Of a stretch of 64,000 nt of DNA, positions 1 to 64,000 are shown one piece after another; position 1 is the stretch's first letter, and each line of letters opens with the position of its first letter. This DNA comes from Squalus acanthias (taxonomy: Eukaryota). A program made the translations under genes and the position numbers. The stretch is from the NCBI GenBank assembly GCA_030390025.1, contig CM059432.1, positions 36,024,001 to 36,088,000 of the forward strand. Direction: 5' to 3'. Below the pieces are notes generated by a model. The model saw only the letters and a list, made by a program, of their open reading frames with translations, did not search any database and was not told where the DNA came from.

Positions 1-257
1 CTTCACGTAGAACAAGGGTTAAAATCACAAAGGCCTTTCAAAATGGCATTATAGAGCCAATTTAGTGCTTGTTAACGGCCTTAACAGCCTATCCCGCCTC
101 TTAAAGGTGGGACGGAGTCGGGACCAGCAGACACGATTTAATGAAAATTGCGTGGAGGCGGGATGGAGGCGGACTTGTGCCCACCCGCCAGTTTTCGCAA
201 TTTTAACCCCCCACACGCCTCCAAGCCCGCCTCCACGGGTCAATGAAAATCCAGCCC
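1..257. mobile_element. Right end of a Harbinger-type MITE (truncated by the window edge)
   Basis: Ends in AAAATCCAGCCC; near-identical to 46190-46446. Confidence 0.8.
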
Positions 258-1363
258 TGTGTGTCAACAGGCTAGGATCACTGGATAATGATCAGAAGCA
301 GGAAAACTGGCTGATTTTTCCTACCTTAACTAGGTTTTGCAGAAGCCTTCACCTATCTGCGCCCTCCTCATGCCTGTTCAGGATGGGAGCTAGACCGGCA
401 ATTAAAATTGCTTTGTCCTCCACCGGGCGACAAATAGCTTGCCGTGGCGAGTTTCCCTTGCTTTTGTACTCTATGCCTCTATTTATAAAGCCAACGATCC
501 TGTATGCTTTATTAACAGCCTTCTCAACTTCTCCTGCCACCTTCAACCTTCAGTTCTGGTGAGGGCTACACACCCAGAACATTAAATTATCTTCTGTCTG
601 TACAGATGCTGAGTGACCAGTTGTGTATTCTGGAAATGTTTTGCTTTTATTTCAGATTTCCAGCATTTGCAGGTGTTCCTTTTTATATTTTGTAATCCTT
701 CTCAGGATATAGGCATTGCTGGCAAATCCAGCATTTATTGCCCATCCCTAGTTGCCTGACTGAATGGCTTGCTGGGCTACTTCAGAGGGCAGTTAAGAGT
801 CAGCCACATTGGTGTGGGACTGGAGTCACATATAGGCCAGGGCAGGTAAGGTGCCATTTTCTTGTCTCTGTTTTCTTATCATCTTAAAAGGCCAGCGGTT
901 ATGGTGGGTCATTGCTGGGTAAGTTTGGTGTGTTGACTTTGGGGTGAGGGAAGGATTGTCCTGGAGTCTCCAGGAATTAAAGATTCATCTCCAGGACACT
1001 ACTGTGAGCAAGTCGGAAGAAAAATCATTGGCGCATTCCAAAAATGTGTGTGTTTTTTTCATTTTCTTTGAACATTTTTATTTATTAGTTATAAAAATAT
1101 TGGAGATGGGAAAAAGGCTGTTTGATTGACAGTCAAGAATCATCCAATTGGTAACAATGAGTCTACTTGCTTTCCAATTGGCTTGGGAAGGTGGTGCACC
1201 CGGAGGATGGACATGTCGGGCAACCAGTGGCGGATGCGGAGCAGTTGGAGGTCATGTGATGAAACCTCCTCCAATCAGACTTGGCAACTTTAAGGATGGG
1301 TGCTGCCTGACAAACCACTGATCAGGATTGGTGCTTTTATCTCACAGGGTTCGGAGAGTGACC

Positions 1364-1512
1364 ATGGTTTCTGTAGCATCAGTTCAGCAACTTTTGACCC
1401 CTGCGTTCACTGTCGATATCCAGAAAGTTAAAAGTAATGCCGAGCGAATGATCGAGCGATGCCAGGCCCTGGGAGTTCAACTCCGGCCGCACATGAAGAC
1501 TCACAAAACTGT
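1364..1512 (+). CDS. DSD1: D-serine dehydratase-like gene, coding exon 1 ([21 protein letters not shown]...[10 protein letters not shown])
   Basis: ACC-ATG-G Kozak start at 1364; upstream acceptor ttttatctcacag ending 1347; fold-type III PLP-lysine motif RPHMKTHK (K45); donor GTAAGT at 1513, phase 2. Confidence 0.92.
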
Positions 1513-1647
1513 GTAAGTGCCCGCGAACCAAGCTCTCTAACATTTCTGCTATAATTTTCTCCTCTGCTCCTGGGATCAGTTCGAAAGATGCACCACCCAA
1601 GTGGCCAGGCAGTTCAATTGTGGAGGCTATCACTGCCAAGCTCAACG

Positions 1648-1820
1648 TACACACGCACAACGCACACAGACATGCACACATGCAAATACACATACATACA
1701 TGCATACACAGGCACGCATACACACACACTTACATGCATACATACACGCACACACACAGGGACACATGTACACGCAAACACATACGCATGCACACACAAG
1801 TGTATACACAGACATGCACT
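1648..1820. repeat. Degenerate CA-rich microsatellite (similar tracts at 31080-31152, 36043-36240, 47706-47950)
   Basis: (CA)n with substitutions. Confidence 0.9.
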
Positions 1821-1879
1821 GTCCAGGTGACTACACCTGTGGGAAATGTCTATCTCTTGAGTCACTCCGGCTTAGCGTC

Positions 1880-2532
1880 ATTGAGCAGAAAAGAGCGAAG
1901 TGATACATTTTGGTAGAAAGAATGAAGAGAGGAAGTATAAACTAAAGGGTACAATCCTAAAGGGGGTGCATGAACAGAGAGACCTAGGGGTACATGTGCA
2001 CAAATCATTGAAGGTGGCAGGGCAGGTTGAGAAAGCAGTTAAAAAAGCGTACGGGATCCTGGGCTTCATAAATAGAGGTATAGAGTACAAAAGCAAGGAA
2101 ATTATGATGAACCTGCGCTCTGTGCGGAGTGGAGAAGGTTGAGAGGAGATTTGACAGAGGTGTTCAAAATCATGAGGTGTCTAAACTGAGTAGCTAGAGA
2201 GAAACTGTTCCCATTGGCGGAAGGGTCGAGAACTAAAGGATACAGATTTAAGGTGATTGGCAGAAGAACCAGAGGCGACACGAGGAAAAACCTTTTTACT
2301 CGGCGAGTGGTTAGGATCTGGAATTCACTGCCTGAAAGGGTGGTGGAGGCAGACTCAGTCACGGCTTTCAAAAGGGAGTTGGATAAGTACCTGAATGAAT
2401 AAATTTGCAGGGCTACGGGGAAAGGGCAGGGGAGTAGGATTAACTGAAGTGCTCTTGCAGAGAGCCGGCACGGGCTCGACGGGCCGAATGGCCTTCTTCC
2501 GTGCTGTAACCATTCTATGACTCTATTCTATG
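1880..2532 (+). mobile_element. CR1 LINE 3' fragment
   Basis: HFGRKN...RDLGVHVH...ILGFINRG and FTRRVVRIWNSLP; ATTCTATG-type tail. Confidence 0.85.
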
Positions 2533-4075
2533 AGCTGGAGCACGAGTTAGAGACACTCCGACACATAAGGGAGTGGAAGGAATTTCTGGATAGTTTACTG
2601 CTAAACACAGTCACACCACAGAGAGATGCAGGTACAGGAAGAAGAGTGTGTGACTGAGAGTCAACAGGGTAAGGGGTACTTAGTGGAGGCAAAGAAAGAG
2701 TAACCGCAAAAACCGATGCTGTCCAACAGGTATGATGTACCTGCCACCTATGTGGATAAGGAAGAAGACTGTGGGGAGAATGCCTAGAATGTTAACCAAG
2801 GCACCGTGGAACAGGAAACAGACAATGGAGGCAAACAGCAGAATAGAAAGGTTGCAGTTATCGGGCATTGAATAATTAGGAGGATAGAGGGTATTCTCTG
2901 CAGTTGCAATCGAGAGTCCAGGAGGGTCTGTTGCCTACCTGGTGCCAGGGTAAGGGATTTCTTGAATCTGTCGGAAAGGAACTTGGAAAGGGATGGGAAA
3001 GAACCAGTTGTTGTGATCCATGTTGGAACCAACGACATAGGGAAGAACAAGGAGGAGTTCCTGCTGACAGAGTTTTAGGAGCTAGGTGCTAAATTAAAAA
3101 GCAGGACCTCGAGAATGGTAATCTCAGGATTACTACCCAAGCCATGTGCTAATTGGCATAGGGACAAACAGATCAGGAAAGTAAATATGTGGCTGAAAGA
3201 CTGGTGTGGGAAGGAGGGGACACTGGAACCAGGACTGGAACAGGAAGGAGCTGTACTGCTGGCATGGGCTGAACCTGAACCAGGCTTGGATGGAAAGGAT
3301 AAATAGAGCTGTGGAAAGGTCTTTAAACCAATAAAGGGAGGGGGAGTGTTCGCATAGAAGAAATATTAACCCAAAGATAAGAATAAAGAGGATAAAGGTC
3401 AGAGTACAAAAAGTGATAACGGTAATATAAATACTCTGGGAACAGAAAAGGTTATAGGAAATGATAATAATTACCTGTTAAACATAAAACAGGAGTGATT
3501 AAAAAAATAAAAAAGATAGTACATTTCCTGTATAGCAATGTACAGAGCATCAGTAACCAAAAGTGTGATAGGTCAAAAAATGTTAGAAATACACCATCAG
3601 GGTATATGAGCAGGGTGGAAACAGTTACCCAGATAAGAGTTCTGTACAGGAATGCATGTAGCAAAAGAAATAAAACAAATGAGTTAGAAGCACAAATTCA
3701 GCTTATGTAGTAGCCGAAACAGAGACCTGGCTACAAGCAGGGCATGATTGTGAGCTAAATATTTCAGGCTATAGGATCTTTAGAAAGGACGGAGAAATTG
3801 GGAAAGGAGGAGGAATATTGATAAAAGACACAATTACAGCGATAGAAAGAAGGGATTTCAGTAAGGGTGATCAGACCGTGGAAACACTGGGTTGAGTTAA
3901 GGAACAACAAAGGATGCAAAACTCTGGTGGGAGTTGTCTACAGACCTCCTGATAGTAGTGATGTAGCGGGAGGATGTATAAATATGGAGATCAGGGAAGC
4001 ATGCAGTAAAAGCAATATGGTTATAATGGGAGTTTTTAATTTTCACATAACTGGGAGAAGCAGAACAGCCCAAGT
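2533..4075 (+). mobile_element. Degenerate CR1 ORF1/endonuclease fragment
   Basis: CCLPGARV, IHVGTNDIG, VISGLLP (ORF1 esterase) and VGVVYRPP, IMGVFNF (endonuclease). Confidence 0.75.
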
Positions 4076-6309
4076 ATAGAATCATAGAATGGTTACAGCA
4101 CGGAAGAAGGCCATTTGGCCCGTCGAGCCCGTGCCGACTCTCAGCAAGAGCACCTCAGCTAGTCCCACTCCCCCGCCCTTTCCCCGTAGCCCTGCAAATT
4201 TTTTTCCTTCAGATACTTATCCAACTCCCTTTAGAAAGATAAGATTGAGTCTGCCTCCACCACCCTTTCAGGCAGTGCATTCCAGATCTTAACCACTCGC
4301 TGCGTAAAAAAGTTTTTTCTTACGTCGCCTTTGGTTCTTTTGCCAATCACCTTAAATCAGTGTCCTCTGGTTCTCGATCATTCTGCCAATGGGAACAGTT
4401 TCTCTCTATCTACTCTGTCCAGACCCCTCATGATTTTGAACACCTCTATCAAATCGCCTCTCAATCTTCTCTGCTCCAAGGAGAACAACCCCAGCTTCTC
4501 AAGTCTATCAACATAACTGAAGTCCCTCATTCCTGGAATCATTCTCGTAAATCTTTTCTGCACCTTCTCTAAGGCCTTCACATCCTTCCTAAAGTGTGCT
4601 GCCCAGAATTGGACACAGTACTCCAGTTGGGGCCGAACCAGCGTTTTATAAAGGTTCATCATAATTCCCACACTTTTGTACTCCATACCTCTATTTATGA
4701 AGCCCTGGATCCCGTAAGCCTTTTTAACTGCTTTCTCAGCCTGCTCTGCCACCTTCAACGATTTTTGCACACATACTCCCAGGCCTCTCTGTTCGTGCAC
4801 CCCCTTTAGGATTGTACCATTTAGTTTATATGTCCTCCCCCCATTCTTTCTACTAAAATATATCACTTCACACTTTGAAATTGTGCCCTGTACACCCACG
4901 TCCAAGTCATTAATATATATCAAGAAAAGCAGTGGTCTTTGAACCGACCCCTGGGGAACACCACTGTATACCTTCCTCCAGTCTGAAAAACAACCGTTCA
5001 CCACTATTCTCTGTTTCCTGTCACTTAACCAATTTCATATCCATGCTGCCACTGTCCCTTTTATTCCATGGGCTTCAACTTTGCTGGCAAGCCTATTATG
5101 TGGCACTTTGTCGAATGCCTTTTGGAAATCCATGTACACCACGTCAACCGCATTACCCTCATCAACCCTCTCTGTTACCTCATCAAAAAACTCGATCAAG
5201 TTGGTTAAACACGATTTGCCTTTAACAAATCCGTGCTGGCAATCCACACCTATCCAAGTGACTGTTAATTTTGTCCCTTATTACTGTTTCTAAAAGCTTC
5301 CCCATTACCGAGGTTAAACTGACTGGCCTGTAGTTGCTGGGTTTATCTTTATACCCTTTTTTGAACAATGGTGTAACATTTGCAGTTCTCCAGTCCTCTG
5401 GCACCACCCCGTATCTATAGAGGATTGGAATATTATGGCCAGTACCTCCGTGATTTCCGCCCTCAATTCCCTCAGCATCCTAGGATGCATCCCATCCACT
5501 CCTGGTGATTTATCTACTTTAAGTACAGCCAGCCTTTTGAATACTTCTTCTTTATCAATTTTTATCCTATCAAGTGTCTCCACTACCTCCTCCTTCACTA
5601 TGTCTATGGCAGCATCCTCTTCCTTGGTGAAGACAGATGCAAAGTACTCGTTTAGTACCTCAGCCATACCCTCTGCCTCCATGCATAGGTCTCCTTTTTG
5701 GTCCCTAATCGGCCCCACCCCGTCTCTTACTACCCTTTTACTATTTATATGCCTATAGAAGACTTTTAGATTACCTTTTATGTTGGCTGCCATTCTATTC
5801 TCATACACTCTCTTTGCCCCTCTTATTTTCTTTTTCACTTCTCCTTTGACCTTTCTATATTTAGCCTGATTCTCAGATGTATTTGCAACCTGACACCTGT
5901 CATACGCGCTCTTTTTCTGCTTCATCATATTCTCTATCTGTTTCGTCATCCAGGGAGCCCAGACTTTAGTTGCCCTGCCTTTCCCCCTAGTGGGAATGTA
6001 CCTCAACTGTACCTGAACTAGTTCCTCTTTAAAGGCAGCCCAGTGTTCCATTACAGTTTTGCCTGCCAAGAGAATCGTAGAATCATAGAATGGTTACAGC
6101 ACGGAAGAAGGCCATTCGGCCCATTGAGCCCGTCCCGGCTCTCTGCAAGAGCACTTCAGCTAGTCCTAATCTTTGATTCCAGTTTACCCGGGCCAGATGA
6201 ATGGGGATCCCCTTCTCATCCCACTGAAATTGGCCTTCCCCCAGTTAAACATTTTTACTCTAGATTGCTCCTTGTCCTTTTCCATAGCTAATCTAAACCT
6301 TATGACACT

Positions 6310-7121
6310 GGGCCGTGTTTTGCGACCCCTACGGGTGCGTACAAGGTGTGTACACACTCGTAGGGGCCGCACAAGTTCCGGGTTTAGGCATGCGATGCGC
6401 CAGCAACAAAAATGGCCGGCCGGCACCTCCCCTTTAATTTGCGCCGCCCCGGCTGCAGGTAGGCCCCCCTGACCCTGTCGGACATAGCGTCCGGCGGTAA
6501 GTCAGGGGACACTACCGAAGATCGCGAGCGGGGCGCTGCGCACGGCGATGATGTCATCACCGGAGGCACAGCGCCATGGGACGCTAACAGTTACCGCCGC
6601 CGCTAACCTCCCACTGAATTTCACGGGAGGCGTTAGTGGCACCGCGCCTGGGCGCTAGTTGCTTTGCGCCCCGTTAGCGCCCTCTTAGGGAGACGCAAAT
6701 CAACCAAATTTTTCCCCCATAAAAAAAATTTTCAAAAAAATTACATTTTTGTTTAAAATATTTAATTAAATGGCATTTTAATTAACTTTAAATATGTAAT
6801 GTTTTTAAAATTTTTATTTCATGTGTTCGTGTATTTTTTAAGTGATCCCCATTCATACTTATGGGGATTCCGTACGTACGGAACTCCCATAAGTATGAAT
6901 GGGGATCCCCTTCTTTTATTGGTTGGGCCGGCCCACATGATCCCAGGGGCGCTTGCGAACCACATGCGCCCCTGGGATACGTAGGCCTCTTCCCAGGCGT
7001 ACCCAGAGAGGCCCAGGATCGGCCAGTCTCCATACCTCCTGGGCCACCAGGTAAATTTGTAGATTTTTTACAGGTCGGTGGCATCCGCCCGCGGGAAGCC
7101 TCTGATCGCAAATTTTGGGCC
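6310..7121. mobile_element. GC-rich composite MITE inserted in CR1 ORF2
   Basis: Imperfect TIRs; ACT and GCT flanks; the CR1 sequence rejoins across it; about 6398-6718 is an inverted homologue of 8910-9090. Confidence 0.62.
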
Positions 7122-8906
7122 GCTATGATCACTGTTCCCTAAATGTTCACCGACTGACACTTGCTCCACTTGCCCTACCTCATTCACCAGAACCAGATCC
7201 AGCAATGCCTCCTCCTTCGTCGGGCCGGAAACATACTGATCAAGAAAGTTCTCCTGAACACACCAGAAATTCTACCCCTTCTCTGCCCTTTACACTATTA
7301 CGATCCCAGTCTATATTAGGATAGTTGAAGTTCCCCCATTATTACTACTCTATAGTTCTTGCACCTCTCTGTAATTTCTCTGCAAATTTGCTCCTCCATA
7401 TCTTTCCCACCATTTGGTGGTCTATAGAATACACCTAGTAGTGTAATGGCACCTCTATTATTTCTTAACTCTAGCCATATATATTCTGTCCTTGACCCCT
7501 CCAGGACATCCTCCCTCTCCAGCACTGTAACATTTTCCTTAACCAATACTGCCAAACCACCTCCTATCTTTCCTTCCCTATATTTCCTGAACACTTTATA
7601 ATCAGGAATATTTAATACCCAATCCTGCCCTTTTTTGAGCCAGGTCTCAGTTATTGCCACAAAATCATATTCCCATGTGGCTATTTGTGCCTGCAGCTCA
7701 CTTGCCTTGTTTACTACGCTTCGTGCGTTCACATACATACGCTGTAAACCCATCTTAGACCATCCTGTATTCTCTCTTAGTTTGACCCCCCTAATACCTT
7801 ACCATTTCTTACTTTAGTGCTTTCTGTCTCTCCCAATCCTTTGAGCACTTTATTTCCCCTTTCTAATGTTACATCCTGGTGCCCATCCCCCTGCCAAATT
7901 AGTTTAAACCCTCCCCAAGAGCACTAGCAAACCTCCCCATGAGGATATTGGTTCCGGCCCTGTTGAAGTGCAACCCATCGGCCTGTACAGGTCCCACTTC
8001 CCCCAGAACCGGCCCCAATACCCTAGGAATCTGAAGCCCTCCCTCCTGCATCATCTCCCCAGCCACACATTCATCTGCTCTATCCTCCTATTTCTATACT
8101 CACTCACGCGTGGCACCGGGAGTAATCCGGAGATTACTACCTTTGAGATCCTGCTTTTTAATCTCTTTCCTAGCTCCCTAAAATCTGCCTGCAGGACCTC
8201 ATCCCTCTTTCTACCTATGTCGTTGGTACCAATATGGATCACAACCTCTGGCTCTTCACCCTCCCTCCTCAGAATGTTCTGCAGACGCTCAGAGACATCC
8301 TTAACCCTGGCACCAGGGAGGCAACATACCATCCTGGAGTCACGTCTGCGGCCGCAGAAACGCCTGTCTGCTCCCCTAACTATCGAATCCCCTATCACTA
8401 TTGCTCTCCCACTCTTCTTCCTCCCCCCACCCCCCGTACAGCTGAGCCACCTGTGGTGCCGTGGACTTGGCTCTGGCTGTACTCCCCAGAGGAACCATCA
8501 CCCTCACCAGTACTCAGAACTGATTACTGTTTGGAGAGCGAGATGCACTCAAGGGACTCCTGCACTACCTGCCTGGTCCTCCTCTTCTGTCTGGCAGTCA
8601 CCCATTCCCTCTCTGCCTGCGCATTCCTTAGCTGTGGGGTGACCACCTCCTGAAACGTGCTATCCACGTAGCTCTCAGCCTCCCGGATGCACCGCAGTGA
8701 CGCCAGCTGCTGCTCAAGCTCCGAAACCCGGCAGCTCGAGCTCCTCCAGCTGACGACACCTCCTGCACACATGGTTGTCCAGGACACGGGAAGCATCCTG
8801 GATTTCCCACATGGCACAGGATGTGCAATCCGTGGGACTGAGCTGCCCTACCATGCCTCTATTTAATAGATTATTAACTAACTTACAGAAATAAACTTAA
8901 GACTTA

Positions 8907-9532
8907 GAGAGAAAAATTCGGTTGATTTGCACCTCCCGTTAGCGCCCCGGCCGCAATCTTCGATCTCGCCCCCTGACTTACCGCCGGACGCTATGTCCGA
9001 CAGGGTCATGGGGGGCGTACGTGAGGCCGGGGCAGCGCAAATTAAAGGGGAGGTGCTGGGCGGCAATTTTTGTTGCTGGCCGCCTGCCAGCACCTGCCCC
9101 CTCTGCCGTCCATGGCCTCCTGTGAAGCCCCCTGCGGGGTGCCGGCTGCGCTCCGTGAGCCCGGCACTTCTCTTGAGTGCCGGGCTCTTTTGCCGGCACT
9201 CTGATCCCTGGTGGCCCAGCTGGGCCCCGGGTCGCGCTTGCGCTAGGCCCCTCTCCTTTAATAAGACGAGGAGGCTTGCAATACCGCGGCGCGTAGCACC
9301 GCGACATTCACTCGCAGCGGCCCAAGAGGGAGGCGAGGCGCTTCCAGTAACATCCTCTCCTCTATGGCAGCATCCTCTTCCTTGGTGAAGACAGATGCAA
9401 AGTACTCGTTTAGTACCTCAGCCATACCCTCTGAGTGAATTTCGGGTGCGGGGGTGCCAACTTTTTAGGGCGCTAAAAGTAGCGCCCTGGCAAGTTAGCG
9501 CCCCAAAGAGGGCGCGACCTAATTTTGCCCCC
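8907..9532. mobile_element. GC-rich MITE in the CR1 5' region
   Basis: AAAAATTCGGT ... ACCTAATTTTGCCCCC ends; TTAGCGCC subterminal repeats; homology to 6398-6718. Confidence 0.6.
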
Positions 9533-9741
9533 TAAGAGTCTTAAAAGTCGGGCCTACCTTTATCTCCGGCTGTTTCTCTTGCTCTTAGTTAAAGTCTTTA
9601 TTCACACGATTATCTATAATTATATTAATTAGTTTCTCTAGTTATGTTAGAGAGAATAAAACACTAATACTCACCCACCAATCACCTTCCTGCAGTCCTG
9701 TGACGTCATTCCTTGCTTTTGCTGTTCTTTTGGAATTCAGC

Positions 9742-10382
9742 GGCCCTGCGCACTTTATCCTGTGCTGCAGCCTCTGCTGCCCATTCCTCTCCGGTCCGCT
9801 GTCCTCGGGCCCCGCACTCTTTATCCTGTGCTGCAGCCTCTGCTGCCCATTCCTCTCCGGTCTGCTGTCCTCGGGCCCCGTGCTCTTTATCCTGTGCTGC
9901 AGCCTCTGCTGCCCATTCCTCTCCGGTCTGCTGTCCTCGGGCCCCGTGCTCTTTATCCTGTGCTGCAGCCTCTGCTGCCCATTCCTCTCCGGTCTGCTGT
10001 CCTCGGGCCCCGTGCTCTTTATCCTGTGCTGCAGCCTCTGCTGCCCATTCCTCTCCGGTCTGCTGTCCTCGGGCCCCGTGCTCTTTATCCTGTGCTGCAG
10101 CCTCTGCTGCCCATTCCTCTCCGGTCTGCTGTCCTCGGGCCCCGTGCTCTTTATCCTGTGCTGCAGCCTCTGCTGCCCATTCCTCTCCGGTCCGCTGTCC
10201 TCGGGCCCCGCACTCTTTATCCTGTGCTGCAGCCTCTGCTGCCCATTCCTCTCCAGTCCGCTGTCCTCGGGCCCCGTGCTCTTTATCCTGTGCTGTCGCC
10301 TCTGCTGCCGATTCCTCTCCGGTCCGCTGTCCTCGGGCCCCGTGCTCTTTATCCTGTGCTGTTGCCTCTATTGCCGATTCCT
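9742..10382. repeat. 66-bp GC-rich tandem repeat, about 9.7 copies
   Basis: Unit GGCCCCGTGCTCTTTATCCTGTGCTGCAGCCTCTGCTGCCCATTCCTCTCCGGTCTGCTGTCCTCG. Confidence 0.97.
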
Positions 10383-11441
10383 TTCAGGGAACGAATTTCT
10401 TGGAGCTCCGAGTTTAACCCAGCCCACCCAGTGGAAACGGTGTGAATGGGGTGGGGGCGGGGGGCGGTTAAATGGTGGCCGGGCGGAAACCGTTGCGTAC
10501 CTGCTATTTTAACCGTTGGACCTCTTACAGCATCGAGGCCACCCGCTGCAGGCACGCCCCTCTAATTAAAATGTAAAAGTCACGGCCTGATGATGTCATT
10601 GGCACTGCAATGTGTTTTTTACTTAAAATTGGGGGCGGGGGGGAGGGGGGGGTGGCGCACGGGGTCTCACCCGGCTGCAGGATCTGGAGAGAGCAGAAGA
10701 GGCCAAGGTAAATGTTTAAATTGACCTTTTCTGCGCATTCCTCGTGGGTATGGAGAAGCTGAAGTGCTCCTGCCGGACCCTGCAAAGAATACTTGGGCCT
10801 CCTCTGCCCCGTCCCCTTGTCTCTCCTTTTTCAGCACCAGCATTGTCTGTGGAACCCCCCCCGCCCTCCCACCCACCCTTCCCCCCAGAATTAACTTCAT
10901 GTCGGTGACCATTCCCTTGGGTCCCCGGCACCCTGGAGCTCCTGACCCGATTTCTGCTCCCGCCTATCTGCCCTGATCTCACTGCGCTGCAGTATTCAAA
11001 TGAGGCTTGGAGTTAGAATGGCCCAGGCCTTAGGCTGAACTCACCATGGGGATTTCCGTCCCACCCCCTGCCCGTAACAAATGCGCTCCGAGTTGAAATT
11101 GATGATAACAGAGAGTCAGGATAGATTTATGAAGGGTAGGTCATGTCTGACAAATCTAATTGCATTTTTTGAGAAGGTCACTAACATGGTGGACAGAGGA
11201 ATGATATGGATGTTGTCTATATGGACTTCCAGAAGGCATTTGATCAGGTTCCGCATAAGAGATTATTAGCAAAAATGAAAGTGCACGGAATTGCAGGTAA
11301 CCTTGTGACCGAGGTTGATAATTGGTTGAGAAGTGGGAAAAAGAGAGTTGGGATAAAGGGAAGGTATTCTGATTGGTGGGATGCGTCCACACTGTATTAG
11401 TCCTGACACGAAGCTTGCGGTTTCTTTTTTTCCGATCTCAG

Positions 11442-11722
11442 GGAGTGTGCGGATATTATGACCGGAGGCTCTCGGAGGTGCATCGTAGTCTCCACACTGG
11501 CCGAAGCTCGCTTCTACGCTGACCATGGCTTCGATGATATCCTGTACGCCTATCCACTTCCTTTCGACAAGGTAGGTGCCTGCGCTGAGCTGGCAGAACG
11601 CCTGGAGATGTTCCACGTGCTGGTGGACAGCGAGGTGGCGCTGGCGGAGCTCACGAAGAGGCGGCTGAGAGATGGGAAGTCATGGCTGGTGTGGCTCAAG
11701 GTGGACTGCAACAATGGAAGAG
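11442..11722 (+). CDS. DSD1: D-serine dehydratase-like gene, coding exon 2 ([37 protein letters not shown]...[10 protein letters not shown])
   Basis: Polypyrimidine tract and CAG ending 11441; phase matches exon 1 (gt+g=Val); [15 protein letters not shown] and KVDC..GR motifs of the alanine-racemase-like barrel; donor GT at 11723, phase 1. Confidence 0.95.
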
Positions 11723-13424
11723 GTAAAATGGCTTGGTATGATACATGTACTGGGAAAGAAAGAAAGAAATTACATTTCTATAGCGCCTTTCACAATCAAA
11801 GTGCTTCACAGCCAGTTGAATACTTTTGAAGTGTAGTCACTGTTTTAATGTGGGAAATGCAGCAGCCAATTTGCACACAGCAAGGTCCCACTATGAGATA
11901 ATGACCATATAAGCTGATTCTTTAATGATGTTGGTTGAGGGATAAATATTGGCCAGGACATCGGGGAGAACACCCCTGCCCTTCTTAAATTAGTGCCATA
12001 GAATCTTTTACATCCACATGAGAGAGCAGATAGGAGCTTGGTTTAATGTCTCATCCAAAGGATGGCCCCTCCAACAGTGCAGCACTCCCTCAGTACTGCA
12101 CTGGAGTGTCAGCCTGGCTTATGTGGGGCTTGAACCCACAACATAGAAACATAGAAGATAGGAGCAGGAGTAGGCCATTCGGCCCCTCGAGCCTGCTCCA
12201 CCATTCAATGAGATCATGGCTGATCATCCAAATTCAGTACTCTGTCCCTGCTTTCTCCCCATATCCCTTGATCCCTTTAGCCTTCCGACTCAGAGGTGAG
12301 AGTGCTACTACTGAAGCACAGCTGACACCAGTAGCACGGTAGGTGTGCTACTGAGCCACATGGATCAATCGGTCCCAGGTTCGATTCTTGATCTGCGTTG
12401 AATGAGCTGATCTGAACTGGAGTAACGTTTGGGATATTTCCTGTAGTGAAGTGAAGACTTTTGCTGATAGAATTTTCTATAGTTTGTAAATCTCTGGCTC
12501 CTGCTCTGCAGAAGAGGCCACATTATTCAAAGAAGAGAGAAATCAGCAGGAAAAGGCTGGCTTTCTTTCTCATTTTTAGAGAGATGGACTTCCATTGGAA
12601 TCAGGGTACTAAAGGGATGGGATTCTGTGGAAGAGCCAGGGTACTAGAGCAATGTGGTAGTGCATTCAAGCCCTACTCCAGAGACTTGAGTACATAATTC
12701 AGGCTCATACTTCAGTACTGCAGTACTGAGGGAGTTGCCGTCTTTCCGATGAGACATTAAACTGAGGCCCCATCTTCCCCCTCAGGTGGATATAAGATTC
12801 CATGGCACTATTCGAAGAAGAGTAGGGGAATTGTCTTGACCAACATTTGTCAGTGTCAGTCGTGGCTCAGTGGTAGCATTCTTGCCTCTCGAGTCAGAGG
12901 TTGTGGGTTCTAAGTCCCACTCCAGAGACTTGTGCTCAAAAATCTAGGCTGACACTCCTGTGCAGTCCTGAGGGAGTGCTGCACTGTTGGAGATGCCGTC
13001 TTTCAGATGAAACGGTAAAACCGAGGCCCCGCCTGCTCTCTCAGGTGGATGTAAAAGATCCCAAGACACTATTTCGAAGAAGGTCGTGTCTATTTGCAGC
13101 ACCAAATTTCTGATTGGTCCCTTTGGCGGACAAGACCAGATTTCTGTTTGGTCCCCTTGGAGGACAAGACACACCTAACAGTTTGACTGGAATATGTAAT
13201 TTGATCCTGCCTGCTGGAGTACTCAAGATCTTTGCAATGTGTAATTTGATCCATTCATTGTGACAGCCAGGCTCCAGAGCTCACAGTGCTAACACTAATG
13301 CTTTCAGAGAACAGACAGGGCTCACCCTCCTGGGTTAGGAGCACTCACAACGCTCACACTGCCGAGATCAAATAGGAAGGGGTGAGGCCATGGAGGGATT
13401 TTAACAAGAGGATGAGAATTTTAA

Positions 13425-15345
13425 AAATACAAAAAATAATAAAGAGGGAGAAAATAGCTTATGAGAGTAAACTAGCAAGAAATATAAAAACTGACAGTAA
13501 GAGCTTCTACAAGTATATAAAAAGGAAGAGTGTAGCTAAAATAAACGTTGGTTCCTTAGAGGACGAGACTGGGGAAATAATAATGGGAAACAAGGAAATG
13601 GCAAAGGCATTGAACAAATATTTTGTATCTGTCTTCACAGTAGAGGACACTAAAAACATCCCAGTAATAGTAGAAAATCAAGGGGCAAAAGGGAGGGAGG
13701 AACTTAAAACAATCACTATCACTAGAGAAAAAGTGCTAAGCAAACTTATGGGTCTAAAGGCTGACAAGTCCCCTGGATCTGATGGCCTGCATCCTAGGGT
13801 CTTAAAAGAAGTGGCTGCAGAGATAGTGGATGCATTGATTGTAATCTTCCAAAATTCCCTTGACTCTGGAAAAGTCCCTGCGGATTGGAAAACCGCAAAT
13901 GTAACGCCCTTATTCAAAAAAGGAGGGAAACAGAAAGCAGGAAACTTTAGGCCAGTTAACCTAACATCTGTCATTGGCAAAATGCTTGAATCAATTATTA
14001 AGGAAGTAGTAGCAGGGCATTTAGAAAATCATAATACAATCAAACAGAGTCAACATGGTTTTATGAAAGGGAAATCATGTTTGACAAATCTATTAGAGTT
14101 CTTTGAGGAGGTAACGAGCAGGGTGGATAAAGGGGAACCAGTAGATGTAGTGTATTTGGATTTCCAAAAGGCATTCGATAAGGTGCCATATAAAAGGTTA
14201 CTGCATAAGATAAGAGCTCACGGTGTTGGGGGTAATATATTAGCATGGATAGAGGATTGGCTACCTAACAGAAAACAAAGTCGGGATAAATGGGTCATTT
14301 TCAGGTTGGCAAACTGTAACTAGTGGGGTGCCACAGGGATCAATGCTGGGGCCTCAACTATTTACAATCTATATTGATGAAGGAAGCGAGTGTATTGTAG
14401 CCAAATTTGCGGATGACACAAAGATAGGTGGGAAAGCAAGTTGTGAGGAGGACACAAAGAGTCTGCAAAGGGATAGGTAGGTTAAGTGAGTGGGCATAAA
14501 TTTGACAGATGGAGTATAATGTGGGAAAATGTGAGGTTATCCACTTTGGTAGGAAGAATAAAAAAGCAAAGTATTATTAAAATGGAGAGAGACTACAGAA
14601 TGCTGCGGTACAGAGGGATCTGGGTGTTCTCGTACATGAAACACAATAGGTTAGCATGCAGGTACAGCAAGTAATTAGGAAGGCAAATGGAATATTGGCC
14701 TTTATTGCAAGGGGGATGGAGTATAAAAATAGGGAAGTCTTGCTACAACTGTACAGGGCATTGGTGAGACCACACCTAGAGTACTGCGTACATTTTTGGT
14801 CTCCTTATTTAAGGAGGGATATACTTGCATTGGAGGCAGTTCAGAGAAGGTTCACTAGGTTGATTCCTGGGATGAAGGGGTTGTCTTATGAGGAAAGGTT
14901 GAGCAGGTTGGGCCTGTACTCATTGGAGTTTAGAAGAATGAGAGGTGATCTTATTGAAACATATAAGATTCTGAGGGGGCTTGACAGGGTAGATGCTGAG
15001 AGGATGTTTACCCTTGTGGGGGAATCTAGAACTAGGGGGCATAGTTTCAGGATAAGGGGTCGCCCATTTAAGACGGAGATGAGGAAGAATTTCTTCTCTC
15101 GGAGGGTCGTGAATCTCTGGAATTCTCTACCCCAGAGAGCTGTGGAGGCTGAGTCATTGAATATATTCAAGGCTGAGATAGACAGATTTTTGAACTACAG
15201 GAGAGTCAAGGGTTATGGGGAACAGGCAGAAAAGTGGAGTTGAGGCCAAGATCAGATCAGCCATGATCTTATTGAATGGTGGAGCAGGCTCAAGGGGCCG
15301 AATGACCTACTCCTGCTCCTATTTCTTATGTTCTAATTCTTGTTC
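13425..15345 (+). mobile_element. 5'-truncated CR1 LINE (RT)
   Basis: ORFs 13382-14323 and 14656-15243 with CR1 RT motifs; TTCTTATG tail. Confidence 0.92.
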
Positions 15346-15829
15346 TTATGAGCTGAGGCAGGGCGGAGTTGGGCGATGTTCCTGAGGTGGAAATAGGCGG
15401 TCTTAATGATGACACGGGTATGTGGTCAGAAGCTCATTTTGGGGTCAAATATGACACCAAGGTTTGGAACAGTGTGGTTCAGCCTCGGACAGTTGCCAGG
15501 TAGAGGGATGGGGTGCTAGGGAATGGAGTTTGTGGCGGGGACCAAAGACAATGGCGGAAACCTGATTGGAGGGATTCAAACACGGAGTTCTGGGAAAGAT
15601 GGGCAAAGATTTGGGAGGTGACAACATGTTCAAGGACTTTGAAGAGAAATGGGAGGTTGGAGATGGGGAGGTAGTTTGCAAGGACGGAAGGGTTTTCTGA
15701 GGAGAGGGGTGATGACGGCAGATTTTAAAGAGAGGGGGACAGTACCTGAGGAGAGAACTATTACCAATATCAGCTAACATAGAAGCCAGGAAGGGAAGTT
15801 GAGTGGTCAGCAGTTTAGTGTTCAGGTCA

Positions 15830-17252
15830 GCAGGATAGATCTGGAAGGGTGAGTTACGGTAGTAGAGGGATGGACTTCGATGAGAGATTTATGGTAGTGG
15901 AGGGATAGATTTTGATGGGTCTGTTAGGGTACTGGAGTGATGGGCTTCGATGGGAGTGTTAGGGTAGTAGAGGGATAGGTTTGGATGAGAGAGTTAGGGC
16001 AGTGGAGGAATGGGCTTCGATGGGAGAGTTAGGTTACTGGAGGGGTAGCTTTTGATGGGAGAGTTAGGTAAAGAAAGAATGACTTGCATTTATATAGCGC
16101 CTTTCACGACCAACGGACGTCTCAAAGTGCTTTACAGCCAATGATGTACTTTTTGAAGTGGAGTCACTGTTGTAATGTGGAGGGATAGGTAGTGGAGGGA
16201 TAGGTTTTGATGGGAGCATTAAGGTAGTGGAGGGATGGGCTTCGATGGGAGAGTTATGGTGCTGGAGGGATAGGTTTTGATGGGCAAGTTAGGGTAGAGG
16301 AGGGATATGTTTTGATGGTAGAGTTAGGCTACTGGAGGATTGGGCTTCAGTTGGAGAGGTTTTTTTTATTCATTCATGGGATGTGGGCGTCGCTGGCAAG
16401 GCCAGCATTTATTGCCCATCCCTAGTTGCCCTTGAGAAGGTGGTGGTGAGCCGCCTTCTTGAACCGCTGCAGTCCGTGTGGTGAAGGTACTCCCACAGTG
16501 CTGTTAGGGAGGGAGTTCCAGGATTTTGACCCAGCGACGATGAAGGAATGGCGATATACTTCCAAGTCACGATGGTGTGTGACTTGGAGGGGAACTTGGA
16601 GGTGTTTCCATGCGCCTGCTGCCCTTGTCCCTCTAGGCGGTAGAGGTCGCGGGTTTGGGAGGTGCTGCCGAAGAAGCCTTGGCGAGTTGCTGCAATGCAT
16701 CTTGTAGATGGCACACACTGCAGCCACGGTACGCCGGTGGTGGAGGGAGTGAATGTTTAAGGTGGTGGATGGGGTGCCAATCAAGCGGGCTACTTTGTCT
16801 TAGATGGTGTCGAGCTTCTTGAGTGTTGTTGGAGCTGCACTCATCCAGGCAAGTGGAGAGTATTCCATCACACTCCTGATTTGTGCCTTGTAGATGGTGG
16901 AAAGGCTTTGGGGAGTCAGGAGGTGAGACACTCGCCGCAGAATACCCAGCCTCTGACCTGCTCTTGTTGCCACAGTATTTGTTATGGTAGTGGAGGGATA
17001 GGTTTTGAAGGATGAGTTAGGGTACTGAAGGGATGGGCTGCACTGGGAGAGTTAGGGTAGTGGAGGGGATAGGTTTTGATGGGAGAGTACTAGAGGAATG
17101 GGCGTTGATGGCTGAGTTAGGGTACTGGAGGGATGGGCTGCGCTGGGAGAGTTAGGGTAGTGGAGGGGATAGGTTTTGATGGGAGAGTACTAGAGGAATG
17201 GGCGTTGATGGATGAGTTAGGGTACTGGAGGGATGGGCTGCGCTGGGAGAGT
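15830..17252. repeat. Degenerate purine-rich tandem repeat (GAGAGTTAGGGTAGTGGAGGGATAGGTTTTGATGG), interrupted by SINE-tail and LINE fragments
   Basis: Units of about 38 bp; a 100-bp higher-order period at about 17010-17252. Confidence 0.8.
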
Positions 17253-17289
17253 TGCTGCACACTGCTCTTTCGATTGTTCCATTAATCTC

Positions 17290-19350
17290 GCTTTATCCAT
17301 TGAGAAATAAAAACTCCACGAGAAAAGTGATCCATCCGTGGCTAACTAAAGAAGTTAAGGGTAGTATTAGATTAAAAGCGGAGGCTCATAATGTTGCGAA
17401 AAATAGTAGTAAGCCTGAGGACTGGGAGAGGTTAGAAACCAGCAAAGGATTTAAAAAAATGATAAAAAGGGAGAAAATAGCATATGAGAGTAAACTAACA
17501 AGATATATAAAAACAGATTGTAAGAGCTTCTACGAGTATATAAAAAGGAAGAGAGTAGCAAAAGTAAGTGTTGGTCCCTTAGAGGCTGAGATAGGTGAAA
17601 TTATACTGGGGAATAAGGAAATTGCAGGGAATTTAAACAAATATTTTGTATCTGTCTTCAGAGTAGAAGACACAAAATGCATACCAAAAATAATGGGGAA
17701 TCAAGGGGCTAATAATAGTGAGGAACTTAAAGTAATTAATATCAGTGGAGAAAAAGTACTTGAGAAACTAACGTGACCAAAAGCCGACAAATCCCCTAGA
17801 CCTGATGGCCTACATCCTAGGGTTCTAAAAGAGGTGGTTGCAGAGATAGTGGATCCATTGGTTGTGATCTTCCAAAATTCCCTAGATTCTGGAACAGTCC
17901 CAGCAGATTGGAAGGTAGCAAATGTAACCCCACTATTCCAGAAATGAGGGAGAGAGATAACAGGGAACTACAGGCCAGTTAGCCTGACATCAGTCGTCGG
18001 GAAAATGCTGGAATCCATTATTAAGGAAGTGGTAACAGGGCACTTAGAAAATCATAATATGATTAGGCAGAGTCAACCATGGTTTTATGAAAGGGAAATT
18101 GTGATTGACAAATTTATTGGAGTTTTTTGAGGATGTAACTAGCAGGGTAGATAAAGGGGAAACAGTGGATGTAGTATATTTGGATTTCCAAAAGGCATTC
18201 GATAAGGTGCCACATAAAATGTTACTACGCAAGATAAGGGCTCATGGGGTTGGGGTAATATATTAGCATGGATAGAGGATTGGTTAACGGAAAGAAAACA
18301 GAGAGTAGGGATAAACAGGTCATTTTCCGGTTGGCAGGCTGTACCGAGTGGGGTGCTGCAAGGATCAGTGCTTGGGTCTCAGCTATTTACAATCTATATT
18401 AATGACTTAGATGAAGGGACCAAATGCAAGGTATCTAAGTTGCTGACAATACAAAACTAGGTGGGAAAGTAAGCTGTGAGGAGGACACAAAGAGCCCGCA
18501 AAGGGATATAGACAGGTTAAGTGAGTGGGCAATAAAGTGGCAGATGGATTATAATGTGGGGAAATGTGAGGTTATTCACTTTGGTAGGAAGAATAGAAAA
18601 ACAGAATATTTTTTAAATGTTGGTGTTCATAGAGATTTAGTTGTCCTCATACAGTAAACACAGAAAGCTTGCATGCAGGTACAGCAAGCAAATAGGAAGG
18701 CAAATGGCATGTTGGTCCTTTATTGCAAAGGGGTTGGAGTATAAGAGTAAGGAAGTCTTACTACAATTGTACAGGGCTTTGGTGAGACCACACCTAGAGA
18801 ACTGTGCACATTTTGGTCTCCTTATCTGAGAAAGGACAGACATGCCTTGGAGGCGGTACAACGAAGGTTCACTGGATTGATCCCTGGGATGAGAGGGTTG
18901 TCCTATGAGGAGAGATTGAGTAGATTTGGCCTATACTCTCTGGAATTTAGAAGAATGCGAGGTGATCTCATTGAAACATATAAGATTCTGAGGGGGATTG
19001 ACAGGGTAAATGCTGAGAGGTTGCTTCCACTGGCTGGAGAGTCTAGAACTAGGGGGCATAGTCTCAGGATAAGGGGTAAGCCATTTAAGACTGAGATGAG
19101 GAGGAATTTCTTCACTCAGAGGATTGTGAACCTTTGGAATTCTCTACCGCAAAGGGCTGTGGATGCTGAGTCGTTGAGTATATTGAAGGCTGAAATAGAT
19201 AGATTTTTGGACTCTAGGGGAATCAAGGAATATTGGGATCGGGCGGGAAAGTGGAGTTGAGGTCAAAGATCAGCTATGATCTTATTGAATGGCGGAGCAG
19301 GCTCGTCGGGCCGTATGGCCTATTCCTGCTCCCAATTCTTATGTTCTTAT
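17290..19350 (+). mobile_element. 5'-truncated CR1 LINE (RT, frameshifted)
   Basis: Same motifs as 13425-15345, with stops and frameshifts. Confidence 0.9.
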
Positions 19351-20199
19351 GTCCATCAGAGGGCATTGTATATTTCGTATAAACATCTGCGCAAAAGGAA
19401 TATTCTGGATAGGTGGGCTAGATGGACCAAAGGTCTTGTACCTGAAGCTCCTGCCTACAACCCGCCGCGTTCTCGGTCGTTGTCATTTTAATGACGGTGA
19501 CTCATGGCATCGACGAGGCTCCCGCTTCAGAGGCGGGAGACTCATGCATAAAATGCAAATAGGGTCCTGTGATGCAATTAGGACCCCAATGTGATATGGG
19601 ATTCATGGAGGTCGGCAACATCACTGGGGAACCCTGGCGGGATTGGATCAGACTGCTTAGTGTGCTGGATGAAAAGGTGCCATAAGGTCAATAAAAAGCT
19701 GCAACATTCTCAGGTGCTCTTTCACTTCGTTGTGGGCTGTGATTCTGTGATCACTGTTGGGTTTTGGTTGTAACTTGGACAATTTTTCAAAAAAAGTCTG
19801 AGAAATTGAGTATGGGAGCTGCTTTAGCTGCACTCTATTGGAGTGAAGAGTCCCGCTAAAGTTCCTCTCCATGTTTTTCTTTCACAGTGTGGCACGTGCG
19901 TCTGTCTAGGCCTGTTGGACACACCATACAGCACTGTTTGCATTAAGCGCCAGTTTGGCTCAGTTAGTAGCGCTATTTATTCCCCCAACCAACATCACCA
20001 AAAACATAATCCAACAACAACAACTTATATTTATATAGCACCTTTAACGTAGTATACGATCCAAGGCGCTTCACAGGAGCATTATAAAACAAAATTTGAC
20101 ACCGAGCCACATAAGGAGATACTAGGACAGATGACCAAAAGCTTGGTCAAAGAGGTAGGTTTTAAGCAGCATCTTAAAGGAGCAAAGAGAGGTAGAGAG

Positions 20200-20355
20200 C
20201 AATGTTCCCTTTAATTTCTTTTTGGGTACGTGGCCCCTTTAAGGGTCTACGCGGCCCATTCAAAATACCGTGCATGCGCGGTTTTTCCTATTTAAAAGCC
20301 GGTGAGCTGGCTGCGTGGCAGCTGCAGAGCGCTGCACAGCTTTAAGGGAACATTG
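20200..20355. mobile_element. hAT-like MITE inserted in an L2 fragment
   Basis: CAATGTTCCCTTTAA / TTAAGGGAACATTG TIRs; same family as 56643-56801. Confidence 0.65.
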
Positions 20356-21769
20356 GTAAAAGGGCGGAGAGGTTTAGGGAGGGAATTCCAGAGCTTAGGG
20401 CCTTGGCAGCTGAAGGCACGGCCACCAATGGTGGAGCGATTAAAATCGCGGATGCTCAAGACGCCAGAATTAGAGGAGTGCAGATAGCTCGGCGGGTTGT
20501 GGGGCTGAGGAGATTACAGAGATAGGGAGGGGCGAGGCCATGGAGGGATTTGTAAACAAGGATGAGAATTTTAAAATCGAGGCATTGCTTAACCGGGAGC
20601 CAATATAGGTCAGCGAGCACAGGGGTGATGGTTGAACGGGACTTGGTGCGAGTTAGGACACGGGCAGCAGAGTTTTGGATGACCTCAAGTTTACGTAGGG
20701 TAGAAAGTGGGAGGCCAGCCAGGAGTGCGTTGGAATAGTCAAGTCTAGAGATAACAAAGGCTTGGATGAGGGTTTCAGCAGCAGATGAGCTGAGGCAGGG
20801 GCGAATGTTCCGGAAATGGAAAATGCTGTCTTAGTGATGGCGCGGATAGGTGATCGGAAGTTCATCTCGGGGTCAAATATGACACCAAGATTGTGAACAG
20901 TCTGGTTCAGCCTCAGACAGATGCTAGGGAGAGGGCTGGAGTCAGTGGCTAGGGAATGGAGTTTGTGGCGGGGACCGAAGACAATGGCTTTGGTCTTCCC
21001 AATATTTAGTTGGAGGAAATTTCTGCTCATCCATTACTGGATGTCGGACAAGCAGTCTGACAATTTAGAGACAGTGGAATATTGGTATATGCAAAATGGC
21101 TGCTGCATTTGCCTACCTTGCCTATCTAACTACAGTCAGTGCATTGCACTTCAAAAAGTAACTCATTGTACGTGAAGCGTTTGGGAAGTTCCTAAGACAG
21201 GATAAAGCACTGTGTAAAAGCCAATTTTCTTTCTTTGTTTCTTGATTCTTCCTTCCTTTGATTTTTATTCAAAATTTGGATGCTGGGCACCACCACCGTA
21301 ACAACCACCATAAATTAGATATGCCACCGGCGCAATCCCATGGTACAGCCACTAGGTGCCACTGCAGCCTGTGGCGTTGCCGTATTCTCCAGCATTATCG
21401 GATAACAAGGCCGTACACCAAACATAAGAACATAAGGATTAGGAACAGGAGCAGGCCATACAGCCCTTTGAGCCTGCACCGCCATTCAATAAGATCATGG
21501 CAAAACACGAAACAAAAATCTGGATTACGGCCTCCTTGTGGCATGGAGCGAACCCAGAAAACAAATGCGGATGAGAAAGACCATAAGGCCCATCCAGAAA
21601 GAACCCCCCAGGCTTCCACCATCAAAGCTCCCAGCTGTTTCTTAAATGATTCCGCTGTCTATTCATTCCAGGTGTTGACCAGTATTTAGGACAAGAGCAA
21701 TAACTTGTATTCATATAGCCCCTTTAATTTGGAGGGGAAAAAAACTTCACATAGGCATGAGGTAAAGAG

Positions 21770-22100
21770 CATAAGAACATACGAAATAAGAGCAGGAGTA
21801 GGCCATACGGCCCCTCGAGCCTGCTCCGCCATTCAATAAGATCATGGCTGATCATCGACCTCAACTCCACTTTCCCGCCCCATCTCCATATCCCTTGATT
21901 CCCCTAGAGTCCAAAAATCTATCGATCTCAGCCTTGAATATACTCAAAGACTCAGCATGCACAGCCCTTTGGGGCAGAGAATTCCAAAGATTCACAACCC
22001 TCTGAGTGAAGAAATTCCTCCTCATCTCAGTCTTAAATGGCCGACCCCTTATCCTGAGACAATGCCCCCTAGTTCTAGACACTCTTGCCAGAGGAAACAT
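21770..22100 (-). mobile_element. CR1 3' fragment
   Basis: RTRGH...FFTQRVVNLWNSLP. Confidence 0.85.
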
Positions 22101-23111
22101 CAAACAGACACCGAGCCAAAGAAGGATGCATTCAGAGCGGTGACCAAGATTTCAGTCAATGAGATGTTTTTAAGGACAGTCTTAAAGGAGAGGGAGGTTG
22201 AGCAATATCCTGATAACAAGACGAAAGAAAGACTTGCATTTATATAGCGTCTTTCATGACCTCAGAACGTCCCAAATGCTTTACAACCAATTAATTACTT
22301 TTGAGGTGTAGTCACTGTTGTAATGTAGGAAACACAGCAGCCAATGTGCACACAGCAAGCTCCCACAAACAGCAATGAAATAATGACCATTTGTTTTGGT
22401 GCTGTTGGTTGAGGGATAAATATTGGCCAGGACAGTGGGGAGAACTCCCCTGCTGTTCTTCAAAATATTGAGAGGTCGCACAACACCAGGTTATAGTCCA
22501 ACAGTTTTATTTGAAATCACAAGCTTTCGGAGCTAACACAAACTTCAAAATATTGCCATGGGATCTTTTAAGTCCACCTCAGAGGGTAGACAGGACCTGG
22601 GTTTAACATCTCATCCCAAGGACAGCCCCTACGACAATGCAGCACTCCCTCAGTACTGTGCTGAAGTGTTAGTCTAGAGTTATGTGCTCAAGTCTCTGGA
22701 GTGGGGCTTGAACCCACAACCTTCTGACTGTGAGGCAAGAGTGCTACTGCTGAGACTAGGCTGACATCAGTCTTAAATTGTCCTTTAAGTAGTTTGTACC
22801 TGTGTCCCCTTGTGCTACTGTCGGATTAGTTAGAAGTACTGTTCCAGTCTACTTTGTCAACTGGTTTACTATCTCTGTAAGATCACGTCTTTCCTTTTCA
22901 GCCTCCTTTCCAGGATGAAGAACCATGGGGACCAATTTTAACCTGGAGCAGGTTTTGGGCGGGCGGGGGAGGGGGGGTGCAGGGCGCTGCCAAGAGAGAC
23001 CGACCTACGACGGGCTATTTAAATAAATGAACCTGACAGCGGAAATGCGGAGCAAGTTCAGGTTACCATGTGTGAAGCGCGCATTTTAATGCACTTTCTT
23101 CCTGCCCGCAG

Positions 23112-23292
23112 CCGGGGTGCGACCCGAGGACCCGACGGCGCTGATACTGGCGAAATCCATAGCGGAGTGCGAGGGCGTGGAGCTGGCGGGTGTGTACGCA
23201 CATTGTGGGAATTCCTACAGCGTGACTGGAGTGAAGGAGATCCAGGCCGTGGCACACGACACCACCACCGCCACACTGGAATTTGTGGAGAA
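23112..23292 (+). CDS. DSD1: D-serine dehydratase-like gene, coding exon 3 ([18 protein letters not shown]...[10 protein letters not shown]...LEFVEK)
   Basis: ctttcttcctgcccgcag acceptor ending 23111; g+cc=Ala completes [13 protein letters not shown] motif; donor GTACGA at 23293, phase 2. Confidence 0.93.
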
Positions 23293-23386
23293 GTACGAGG
23301 GTTTTGTTTTTTAAAATAATTTAATCTTTCCTTTGCTTTGGGGGTGTCAGATGGAGGAACGCATGTATTCCGTTAATCCAAGGTGT

Positions 23387-23875
23387 CAGCCATGGCTCAG
23401 CGGCAGCACTCTCGCCTCTATAAGTCAAAAGGTCATGGGTTCAGGCCTTGAACACAAAAGTGCTACTAACTGGGACTTGAGCACAAAATCTAGGCTGACA
23501 CTCCAGTGTAGTACTGAGGGAGTGCTGCACTGTCGGAGGTGCCGTCCTTCGGATGAGACGTTAAACCGAGTCCCCGTCTGCTCTCTCAGGTGAATGTAAA
23601 AGATCCCATGGTACTATTTCGAAGAGGAGCAGGGGACTTAGCCCCGGTGTCCTGGCCAATATTTATCCCTCAATCAACATTATTAAAAAACAGATTATCT
23701 GGTCATTATCACATTGCTGTTTGTGGGAGCTTGCTTGTGCGCAGATTGGCTGCTGCGTTTCCTACATTACAACAGTGACTACACTTCAAAAAGTACTTCA
23801 TTGGCTGTAAAGCGCTTTGGGACGTCCGGTGGTCATGAAAGGCGCTATATAAATGCAAGTCTTTCTTTTTCTTTC
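23387..23875 (+). mobile_element. Deu-domain SINE, SacSINE1-like (partial copies at about 11757-12330, 12857-13080, 22222-22770, 29930-30300, 40800-41060, 60167-60290)
   Basis: tRNA-like head TGGCTCAG..GGTTCAG; core GTACTGAGGGAGTGCTGCACTGTCGGAGGTGCCGTC..GGATGAGACGTTAAACCGAG; L2-like tail. Confidence 0.72.
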
Positions 23876-25263
23876 AACATTTATCCCTCAACCAACATCA
23901 CTAAAAGACAGATAATCCAGACATTTATCTCATTGATGTTTGTGGGAGCTTGCAGTGCGCAAGTTGGCTGCCACGTTTACCTACATTACAACAGTGACTA
24001 AACTTTAAAAGAGCTTCATTGGCTGTGAAGCGCTTTGGGACATCTTGAAGTTGTGAAAGGCACTGTATCAATGCCACACACTAAGTCCAAGCTTTTTTCC
24101 TCTGTGGGCCACTTAAGAGCCTCAGAGGGAATCCAGAATCTCGTTAATTCCCCTATGTCGCTGAAACTAACCGATCTTGGCATTTTGATGTCGGGTTTTA
24201 TCCACCAATGAGGCAGCAGGCCTTTCCAAATCTCCAGGCCCAGGAAATTAAAACGGGACAAACCAGCGAATCAGAAATATAAGCGAAAATAGGACTGGGT
24301 TTCACGGGTCGGATTTCCAGGGCTCAGGGCCGCAAGTATCCCACCAGTTGTAGTTTGGACAGTCCCGCATCGACAGCTTCTGTTTATTGTCAGTCTCTCC
24401 CCCGCTCTCATGTGAGCATTGGGTCAGTTACATGGGCACTGGCGGGCCTCCAGCACCTCGCTTAAGTGACTGTTCTTTCATGTGCAAGCCTAAGCGATGA
24501 GTGCCAGTGGGCTATTCAACTGCATGGTGAATCACAATCGAGTTCCGGTCCTGCCCTCACCCGATGTTCACAGAGAGAGTCAAGAACTTCAGCAATGGGG
24601 GTGGGGGGTAGAATTGAGGTGGGGGTGGGGGGGTAGGTGAAGAGCTAAAGACTTTTTCTGTAGGAGCTTTTTAAATGCAAACCTGTAATATCTTCCCTCA
24701 CTGACCTCTGTCCCGAAAGACAGAGCTCCAACTCTGCACCATGGTGAGACTTTTTTTGAAAAGGCTTCAGGTAATAACACAGCCTTTGAACTCGACCCCA
24801 TCAAACAGCAGGGAGGTGGGGGTGTTGGGGAGGGTATTGAGAGATGATGAAGGCCTGTGAACGTAAAAGAGGCCCATAGCAGCACTGCTGGATAATGGCT
24901 GCTTCCAAAATGTGAATTGTTAAGTGTTTAACAGTCTCTCGTGACACTTCCCCTTCACCCCTTCCCCCACCCCTGCCCCCAGGGACCTCATATGCTATCT
25001 CTTTATAACTGCATGCAGATACTCAAACCTTTAATTACTTTCTGTCTCTGATGTCTAACAAGGATCGGGTTACAGGCTTCAAGCAGGAGGGACGTCATTG
25101 GCCCAGCTCTGCTATTATCTCCCTTTGTCTGACTTTTCCTTAATTCCATGTCGGTATCAGAGATGTGGGGAGCGGAGAGGAATCAGTAAAGAACACCTTT
25201 ATAAGAAGGAGACAGACCAGGAAAATCCCAGGGTTCTACGGCTGGTTGACTCTGAGTCACAAT

Positions 25264-25921
25264 GGCCCGCAATTTGCGGTGGGTAATAACAGCGAACTAA
25301 CAGGGTTTGCTGTTTATACCCCTTTGAAACTGACCGCAACTTCAGGATGTAGCACAAGCGCATCTAAACGCGGAAATCCTGAAGTTGCGGTCAGTCATTC
25401 GCTGCTCCGACACTGGCTGCACTGTGGACCCCCTGCCCCCACCCACCGCCCCGCATAGCCAGCAATCAGTGTAATCTGTCAAGTCAGGGAAACTGACGAA
25501 AACTTCAGCTTTTCCACCGGCGTATTGACTGCTAAACAAACGGATTTTAATTTTGTGGAGTGTCAAATTTCTCCATTATGATAAAAATTAATTACATTTT
25601 TTTTAAAGTTTGTTCATATTTATTTCAGGTTTACCTTTTCCCCAATGTGAGAGCCCCAATCTTTGTTTTGCTCTCTGTAACATTTTTTAAAAGTCTGAAT
25701 AAAATCAACTTCTTTACTTCCTGGGCCCCTGTCTGTGACAATTCTGCATTGTGATTGTCTGCTTCGACAGCTTGTTAACGTCACTATTCTACACTGATCT
25801 CACTTACGTGTTGAAAAAAGGCAAACTTCTCGCCACAGAGATCGCGAGATCTTTGTGGGCAGCTTTTTACGAGGCCAGCGGTGAATGCCTTTGCTTCGCC
25901 GCTGACCGCAAATTCCAGGCC
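25264..25921. mobile_element. MITE of a different Harbinger-like family
   Basis: GGCCCGCAATTTGCGGT / ACCGCAAATTCCAGGCC imperfect TIRs; flanks AAT and AAG. Confidence 0.65.
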
Positions 25922-27013
25922 AAGATAATTACAAATGAGGGAGACCATTTGGCCCATCTTAATTCAATCATCCAGAGAGACCCGACACACCCCATTGTAC
26001 CATCCAATTGTTCCTTAAATTATTCCAGGGTTCTTGCTTCCACTACTTGATCTAGCTGTCCATTCCTACCTTGATTACTCTGTGTAAAGAAGAATTTCCT
26101 GACCTCAATCCTAAAATAGCCTTTTACTACATCAACAACAATTTGTATTTATATAGCGCCTTTAACGTAGTAAAACGTCCCATGGTGCTTCACAGGAATA
26201 TTATAAGACAAAAAATTGACACTGAGCCACATAAGAAATTAGGGCAGGTGACCAAAAGCTTGGTCAAAGAGGTAGTTTTAAGGAACATCTTAAAGGAGGA
26301 AAGAGAGGTAGAGAGGCGGAGCGGTTTCGGAAGGGAATTCCAGAGCTTAGGGCCTAGGCAACAGAAGGCACGGCCACTGATGATTGAGCGATTCTAATCA
26401 GGGATGCACAAGAGGCCAGAATTTGAGGAGCGCTGTTTTCTCGGGGGGTTGTGGGGCTGAAGGAGATTCCAGAGATAGGGAGGGGCGAGGCCATGGAGGG
26501 ATTTGAAAACAAGGATGAGAATTTTGAAATCGAGGCGTTGCTTAACCAGCAGCCAATGTAGTTCAGCGAGCACAGGGGTGATGGGTGAACGAGACTTGGT
26601 GCGAGCTAGGACACGGGCAGCCGAGTTTTGGATGACCTCAAGTTTACGTAGGGTAGAATGTGGGAGGCCAGCCAGGAGTGCGTTGGAATAGTCAAGTCTA
26701 GAGGTAACAAAGGCATGGATGAGGGTTTCGGCAGCAGATGAGCTGAGGCGGGGCGGAGACGGGCGATGTTATGGAGGTGGAAATGGGCGGTCTTAGATAT
26801 GTCACGGATATGTGGTCGGAAGCTCACTTCAGGGTCAAATATGACACCAAGGTTGCGAACAATAATTTTACTAATTTGAACCTGTGTCCCCTTGTCCTAC
26901 TCTCGCAATTTAAAGTCATTTTCTGGATTTACCTTTTCCATTCCCTTAACTATCTTGTATCCCTCTATAAGATTACCTCTCCGACACCTCCTTTCCAGGC
27001 CGTAAAGCCCAAG

Positions 27014-27517
27014 GGGGGAATTTTAACTCCAAAAAACGGGTGGGTTGGGGTCGGGTGAGAAGTTAAAGGGCTGGATTTTGAATGACCCATGGAGTCCGGT
27101 TTGGAGGCGTGTGGGGGGTTAAATTTGCGGGGTCGGGGGTCCCGACTCCATCCCGCCTCCACGCAATTTTGACAAAATCAGTCGCGGGGTTCCCGACTCC
27201 GTCCCGCCTCCAAGAGGCGGGAGAAGCCATTAAAACCCTTAACAAGCCCTAAATTGGCTCTGTAATGCCATTTTGAAACGTTTTAGCTAGTTTAACCCTT
27301 TTCTGACGTGAAGTACGCCTGGTGTGAAACACTCCAGTGAAACCTGGCGGGAGCACAAGTGGATAGCTGACTATGAGCTGCAGGCCCACTATTACAACGG
27401 AGATGTGATGAAGGTAGTAGTAGTATTAGGTCTGAAAGTCGCCTCTGATGCTGCTGCATTGAATGTGTTCAGAGACTGCCTGGCCTTTGCTGTGAGAGGA
27501 CTTGGATGCAAAAAAAT

Positions 27518-27548
<31 letters not shown>

Positions 27549-28571
27549 GTCTCTCTCTCTCTCTCTGTCTCTGTCTCTCTCTCCCTCTCTCTTCCCCCTC
27601 CCATTTTTGCATCCAGGTCCACTCACATCAAAAGCAAGCCACGCAGGTCCTCTCTCACCAACAGTCTGTGAGACTAGGCAGTCAGCAATGATGACATCAT
27701 CAGAGGCGACTTTCAGACTGAAAACACTAATTAGTTCATGGGTTCCCACATGCTGGAACTCAATTGCCCAATTAAGTGAAAATTGCATCATTCATCCACA
27801 TTAATCTGGAGTCGGGGGGGAACCACGAAATGCGGATGACACGACCCCAACCCGACCCCAAGACAAAATCCAGCCCAAAGTGTTTAAAAACTGAATCCCG
27901 ACCAGAGCCCGCCTCCAACCCACCCACTTCGGGTTTTAACGGAGACAGGATGGAAGGCGGGCAGCCAACCCGCTCCCAGGAGGAGGGTTGCCTATTTAAA
28001 TATTATAATGAGGCTGGTGTGCCTCAGATTTAACCAGCGTTTCAAATTTAACTGTGACTGGTCGGGTTTCTCAGGCCTCGGGAAACCTGACAGTTAATGG
28101 AAGGCGAGGTGTGCTGGATCCAGTGACCCTGCCTAACCCACCCCCCGCGATCGGAGACCCCCCCATGAGGCCTCTGATCACCCCGCTCCCCCAGGCATCC
28201 GATCCCCCCCCCCCCCCACCCCCCACAAGGCCTCCGATCGCCTTCCCAGCCTCCCAACCCCCGCCCACCGATGATCTTCAGGCCGGCCCCGATGTTCTCT
28301 CCCTCCCCCCCAATGCTGGAGTCCAGGCCCCCGGCCCCCACCCGATCCCTCCCTCCCTCCTCTCTGCGGCCTAGTGCCGTAGAGTTACCCTGCCCGCAGC
28401 CAGCCAGCCTCTCCATCTGGCTGGCGGCAGGTGGGAAACAGAGGTTTCAAATGCAAATCAGGCCCTGATGTTAAATTCGGCAGGGCCTGCGGGAAACCCA
28501 TTCTCCCAGCTTTTCCGACCGCTTCCGAGCCCCCTGCTCCCAATCCGCCTTCCGATTAACATTCTGGCCCC
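27014..28571. mobile_element. Older GC-rich MITE (AAG TSD) hosting the 27068-27876 MITE
   Basis: GGGGGAATTTTAAC ... GATTAACATTCTGGCCCC ends; AAG on both sides; the flanks rejoin into CR1-like sequence. Confidence 0.6.
27068..27876. mobile_element. Harbinger-type MITE with AAA TSD, nested in another MITE
   Basis: GGGCTGGATTTTG / CAAAATCCAGCCC TIRs; AAA on both sides. Confidence 0.85.
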
Positions 28572-28802
28572 AAGTTTTTCCAATCATTCCTCATAACTCA
28601 GGCTCTTAACACTGGGGCTCAGCCTCGTGGCTCTTCCCTGCACTGCTTCCAGCAGTTGAATGTCTCCCTTGTGTCTCAATGGCCGGACCTGGACACAGTG
28701 CTCAAGGTGCGGTCACTGTTGTAATGTAGGAAACGCGGCAGCAAATTTGTGCATAGCAAGGTCCCACAAACAGAAATGTGATGATGACCAGATAATCTGT
28801 TA

Positions 28803-29238
28803 ACATAAAAACATAGAAACATAGAATCTAGGAGCAGGAGTAGGCCATTCGGCCCGTCGAGCCTGCTCCACCATTCAATACGATCATGGCTGATCATCCA
28901 AATCCAGTACCCTGTCCCTGCTTTAATCCCCACAGTACACATATCCCACCCGACCCCCGTAACCCCACATATTTAATTCCCCCTAACATATCCCATCCTA
29001 TCCCCATAACCCCACATATTTAATCCCCCCCTAACACTAAGGGTCAATTTATCATAGCCAAATCAACCTAACCCACACATTTTTGGACTGTGGGAGGAAA
29101 CCGGAGCACCCGGAGAAAACCCACGCAGACACGGGGAGAATGTGCAAACTCCACACAGACAGTCACCCGAGGTCAGATTTGAACCCGGGTCCCTGGCGCT
29201 GTGAGGCACCAGTGCTAACCACTATGCCACCGTGTTGC
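28803..29238 (-). mobile_element. HE1/V-SINE-like tRNA-derived SINE
   Basis: On the - strand: A box GTGGCATAGTGG and B box GGTTCAAATC; CR1-like tail ending (TATGTTTC)n. Confidence 0.78.
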
Positions 29239-31152
29239 CTGTTGGTGTTGGTTGAGAGATAAATATTGGCCAGGGCATCGGGAGACCTCCCCTGCCCTTT
29301 TTCAAAATAGTGCCATGGGATCTCTTACGTCCACCTGAGAGAGCAGACCTTGGTTTAACGTCTCACCAATTCCATTCCCCTTCCTGGCCGCTTTTTCAGG
29401 TTGAACCAGACTGTCTCAACTTCGGCACCCTATTTGACCCTGAGCTGAGCTTCCGACCTCATATTCTCTCTTACTTCCATCTGTGTAGCGTGTCCGCTGT
29501 CCTCGCTATTGGATCCTGATCCCCCCAATGCCTTAAATTTAAAATTCACATATTTGTGTTTAAATCTCTTCCTGGCCTTGCCTCTCTCTATCTTTGTAAC
29601 CTCCTCCAGCCCTGCAAACCACCCACACCCCCCCTCACCAATGCTCAGCTTGTCTGATTCTGGCCGTTTGTGCATTCTCCTCCTCCTTCGCCCCACCATT
29701 GGCAGTCGTGCCTTCAGCCGCCTAAGGCCCCACTCACTGGAATTCCCTCTCTAAACCCTCCTACTTCACCACTTCCCTCTCCTCCTTTTAAGACTTTCCT
29801 TAAAACCCACCTCTTTGCTCAAGCTTTTGGTCACCCCTCCTAATATCTCCTTGTTTACTTGAAAAAGTAACTCACTGGCTGTGAAGCACTTTGGGACATG
29901 TTCAAAGGTGCTCTATAACTATAAGAGAAAAAAAAGATTTCTATAGCGCCTTTCACGACCTCAGGACGTCCCAAAGCTCTTTACAGCCAAGGAAGTACTT
30001 TTTGAAGTGTAGTCACTGTTGTAATGTAGGAAACGTGGCAGCCAATTTGCGCACAGCAAGCTCCCACAAACAGCAATGAGATGATGACCAGATAATCTGT
30101 TTTAGTGATGTTGATTGAGGGATACATATTGGCCAGGACACCGGGGATAACTCCCCTGCTCTTCTTCAAAATAGTGCCATGGGATCTTTTACGTCCACCT
30201 GAGAGAGCAGACGGGGCCTCGGTTTAACATCTCATCCGAAAGACAGCACCTCCGACAGTGCAGCACTCCCTCAGCACTGCACTGGAGTGTCAGCCTAGAT
30301 TCTGCAGCCAAATTAGTGAACCGTTGGGGGAGGGGTGAAAGTCGTTTTGGGCGGTAATGCAAAACCCGCAAAAGTGAATCGGCAGCCTGTTTTACACTCT
30401 GCCTGTCTTTGCGTTTTCCCAATGGAACAGTAAAAGGTGTGTAAAACACCTGCCAGTTCGCCATCGCTTCTTTTGCGCTACCGTCCAAGACGACTTTCAG
30501 GTCCAATTTGAGTGCAGTTTGACCCTGGTGGCTGGGAGTGGTTGCTGAGAATTGCAGAGGGGGGAAAAACATCCATTAATTAATCAACGGTATCCCGTGG
30601 GAATGTGCTGACTGTATCACAATCCTGTGTGAGAAACCACAAATACATTTAAACTCAGGAACCTCCCTCCCACCCCGATGTCATTATCCCTCTTGCTAAA
30701 AGTGTGGCTGCAAACACTCATCACCCAAGCCTTGGTCACCAGATCCAGGTCTAGTATTCTTTGTGTTCAGGAGTCGTACTGCACAGCTCCATTTTATTAG
30801 TTCCGCAGATCAGACAGGTTTTTTTAATTTACTCTGAGTTGGCAGTGATCTGGGTCATAGAGGCTGTCTGGTCTGTTCCGTGCAGTGGGGGAGGGTTAGC
30901 TACAGAAAGGAACATTTGGAACATCAGCACTTAGTGATTTTCTTTCCCCTCCTCCTCTCCTGAAGTCTCGACCAGTGTTGGAGATGGGGTTCCCACAGCG
31001 CTGACGCCTCACCCCGGGTATTTTACATGGATGGGGCATCACAGCCATGTCTAATCTTATCCTTCCCTGATCTTGACATGTATATGCACTCACCTACTCC
31101 ACTCACATACACACACATTCACCTATACACTCACACACACACACACATTCAC

Positions 31153-32576
31153 CTCTTCTTCTTAGGCAGTCCCTCGGAACCAAGGATGACTTGCTTCCAC
31201 ATTAAAAATGAGTTCTCAGGTGACTGATGAGTCCAATGCGGTACCTACAGTCTCTGTCACAGGTGGGGCAGACAGAGGTTGAAGGGGCGGGTGGGTGGGG
31301 TGCTTGGGTTGACATGCGCTCCTTGCGCTGCTTGCGCTTGGCTTCCGATTGCTCCCGGCGAAGAGACTCGAGATATTCGGCGCCTTCCCGGATACTTCTC
31401 CTCCACTTTGTGCGGTCTTGGGCCAGGGATTCCCAGGTGTCAGTGGGGATGTTGCACTTTTTCAAGGAGGCTTTGAGGGTGTCCTTGAAGTCTTTCCTCT
31501 GCCCACCTGGGGCTCTCTTGCCGTGCCGGAGCTCCGAGTAGAGCGCATGTTTTGGGAGTCTCGTATCGGGCATGCGGACGATGTGACCCGTCCATCGCAG
31601 CTGATCGAGGGTGGTCAAAGCTTCGATGCTGGGGATGTTGGCCTGAGCGAGAACACTGACGTTGGTGCGCCTATCCTGCCAATGGATTTGCAGGATCTTG
31701 CGGAGGCAGCGTTGGTGGTACCTCTCCAGTGCTTTGAGGTGCCTGCTGTACATGGTCCATGTCTCTGAGGCATACAGCAGGGCGGGTATCACTGCTGCTC
31801 TGTAGACCATGAGCTTATTGCCGGGTTTGCGGTCCTGGTCTTCAAACACTCTCTTCCTCAGGTGACCGAAGGCTGCACTGGCACACTGAAGGCGGTGTTG
31901 GACTTCGTCATCGACGTCTGCCCTTGTTGACAGTAGGCTCCCGAGGTATGGAAAGTGGTCCACGTTGTCCAAGGCCTTGTCGTGGATTTTGATAATCGGG
32001 GAGCAGTACTGTGTGGCGGGGGCAGGTTGGTAGAGGACCTTTGTCTTACGGATATTTAGTGTAAGGCCCATGCTCTCGTACGCTTCGGTAAAGGTGTTGA
32101 CGATGGTTTGGAGTTCGACCTCCGAGTGAGCGCAGACGCAAGCGTTGTCTGCATACTATAATTCGACGACAGAGGATGGGACGACCTGGACTGGAGGCGA
32201 CGGAGGTTGAACAGTTTCCCGTTTGTTCTGTAAATTAGCTCCACTCCAGTGGGGAGCTTACTGAGGGTGAGATGGAGCATTGCAGCAAGGAAGATCGAGA
32301 AGAGCGTTGGTGCGATGACACAGCCTTGCTTGACCCCGGTCCACATGTGAATTGGGTCTGTGGTGGAACCGTTGGTCAGGATCACGGCTTGCATGTCGTC
32401 GTGAAGCAGGCGGAAGATGGTGACAAACTTTTGAGGGCAGCCGAATTTGAGGAGGACACTCCATAATCCCTCACGGTTGACAGTGTCGAAGGCCTTTGTG
32501 AGATCAAAGAAGGCCATGTACAGCGGTTGGTGCTGTTCCCTGCATTTCTCTTGTAATTGACGCGTGGTGAAGATCA
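31153..32576 (-). mobile_element. RTE-clade LINE 3' fragment
   Basis: DLTKAFDTVNREGLW, GVKQGCVIAPTLF, GLTLNIRKTKV, FPYLGS and a C-terminal CxxC...H motif; (AAG)n tail. Confidence 0.85.
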
Positions 32577-32630
32577 GAAAGGCAGCTAAATATAGAGAAG
32601 ATGGCTCCTGGGCTGGTAGCTCCCTAGGGA

Positions 32631-35600
32631 CATACGAACATATGAATTAGGAGCAGGAGTAGGCCACTCGGCCCTTTGAGCCTGCTCCGCCATTCAATAA
32701 GATCACGGCTGATCCGATTACTCCACATTCCCGCCTACCCCCGATAACTTTTCACCCCCTTGCTTACCAAGAATCTATCTACCTCTGCCTTAAAAATATT
32801 CAAAGACTCTGCTTCCACCGCCCTCTGAGGAAGAGAGTTCCAAAGACTCATGACCCTCTGTGAGAAAAAATTTCTCCTCATCTCTATCTTAAATGGGCGA
32901 ACCCTTATTTTTAAACAGTGACCCCTAGTTCTAGATTCTCCCACAAGAGGAAACATCCTCTCCACATCCACCCTGTCCAGACCCCTCAGGATCTTATATG
33001 TTTCAATCAAGTCACCTTTTACTCTTCCAAACTCTAGCGGATACAAGCCTAGCCTGTCCAACCTTTCCTCATAAGACAACCCGCCCATTCCAGGTATTAT
33101 TCTAGAAAACCTTCTCTGAACTGCTTCCAACACATTTACATCCTTCCTTAAATAAGGAGACCAATACTGTACACAGTACTCCAGATGTGGTCTCACCAAT
33201 GCCCTGTATAACTGAAGCATAACCTCCCTACTTTTGTATTCAATTCCCCTCGCAATAAACGATAACATTCTATTAGCTTTCCTAATTACTTGCTGTACCT
33301 GCATAGTAACCTTTTGCAATTCATGCACTAGGACACCTAAATCCCTCTGCATCTCAGAGCTCTGCAATCTCTCACCATTTAGATAATATGCTTCTTTTTT
33401 ATTCTTCCTGCCAAAATGGACAACTTCACATTTTCCCACATTATACTCCATTTGCCAGATCTTTGCCCACTCACTTAACCTATCTATATCCCTTTGTAGC
33501 CTCCTGATGTCCTCTTCACAATTTACTTTCCTACCTATCTTTGTGTCATCAGCAAATTTAGCAACCATACCTTCGGTCCCTTCATCCAAGTCATTTATAT
33601 AAATTGTAAAAAGTTGAGGCCCCAGCACTGATCCCTGTGGCACACCACTCGTTACATCTTGCCAATCAGAAAATGACCCATTTATGCCTACTCTCTGTTT
33701 CCTGTTAGCTAGCCAATCTTCTATCCATGCCAATATGTTACTCCCTACACCATGAGCTTTTATTTTCCGCAATAACCTTTGATGTGGCACCTTATCAAAT
33801 GCCTTCTGGAAATCTAAGTACAGTACATCCACCGGTTCCCCTTTATCCACAGCACATGTTACTTCCTCAAAGAACTCCAATAAATTGGTTAAACATGATT
33901 TCCCTTGCACAAAACCATGTTGACTCTGCCTGATTACTTTGAACTTTTCTAAGTGCCCTGCTATAACGTCTTTAATAATAGCTTCTAACATCTTCCCTAT
34001 GACAGATGTTAAGCTAACTGGCCTGTAATTTCCTGCTTTCTGTCTCCCTCCCTTTTTGAATAAAGGAGTTACATTTGCTATTTTCCAATCTAATGGAACT
34101 TTCCCTGAATCTAGGGAATTTTGGAAAATTAAAACCATTGCATCAACTATCTCACTAGCCACTTCTTTTAAGACCCTAGGATGAAGTCCATCAGGACCCG
34201 GGGACTTGTCAGCCCGCAGCTCCAACAATTTGCTCAGTACCACTTCCCTGGTGATTATAATTTTCTTGAGTTCCTCCCTCCCTTCCATTTCCTGATTTAC
34301 AGCTATTTCTGGGATGTTACTTGTGTCCTCTATAGTGAAAACTGATGCAAAATACCTGTTCAATTCAACTGCCATCTCCTTATTTTCCATTATTAATTCC
34401 CCAGACTCACTTTTTTATAGGACCAACGCTCACTTTGTTAACTCTTTTCTTTTTTAAATATCTATAGAAACTCTTACTATCTGTTTTTATATTTCTAGCT
34501 AGCTTTCTCTTGTACTCTAATTTTTCTCTCATTAATCTTTTAGTAATTCTTTGCTGTTTTTTATATTCTGTCCAATCTTCTGACCTGCCACCCATCTTTG
34601 CGTAATTATATGCTTTTTCTTTAAGTTTAATACTATCTTTAACTTTTTTAGTTAACCACAGATGGTGGGTCCTCCCCTTGGAATTTTTCTTTCTTGTTGG
34701 AATGTATATATTCTGTGTATTTTGAAATATCCCCTTAAATGTCTGCCACTGCAACTCTATTGACCTATCCCTTAACCTAATTTGCCAGTTCACTTTAGCT
34801 AGCTCTGCTTTCATGCCCTCATAATTGCCCTTGTTTAAGTTTAAAATACTAGTCTTGGACCCACTCCTCTCTCTCAAACTGAATGTAAAATTCAATCATA
34901 TTATGATCGCTGCTACCTAGGGGCGCCTTCACTATGAGGTCATTAATTAATCCTATCTCGTTGCACAATACCAGGTCTAGTATAGCCTGCTCTCTGGTTA
35001 GCTCCAGAACGTGCTGTTGTAAGAGACTATCCCGAAAACATTCCATGAACTCCTCATCTATGCTACCTTTGCCCATCTGATTTTTCCAGTCTATATGCAG
35101 ATTAAAATCCCCCATGATTATTGCCGTACCCTTCTGACAAACTCCCGTTATTTCTTCCTTTATACTCCATCCTACCGTGTGGTTACTGTTAGGGGGCCCG
35201 TACACCACTCCCACAAGTGACTTCTTGCCTTTATTATTTCTCATCTCTACCCAAACCGCTTCTACATCCTGGTTTCCTGAACTTAGGTCATCCCTCTCTA
35301 TTGTTCTAATACCATCATTAATTAACAGAGCCACCCCTCCACCTTATCTACCTTCCTGAATGTCATGTACCCTTCAATATTCAGGTCCCAATCTATGTCA
35401 TCCTGCAGCCATGTTTCTGTAATGGCTATCAGATCATATTTATTTATTTCTATTTGCGCTATCAGTTCATCTGTTTTGTTTCGAATACTATGTGCATTCA
35501 GATGCAGAGCCTTTAGTTTTGTCCTTTTATTATTTTTGTAACCTCTAGCCTTATCTGTTGATTTACTCTTAGATTTGTACTCTCTATCCCTTCCTGTCAC

Positions 35601-35850
35601 GGTCTGTTTATCATTTCCCATATTAATACCTTTCTCTCTTGCCTTGTCTCTAATCTTTGAATTATCACATTTCCCAAATTTGATCTCATGCCCCCAATAT
35701 TTAGTTTAAAGCCCTCTCTACCGCCCTAGTTATACAATTCGCCAGAACACTGGTCCCAGCACGGTTCAGGTGAAGACCGTCCCAACGATACAGATCCCAC
35801 TTTCCCCAGTACTGGTGCCAGTGCCCCAGGAATTGAAACCCATTTCTCCC
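32631..35850 (-). mobile_element. Relatively young CR1 LINE with near-complete ORF2
   Basis: 551-aa open RT ORF 32735-34390 (SGVPQGSVLGP, KFADDTK); endonuclease pieces at 34849-35621. Confidence 0.93.
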
Positions 35851-36401
35851 ACACCAGAGCTCCTTTGCTCCCTAGGGAGCTCCTTTGCTATCCGTTGCCA
35901 TCCTTTGCTCTTTCTACCCCAGTCTCCTCTCTTCTGCTGTTTAAGTTCCCTGGCTCTAATAGTGGCTGCATTTTATCCCGAACTGCAAGGTTAAAGTCAC
36001 CTGAGCCCACTGCCCATCCCCCGACCATGCTTGTTCTTTGTTCTCACATTCACCTACACTCACACACACACATTCACCTACACATTCACACACCTACACA
36101 CTCACACCTACACCTACACCTACACACACTCACTCACCTACACACTCACTCACCTACACACTCACTCACCTACACACCTACACACTCACACAATCACCTA
36201 CACACACACACACACCTACACACACACACACACACACATTTTCCAGCTGGAGTCACTGGAGAGCAATCATGAGTGGGACCCTGGATTTTGTTATCCCCAC
36301 CCCCAACCCTGGGGATGCGGAGGCCAATTGTAGCCAACTGCCATCAGAGATCAGCTAACAGCACAAACCAAGGATGGAAACTGATTATCATTTAACTTAG
36401 A

Positions 36402-37552
36402 CTGTACCTGCTCTGGGAGTGTTTGATGGGACACTGTAGATGGAGCTTTACTCTGTATCTAACCCGTGCTGTACCTGCCCTGGGAGTGTTTGATGGGACA
36501 GTGTAGAGGGAGCTTTACTCTGTATCTAACCCGTGCTGTACCTGCCCTGGGAGTGTTTGATGGGGCAGTGTAGAGAGAACTTTACTCTGTATCTGACCCG
36601 TGCTATACCTGCCCTGGGAGTGTTTGTTGGGGCAGTGTAGAGGGAGCTTTACTCTGTATCTAACCCATGCTGTACCTGCCCTGGGAGTGTTTGATGGGGC
36701 AATGTAGAGGGAGCTTTTATTGTATCTAACCCGTGCTGTACCTGCCCTGGGAGTGTTTGATGGGACTGTGTAGAGGGAGCTTTACTCTGTATCTAACCCG
36801 TGCTACACCTGCCCTGTGAGTGTTTGATGGGGCAGTGTAGAGGGAGCTTTCTCTGTATCTAACCCGTGCTGTACCTGCCCTGGGAGTGTTTGATACAATG
36901 TAGAAACATAGAAACTAGGAGCAGGAGTAGGCCATTCAGCCCGTCGAGCCTGCTCCACCATTCAATACGATCATGGCTGATCATCCAAATCCAGTACCCT
37001 GTCCCTGCTTTCTCACACAGAATCCCCACATCGAGCCTGCACCTATCCCACCCTATCCCCGTAACCCCACGTATTTAATTCCCCCTAACATATCCCATCC
37101 TACCCTCATAACCCCACATATTTAATCCCCTCCTAACACTAAGGGTCAATTTATCATAGCCAAATCAACCTAACCCGCACATTTTTGGACTGTGGGAGGA
37201 AACCGGATCACCCGGAGGAAACCCACGCAGACACGGGGAGAATGTGCAAACTCCACACAGACAGTCACCCGAGGTCAGATTCGAACCCGGGTCCCTGGCG
37301 CTGTGAAGCACCAGTGCTAACCACTATGCCACCGTGTTGCCGTGTAGAGGGAGCTTTACTCTGTATCTAACCCGTGCTGTACCTGCCCTGGGAGTGTTTG
37401 ATGGGACAGTGTAGAGGGAGCTTTACTCTGTATCTAACCCGTGCTGTACCTGCCCTGGGAGTGTTTGATGGGACAGTGTAGAGGGAGCTTTACTCTGTAT
37501 CTAACCCGTGCTGTACCTGCCCTGGGAGTGTTTGATGGGGCAGTGTAGAGGG
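36402..37552. repeat. 67-bp tandem repeat split by a SINE
   Basis: Unit CTGTATCTAACCCGTGCTGTACCTGCCCTGGGAGTGTTTGATGGGACAGTGTAGAGGGAGCTTTACT; an inverted fragment lies near 40700-40800. Confidence 0.95.
36901..37340 (-). mobile_element. HE1/V-SINE-like SINE interrupting a 67-bp tandem repeat
   Basis: Near-identical to 28803-29238. Confidence 0.78.
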
Positions 37553-37855
37553 AATGTCGATTGGAAAGTGTTCCAAACTTCAGCAGTGATGTTTTTCATC
37601 TCTGTTAAGCTACAAATAAAACCAAATTTTAAAGTGGCGAAAAGAACATAAATGTTGGAAATCTGAAATAAACAGAGAACGTTCTGGAAACGCACAGCGT
37701 ACCCGTCAACATCTGAAACAGAGGAGACAGTTGAGGAGGGATCTCCACCTGAAATGTTAACCTGTCTTTCTCTTCACACTGCTGAGGGGCCTGCAGTGTG
37801 TTACTGGAAATTTCTGTGCACATATTGAAGTTGAACAATGCTCATCTCTTTGCAG

Positions 37856-37977
37856 GTTGGAGAAGGCAGGTGTGAGGTGTCCCCGCTGCAGCATTGGATC
37901 GACACCTTCCTGCAGTCACCCCATACCAGACATGGGGCGTCTCAACGAGCTCCACCCCGGAAACTACGTCTTTTACG
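37856..37977 (+). CDS. DSD1: D-serine dehydratase-like gene, coding exon 4 ([19 protein letters not shown]...[10 protein letters not shown])
   Basis: tctctttgcag acceptor ending 37855; GSTP and [12 protein letters not shown]-phosphate-region motifs; donor GTGAGA at 37978, phase 1. Confidence 0.95.
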
Positions 37978-40025
37978 GTGAGAACCATTTGTCTTACGGA
38001 CCATGTCTTTGTCTGAAGCACATGCCAAACCTGATTCTGAATGGTAGTCTCCCCAATCCTGGCCTGGTTGAGATAAGCTAAGTCAGCACAGACTGGGGAA
38101 TCACACTTGGCCTGCATGGCTCTGTATCACAAGGTACCCAGCAATTGCCCAATCGGCCATGGAGGGAGGTGTGGCTACAAGATAGAGCTTAACAGAAGTT
38201 TAAGAGACTGCCTCCTCTACTATCTGATTTTGATCAGGATTGATATGTGTAAGTTCACAAAGCTAATTACAGTTGAAGGAGGCCATTCAGCATATTTAGA
38301 TTCTGTTGGAATCTAGAGTCCCCCCCGCCACAGTACCTAACTGCCTCCTGAATGACTGCTGTTTTTTTGTCCGGTACCTTGGAATGTCTCCCGTCTTGTT
38401 ATAGCAGCAAATGCAAAAGCCATATTGTATACAGTGAGGCCCCGCAAACAACAAATGAATAGATAACCAGGTAATGTGTTTGGTTTGTGTGATGCTGTTG
38501 ATTGAGGGAGAAAACTGCTGCCCTATCTCCAACCTCCCTTTCCTATCCAAAGTCCTCCCAAATCCATGCCCATCTTTCCCACAGCTCCATGTTTGAACCC
38601 CTTCAATCAGGTTTTTGCCCCTGCCACAGCACTGAAACAGCCCTAATCAAAGTCACAAATGACATCCTCTGTGATTGTGACCGAGGTGCACTATCCCTCC
38701 TCATACTTCTCAACAGGAAGACCTGACGTCAGGTTCCACATGTATGCTGATGTCACCCAGCTCTGCATCTCCATCACCTCTCTCTCGAGCCCGCCACTGC
38801 CTCTGTGTTGTCAGACTGCTTGTTTGACATTGAATTAAACATTGGGAAGACTGAAGCCATTGGCTTCGGCCCCCTCCATTCCCTAGCAACTGATTCCATC
38901 CTTCTCCTTGTCCACTGTCTCAGGCTGTACCAGATATTTGTAACCTCGATATCCGATTTAACCCCGAGCTGAGCTTCCGACCCCATATTCTGTCCATCAC
39001 AAAAATTGCCTACTTCCACTTCCGTAACATTGCACATCTTTGCTCCTGCCTTAGCCCACTCGCTGCTGAAACCCTAATCTCTGCTTTTGTCATCTTCAGT
39101 CTGAATTATTCCAATGATCTGCTGGTCAGCCTCTCAGCTTCCACCCTCCATAAGCTTCAGCTCATCCAGAATTCTGCTGCCCGTATCCCAACCCGTGGCG
39201 AGTCCCGCTCACCCAACACCCCTGTGCTCGCTGACTTACATTGGCTCCCGGTCCACCAATGCCAGCATCTTTAAATCAAATCCCTCCATGGCCTTGCCCC
39301 TTCCTGTCGCTGTAAACTCCTCCAGCTTTACAACCCTCCTAGAATTCTGCATTCCTCCAACTCTGGCCTCCTGTGCATCCCCCTATCGGCCCACCATTGG
39401 TGGCTGTGCCTTCAGCTGTCTAGGCCCTAAGCTCTAGAATAAGGACGCTCGTTAAAACCTACCTATTTGACCAAGTTTTTAGTCACCCCTCTTAATATCT
39501 CCTTCTTTGGCTCAGTGTCAATTTTTGTCTAATTTCGCTTCTGTGAAGCGCTTTCGGATATTTTTCTAAGTTACAGGCACTATATAAACGGAAGTTATTT
39601 AATGTTGGCCAGGATACTTGGAGAAGTCCCTGCTCTTATTGAAATAGGGTATGGGGATTCTTATTCCCAGCTAGACAGGCAAACAGGACCATATTTCATC
39701 CAATGGATGTCACCTGTGACAGTGCAGCACTCCCTAAGCACTGGAGTGTCAGCATAGATTAGGTGCTCAAGTCCTGGAATGAGGTTTGAACCCACAATCT
39801 TCTGACTACCAACTGAGCCAAGCTCACACTTTAGGCGGGGCGGGGTGGAACTGTCTTGTTGTGGCCCAACATCTTATCCTGATTTGACATAAAAGTTAAT
39901 GATCTATAATGAGTCTCCAAAAACCCAAATTACCCCCAAAGATCCTCCCTACTGTGTATTGGCATGAGTCAGACATTCCTCTGTCCAGATCTCTGAAAAT
40001 TAATTTTTGAACGATTTTCTCCCAG

Positions 40026-40215
40026 ATGTCCAGCAGATGATGATTGGCTCCTGCCAGATGGATGACATCGCCGTGCGAGTGCTGACAAGGGTCATAGGTC
40101 ACTACCCTCATCGGAACCAACTGTTGGTCGACTGTGGCTGGACTGGATTGAGCCTGCACAGTCTGGGAATGCTGCCAACCGGCTACGCACTCATTGACGG
40201 TCATCCTGAGCTGAA
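40026..40215 (+). CDS. DSD1: D-serine dehydratase-like gene, coding exon 5 ([10 protein letters not shown]...VLTRVIGHY...VDCGWTGLS...HPELK)
   Basis: ttttctcccag acceptor ending 40025; g+at=Asp; C-terminal beta-domain motifs VLTRV and VDCG; donor GTAAGA at 40216, phase 2. Confidence 0.95.
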
Positions 40216-41402
40216 GTAAGAGAAGATGAGGCAGGCTGTCTGTCTGACTCCATTCCGCTCCCCCCTTCCCCCGCCCCGCCCCGCCCCAAAAGTGTTAATT
40301 CAGGCTGGGGTACAGTTCCTTGGGTACCAAATGCCCTCAAGTAAGCACCTAAGTGGATACGCACAAGGAGGCAGATGAAAGCTGCCCTCGGTGGTTGTGC
40401 TATTCTACCGCAGAGGGCATCACAACCAAGTGCCCTCTAGCCCTTGCATGATTTCTGCCAGTGCACTTCCCATGCATAACCCAGGGGTGCTGAGGCTAAT
40501 TCTAGCCCTCCCCATATACCTTCACATTAGTTCTCCAAATAGGATAATTGCACCCCCATTGGATCAGTGGGTAAATACACCACCTAGTGTGGTACTGACC
40601 AGGAGTTCCCAGCTTCAGTCCCTGGTCTTGCTGAATTTGTTAGTCTCAGGCAGGGGAAGGAGCAGATTTGGTGCTACAATTAGTCTCGCCATCTATGAAA
40701 ACACTCCAGGGTAAGTATAGCACAGAGTGAAGCTGTCCCATCAAACACTCCCAGGGTAGGTACAGCACGGGTTATGTACAAAGGAACCTCCCTCTACACA
40801 AAGAAAGGAAGAAATTTATACTGCGCCTTTCATGACCTCGGGATGTTCCAAAGTGCTTTACAGCCAATAAAGTACTTTTGAAGTGTAGTCACTGTTGTAA
40901 TGTAGGAAACATGGCAGCCAATTTGCAAACATCAATGTGATAATGGCCAGATAATCTGTTTTAGTGATGTCAGTTGAAGGATAAATACTGGCCAGGACAC
41001 CAGGAGAACTCCCCTGCTCTTCTTCGAACTACTGCTATGGGATCTTTTACGTCCACCTGGGAATGGGAGTGGGAGCCAAAGGCAGGGGAAAAAAGTTTTG
41101 TTTCCCCCTTTGGCCTTGGTGGGAGACCAGAGACAGGTCAGGTTGGGCTGGGGTGGGGTGGGTGACACTCCTGCACCTTGATGGTGCCGCCCTACCTAAA
41201 TGAACTGTGCCTGGGATTGGGTGCAAGGTTTCTTGCTTGTGGCTAGCGTGGATTCTGCTGTGGAGCGAACCCCCAGGGATTTCCGGCTTTCATTCTGTCT
41301 GTCCCTCAGTGCTGAAAGCCTGTTGTCTAACCCACTGCTAGTTCCCATCAGTTCAGGGACCCTGTCTGCTGTTTTATTTTTAATCTGTTGCTCTCACCGC
41401 AG

Positions 41403-41508
41403 GTTGGTGGGAATGACACAAGAGCACGGGAGGATCGAGCTGGCCTCGGGGAAGCTGGATTTTGACAAGTTCCCGCTTGGAAGCTTAATCTCACTCATTC
41501 CTTATCAC
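41403..41508 (+). CDS. DSD1: D-serine dehydratase-like gene, coding exon 6 ([12 protein letters not shown]...LIPYH)
   Basis: ctctcaccgcag acceptor ending 41402; QEHG motif; ends on the putative Zn-ligand His343; donor GTAAGT at 41509, phase 0. Confidence 0.95.
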
Positions 41509-42463
41509 GTAAGTGTCTTGGTTTGATAGTGTGCAGACTCAAGTCAGGAGTGTGATGGAATACTCTCCACTTGCCTGGATGAGTGCATCTCCAATAACAT
41601 CAAGAAGCTCGACACCATCCAGGACAAAGCAGCCCGCTTGATTGGCACCCCATCCACCACCTTAAACATTCACTCCCTCCACCACCAGCGTACCGTGGCT
41701 GCAGTGTGTACCATCTACAAGATGCACTGCAGCAACTCGCCAAGGCTTCTTCGACAGCACCTCCCAAACTCGCGACCTCCACCGCCTAGACGGACAAGGG
41801 CAGCAGGCGCATGGGAACACCACCACCTCCAAGTTCCCCTCCAAGTCACACACTATCCTGACTTGGAAGTATATCGCCGATCCTTCATCATCGCTGGGTC
41901 AAAATCCTGGAACTCCCTCCCGAACAGCAGTGTGGGAGTACCATCACCACACGGACTGCAGCGGTTCAAGAAGGTGTTTCACCACCACCTTCTCGAGGGC
42001 AATTAGGGATGGGCAATAAATGCTGGCCTTGCCAGCGACGCCCACATCCCGTGAACGAATTAAAAAAAAACTCGTGTTACAACGAGAAAATGGCTGCTCT
42101 CGAAACAGGAAGGAGCGAGCACCCCGGATTTTCTGAACAAAGTGATACTGTCGCACACAGGGTACATTTGGAAGCAAGTACGCCTGCAAACCGTACTTGG
42201 AAACCAGAAGGAAAGATGACAGCAGCCCAGTACCTGCCCCAGTGATATTGGTTCCAGTGCTGACAGTTAGCTCCGCTCCTTAAATGGAGCTCTGGTAATG
42301 TCTCATTGGACAATGCCTCACCCAGTGTGGTACTGGGCCAGATGGGGGAATGGACAGTCCCACGCTCGATCTCTGACTTAGCCGATCACAGCTGAGGTGG
42401 CAGTGTGATTGGCTGCAGCATAACTGAGCTCAGGAGGGGAAAATCGGTCATGGTTCCCACTCC

Positions 42464-42624
42464 TGTGTGTGTCTGAGAATGTATGTGTGTGTCTGAGAAT
42501 GTATGTGTGTGTCTGAGAGTGTATGTGTGTGTCTGAGAATGTATGTGTGTGTCTGAGAATGTATGTGTGTGTCTGAGAGTGTATGTGTGTGTCTGAGAGT
42601 GTATGTGTGTGTCTGAGAATGTAT
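42464..42624. repeat. 20-bp satellite GTCTGAGARTGTATGTGTGT, left part
   Basis: Direct tandem copies. Confidence 0.95.
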
Positions 42625-42904
42625 GGGCTCGATTTTGCCATTGGGGTGGGCTGGGAGTGTGTCAGCTGGTTTTCATGTTAGCCACCCGACTCCAATGAGA
42701 TGTGGGAAAAAATTGCGATTTTCCCCTAATTGGGCACTTGATTTCCAGCGTGTGGGAACCCCTGGCCCAATTAGTCTTTCCATCCTGAAAGTCGCCTCCG
42801 ATGACGTCATCAGTGCTGCTGGATTTAAGGCCTGCAAGCAGCCTAGCTTCTTCTGCAGACTACAAACTTCATGCCCATTGCTGTAAGCCCTTATTTCAGC
42901 AACG

Positions 42905-43144
42905 ATGTCCAGCAGCAGGCCAAAGTCTGCTCCACGCTTTGATGACGCCGCCCTGCAAGCTCTGGTGGAGGGAGCCAGATCCAATAAGGAGGTGCTCTTC
43001 CCTTCCTCAGGGAGGAAAAAGCCTCCTCAGCAGACTAAAGCTGTGTGGATGCAAGTGGCCCAGGAGGTCAATTCTCTGTCTATGTGCCGCAGAACCTGAC
43101 TGCAGTGCAGGAAGAGGTTTCATGACCTTCTGCGCACTGGAAAA
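42905..43144 (+). pseudogene. Harbinger Myb/SANT-like gene, exon 1, with an in-frame TGA at codon 65
   Basis: MSSSRPKSAPRFDDAALQALVEGARSNKEVLF...WMQVAQEVNSLSMCRRT*LQCRKRFHDL resembles MSANTD/NAIF1-type trihelix domains; TGA at 43097-43099 sits at a Trp position; donor GTGAGT at 43145, phase 0. Confidence 0.85.
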
Positions 43145-43487
43145 GTGAGTATGACTTTCCCATCACCCTCAATCTGATCCCCATCGCCTCTCCTCACCAG
43201 CACTCTGCTTTGCCAACCTCTTCCTCCACATCCCACTTGACACTGACATCCCTGCACCCTTACCCATTCCCTCTCTCTGTATGTTCACATTCACTCAGCT
43301 ATTCGACTATGCAGCCCTCACACTCCCTATTGCTGTGATGCTATGACAATAACTTACAACACACAGGGAGGGCCCTTGGTCCTGGCACCTCACTCCATCT
43401 TTGTGTCCTTCTAAGCATCTATGCTATGGAATCTCTACACTCACTCCTTCATTTTCACTCAAACTCCACTTGTGTCCCTCATTGCAG

Positions 43488-43647
43488 GAAAAGAGAGCCC
43501 ACAATAAGAGGGAGAGGGTGAGGACAGGAGGAGGGCCACCCTCAGTAGCCCAGCTCACCCCTGCGGAGGAGGCGGCCCTGGAGATTGTGGGAGTGGAGGA
43601 GGATGCGCAAGTGGGGGACGGACAGACGGGCGCATCACAGCAAGCTG
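43488..43647 (+). pseudogene. Harbinger Myb/SANT-like gene, exon 2 (EKRAHNKRERVRTGGGPPSVAQLTPAEEAALEIVG...)
   Basis: ccctcattgcag acceptor ending 43487; TGGG..LT.AEE motif typical of the region after Myb/SANT domains; donor GTGACA at 43648, phase 1. Confidence 0.8.
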
Positions 43648-43803
43648 GTGACAGAATAGTTTGGCATCTCCCTCATCGACATTGCATGAGTCACTGATAA
43701 TGATTCTGATGCTCTAACTGATTGACTTATGATCATCTGCACTATTCAATGTTCATGTAACCATGACCTCACATCTCTAACTCTTTCCTTTACTCCCCCA
43801 CAG

Positions 43804-44828
43804 GACCATCCAAAGCCCCCGTCCCCACTGTCCAGGAGGAAGAGCCTGAGCTTCCACACTCCTCAGAGGAAGCTCCAACCTCTGAGGGCGCAGCGTCAGC
43901 AGAATTCAGAGCACCCAGCACCAGCGCAGACACTCACGCCTCGATGGGACCCTCGCGAGATAGAGTAGTGTTGTCACATGGTGTATCACAGCTCACAAGT
44001 GAGCATCAGCAGATGGTGGAGACAGGGACAGCAGTGGAGAGTCCTCGTCGGAGGGCGCAGGACTCTGCCAGCTCGGCTCAGCTGCATGTCGACCCTGTGC
44101 CTCCGGGTCCATCCAGAAGAACAGCGGTGCTGGAACTCCAGGAACAGGTGCAGGAGTCTCTGGCAGGTTTTGTCTCTAGGGTAGCTGCGAGTGTGGAGCG
44201 AATGGAGGAGTCCCTCGCTAACATGAGCAGAGCCTTTGTGGAGGTGTTGGCACATGAACGCAGCACCACGGAAAGGATGGCTACAGCCATGGAGGCAGTA
44301 AGTTGCCGGAGTGAGGAAAACATGGTGAGTGTTCAGAATAGACTGACATCTCTGGAGGAGCGATGGTCAGCTATTGAACAGAGAAACCAGAGCTTCATGG
44401 AAGTCCTTCTGAGTAGGACTGCCAGTGCAGAGACGGGTCCCCATGGCCCCCCTGATGTGCAGCAAGGTGCTCTCAAGCCACTTGCAAGCGCTGAGGTGGA
44501 CCTGACCCATGAGAGGGAAGTTGGTGGCAGACATCATGGAAGTGGGGGCTCCTCTCCAAGCGCTCACACTTCCATGCCACTGCAGAGCCCTCGGTCAGAG
44601 CCCCACCAGAGTCCCCACCCAACTGAGATCGGCGTCTCAACCCCTGCACAGCCGCAGGAGCAGCAGAATGTTGCCGAGCCCTCACAGGCTCGCAACCTCA
44701 GAGGACGCCCGCCAAAGGTGTCGAGGCAGGAGCAGCAAGAAAGTGAGCAAGGGGCCTCCACATCTGCTGAAGCCACAGGGGAAGCACCACGTAGGAGCAC
44801 GCGTAAAAGAAAAATAATGCACAAGTAG
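43804..44828 (+). pseudogene. Harbinger Myb/SANT-like gene, exon 3 (acidic/Ser-rich region, coiled-coil-like segment, RGRPPK, basic C-terminus PRRSTRKRK)
   Basis: ctttcctttactcccccacag acceptor ending 43803; g+ga=Gly puts the exon in frame with ORF 43944-44828; fully open to TAG at 44828. Confidence 0.75.
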
Positions 44829-45086
44829 TCACAAGGGTAGTCACTTGGGTGTAATGTTGTGTTTAATCTTGAAATGCCAGCACTTGCTTGGTGTGATAAA
44901 AAATTCTGCTGGCAAACTGCTGAAGTTGTGGCATCTGTCATTTAGCAAATGGGACTTCCACATTGAGGCCTTAGGATGACTTGCAATTGTCAGTATGGTG
45001 GTCAGAGTGATAGGAATCCACAGGTTCTTGGCCATTGTTGATGGTCTGATAAGAAGGTGCGAGGCAAAAGTGTTTGATTGTGCAGG

Positions 45087-45308
45087 CTAAGCAAATCTGG
45101 TCAAGTGCGTCCCTTGCATCCCGGGCAGCAATGTGGTCGCGCGCTGGCGCCTTCTGGCCTGTGCAGCTTCAGGTGGGTGAGCAGCAGCTTGGCACTCCTA
45201 TTGATGCTGCTACTGCTGGTGGTGCTGTTGTTCATGGTTCTGCTGCTGCCACGGCTGGTCTTTGTCCGAATCTGATGTCCAGGAGGAAAGGAATTAAATG
45301 GTCGCCAT
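45087..45308 (-). pseudogene. Stub of a probable Harbinger transposase (N-terminus fused to C-terminus, catalytic core missing)
   Basis: MATI*FLSSWTSDSDKDQPWQQQNHEQQHHQQ*QHQ*ECQAAAHPPEAAQARRRQRATTLLPG; a shifted frame reads DHIAARDARDAL; convergent to the Myb gene; homologous to 58255-58497. Confidence 0.55.
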
Positions 45309-45857
45309 GCTTCTGGTATATGCCTCAGTTGAGGAAGCGCTCAGTCAAGGTGGCGAGAGGGGTTTCCCAGGAGGTCACACTGGAGATGGGTGTCAGGCTC
45401 CAAACTTCCACAACAATGGGTATGCCTGCTAAAAGTTCCCCCAGACCTGAGACCACAAAGTTCTGCCACCTGCAAATGAAGATTGCTGAAAACTCCTTTT
45501 TAATGGTGGAGTTGCAGCTGTTAGTAAACAATCCACTTGTGTTGCCGCCAGGATTCACTGGCGTGTTTCAGAGGAGGCGTAAAGCACGTGGGAAAAGTGT
45601 TAAAATCAGAAAGGCCTCTCAAAATGGGATTATAGAGGCACTTAACTGGTTGTTAAGGGCCTTAAGGGCCTATCCCGCCTCTTGGAGGCGGGATGGAGAC
45701 GGGGTCAGAAAACTCGCATGTGGGAAAATTGCTTGGAGGCGGGATGGAGGCGGGATCGGGCCCGGCCGCCAGTTTTTGCGATTTTAACAGTTCACACGCC
45801 TCCAATCCCGCCTCCTCGGGCCTGGCAAAATCGAGCCCTGTGTGTGTCTGAGAGTGT

Positions 45858-46446
45858 GGCTGGATTTTGATACTGGGGCGGGTTGGGGTCGTGTCATCCA
45901 CTTTTCGTGTTATCCACCCGACTGCAATTGGATGTGGGAGATTGATGCGATTTTCACCTAATTGGGCAATTCAGTTCCAGCATGTGGGAACCCATGAACC
46001 AATTAATGTTTTCAGTCTGAAAGTCGCCTCTGATGATGTCTTCATTACTGCTGTATTGAAGGTCTTCAGAGACTGCCTGGCCTTTGCTGTGAGAGGACCT
46101 GGATGCAAAATCAGCAGCAGCAGCCCTAAGAGAGAGAGAGAGAGAGGTGTTACCGCCAGGTTTCACATTCGTGGTTCAGAACAGGCGTGCTTCACATAGA
46201 ACAAGGGTTAAAATCACAAAGGCCTTTCAAAATGGCATTATAGAGCCAATATAGTGCTTGTTAAGGGCCTTAACAGCCTATCCCGCCTCTTAAAGGCGGA
46301 ACGGAGTCGGGACCAGCAGACATGATTTAATGAAAATTGCGTGGAGGCGGGATGGAGGCGGACTTGTGCCCGCCTGCCAGTTTTCGCAATTTTAACCCCC
46401 TACACGCCTCCAAACCCGCCTCCACGGGTCAATGAAAATCCAGCCC
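45858..46446. mobile_element. Harbinger-type MITE
   Basis: GGCTGGATTTT ... AAAATCCAGCCC termini; interior resembles both ends of the 42625-45838 element. Confidence 0.82.
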
Positions 46447-47383
46447 TGTATGTATGTGTCTGAGAGTGTATGTGTGTGTCTGAGAGTGTATGTGTGTGTC
46501 TGAGAATGTATGTGTGTGTCTGAGAATGTATGTGTGTGTCTGAGAATGTATGTGTGTGTCTGAGAGTGTATGTGTGTGTCTGAGAGTGTATGTGTGTGTC
46601 GGAGAATGTATGTGTGTGTCTGAGAGTGTATGTGTGTGTCTGAGAGTGTATGTGTGTGTCTGAGAGTGTATGTGTGTGTCTGAGAGTGTGTATGTGTGTG
46701 TCTGAGAGTGTGTATGTGTGTGTCTGAGAATGTGTGTGTGTGTCTGAGAATGTGTGTGTGTGTCTGAGAATGTGTGTGTGTGTCTGAGAGTGTGTATGTG
46801 TGTGTCTGAGAGTGTGTGTGTGTCTGAGAATGTATGTGTGTGTCTGAGAGTGTATGTGTGTGTCTGAGAATGTATGTGTGTGTCTGAGAGTGTATGTGTG
46901 TGTCTGAGAGTGTATGTGTGTGTCTGAGAGTGTATGTGTGTGTCTGAGAATGTGTGTGTGTGTCTGAGAGTGTGTGTGTGTGTCTGAGAGTGTATGTGTG
47001 TGTCTGAGAGTGTATGTGTGTGTCTGAGAGTGTATGTGTGTGTCTGAGAGTGTGTGTGTGTCTGAGAATGTATGTGTGTGTCTGAGAGTGTATGTGTGTG
47101 TCTGAGAATGTATGTGTGTGTCTGAGAGTGTATGTGTGTGTCTGAGAGTGTATGTGTGTGTCTGAGAATGTGTGTGTGTGTCTGAGAGTGTGTGTGTGTG
47201 TCTGAGAGTGTATGTGTGTGTCTGAGAGTGTATGTGTGTGTCTGAGAATGTGTGTGTGTGTCTGAGTGTGTGTGTGTGTCTGAGAGTGTATGTGTGTGTC
47301 TGAGAGTGTGTATGTGTGTGTCTGAGAATGTATGTGTGTGTCTGAGAGTGTATGTGTGTGTCTTGAGAGTGTGTATGTGTGTG
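46447..47383. repeat. 20-22-bp satellite GTCTGAGARTGTATGTGTGT, right part
   Basis: Direct tandem copies with variable GT number. Confidence 0.97.
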
Positions 47384-48454
47384 TTGACTTTGAGTCAGGA
47401 TATTACACACCGGGTAAAAGGGAACGATTAACTCCCATCTGGTACTGTACGGCCCGTGTGTGTCTCAGTGTCAGCACCTGTAGAGGTACAACCCTAAATC
47501 TCCTCAGTTGGACTTCTGAAGCAGCCTGTACTTCTTGTCTGTCTCCCCCCCCACCCTCCCCACATAATGTTTCTCCCCTCCCCCAGTTTTACCATCTTTG
47601 GTTCTGACGGTGCTGGCTCGTCCCAGGGCTTTGGATCCCATGGGCACCAGTCACCCGCTAATATCTCACTCAAGTGATCATTCAGGGTGTTCTGCAACAA
47701 ATTTCCACACACACTCTCTCACACTCACTCACACGCTCACTCACATACACATACACGTGCACACAGACACACACACTCTCATACACACATGTGCACATAT
47801 ATACTCATGCATATGCGCGCACAGACACATGCACTCACACACATTCTCAAGCATTACTCACCTTGACATGCAGACATATATAAAAATACACGCATTCACA
47901 CACTCAGCTTCACATGCACACACAAACACACACTCTCAATCACACACCTACCAGCAGGTATCACAGAATGGAACTTGGCTATGATGCCCTTCATAGTCAA
48001 ATAGCTTACTGATACTTATTGCATAGGTTCACACATGAAGAATGGACGAGGTAGCAGTTGGTACTGGTGGGACTGTCTCCCAGGAAGACACACCACCTTC
48101 AGGAGAGGGAGGAAGAAAATTGGAAAGGAATGGGGTAAAACAAGAGAGCAAGGGGTTCGAGTGGCGTGAAGCTGTGCTCCCTGTCACTGTGGGCTCCTCA
48201 CTGCCCTCTCTGGTACTGACTGATGTACAGACGTACTTACCGCCTTGTAATTCCCTCCTAATTATAGACCCTGCCTTACTCATCAGAGGGAGCAAATTAC
48301 AGGTTTATTTTATTTATTTTAGTCTGCCTTCAGAAGATGCAAAAAATGTTACTTACGATTGAAATGTTCAGGACACTGTAGAATTGGCTGACCAGCCAGC
48401 CCAGCAGTCAGTGTTTTTAATTTGATTCACAGCTGATGCAGTACCGAATGAACC

Positions 48455-49005
48455 TTGGTCAGACCCCACCTGGAGAACTGCGTTCAGTTTTGGGCACCAT
48501 ACCTCAGGAAGGATATATTGGCCTTGGAGGGGGTGCAGCACAGATTCACCAGAATGATACCAGGGCTTAAAGGGTTAAATTATGAGGACAGGTTGCCTAA
48601 ACTTGGCTTGTTTTCCCTTGCGTTTAGAAGATTAAGGTGTGACCTAATCAAGGTGTTTAAAATGATTAAGGGATTCGATAGAGTAGAGAAACTATTTCCT
48701 CTGATGGGTGAATCCAGAACAAGAAGGCATAATCTTAAAATTAGAGCCAGGCCATTCAGGAGTGAAATCAGGAAGCACTTTTTCACACAACGGTAGTGGA
48801 AATCTGGAACTCTCTCCCCCATAAGGCTGTGGATGCTAGGAAAATTAAATTTTCAAGACTGAGATCAATAGAATTTTACTAGGTAAGGGTATCAAGGGAT
48901 TTGGTTGAAAGTCGGCTAAGTGAGGTTGAGGTACAGATCAGCCATGATCTAATAGAATGGTGGAACAGGCTCAAGGGGCTGAATGGCCTAGTCCTGTTCC
49001 TATGT
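48455..49005 (+). mobile_element. CR1 3' fragment
   Basis: VRPHLENCVQFWAP...RRLRCDLI. Confidence 0.85.
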
Positions 49006-49552
49006 ACCTACAGTATTTGGCCAAACACACCGTAAAGGTCCTGGGTTCAACACCTGACCTCAGCTCGGAAGTAATGAGGAGGGGCACTTTGCACCCCCAG
49101 GTTTAGAAAGGAGGGAGGCCAGAGTTCCTGCTCCTGCTCACAATCGGCCGCCCCCTGCTGGCAGAGTAGCATGTTGACGCTAACTGTCCAGGCTCACATA
49201 TGACACATGGTTACATAATACCGGGGTGCGGGGGCACCAATACCCTAGGAAGAGTCAGAGAGTTCGGGGGGAGTGGGGGGGGGAGGAATCAGGAAAGAAT
49301 AATACAAGTGACTGAGACAAACCAGGGTATGGAGATTAGATTTAAAAGCTGGTGGACTGTAGGAGGAAGGGAACGCTGAATTGAAGGGTATGCTGGAAAT
49401 CTGAAATTAAGTGTGCCAGTCACTGTCTGACAGAGAGTAGTGTTGTGTATTGGACCCTTCCCCAGAGCTTCATTCCTGCTGATTGGGTCCCCATCGAAGG
49501 GGTAAATCTGGCGATTTTTTTCGTAGCTCAGCGTTTCCCGAGTGGGGCAATA

Positions 49553-50660
49553 ACCACCACTCTGCCCCACCCCCATCACTGCCCCACCCCCACCTCACTG
49601 CCCCACCCCCACCTCACTGCCCCACCCCCACCTCACTGCCCAACCCCCACCTCTCTGCCCCACCCCCACCTCACTGCCCCACCCCACCTCTCTGCCCCAC
49701 CCCCTCACTGCCCCACCCCCTCACTGCCCCATCCCCTCACTGCCCCACCCCCTCTCTGCCACACCCCCACCTCACTGCCTCACCCCACCTCACTGCCCCA
49801 CCCCCACCTCACTGCCCCATCCCCCCTCACAGCCCCACCCCCACCTCACTGCCCCACCCCCACCTCTCTGCCCCACCCTCACCTCACTGCCCCACCCCCA
49901 CCTCACTGCCCCACCCCACCTCTCTGCCCCACCCCCACCTCACTGCCCCACCCCCACCTCACTGCCCCACCCCCACCTCTCTGCCCCACCCTCACCTCAC
50001 TGCCCCACCCCCACCTCACTGCCCAACCCCCACCTCTCTGCCCCACCCCCACCTCACTGCCCCACCCCACCTCTCTGCCCCACCCCCTCACTGCCCCACC
50101 CCCTCACTGCCCCATCCCCTCACTGCCCCACCCCCTCTCTGCCACACCCCCACCTCACTGCCTCACCCCCCCTCACTGCCCCACCCCCACCTCACTGCCC
50201 CACCCCCTCACTGCCCCACCTCCATCACTGCCCCACCCTCACCCCCACCTCTCTGCCCCACCCCACCTCACTGCCCCACCCCCACCTCACTGCTCCACCC
50301 TCACCTCACTGCCCCATCCCCCCTCACTGCCCCACCCCCACCTCACTGCCCCACCCCCACCTCTCTGCCCCACCCTCACCTCACTGCCCCACCCCCACCT
50401 CACTGCCCCACCCCACCTCACTGCCCCACCCCCACCTCACTGCCCCACCCCCACCTCTCTGCCCCACCCTCACCTCTCTGCCCCACCCCCACCTCTCTGC
50501 CCCACCCCACCTCTCTGCCCCACCCCCACCTCTCTGTCCCACCCTCACCTCTCTGCCCCACCCCCACCTCTCTGCCCCACCCCCACCTCACTGTCCCACC
50601 CCCACCTCTCTGCCCCACCCCCACCTCTCTGCCCCACCCCCACCTCACTGTCCCACTCCC
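49553..50660. repeat. C-rich minisatellite of about 20 bp (CCTCACTGCCCCACCCCCA)
   Basis: Degenerate tandem array; G-runs on the - strand. Confidence 0.95.
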
Positions 50661-50759
50661 AGGCTGCCTGCCCAGATTAAGGGGTGGTTGGGAATTTGCT
50701 ACTCGGATGGAGTGCTTCTTTATGAATGTCTTATATGTTCTGAGCGATTCGTGGAGTAG

Positions 50760-51229
50760 TCTCACATCTCTCTCCTCTCTCTCCTTCCCTCTCTCTCTCC
50801 CTCTCCCTCCCTCTCTCCCCTTCTCTATCCCTCTCTCCCTCTCTCTATCTATCCCTCTGTCTCTATCCTTCTCTCCTCACTGTCTCTCCCTCTCTCCCTC
50901 ACTTTGTTTCTCTCTCTCCCCACAATCTCCCTCTCCTTCACTCCCTCCCTCTTTATCTCTCCCTGTCTCTCCCCCTGTGTTTTCTGTCTGTCTCTATTTC
51001 CTCTATCCACTCTCCCTCTGTCTCTCCCTCTTTCCTCACTCTCTTGCTCTAAATCTCTCCTTCTAATGCTCTCTTCCTCGATATCTCTCTCTCTCCCCTT
51101 TTCCCCTCTATTTCTCACCCTCTCCCTCTTCCCTCTCACTCTCTCCCTCTATCTGTTTCTCCCCTCTCCCTCTCTGTCTCCCTCTCTCATTATCACTCTG
51201 TCTCCCTCTATCTCTTTCCCCCTCTCCGC
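50760..51229. repeat. CT-rich low-complexity tract abutting the last-exon acceptor
   Basis: Almost pure pyrimidine on the + strand. Confidence 0.93.
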
Positions 51230-51231
51230 AG

Positions 51232-51321
51232 GCCTGTGCCACTGCAGCAATGCATCCCGTCTACTACGTGCACTCGGAAGGGAGGATTGTAGCTGAATGG
51301 AGACCAACGCGGGGCTGGTAG
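51232..51321 (+). CDS. DSD1: D-serine dehydratase-like gene, last coding exon ([29 protein letters not shown])
   Basis: Long pyrimidine tract and CAG ending 51231; completes IPYH|ACA with Cys345; typical W.P.RGW C-terminus; TAG at 51319-51321; spliced CDS 1119 nt = 372 aa + stop. Confidence 0.93.
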
Positions 51322-52144
51322 AACGAGCAGACCATACGAGGACATTCTACTCTCTCTCCCCCTCATCTACTGAAGGTGCAGTCAGGTGCAGACGGTTGCA
51401 CTCCTTGCCCAAATACCCAGGGTGATCCTGGACAGTGAGGGTCAGCAGCCCTATTGTACCACGGGTGGAATCACAGCTGAATGCCATCCTGTTCTCTCCC
51501 AGCGTAAGTCACTGGATTGAGTAAGGACAGAATCGGGCTTGGCTGTGATGCCCTCCATGGTCGAATAGGCTGCTGATACTCACACACAAAGAATGGTCCC
51601 TTGAGAAAGATATGGAGCCTGTGGAACACTCTGCTCTAGCGAGAGGCAGGAGAACACTGGGGCTGCGAGCCTAATGCAAACATTCTTACAGACTGGACAT
51701 CAGTCAAACCCTGACTGTCACTGCCAATGTCACGTGCTCTGGACCCCTCAGCTGTTTTACTGAAGTAATTCAGTCTCGGCCATCCTGTGTCCTCTGGGTA
51801 ACTTTCATTCTAGAATTATAGAATTTTGTGGCGCAGAAGGAGGCTATTCGGCCCATCTGTATCAGCTCTCTGAATGAGCTTTCTGCTTACTCCCATCCCC
51901 TGCCTTTTCCCCATACCCTTTTAAATTTTTCTTTTTCCAAATTAACCACTTCCCTTTTAAAAGCGATTCCACCACTGTTTCTGGTCGGGCAGTAAGTGTC
52001 CCAACAACACTCTCTTAACCTCTCCTTAGTCCTTTTGCTGATGATCTTAAATTTATTCTCGATTATTGACCAGAGGAAATGATAGTTCCCAATTTACCTT
52101 GTGAATACCTCTCATAACTTTGAACACTTCCATCAGATCTCCTA

Positions 52145-53360
52145 GGATTACAGAATGATACCGCACAGAAGGAGGCCATTCGGCCCATCGTGCCAGTGCC
52201 GACTCTTTGGTAGAGTTATCTAATTAATCCCACTCCCCTGCTCTTTCCCCAGAGCCCTGTAATTTTTTTCCCTTAAAGTATTTATCTAATTCCCTTTTGA
52301 AAGTTACTATTTAATTTGCTTCCACCACCCCTTCAGGCAGTGTATTCTAGATCACAACAACTCGCTGTTCCTCATGTCGCCTCTGGTTCTTTAGCCAGTC
52401 ACCTTAAATCTGTCTCTTCTGGTGACTGACCCTTCTGCCACTGGAAACAGTTTCTTCTAATTTACTCTATCAAAACCATTCATGATTTTGAACATCTCTA
52501 TCAAATCTCCTCTTAACCTTCTCTGCTCTAAGGAGAACAACCTCAGCTTCTCCAGTCTCTCCACATAACTGAAGTCCCTCATCCCTGGTACCATTCTAGT
52601 AAATCTTTTCTGCACCCTCTCCAAGGCCTTGACATCCTTCCTAAAGTGTGGTGCCCAGAATTGGCCACAATACTGCAGATGAGGCCTAACCAGTGATTTA
52701 TAAAGGTTTAGCATAACTTCCTTGCTTTTGTACTATGCCTCTATTAATAAAGCTAAGGACTCCATATGCTTTTTTCACAGCTTTCTCAACTTGTCCTGCC
52801 ACCTTCAAAGATTTGTGTACATACACACTCAGCTCTCTCTCTTCCTGCACCCCCTTAAAAATGTACCATTTAGTTTATATTGCCTCTCCTCATTCTTCCT
52901 ACCAAGATGTATCACTTCACACGTTAACTTCCATCGATGTGTCTGCCCATTTCACCAGTCTCTATGTCCTCCTGAAGTGTGTTACTATCCTCCTCATTGA
53001 TTACTACATTTCCGAGTTTCGTGTTATCTGCAAACTTTGAAATTATGCCTGGTATACCCAAGTCCAGATCATTAATATATATTAAAAAGAGCAGTGGTCC
53101 TAATGGGGAACCCTGGGGAACACCACTGCACACTTCCCTCCAGTCTGAAAAACAACTGTTCACCACTACTCTCTGCTTTCTGTCCCTTAGCCAATTTTGT
53201 ATCCACGCTGCCACTGTCCATTTAATCCCATGGGCTTTAATTTTGCAAACGGGTATATTATGTGGTACTTTATCAAACGCCTTTTGAAAGTCCATATACA
53301 CAACATCAACTGCACTACTCTCATCAACCCTCTCCGTTACTTCATCAAAGAACTCAATCC
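52145..53360 (-). mobile_element. CR1 RT/3' fragment
   Basis: DFQKAFDKV, SGVPQGS and KFADNTK in ORFs 52457-53370. Confidence 0.85.
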
Positions 53361-53569
53361 TCCGTACCATCCGTGTTTTAAGGAGTCCCCGTTTCTCTAG
53401 CCTCTTGTTACATTTTGCTCCCTTAATTCTGCAAGCTGATGGACATCAGGTCATGAGATTGTGAGCCCACTGGGCATGACGGATCCCCGATTCACTCCTA
53501 ATTATCTTAAGCTTCAAGTGAAAGAGATAGTTAAAATCTTTAATCTAAGCAGGAAATCAACAACAACAA

Positions 53570-54535
53570 CAGCAACAACTTGTATTTATATAGCACCTTT
53601 AACGTAGTAAAACGTCCCAAGACGCTTCACAGGAGTGTTATAAGACAAAAAATTTTGACACCGAGCCACATAAGGAGAAGATTAGGGCAGGTGACCAAAA
53701 GCTTGGTCAAAGAGGTAGGTTTTAAGCTGCGTCTTAAAGGAGTAAAGAGAGTTAGAGAGGCGGAGAGGGTTAGGCAGGGAATTCCAGAGCTTAGGGCCTA
53801 GGCAACAGAAGGCACAGCCACCAAAGGTTGAGCGATTATAATCAGGGATGCTCAAGAGAGCAGAATTAGTGGACTGCAGATATCTCGGGGGGTTGTGGGG
53901 CTGTGGAGATTACAGAGATTGGGGGGGGAGGGGCGCGAAGCCATGGAGGGATTTGAAAACAAGGATGAGAATTTTGAAATCGAGGTGTTGCTTAACCGGG
54001 AGTCAATGTAGGTCAGCGAGCACAGGGGTGATGGGTGAACGGGACTTGGTGCAAGTTAGGACACGGGCAGCTGAGTTTTGGATGACCTCAGGTTTACGTA
54101 GGGTAGAATGTGGGAGGCCAGCCAGGAGTGCGTTGGAATAGTCAAGTCAAGAGGTAACAAAGGCATGGATGAGGGTTTCAGCAGCGGATGAGCTGAGGCA
54201 AGGGCGGAGACGGGCGATGTTACGGAGGTGGAAATCGACAGTCTTAGTTATGCCGCAGATATGTGGTCGGAAGCTCATTTCAGAGTCAAATATGACACCA
54301 AAGTTGCGAACAGTGTGGTTCAGCCTCAGACAGATGTTAGGGAGAGGGATGGAGTCAGTGGGTAGGGAACGGAGTTTGTGGCGGGGACCGAAAACAATGG
54401 CTTTGGTCTTCCCAATATTTAATTGGAGAAAATTTCTGCTCATCCAGAACTGGATGTCGGACAAGCAGTCTGACCATTTAGAGACCGTGGAGAGGTCGAG
54501 AGAAGTGGTGGTGAGGTAGAGCTGGGTGTCATCTA
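53570..54535 (-). mobile_element. L2-clade LINE 3' fragment (related copies at about 15350-15820, 20030-21075, 26135-26860, 29370-29860, 38515-39600)
   Basis: DDTQLY...WMSRNFLQLNIGKTKAIVFG...LRNIARLRP; (TTG)n-type tail. Confidence 0.85.
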
Positions 54536-54568
54536 CCGACGGAAGTGGTGGAAGCGGAGACACTCAAT

Positions 54569-55419
54569 GGGCTGGATTTTGTGAATGGAGACGAGTTGGA
54601 GGCGGGACTGCTGCTTGTCGTGTCAATGTCCCGCCTCCATCCTCGCCTGACCAACCAGAGGGATTTTCCCCTGATTGCGCTTGTTAAGCCCGCTCTGAGG
54701 GCTCAGCAGGCCAATTAGGGAGGAAGTCACTGACAGAGCATGTCAACGTCAGACATGCTATCTGTCAAGACTTCTTGAAAGAAGAAATGTCAGCGTTTGA
54801 CAGCTCTGTGAAGCTGTCAAACACTGACATTCTCTGTAGTTTGATGAGTCCTTGTGTTCAGGACTCATCAAATCTTTCAACTTTGTTGATTTCACATGGC
54901 TGTTGGTTCGGAGGTTCCAACAGCCAGTCTGTGAAATCGACAAGGATGATGTTGGCTCTCCTGATCCAGCGCGGCTGAAGGCTGTAGGAAGAAAACAAGG
55001 TAAGTGAACATTTTTAAAAACTTATCACTCACCTTACATACTTACCACTCCACACTTGCACCCATCACTCACCTACCTCTACATCTTACTTCCAGGTGCC
55101 TCCGACCGCCGCAGACCTCCTTCACGTCTCCTCCAACCCGGCGGGGTTCTCCGAGGTCGGGAAGCCTTCACCTGTGAAGGTAAAATGGCACTAATCCTTT
55201 TTTTCTGCCTGTTAACTACCTGTTAACAGGCAGTTAAAAGAATTAAATACCTTTCCCGCCTCCAGGAGACGGGACCCGAAGCAGCACATCTTCCCGCCTC
55301 CTGGCAAAAGGGCACGGAGGCGGGATGGGGGCGGGTTTGCCATCCGCCCCCACTTTCTCCGAATTTACCGGCTGTCCCTCCTCCATGCCCGCCTCCTCGG
55401 TGCTTGGAAAATCCAGCCC
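54569..55419. mobile_element. Harbinger-type MITE with AAT TSD
   Basis: GGGCTGGATTTT / AAAATCCAGCCC TIRs; AAT at 54566-54568 and 55420-55422. Confidence 0.87.
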
Positions 55420-55576
55420 AATGTTTTCAAGGGGAGACTGGATAGGCACTTGAGGGAAATACACTTGCAGGGCTACGGGATAGAGCGGGGGAATGGGACT
55501 GACTGGATTGCTCTACAGAGAGCTGGCACGGACTCGATGGGCAAAATGGCCTCCTTCTGTGCCGTTATGACTCTAT

Positions 55577-56378
55577 GGGCTGGATTTTCATTGACCCGTG
55601 GAGGCGGGTTTGGAGGCGTGTGGGGGGTTAAAGTTGCAGATTCGGGGGTCCCGCCCCCAACCCGCCTCCATGCCAGTTTCGCTGGAGGCGGGTACCCGAC
55701 CTGTGCTGGGACCCGCCTCCCTGAGGCGGGAAGGGGATTAGTGGCAATAAACTGCCTGTTAACAGGCAGTTTTTTGCCTAATCCCTATTTTGATGCATGA
55801 AATGTGGGCTTCCCGACAGGTCCCAACCACGCCAAGTTAGCGACCGTGGGTCTGCAGGGGTTGGAGGGGTCGATATGTCCGGTGGGCAGGTGAGTGATGG
55901 GTGCATGTGTGCAGAGGTAAGTGTAAAGTGTGGGAAAAAGTTTTACTTACCTTAACTTCCTCCTGCAGATGTCAGCCCTTCAGGTCTCGGGAGTCAGAAA
56001 TCTCACCGGCACAGAAAGCACAATGGCCATTGACCTGTCAAAAACTGCAGTTCTGTTTTCTGTGCTGGATTGATTTCTAACTCAGCCTGAGAGGAAGGAC
56101 TCAAGTTAGAAGACAGATTGTCAGTGTTTGACAGCTTCACAGAGCTGTCAAACGCTGATATTTCATCTGTCAAAAGCTCTTGACAGATGAAATGTCAATC
56201 TGTGACGTCACCTGTTGCCGGGTGGCCCTTAATTGGCCTGCTGAGCTCGCTGGGCGGGCTCAACAAGGTCAATCAAGTGAAAATGCAGTGGGTTGGCCAC
56301 AAGTCGATGGAGGCGGGACTACAACCCAAAAAGTGGGAGTCCCGCCTCCATCACGTCCCCAGTATCAAAATCCAGCCC
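55577..56378. mobile_element. Harbinger-type MITE with TAT TSD, inverted relative to 54569-55419
   Basis: Same TIRs; TAT at 55574-55576 and 56379-56381. Confidence 0.87.
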
Positions 56379-56642
56379 TATGACTCTATGACTATGACAT
56401 GTGGAAACTGACATGTGGAACATGTACATGTGGAAACAACATAAGATGCAGGGACAGAGCCTCCAACAGATGGAGTAACAGTAACAGAGTCCTTGCGACT
56501 CGATGTGCAGCCTGAATGTCCCTGTTTGGTAAGTGTAGCTTGGGAGGAACAGATGACTTTGGATCTATGGTTCCCAAAGCTCTCCACCACTGAGATTTCC
56601 TCACATCATGTCTGGGTCTGTTGTAGACTAATTGAACATTAG

Positions 56643-56801
56643 CAATGTTCCCTCTAAAATTTTGTTGTTGTGCGCAGCCAGTTTTTTCAATGCGCGGTAC
56701 CCTTATAGACTGTGCACGCGCGGTATTTGAGAGCTTGTGAGCGGCCTGCGCAGTACCTTCAAGATTGCTGCACACCCGCGCATAGCTTAGAGGGAATGTT
56801 G
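56643..56801. mobile_element. hAT-like MITE
   Basis: CAATGTTCCCTCTAA / TTAGAGGGAATGTTG TIRs; 8-bp flanks AACATTAG and GTCATTAG. Confidence 0.65.
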
Positions 56802-57589
56802 GTCATTAGTCAAAAACTCCATTATCATTGTATCATGCGACTACCAGAATGGTAGAAGGCGAATTAGATGTACCGTGGTCTTTTTTCATCTAGCAATTCC
56901 TATGTTCCTTTGTTTCTGTGTACTTTAAGTCACATGAACATCATCGTTATCACTGAGAAAGTGTATTGCAAAACTGCTTCAAAAATATGCTGTCCTAAAT
57001 GAGCAACGACAGCGCCCGATGGGAAAGTGAGCTGTAAGGACCCGGAAGATCCCAGGTTCGATCCCTGGTCTGTGCTGAATCACCTGATAACAGACGGGGT
57101 AGATATCAGGGCGGGCCAGTGGGCCTCAGCACCCTCTGGGTTTGGAAGAAGAAAAAATCAGCTAAGGTTCCTGCTCCTGGTCACAATCTAGTGACGCCTG
57201 CTGGAAAATGTGAAAGTTGTGTGAAGATTAGATCCGCCTTGGCTGCGATGCCCTCCACAGTCGGATGCCGGCCAACACACATTAACAGTGGCCTCTTGGG
57301 TGAGGTACTGGAAGGCAGCCGATGCCCGGGGAGCAGAACCCCTTCAGGAAAGAGGGATGGGAAACTGAGGGAACACAGAAGGATTGCGTTCAAACCATTA
57401 GTGACGTTCAGCGGATGTCAGAAACATAGCGATGGATTGCTCTGGTGTGCTGCACTGTCACCCGTGGTTCTGAGATATTGCTGAACCGGTGCAGCCACCG
57501 GGGGGAATCGGGGCGGTCACTGCCTGCCAGAATGAGAGCCTGACTCTGTCACTGATCGATCACACGGGCACATGTCGGAAAGAAATTCA

Positions 57590-57595
57590 AATAAA
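57590..57595 (+). promoter_or_regulatory. Candidate polyadenylation signal (possibly a distal site for the DSD gene)
   Basis: AATAAA followed about 15-55 nt later by a T/GT-rich tract (tttggtttta...tttttgttgttgcttgtt); assignment to the gene is inference. Confidence 0.35.
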
Positions 57596-58254
57596 AAGAA
57601 ATCGCGAACATTTGGTTTTACCTTGCTGGGTATTTTTGTTGTTGCTTGTTATGAGTTGCTGAGGTGACAGATGTCAGTGCTAAGGTGGGGAACCACTTTC
57701 ACTTGTTTCCTTTCAGTCCCAGCTCAGGTACAGTAACGTAGGCCGAGATTTTCCAGGGGCTCAGCGGGCGCGATCGATGGCGGGTTGGGTGGGAAAGTCG
57801 AGACCCTGCTGTGAACCCGCTGCCATGCGCCTTTACCAAATGTCGGGTCTGTGAGCACTGAGCAAACCCGACACGCAGCAGCGGGGGAGCCAGTTTAAAT
57901 GATTAGTGGCTTGTTTACAGCCACTTAACAATGGCTTTAAACTGACCTTTTGAATTTGACAGCTCGCCCACAGGTTTCATGCTGTTGCTAGACCACATCT
58001 GTGAAGCTGAGGCGGGAGGTCAGTGGCCATTGAATCAGCTGATGAGTTGACAGCTTCAAATGTCAAGTAAAAGCTCCCACCTTACAGAGATATCATCCCT
58101 CAGCCACAAGCTCTTCCTCACTGCATTTCCACAACAGATTCACCATGCTGCAAGTCTTTACACAAGTCTCCATCCAGTCTGACCTCATTACCTCTCTCAC
58201 CATTGACAGATCGCTTCTGTCATCTCTACTTCACCTGCCATCTATTCCATCAGC

Positions 58255-58497
58255 ATGGGTGCCCTTGAAACTCTCTCACCTTGGTCCTCAGAATCCCACC
58301 ACGAAATGCCCCAACACCAGCAGCACCAGGCACACCAGCAGCACCTACAACAACACCAACCTTCTCTGCAACCAGCTGGTGCTGCACAGGACAGAAGGCA
58401 TCAGCACCCGACCACATTGTTGCCTGGGAGGCCAGGGATGGGCTCAGCATGGCCAGATTTACTTCACTTGACGCTGTACACCCTGGCTGCCACATGA
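58255..58497 (+). pseudogene. Transposase-like stub of the second Harbinger element
   Basis: MGALETLSPWSSESHHEMPQHQQHQ...AGAAQDRRHQHPTTLLPG aligns with the 45087-45308 stub; a shifted frame reads DHIVAWEARDGLSMARF. Confidence 0.55.
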
Positions 58498-58986
58498 TGC
58501 GCCAGATTGGCACCACCCCACACCAACACCATAAAGCATCCCTATAATGCCCAAGCAATTCCTTTCACACTCATCACCATTGGGGGGGGGGGGGGGGGGG
58601 TACCCGTATGTCTCACCATTCACTGCAACTCACTAAGTCACTTCCAACGATGCACACAAATCTGTCCAAGAATGCAAAGTGTTGAAAATAAAGGTTTCAA
58701 TGTTTGACACCACATTAACAGAAACTTTACATGAACATTGCATAAAACACCCATTGCCTACCCTTGTGTGTTGTTAGTTGGTATGATTGCACTAGGATGA
58801 GGGTGAGTGTGAGGGGTGGCTAGTGAGATGGGGATGTGATAATGTAGATAGAGAGAGAGGGATGGGTGGCAGTCCAAGGTAAGTTGGTGTGAGTAAGGAT
58901 GTGCAGGAGTAGGGTAGGGAAGGCAGAGTGATGGGGATGTGATGAGAGGCACAGCAGGATGAGGTTGCGTGTGGCTTTGTACTAAC

Positions 58987-59211
58987 GTTTCGTGATCTAC
59001 GTTTGTGGCACTGCACCCAGGTCCTCCTGACCACATCCTTGTTTGTGTCCTCCTATGCATTGTGTAACCAGGCTGTGTTGGTCTCCTGGGGAGATCTCTT
59101 CCGCCCATTGGAAGGGAAGAGCACCTCCCTACATACTGTGACTCCCTCCATAAGCATATAGAGGGAGTCATGGGAGAGCCTGGGTGCAGCCCTGTGCCTT
59201 TGTGAAGTCAT
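58987..59211 (-). pseudogene. Degenerate Myb/SANT-like exon 1 of the second Harbinger element
   Basis: MTSQRHRAAPRLSHDSLYMLMEGVTVCREVLFPSNGRKRSPQETNTAWLHNA*EDTNKDVVRRTWVQCHKR aligns with 42905-43144; followed by donor GTTAGT; exons 2-3 absent. Confidence 0.78.
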
Positions 59212-60299
59212 TGTCAGTGTTTGCAGCACCTCAATGCTGCAGAACACTGACAGCACAAATGTCAAACTAAATTTGGCTATGGTTCCTTTAAGGAAACCGG
59301 CTGATGACGTGTCATCAAATGACATCACCAGACCCGCTTCCTCTAATTGGCTGGGAAATGCGCTGGATGGGCTTAACAAGCCCAATCAAGGGAAATTCAT
59401 TTCAGAGGCCAGGATGGAGCCAGCAGCAGGGTCGGGACATGCCACCGACATCGCCCACCACAGGCCCGCCGAAGTCAGCAAAATCGCGGCCATAATGTTT
59501 ATGTTACTGGACTAGTAATCCAGAGAATATCAGTTCAAATCCACCATGAGTTCAGTTAAAATATCAGTAAAAGTGACTATGAAGCTGTCGGATTGTCGTT
59601 AAAAACCCCACTGGTTCACTAATATCCTTTAGGGAAGGAAACCTGCCGTCCTTACCCAGTTTGGACTATATGTGACTCCAGTCCCACACAGATGTGGTTG
59701 ATTCTTAACTGCCCTCTGAAGTGGCCTATCAAGCCAAACAGTTGTATCACCACCTTCTCAGGGCAGCAAGGGATGGGCAATAAATGCCAGCCATGCCAGT
59801 GACACCCACATCACGAGAATGAGTTAAAATAAAAGCTGCCTCCGAAGCTGGAGATTCATCTTTCATCCCAAACTCGTCCTTTCTCCTCAACCACTCTTCC
59901 CTCTTCAAGTTCAAATCTGTCCAAGACTTGAATAGTGTTTCCATATCTGGGGAGTTTCTTTTCGCATCTCTCACACTCCTGAATGGCACAAGGGGAAAAG
60001 CTTGTCATCCCTTTCTCGCCTATGTCTCTCTCACAGCTTCTCTTTTTTTTATTGGTACTGTGATGACTGCTTCTCTGAATTTTTGCTCTCAAGCTCTGAA
60101 TTTATTATTCCATGTGCTGGTCCTCCTGCTCCCTGTGTTGAAATCTTCTCACACTCTTTTGTTTTGTGTCAGCCGTGGCTCAGTGGAAGCATTCTTGCCT
60201 CTGAGTCAGAGGGTTGTGGGTTCACCCCTGCTCCAGAGACCTGAGCACATCATTTTTGCTGACACTCCAGTGCAGTGCTGAGGGAGTGCGGCCCTGGGT

Positions 60300-62860
60300 T
60301 TTTTTTATTCGTTCCTGGGATCTGGGCGTCGCTGGCAAGGCCAGCATTTATTGCCCATCCCTAGTTGCCCTTGAGAAGGCGGTGGTGAGCCGTCTTCTTG
60401 AACCGCTGCAGTCTGTGTGGTGAAGGTCCTCCCACAGTGCTGTGAGGGAGGGAGTTCCAGGATTTTGACCCAGTGACAATGAAGGAACGGTGATATATTT
60501 CCAAGTCAGGATGGTGTGTGACTTGAAGGGAAACTTGCAGGGGATGGTGTTCCCATGCGCCTGCTGCCCTTGTCCTTCTAGGTGGTAGAGGGCGCGAGTT
60601 TGGGAGGTGCTGCTGAAGAAGTCTTGGCGACTTGCTGCAGTGCATCTTGTAGATGGTACACACTGCAACCACGGTGCGCCGGTGGTGGAGGGAGTGAATG
60701 TTTAAGGTGGTGGATGGGGTGTCAATCAAGTGGACTGCTTTGTCTTGGATGGTTTCGAGATTCTTGAGTGTTGTTGGAGCTGCACTCATCCAGGCAAGTG
60801 GAGAGTATTCCATCACACTCCTTACTTATGCCTTGTAGATGGTGGAAAGGCTGTGCGGAGTCATGAGGTGAGACACTCGCCGCAGAATACCCAGCCTCTG
60901 ACCTGCTCTTGTTGCTATGTGGCTGGTCCAGTTAAGTTTCTGGTCAATGGTGACCCCCCAAGATGTTGATAGTGGGGGATTTGGCAATAGTAATGCCGTT
61001 GAATGTCAAGGGGCAGTGGTTAGACTCTCGCTTGTTGGAGATAGTCATTGCCTGGCACTTGTGTGGTGCGAATGTTACTTGCCACTTATCAGCCCAAGCC
61101 TGAATGTCGTCCAGATCTTGCTGCATGTGGGCATGGACTGCTTCATTATCTGAGGAGCTGTGAATGGAACTGAACACTGTTCAATCATCAGCGAATATCC
61201 CCACTTCTGACCTTATGTTGGAGGGAGGGTCATTGATGAAGCAGCTGTAGTTGGTTGAGCCTAGGACACTGCCTTGAGGAACCTTTGCAGCGATGTCCTG
61301 GGGCTGAGATAATTGACCTTCAACAACCACAACCATCTTCTTTTGTGCTAGGTATGACTCCAGCCAGTGGAGAGTTTTCCCCCTGATTCCCATTGACTTC
61401 AATTTTACTAGGGCTCCTTGATGCCACACTCAGTCAAATGCTGTTTTGATGTCAAGGGCAGTCACTCTCACCTCACCTCTGGAATTCAGCTCTTTTGTCC
61501 ATGTTTGGACCAAGGCTGTAAAGAGGTTTGGAGCCGAGTGGTCCTGGCGGAACCCAAACTGGGCATCAGTGAGCAGGTTATTGGTGAGTAAGTGTCGCTT
61601 GATAGCACTGTCGACAACACCTTGCATCACTTTGCTGATTCAGAGTAGACTGATGGGGCTGTAATTGGCCTGATTGGATTTGTCCTGCTTTTTGTGGACT
61701 GGATAAACCTGGGCAGTTTTCCACATTGTCGAGTAGATGCCAGTGTTGTAGCTGTACTGGAACAGCTTGGCTAGAGGCGCGGCTAGTTCTGGAGCACAAG
61801 TCTTCAGCACGATGGTTGGGATGCTGTTGGGGCCCATAGCCTTTGCTGTATCCAGTGTGCTCAGCCGTTTCTTGATATCACGTGGCATGAATCGAATTGG
61901 CTGAAGACTGTGATGGTAGGGACCTCAGGAGGAGGCCGATATGGATCATCCACTCGGCACTTCTGGCTGAAGATGTGTGCAAACACTTCAGCCTTGTCTT
62001 TTGCACTGGCATGCTGGCTATGCCATCATTGAGGATGGGGATATTCATGGAGCCTCCTCCTTCCGTTAGTTGTTTAATGGTCCGCCACCATTCACGACTG
62101 GATGTGGCAGGACTGCAGAGCTTTGTTCTGATCCGTTGATTGTGGGATCGCTTAGCTCTGTCTATCGCATGCCGCTTCCGCTGGTTAGCATGCATGGGTC
62201 CTGTGTTGCAGCTTCCCCAGGTTGGCACCTCATTTTTAGGTAAGAGTGGTGCTGCTCCTGGCACACTCTTCTGCACTCCTCATTGAACCAGGTTCCCTGG
62301 CTTGACAGTAATGGTAGAGTGAGGCATATGCCGGGCCATGAGGTTACAGATTGTGGTGGAATACAATTCTGTTGCTGCTGATGGCCCACAGCACCTCATG
62401 GATGCTCAGTTTTGAGCTGCTAGATCTGTTCTGAATCTATCCCATTTAGCACGGTGGTAGTGCCACACAACACGATGGAGGGTGTCCTCAGTGTGAAGAC
62501 GGGATTCGTCTCCATAAGGACTGTGCGGTGGTCAATGCTACCAATACTGTCATGGACAGATGCATCTGCGATCGGTAGATTGGTGAGGACGAGGTCAAGT
62601 AGGTTTTTTCCTTGTGTTGGTTCTTTCACCACCAGTTGCAGACCCAGACTGGCAGCTATGTCCTTCAGGATTCAGCCAGCTCGGTCAGTAGTGGTGCTAC
62701 TGAGCCACTCTTGGTGATGGACATTGAAGTCCCCCACCCAGAGTACATTCTGTGCCCTTGCTACCTCAGTGCTTCTTTCAAGTGGTGTTCATATATGGAG
62801 GAGTACGGATTCATCAGCTGAGGGAGGGCGGTAGGTGGTAATCAGTAGGAGGTTTCATTG
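60300..62860 (-). mobile_element. Jockey-group (CR1-Zenon-like) LINE, degenerate
   Basis: QFGFRQDHS, ALDIKTAFD, VPQGSVLG and FADD; 3' end GGGCAATAAATGCTGGCC with A-tail; 3' fragments also at 16360-16980 (-) and 41540-42070 (+). Confidence 0.8.
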
Positions 62861-62865
62861 CCCAT

Positions 62866-64000
62866 GCTCATTGTGGAGATGAAGTCCCATCTTCACACTG
62901 AGGACACCCTCCATCGTGTTGTGTGGCACTACCACCGTGCTAAATGGGATAGATTCAGAACAGATCTAGCAGCTCAAAACTGGGCATCCATGAGGTGCTG
63001 TGGGCCATCAGCAGCAACAGAATTGTATTCCACCACAATCTGTAACCTCATGGCCCGGCATATCCCTCACTCTACCATTACCATCAAGCCAGGGGACCAA
63101 CCCTGGTTCAATAAGGAGTGTAGAATAGCGTGCCAGGAGCAGCACCAGGCGTACCTAAAAATGAGGTGCCAACCTGGGGAAGCTACACCACAGGACTACA
63201 TGCATGCTAAAAAGCAGAAGCAGCATGTTATAGACAGGGCTAAGTGATCTCACAATCAACGGATCAGATCAAAGCTCTGCAGTCCTGACACATCCAGTCA
63301 TGAATGGTGGTGGACCATTAAACAACTAATGGGAGGAGGAGGCTCCATGAATATCCCCATCCTCAATGATGGTGGAGCCCAGCATGTGAGTGCAAAAGAC
63401 AAGGCTGAAGCGTTTGCAACCATCTTCAGCCAGAAGTGCCGAGAGGATGATCCATATCGGCCTACTCCCGAGGTCCCCACCGTCACAGAAGCCAGTCTTC
63501 AGCCAATTCAATTCACTCCACGTGATATCAAGAAATGCCTGAGCACACTGGATACAGCAAAGGCTATGGGCCCCAACAACATCCCGGCTATCGTGCTGAA
63601 GATTTGTGCTCCAGAACTAGCCGCGCCTCTAGCTAACCTGTTCCAGTACAGCTACAACACTGGCATCTACCCGACAAAGTAGAAAACAGCCCAGGTATGT
63701 CCTGTCCACAAAAAGCAGGACAAATCCAACCCAGCCAATTACCGCCCCATCAGTCTACTCTCAATCACCAGCAAAGTGATGGAAGGTGTCATCGACAATG
63801 CTATCAAGCGGCACTTACTCACCAATAAACTGCTCACTGATGCCCAGTTTGGGTTCCGCCAAGACCACTCGGCTCCCGGCCTCATTGCAGCCTTGGTCCA
63901 AACATGGACAAAGGAGCTGAATTCCAAAGGTGAGGTGAGAGTGACTGCCCTTGACATCAAGGCAGCATTTGACTGAGTGTGGCATCAAGGAGCCCTAGTA
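62866..64000 (+). mobile_element. Second copy of the same LINE in opposite orientation
   Basis: ORFs 62858-63247, 63329-63682 and 63776-63976 mirror 61385-62520. Confidence 0.82.

Follow-up and report, generated by a model that had tools for sequence, protein, structure and literature searches.

A transposase-deleted, Myb-bearing Harbinger element of Squalus acanthias and the deletion junction it shares with its relatives

The element and its setting in a D-serine-dehydratase-like gene

The window considered here is a stretch of 64,000 nucleotides from the 3.7-Gb genome of Squalus acanthias (assembly GCA_030390025.1, contig CM059432.1, positions 36,024,001 to 36,088,000 of the forward strand). 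It contains seven coding exons of a D-serine-dehydratase-like host gene, spanning 1364-51321. The exon stretches inspected are open, and in a Pfam scan of four of the exons, two matched D-ser_dehydrat and one Ala_racemase_N. Many LINE-like fragments are scattered through the introns of the host gene, and a 559-residue open stretch on the minus strand (32735-34414), together with several other places, looks like a LINE reverse transcriptase.

Intron 6 of this gene (41509-51231, plus strand) harbors a Harbinger element of 3214 bp (42625-45838, plus strand), as the initial annotation had stated. The element, hereafter the query element, belongs to a lineage designated B1. Its terminal inverted repeats (TIRs), at 42625-42640 on the plus strand and 45823-45838 on the minus strand, are perfectly matching 16-mers, also as claimed. 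It was inserted into a 20-bp minisatellite (42464-42625) that picks up again at 46447-47382, and is flanked by TAT on the left (42622-42624) and TGT on the right (45839-45841), an imperfect target duplication. Identical 3-bp flanks are found in 67 of 100 family copies that have both ends; these are mostly A/T, with only six of the 67 being strictly TTA or TAA.

The Myb gene of the query element is made up of three exons on the plus strand. Exon 1 (42905-43144) encodes a Myb/SANT domain at residues 10-79, exon 2 (43488-43647) a TGGG motif, and exon 3 (43804-44828) a region of 21-bp tandem units, an RGRP motif, a basic tail and the stop. Intron 1 (43145-43487) and intron 2 (43648-43803; splicing predicted from sequence) both have GT..AG borders, and the spliced exons come to 1425 nt, or 474 codons plus the stop, with a sole internal stop, a premature TGA at codon 65 (43097-43099). 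The gene structure, the single lesion and the three motifs correspond to what had been described from the sequence, and the Myb/SANT assignment was borne out by a match of exon 1 to PF13873 (Myb_DNA-bind_5) with an E value of 2.4e-10 and 40.6 bits, against a Pfam cut-off of 21.7. The coiled-coil-like segment fared less well, as it is matched only by weak, sub-threshold Pfam families. A comparison of exon 1 with solved structures returned zero matches at E values up to 1. The number of 21-bp units in exon 3 (around 44255-44300; seen in L064, L067 and L010) varies between lineages, in steps of seven residues.

Codon 65 normally encodes Trp, as the initial annotation had supposed from another copy: it is TGG in 40 of 45 B1 rows and TGA in three, including the query element. 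The TGA common to the query element, L136 and L139 was considered as a sign that a Myb-null copy had transposed. This was rejected, as the three copies have few other alleles in common and are not placed together in the tree. The predicted junction 43144^43488 across intron 1 was found as an exact joint in contigs of two out of four sequencing runs from one study that were guessed to be RNA, although the locus from which these contigs came cannot be told; the joint across intron 2 is absent from the matches listed. The runs cover introns as well as exons and are therefore uninformative about the level of expression. The joint bears out the gene model at the level of the family, but is no support for the deleted loci being expressed.

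Loss of the transposase and decay of the Myb gene

The initial annotation had inferred that the transposase was lost, and only two short remnants of its gene are indeed left, both on the minus strand within 45087-45344. The C-terminal remnant (45087-45141) carries a 5-nt deletion near 45103, and the N-terminal remnant (45142-45344) matches residues 1-61 at 74%. They meet at a deletion junction at 45141/45142, placed to within about 3 nt because of microhomology. Relative to the full-length copies L063 and L064, 1021 nt containing the DDE core are absent, while both ends of the gene are kept. Full-length relatives are about 4.3 kb long and have a minus-strand ORF, which in L100 encodes 426 amino acids and matches DDE_Tnp_4 (PF13359) with an E value of 1.1e-34.

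The deletion is not private to the query element but defines a large multi-copy class, in accordance with the transposase-less subfamily that had been proposed. The 22-base left end of the query element occurs in 614 copies; of the first 60 of these, 44 have the junction, two are full-length and 14 are uninformative. Genome-wide, the junction pattern gave at least 1548 matches and a pattern for the unbroken B-type site at least 531; both counts are lower bounds, and the latter leaves out A-type intact copies. With that reservation, deleted copies stand to unbroken-site matches at about 3 to 1. Of 40 copies fetched by the unbroken-site pattern, 38 contain the middle of the element. An earlier whole-element search overlooked the closest relatives of the query element, yielding instead a sister family at 87% identity; its 29 copies were selected by score, are biased to indel-free frames, and were excluded from the lesion counts given below.

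The family has a DDE_Tnp_4 transposase in its full form, a second gene of Myb/SANT type, short TIRs and a 3-bp, A/T-rich target duplication, all features of PIF/Harbinger elements. The query element has lost the catalytic core and kept its ends, its junction is shared by many copies, and an intact source is present in the genome. It is a non-autonomous PIF/Harbinger deletion derivative and, as an element, ordinary. That this copy has been domesticated to serve the host, in the manner of NAIF1 or MSANTD, is scarcely credible. NAIF1 and MSANTD1-4 likewise contain a Myb/SANT domain of Harbinger origin (PMC9392472), but in the available sections of that paper they are fixed and syntenic and evolve under purifying selection. 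A domesticated gene would be a single fixed locus with an open frame and no TIRs; the protein domain is all that the query element has in common with such genes. It is a young intronic insertion and a dispersed repeat with intact TIRs and a stop inside the Myb domain, and by pattern count has hundreds of dispersed relatives that are 95-96% identical.

Two further features travel with the junction. The 5-nt deletion is present in 98 of 141 deleted rows and in none of 63 full-length rows, and the base at a position six nucleotides from the junction is shared by 92% of deleted rows compared to 3% of full-length B rows. Because the junction is identical and both the base and the 5-nt deletion are linked to it, a single origin is favored.

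Some copies have undergone additional shortening. A 2.67-kb form, in which the Myb protein is cut near residue 314 and most of exon 3 is gone, accounts for 10 of the 60 copies, and a 1.68-kb form for two of the 60. These forms (L035, L046, L047, L049, L050, L053, L058, L069, L070 and L075 for the former; L041 and L078 for the latter) are nested second deletions, both on the haplotype of lineage B3, and are steps towards a MITE.

The initial annotation had further inferred that selection continued to act on the Myb gene while a Myb-only subfamily amplified. This is not supported by the copies, which show scattered frameshifts and near-neutral change, a sign that the annotation itself had named as refuting. 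The 104 deleted copies with all three exons (28 more that lack an exon were left outside the count) carry 94 stops, 108 frameshifts and 16 lesions of a splice site or the start, or 2.1 per copy. The Myb frame is open in 15 of the 104 copies, compared to 12.8 expected under a Poisson distribution, and 42 have no more than one lesion, compared to 39.6 expected, or about 40%. Within lineage B1, four of 33 frames are open, compared to 4.3 expected. A selected Myb-only subfamily would be enriched in open frames, and no enrichment is seen among the deleted copies. Of the 52 private indels, only 12 have a length divisible by three. Within groups, pN/pS is 0.77 (0.65-0.92), which may be taken as the neutral baseline for a counting method that ignores transition bias. 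Lineage B1 is star-like, with copies about 2% from their majority sequence and the query element 1.6% from it. Since the copies decay at the rate expected by chance, the nearly open frame of the query element is unremarkable; it reflects youth (that 1.6%), not preservation.

Through the 5-nt deletion, the remnant of the transposase gene regains its native stop, and a fused frame of about 73 residues results (45087-45308, minus strand). Among 140 deleted copies this frame is open in 63 (L040, L068 and L072, for example), but it is broken in the query copy. The KP elements of the P family offer a model for what such a product might do: the deleted form could damp transposition, through an excess of Myb protein or through the 73-residue fragment, and spread by selection at the level of the host. 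The restored stop and the roughly threefold excess of deleted copies over unbroken-site matches (A-type intact copies being uncounted) are what such a repressor would lead one to look for. However, neither frame is better kept than expected by chance: Myb decays at the Poisson rate, and if its lesion rate is scaled to a frame of 220 nt, about 70 copies should be open by our estimate. Both frames are broken in the query copy. A repressor role is accordingly considered improbable.

Selective constraint and the mosaic origin of Myb genes

Comparisons between lineages give a different picture from those within them. The net dN/dS between the deleted sub-lineages B1-B5 is 0.26-0.46, and 0.08-0.30 for the Myb domain, which means that Myb was conserved somewhere in its history. 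Where the constraint had acted was sought using the 40 copies with the unbroken-site pattern and additional deleted copies.

Trees of the Myb region have deleted copies mixed in with full-length ones, and the AU test rejects a grouping of all deleted copies into one clade (p = 1.2e-55, for 31 rows picked after earlier trees had been seen). Three of seven deleted lineages have Myb genes that match those of transposase-bearing parents. Thus, the deleted lineage B2 is identical to the full-length lineage F1, and the deleted lineage AD to the full-length lineage AF, with a 0% majority difference over most of the Myb gene. At informative sites the change from one parent to the other is sharp. In AD, the backbone is of A type except for a short patch of B type around the junction, B2 has a single crossover inside exon 3, and lineage E carries a B1-type tract that extends from exon 3 to past the junction. 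In the A-type deleted copies, the bases are of B type for about 140 nt to the left of the junction, unlike those of their own parent. Many full-length copies (L091-L130) have mismatched ends, GGGCTGG on the left and GGGCTCG on the right, which is what recombination between end types would give.

Constraint is significant in the alleles that deleted and full-length lineages have in common, with a ratio of nonsynonymous to synonymous changes (N:S) of 106:82 compared to 1020:406 (p = 4e-5). The alleles private to deleted lineages were evaluated under two definitions of "synonymous" that gave differing results: 21:12 when pooled under the first rule (p = 0.33), and 31:22 when pooled together with E under the looser rule, against a baseline of 1335:546 (p = 0.065, before L222 and L227 were added), which leans to constraint. 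Corresponding controls for full-length lineages gave 28:15 (p = 0.39) and 23:12 (p = 0.57), making this a weak test in either direction. No fixed stops were found among the alleles private to deleted lineages. All shared indels in the coding sequence are in frame, and all are 21-bp repeat units. Lineage E was for a while a candidate for a second deleted-only lineage under selection (12:12, p = 0.039). However, two of 20 copies targeted in a search for its partner proved to be full-length, 17 of the 24 alleles that had seemed private to E were found in the full-length copies L222 or L227, and the signal was mostly gone.

No intact partner was found for B1 among 36 informative copies, in a sample that consisted of 37 of the 39 other top matches, the remaining two being already in the set. 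Genome-wide searches with pairs of patterns likewise gave zero intact matches against 367 for one pair and zero against 47 for the other. Of 61 full-length rows, 53 contain the anchor of the former pair. Both pairs lie near the junction, and a partner as rare as that of E could be missed. As no intact partner was found, the 2-3% stem of B1 may have accrued without a transposase. The private alleles of B1 have ratios of 13:6 (p = 0.80) or 11:8 (p = 0.21) depending on the rule, with little power, and those in the Myb domain 0:4 under the loose synonymous rule (p = 0.011) or 2:2 under the first.

These observations bear on a semi-autonomous division of labor, in which the Myb protein comes from deleted elements and, once the transposase is lost, those master copies whose Myb gene still works are favored. 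Such an arrangement would fit the low ratios between B1-B5, and especially in the Myb domain, compared to 0.77 within groups; the apparent solitude of B1; the in-frame state of all shared coding indels, even if these are repeat units; and the splicing of intron 1 in some member of the family. It is nevertheless unlikely. Copies decay at the Poisson rate, the 2.67-kb form multiplied despite its truncated Myb protein, as did the 1.68-kb form on a smaller scale, the significant constraint resides in alleles held in common with full-length lineages, and with the signal of E mostly lost, what remains is that of B1, 13:6 or 11:8. Moreover, the protein is made in the cytoplasm and has little means of favoring its own template. 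Between sub-lineages there is a genuine signal of purifying selection, but for the most part it goes back to parents that carry a transposase.

The explanation that we consider probable is that the query element is a non-autonomous copy from a class of more than 1,500 that share a junction, likely moved by the transposase and Myb protein of intact relatives, and that the deletion was spread by recombination. In outline, the deletion would have arisen once. Breaks left by excision would then have been repaired from a non-allelic copy, by template switching or gene conversion, placing the deletion onto successive intact backbones. Every such chimera would at first have possessed a fresh Myb gene, owing to conservation in the intact parent; the chimeras would have multiplied as shorter passengers and then decayed. 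Mobilization in trans is suggested by the dispersed copies having target duplications of their own.

Comparison with other Harbingers and an older family with the same breakpoint

Myb-only Harbingers are already on record, although no paper on the family of the query element was found in the open-access literature. The Harbinger-Snek elements of sea kraits include "solo-ORF" variants, of which those with only a transposase outnumber those with only a Myb gene (PMC8437027). Unlike the present analysis, the available sections of that paper contain neither a test of selection nor the transfer of one junction between sub-lineages. In Caenorhabditis inopinata, MADF/Myb-only derivatives of Harbinger-1M_cIno have expanded, and it was proposed that functions are supplied in trans (PMC13668399). 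In that case, according to the portions available, one intact DDE gene is left and 14 of 19 MADF loci are intact, whereas in S. acanthias, copies with both genes are common, and of the 104 deleted copies with all exons only 15 are open. The words "recombination" and "nonsynonymous" do not occur in the main text of that paper. Myb-only elements are not described in the accessible part of an account of newt Harbingers (PMC5741667).

The autonomous Harbingers of fish encode a DDE transposase together with a Myb-like protein that binds the TIRs and the transposase, and both genes are required for transposition (PMC9179366). The same paper, in the parts available, reports no single-ORF Harbinger in teleosts and judges recombination between families to be rare, whereas within the family of the query element it is frequent. 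Chimeric DNA transposons that multiply are known from the hobo families of Anolis (PMC3014272) and from maize MuDR (PMC10401008), which belong to other superfamilies. The likeness extends to internal deletions that arise through interrupted gap repair, a process that yields derivatives which are moved in trans and recombine (PMC3014272). The conversion of several autonomous lineages by one inactivating deletion is absent from the available sections of these two papers.

From this, a caution follows: where non-autonomous sub-lineages differ from one another with low dN/dS, recombination can have passed this on to them from intact parents, and it is therefore no proof of a selected Myb-only element. 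The caution bears on the division of labor in trans that was proposed for C. inopinata.

A second Myb-bearing element lies at 57741-59491 on the minus strand of the window. The initial annotation had treated it as a sister copy of the query element, but it is no sister: protein identity over exon 1 is 45%, it has a stop of its own, and it belongs to an older family. Its DNA is 66-76% like that of the query element; it has kept Myb exon 1 and has the same breakpoint of the transposase deletion. Elements of this family are about 1.75 kb long, and its copies (loci L229-L258) are 83-90% alike. The junction motif is present in 26 of the 30 loci fetched, the copy in the window included, and the loci match the query protein over exon 1 only. 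Intact parents would not have ranked in this search because its query spanned the junction. The 20 bases to the left of the older-family junction are the same as in the query element and differ at two or more positions from those of today's full-length copies.

The breakpoint common to the two families suggests, on comparison of the sequences, that the junction may be ancient. It could also reflect a hotspot, with the same kilobase dropping out of each lineage separately, at a microhomology prone to breakage, and without transfer of the junction. Such recurrent deletion is very improbable as a general account. The microhomology extends over no more than about 3 nt, the linked base and 5-nt deletion travel with the junction, and the A-type deleted copies have B-type bases to its left where their own parent does not. 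Recurrence is already contradicted for AD, B2 and E, and could apply to the older family alone. The same breakpoint also occurs in at least seven young haplotypes. We offer, tentatively and with some doubt, the proposal that the junction is the real unit, a parasitic allele that might be older than the families that carry it and that would survive by turning every Harbinger lineage that becomes active into a shorter passenger with a Myb gene.

Since Myb-only Harbingers have been published before, what is additional here are the crossover tracts and the presence of the same breakpoint in an older family that is only about 70% alike. If the junction does predate its carrier families, the family of the query element would be well suited to studying how a single inactivating deletion can endure and spread among cut-and-paste transposons. 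The window also contains short, MITE-like pieces, at 1-257, 27068-27876, 45857-46446, 55302-55419 and 55577-56378, whose Harbinger ends are those of the same wider family, and that at 45857-46446 is only 18 bp from the query element, within the same minisatellite.
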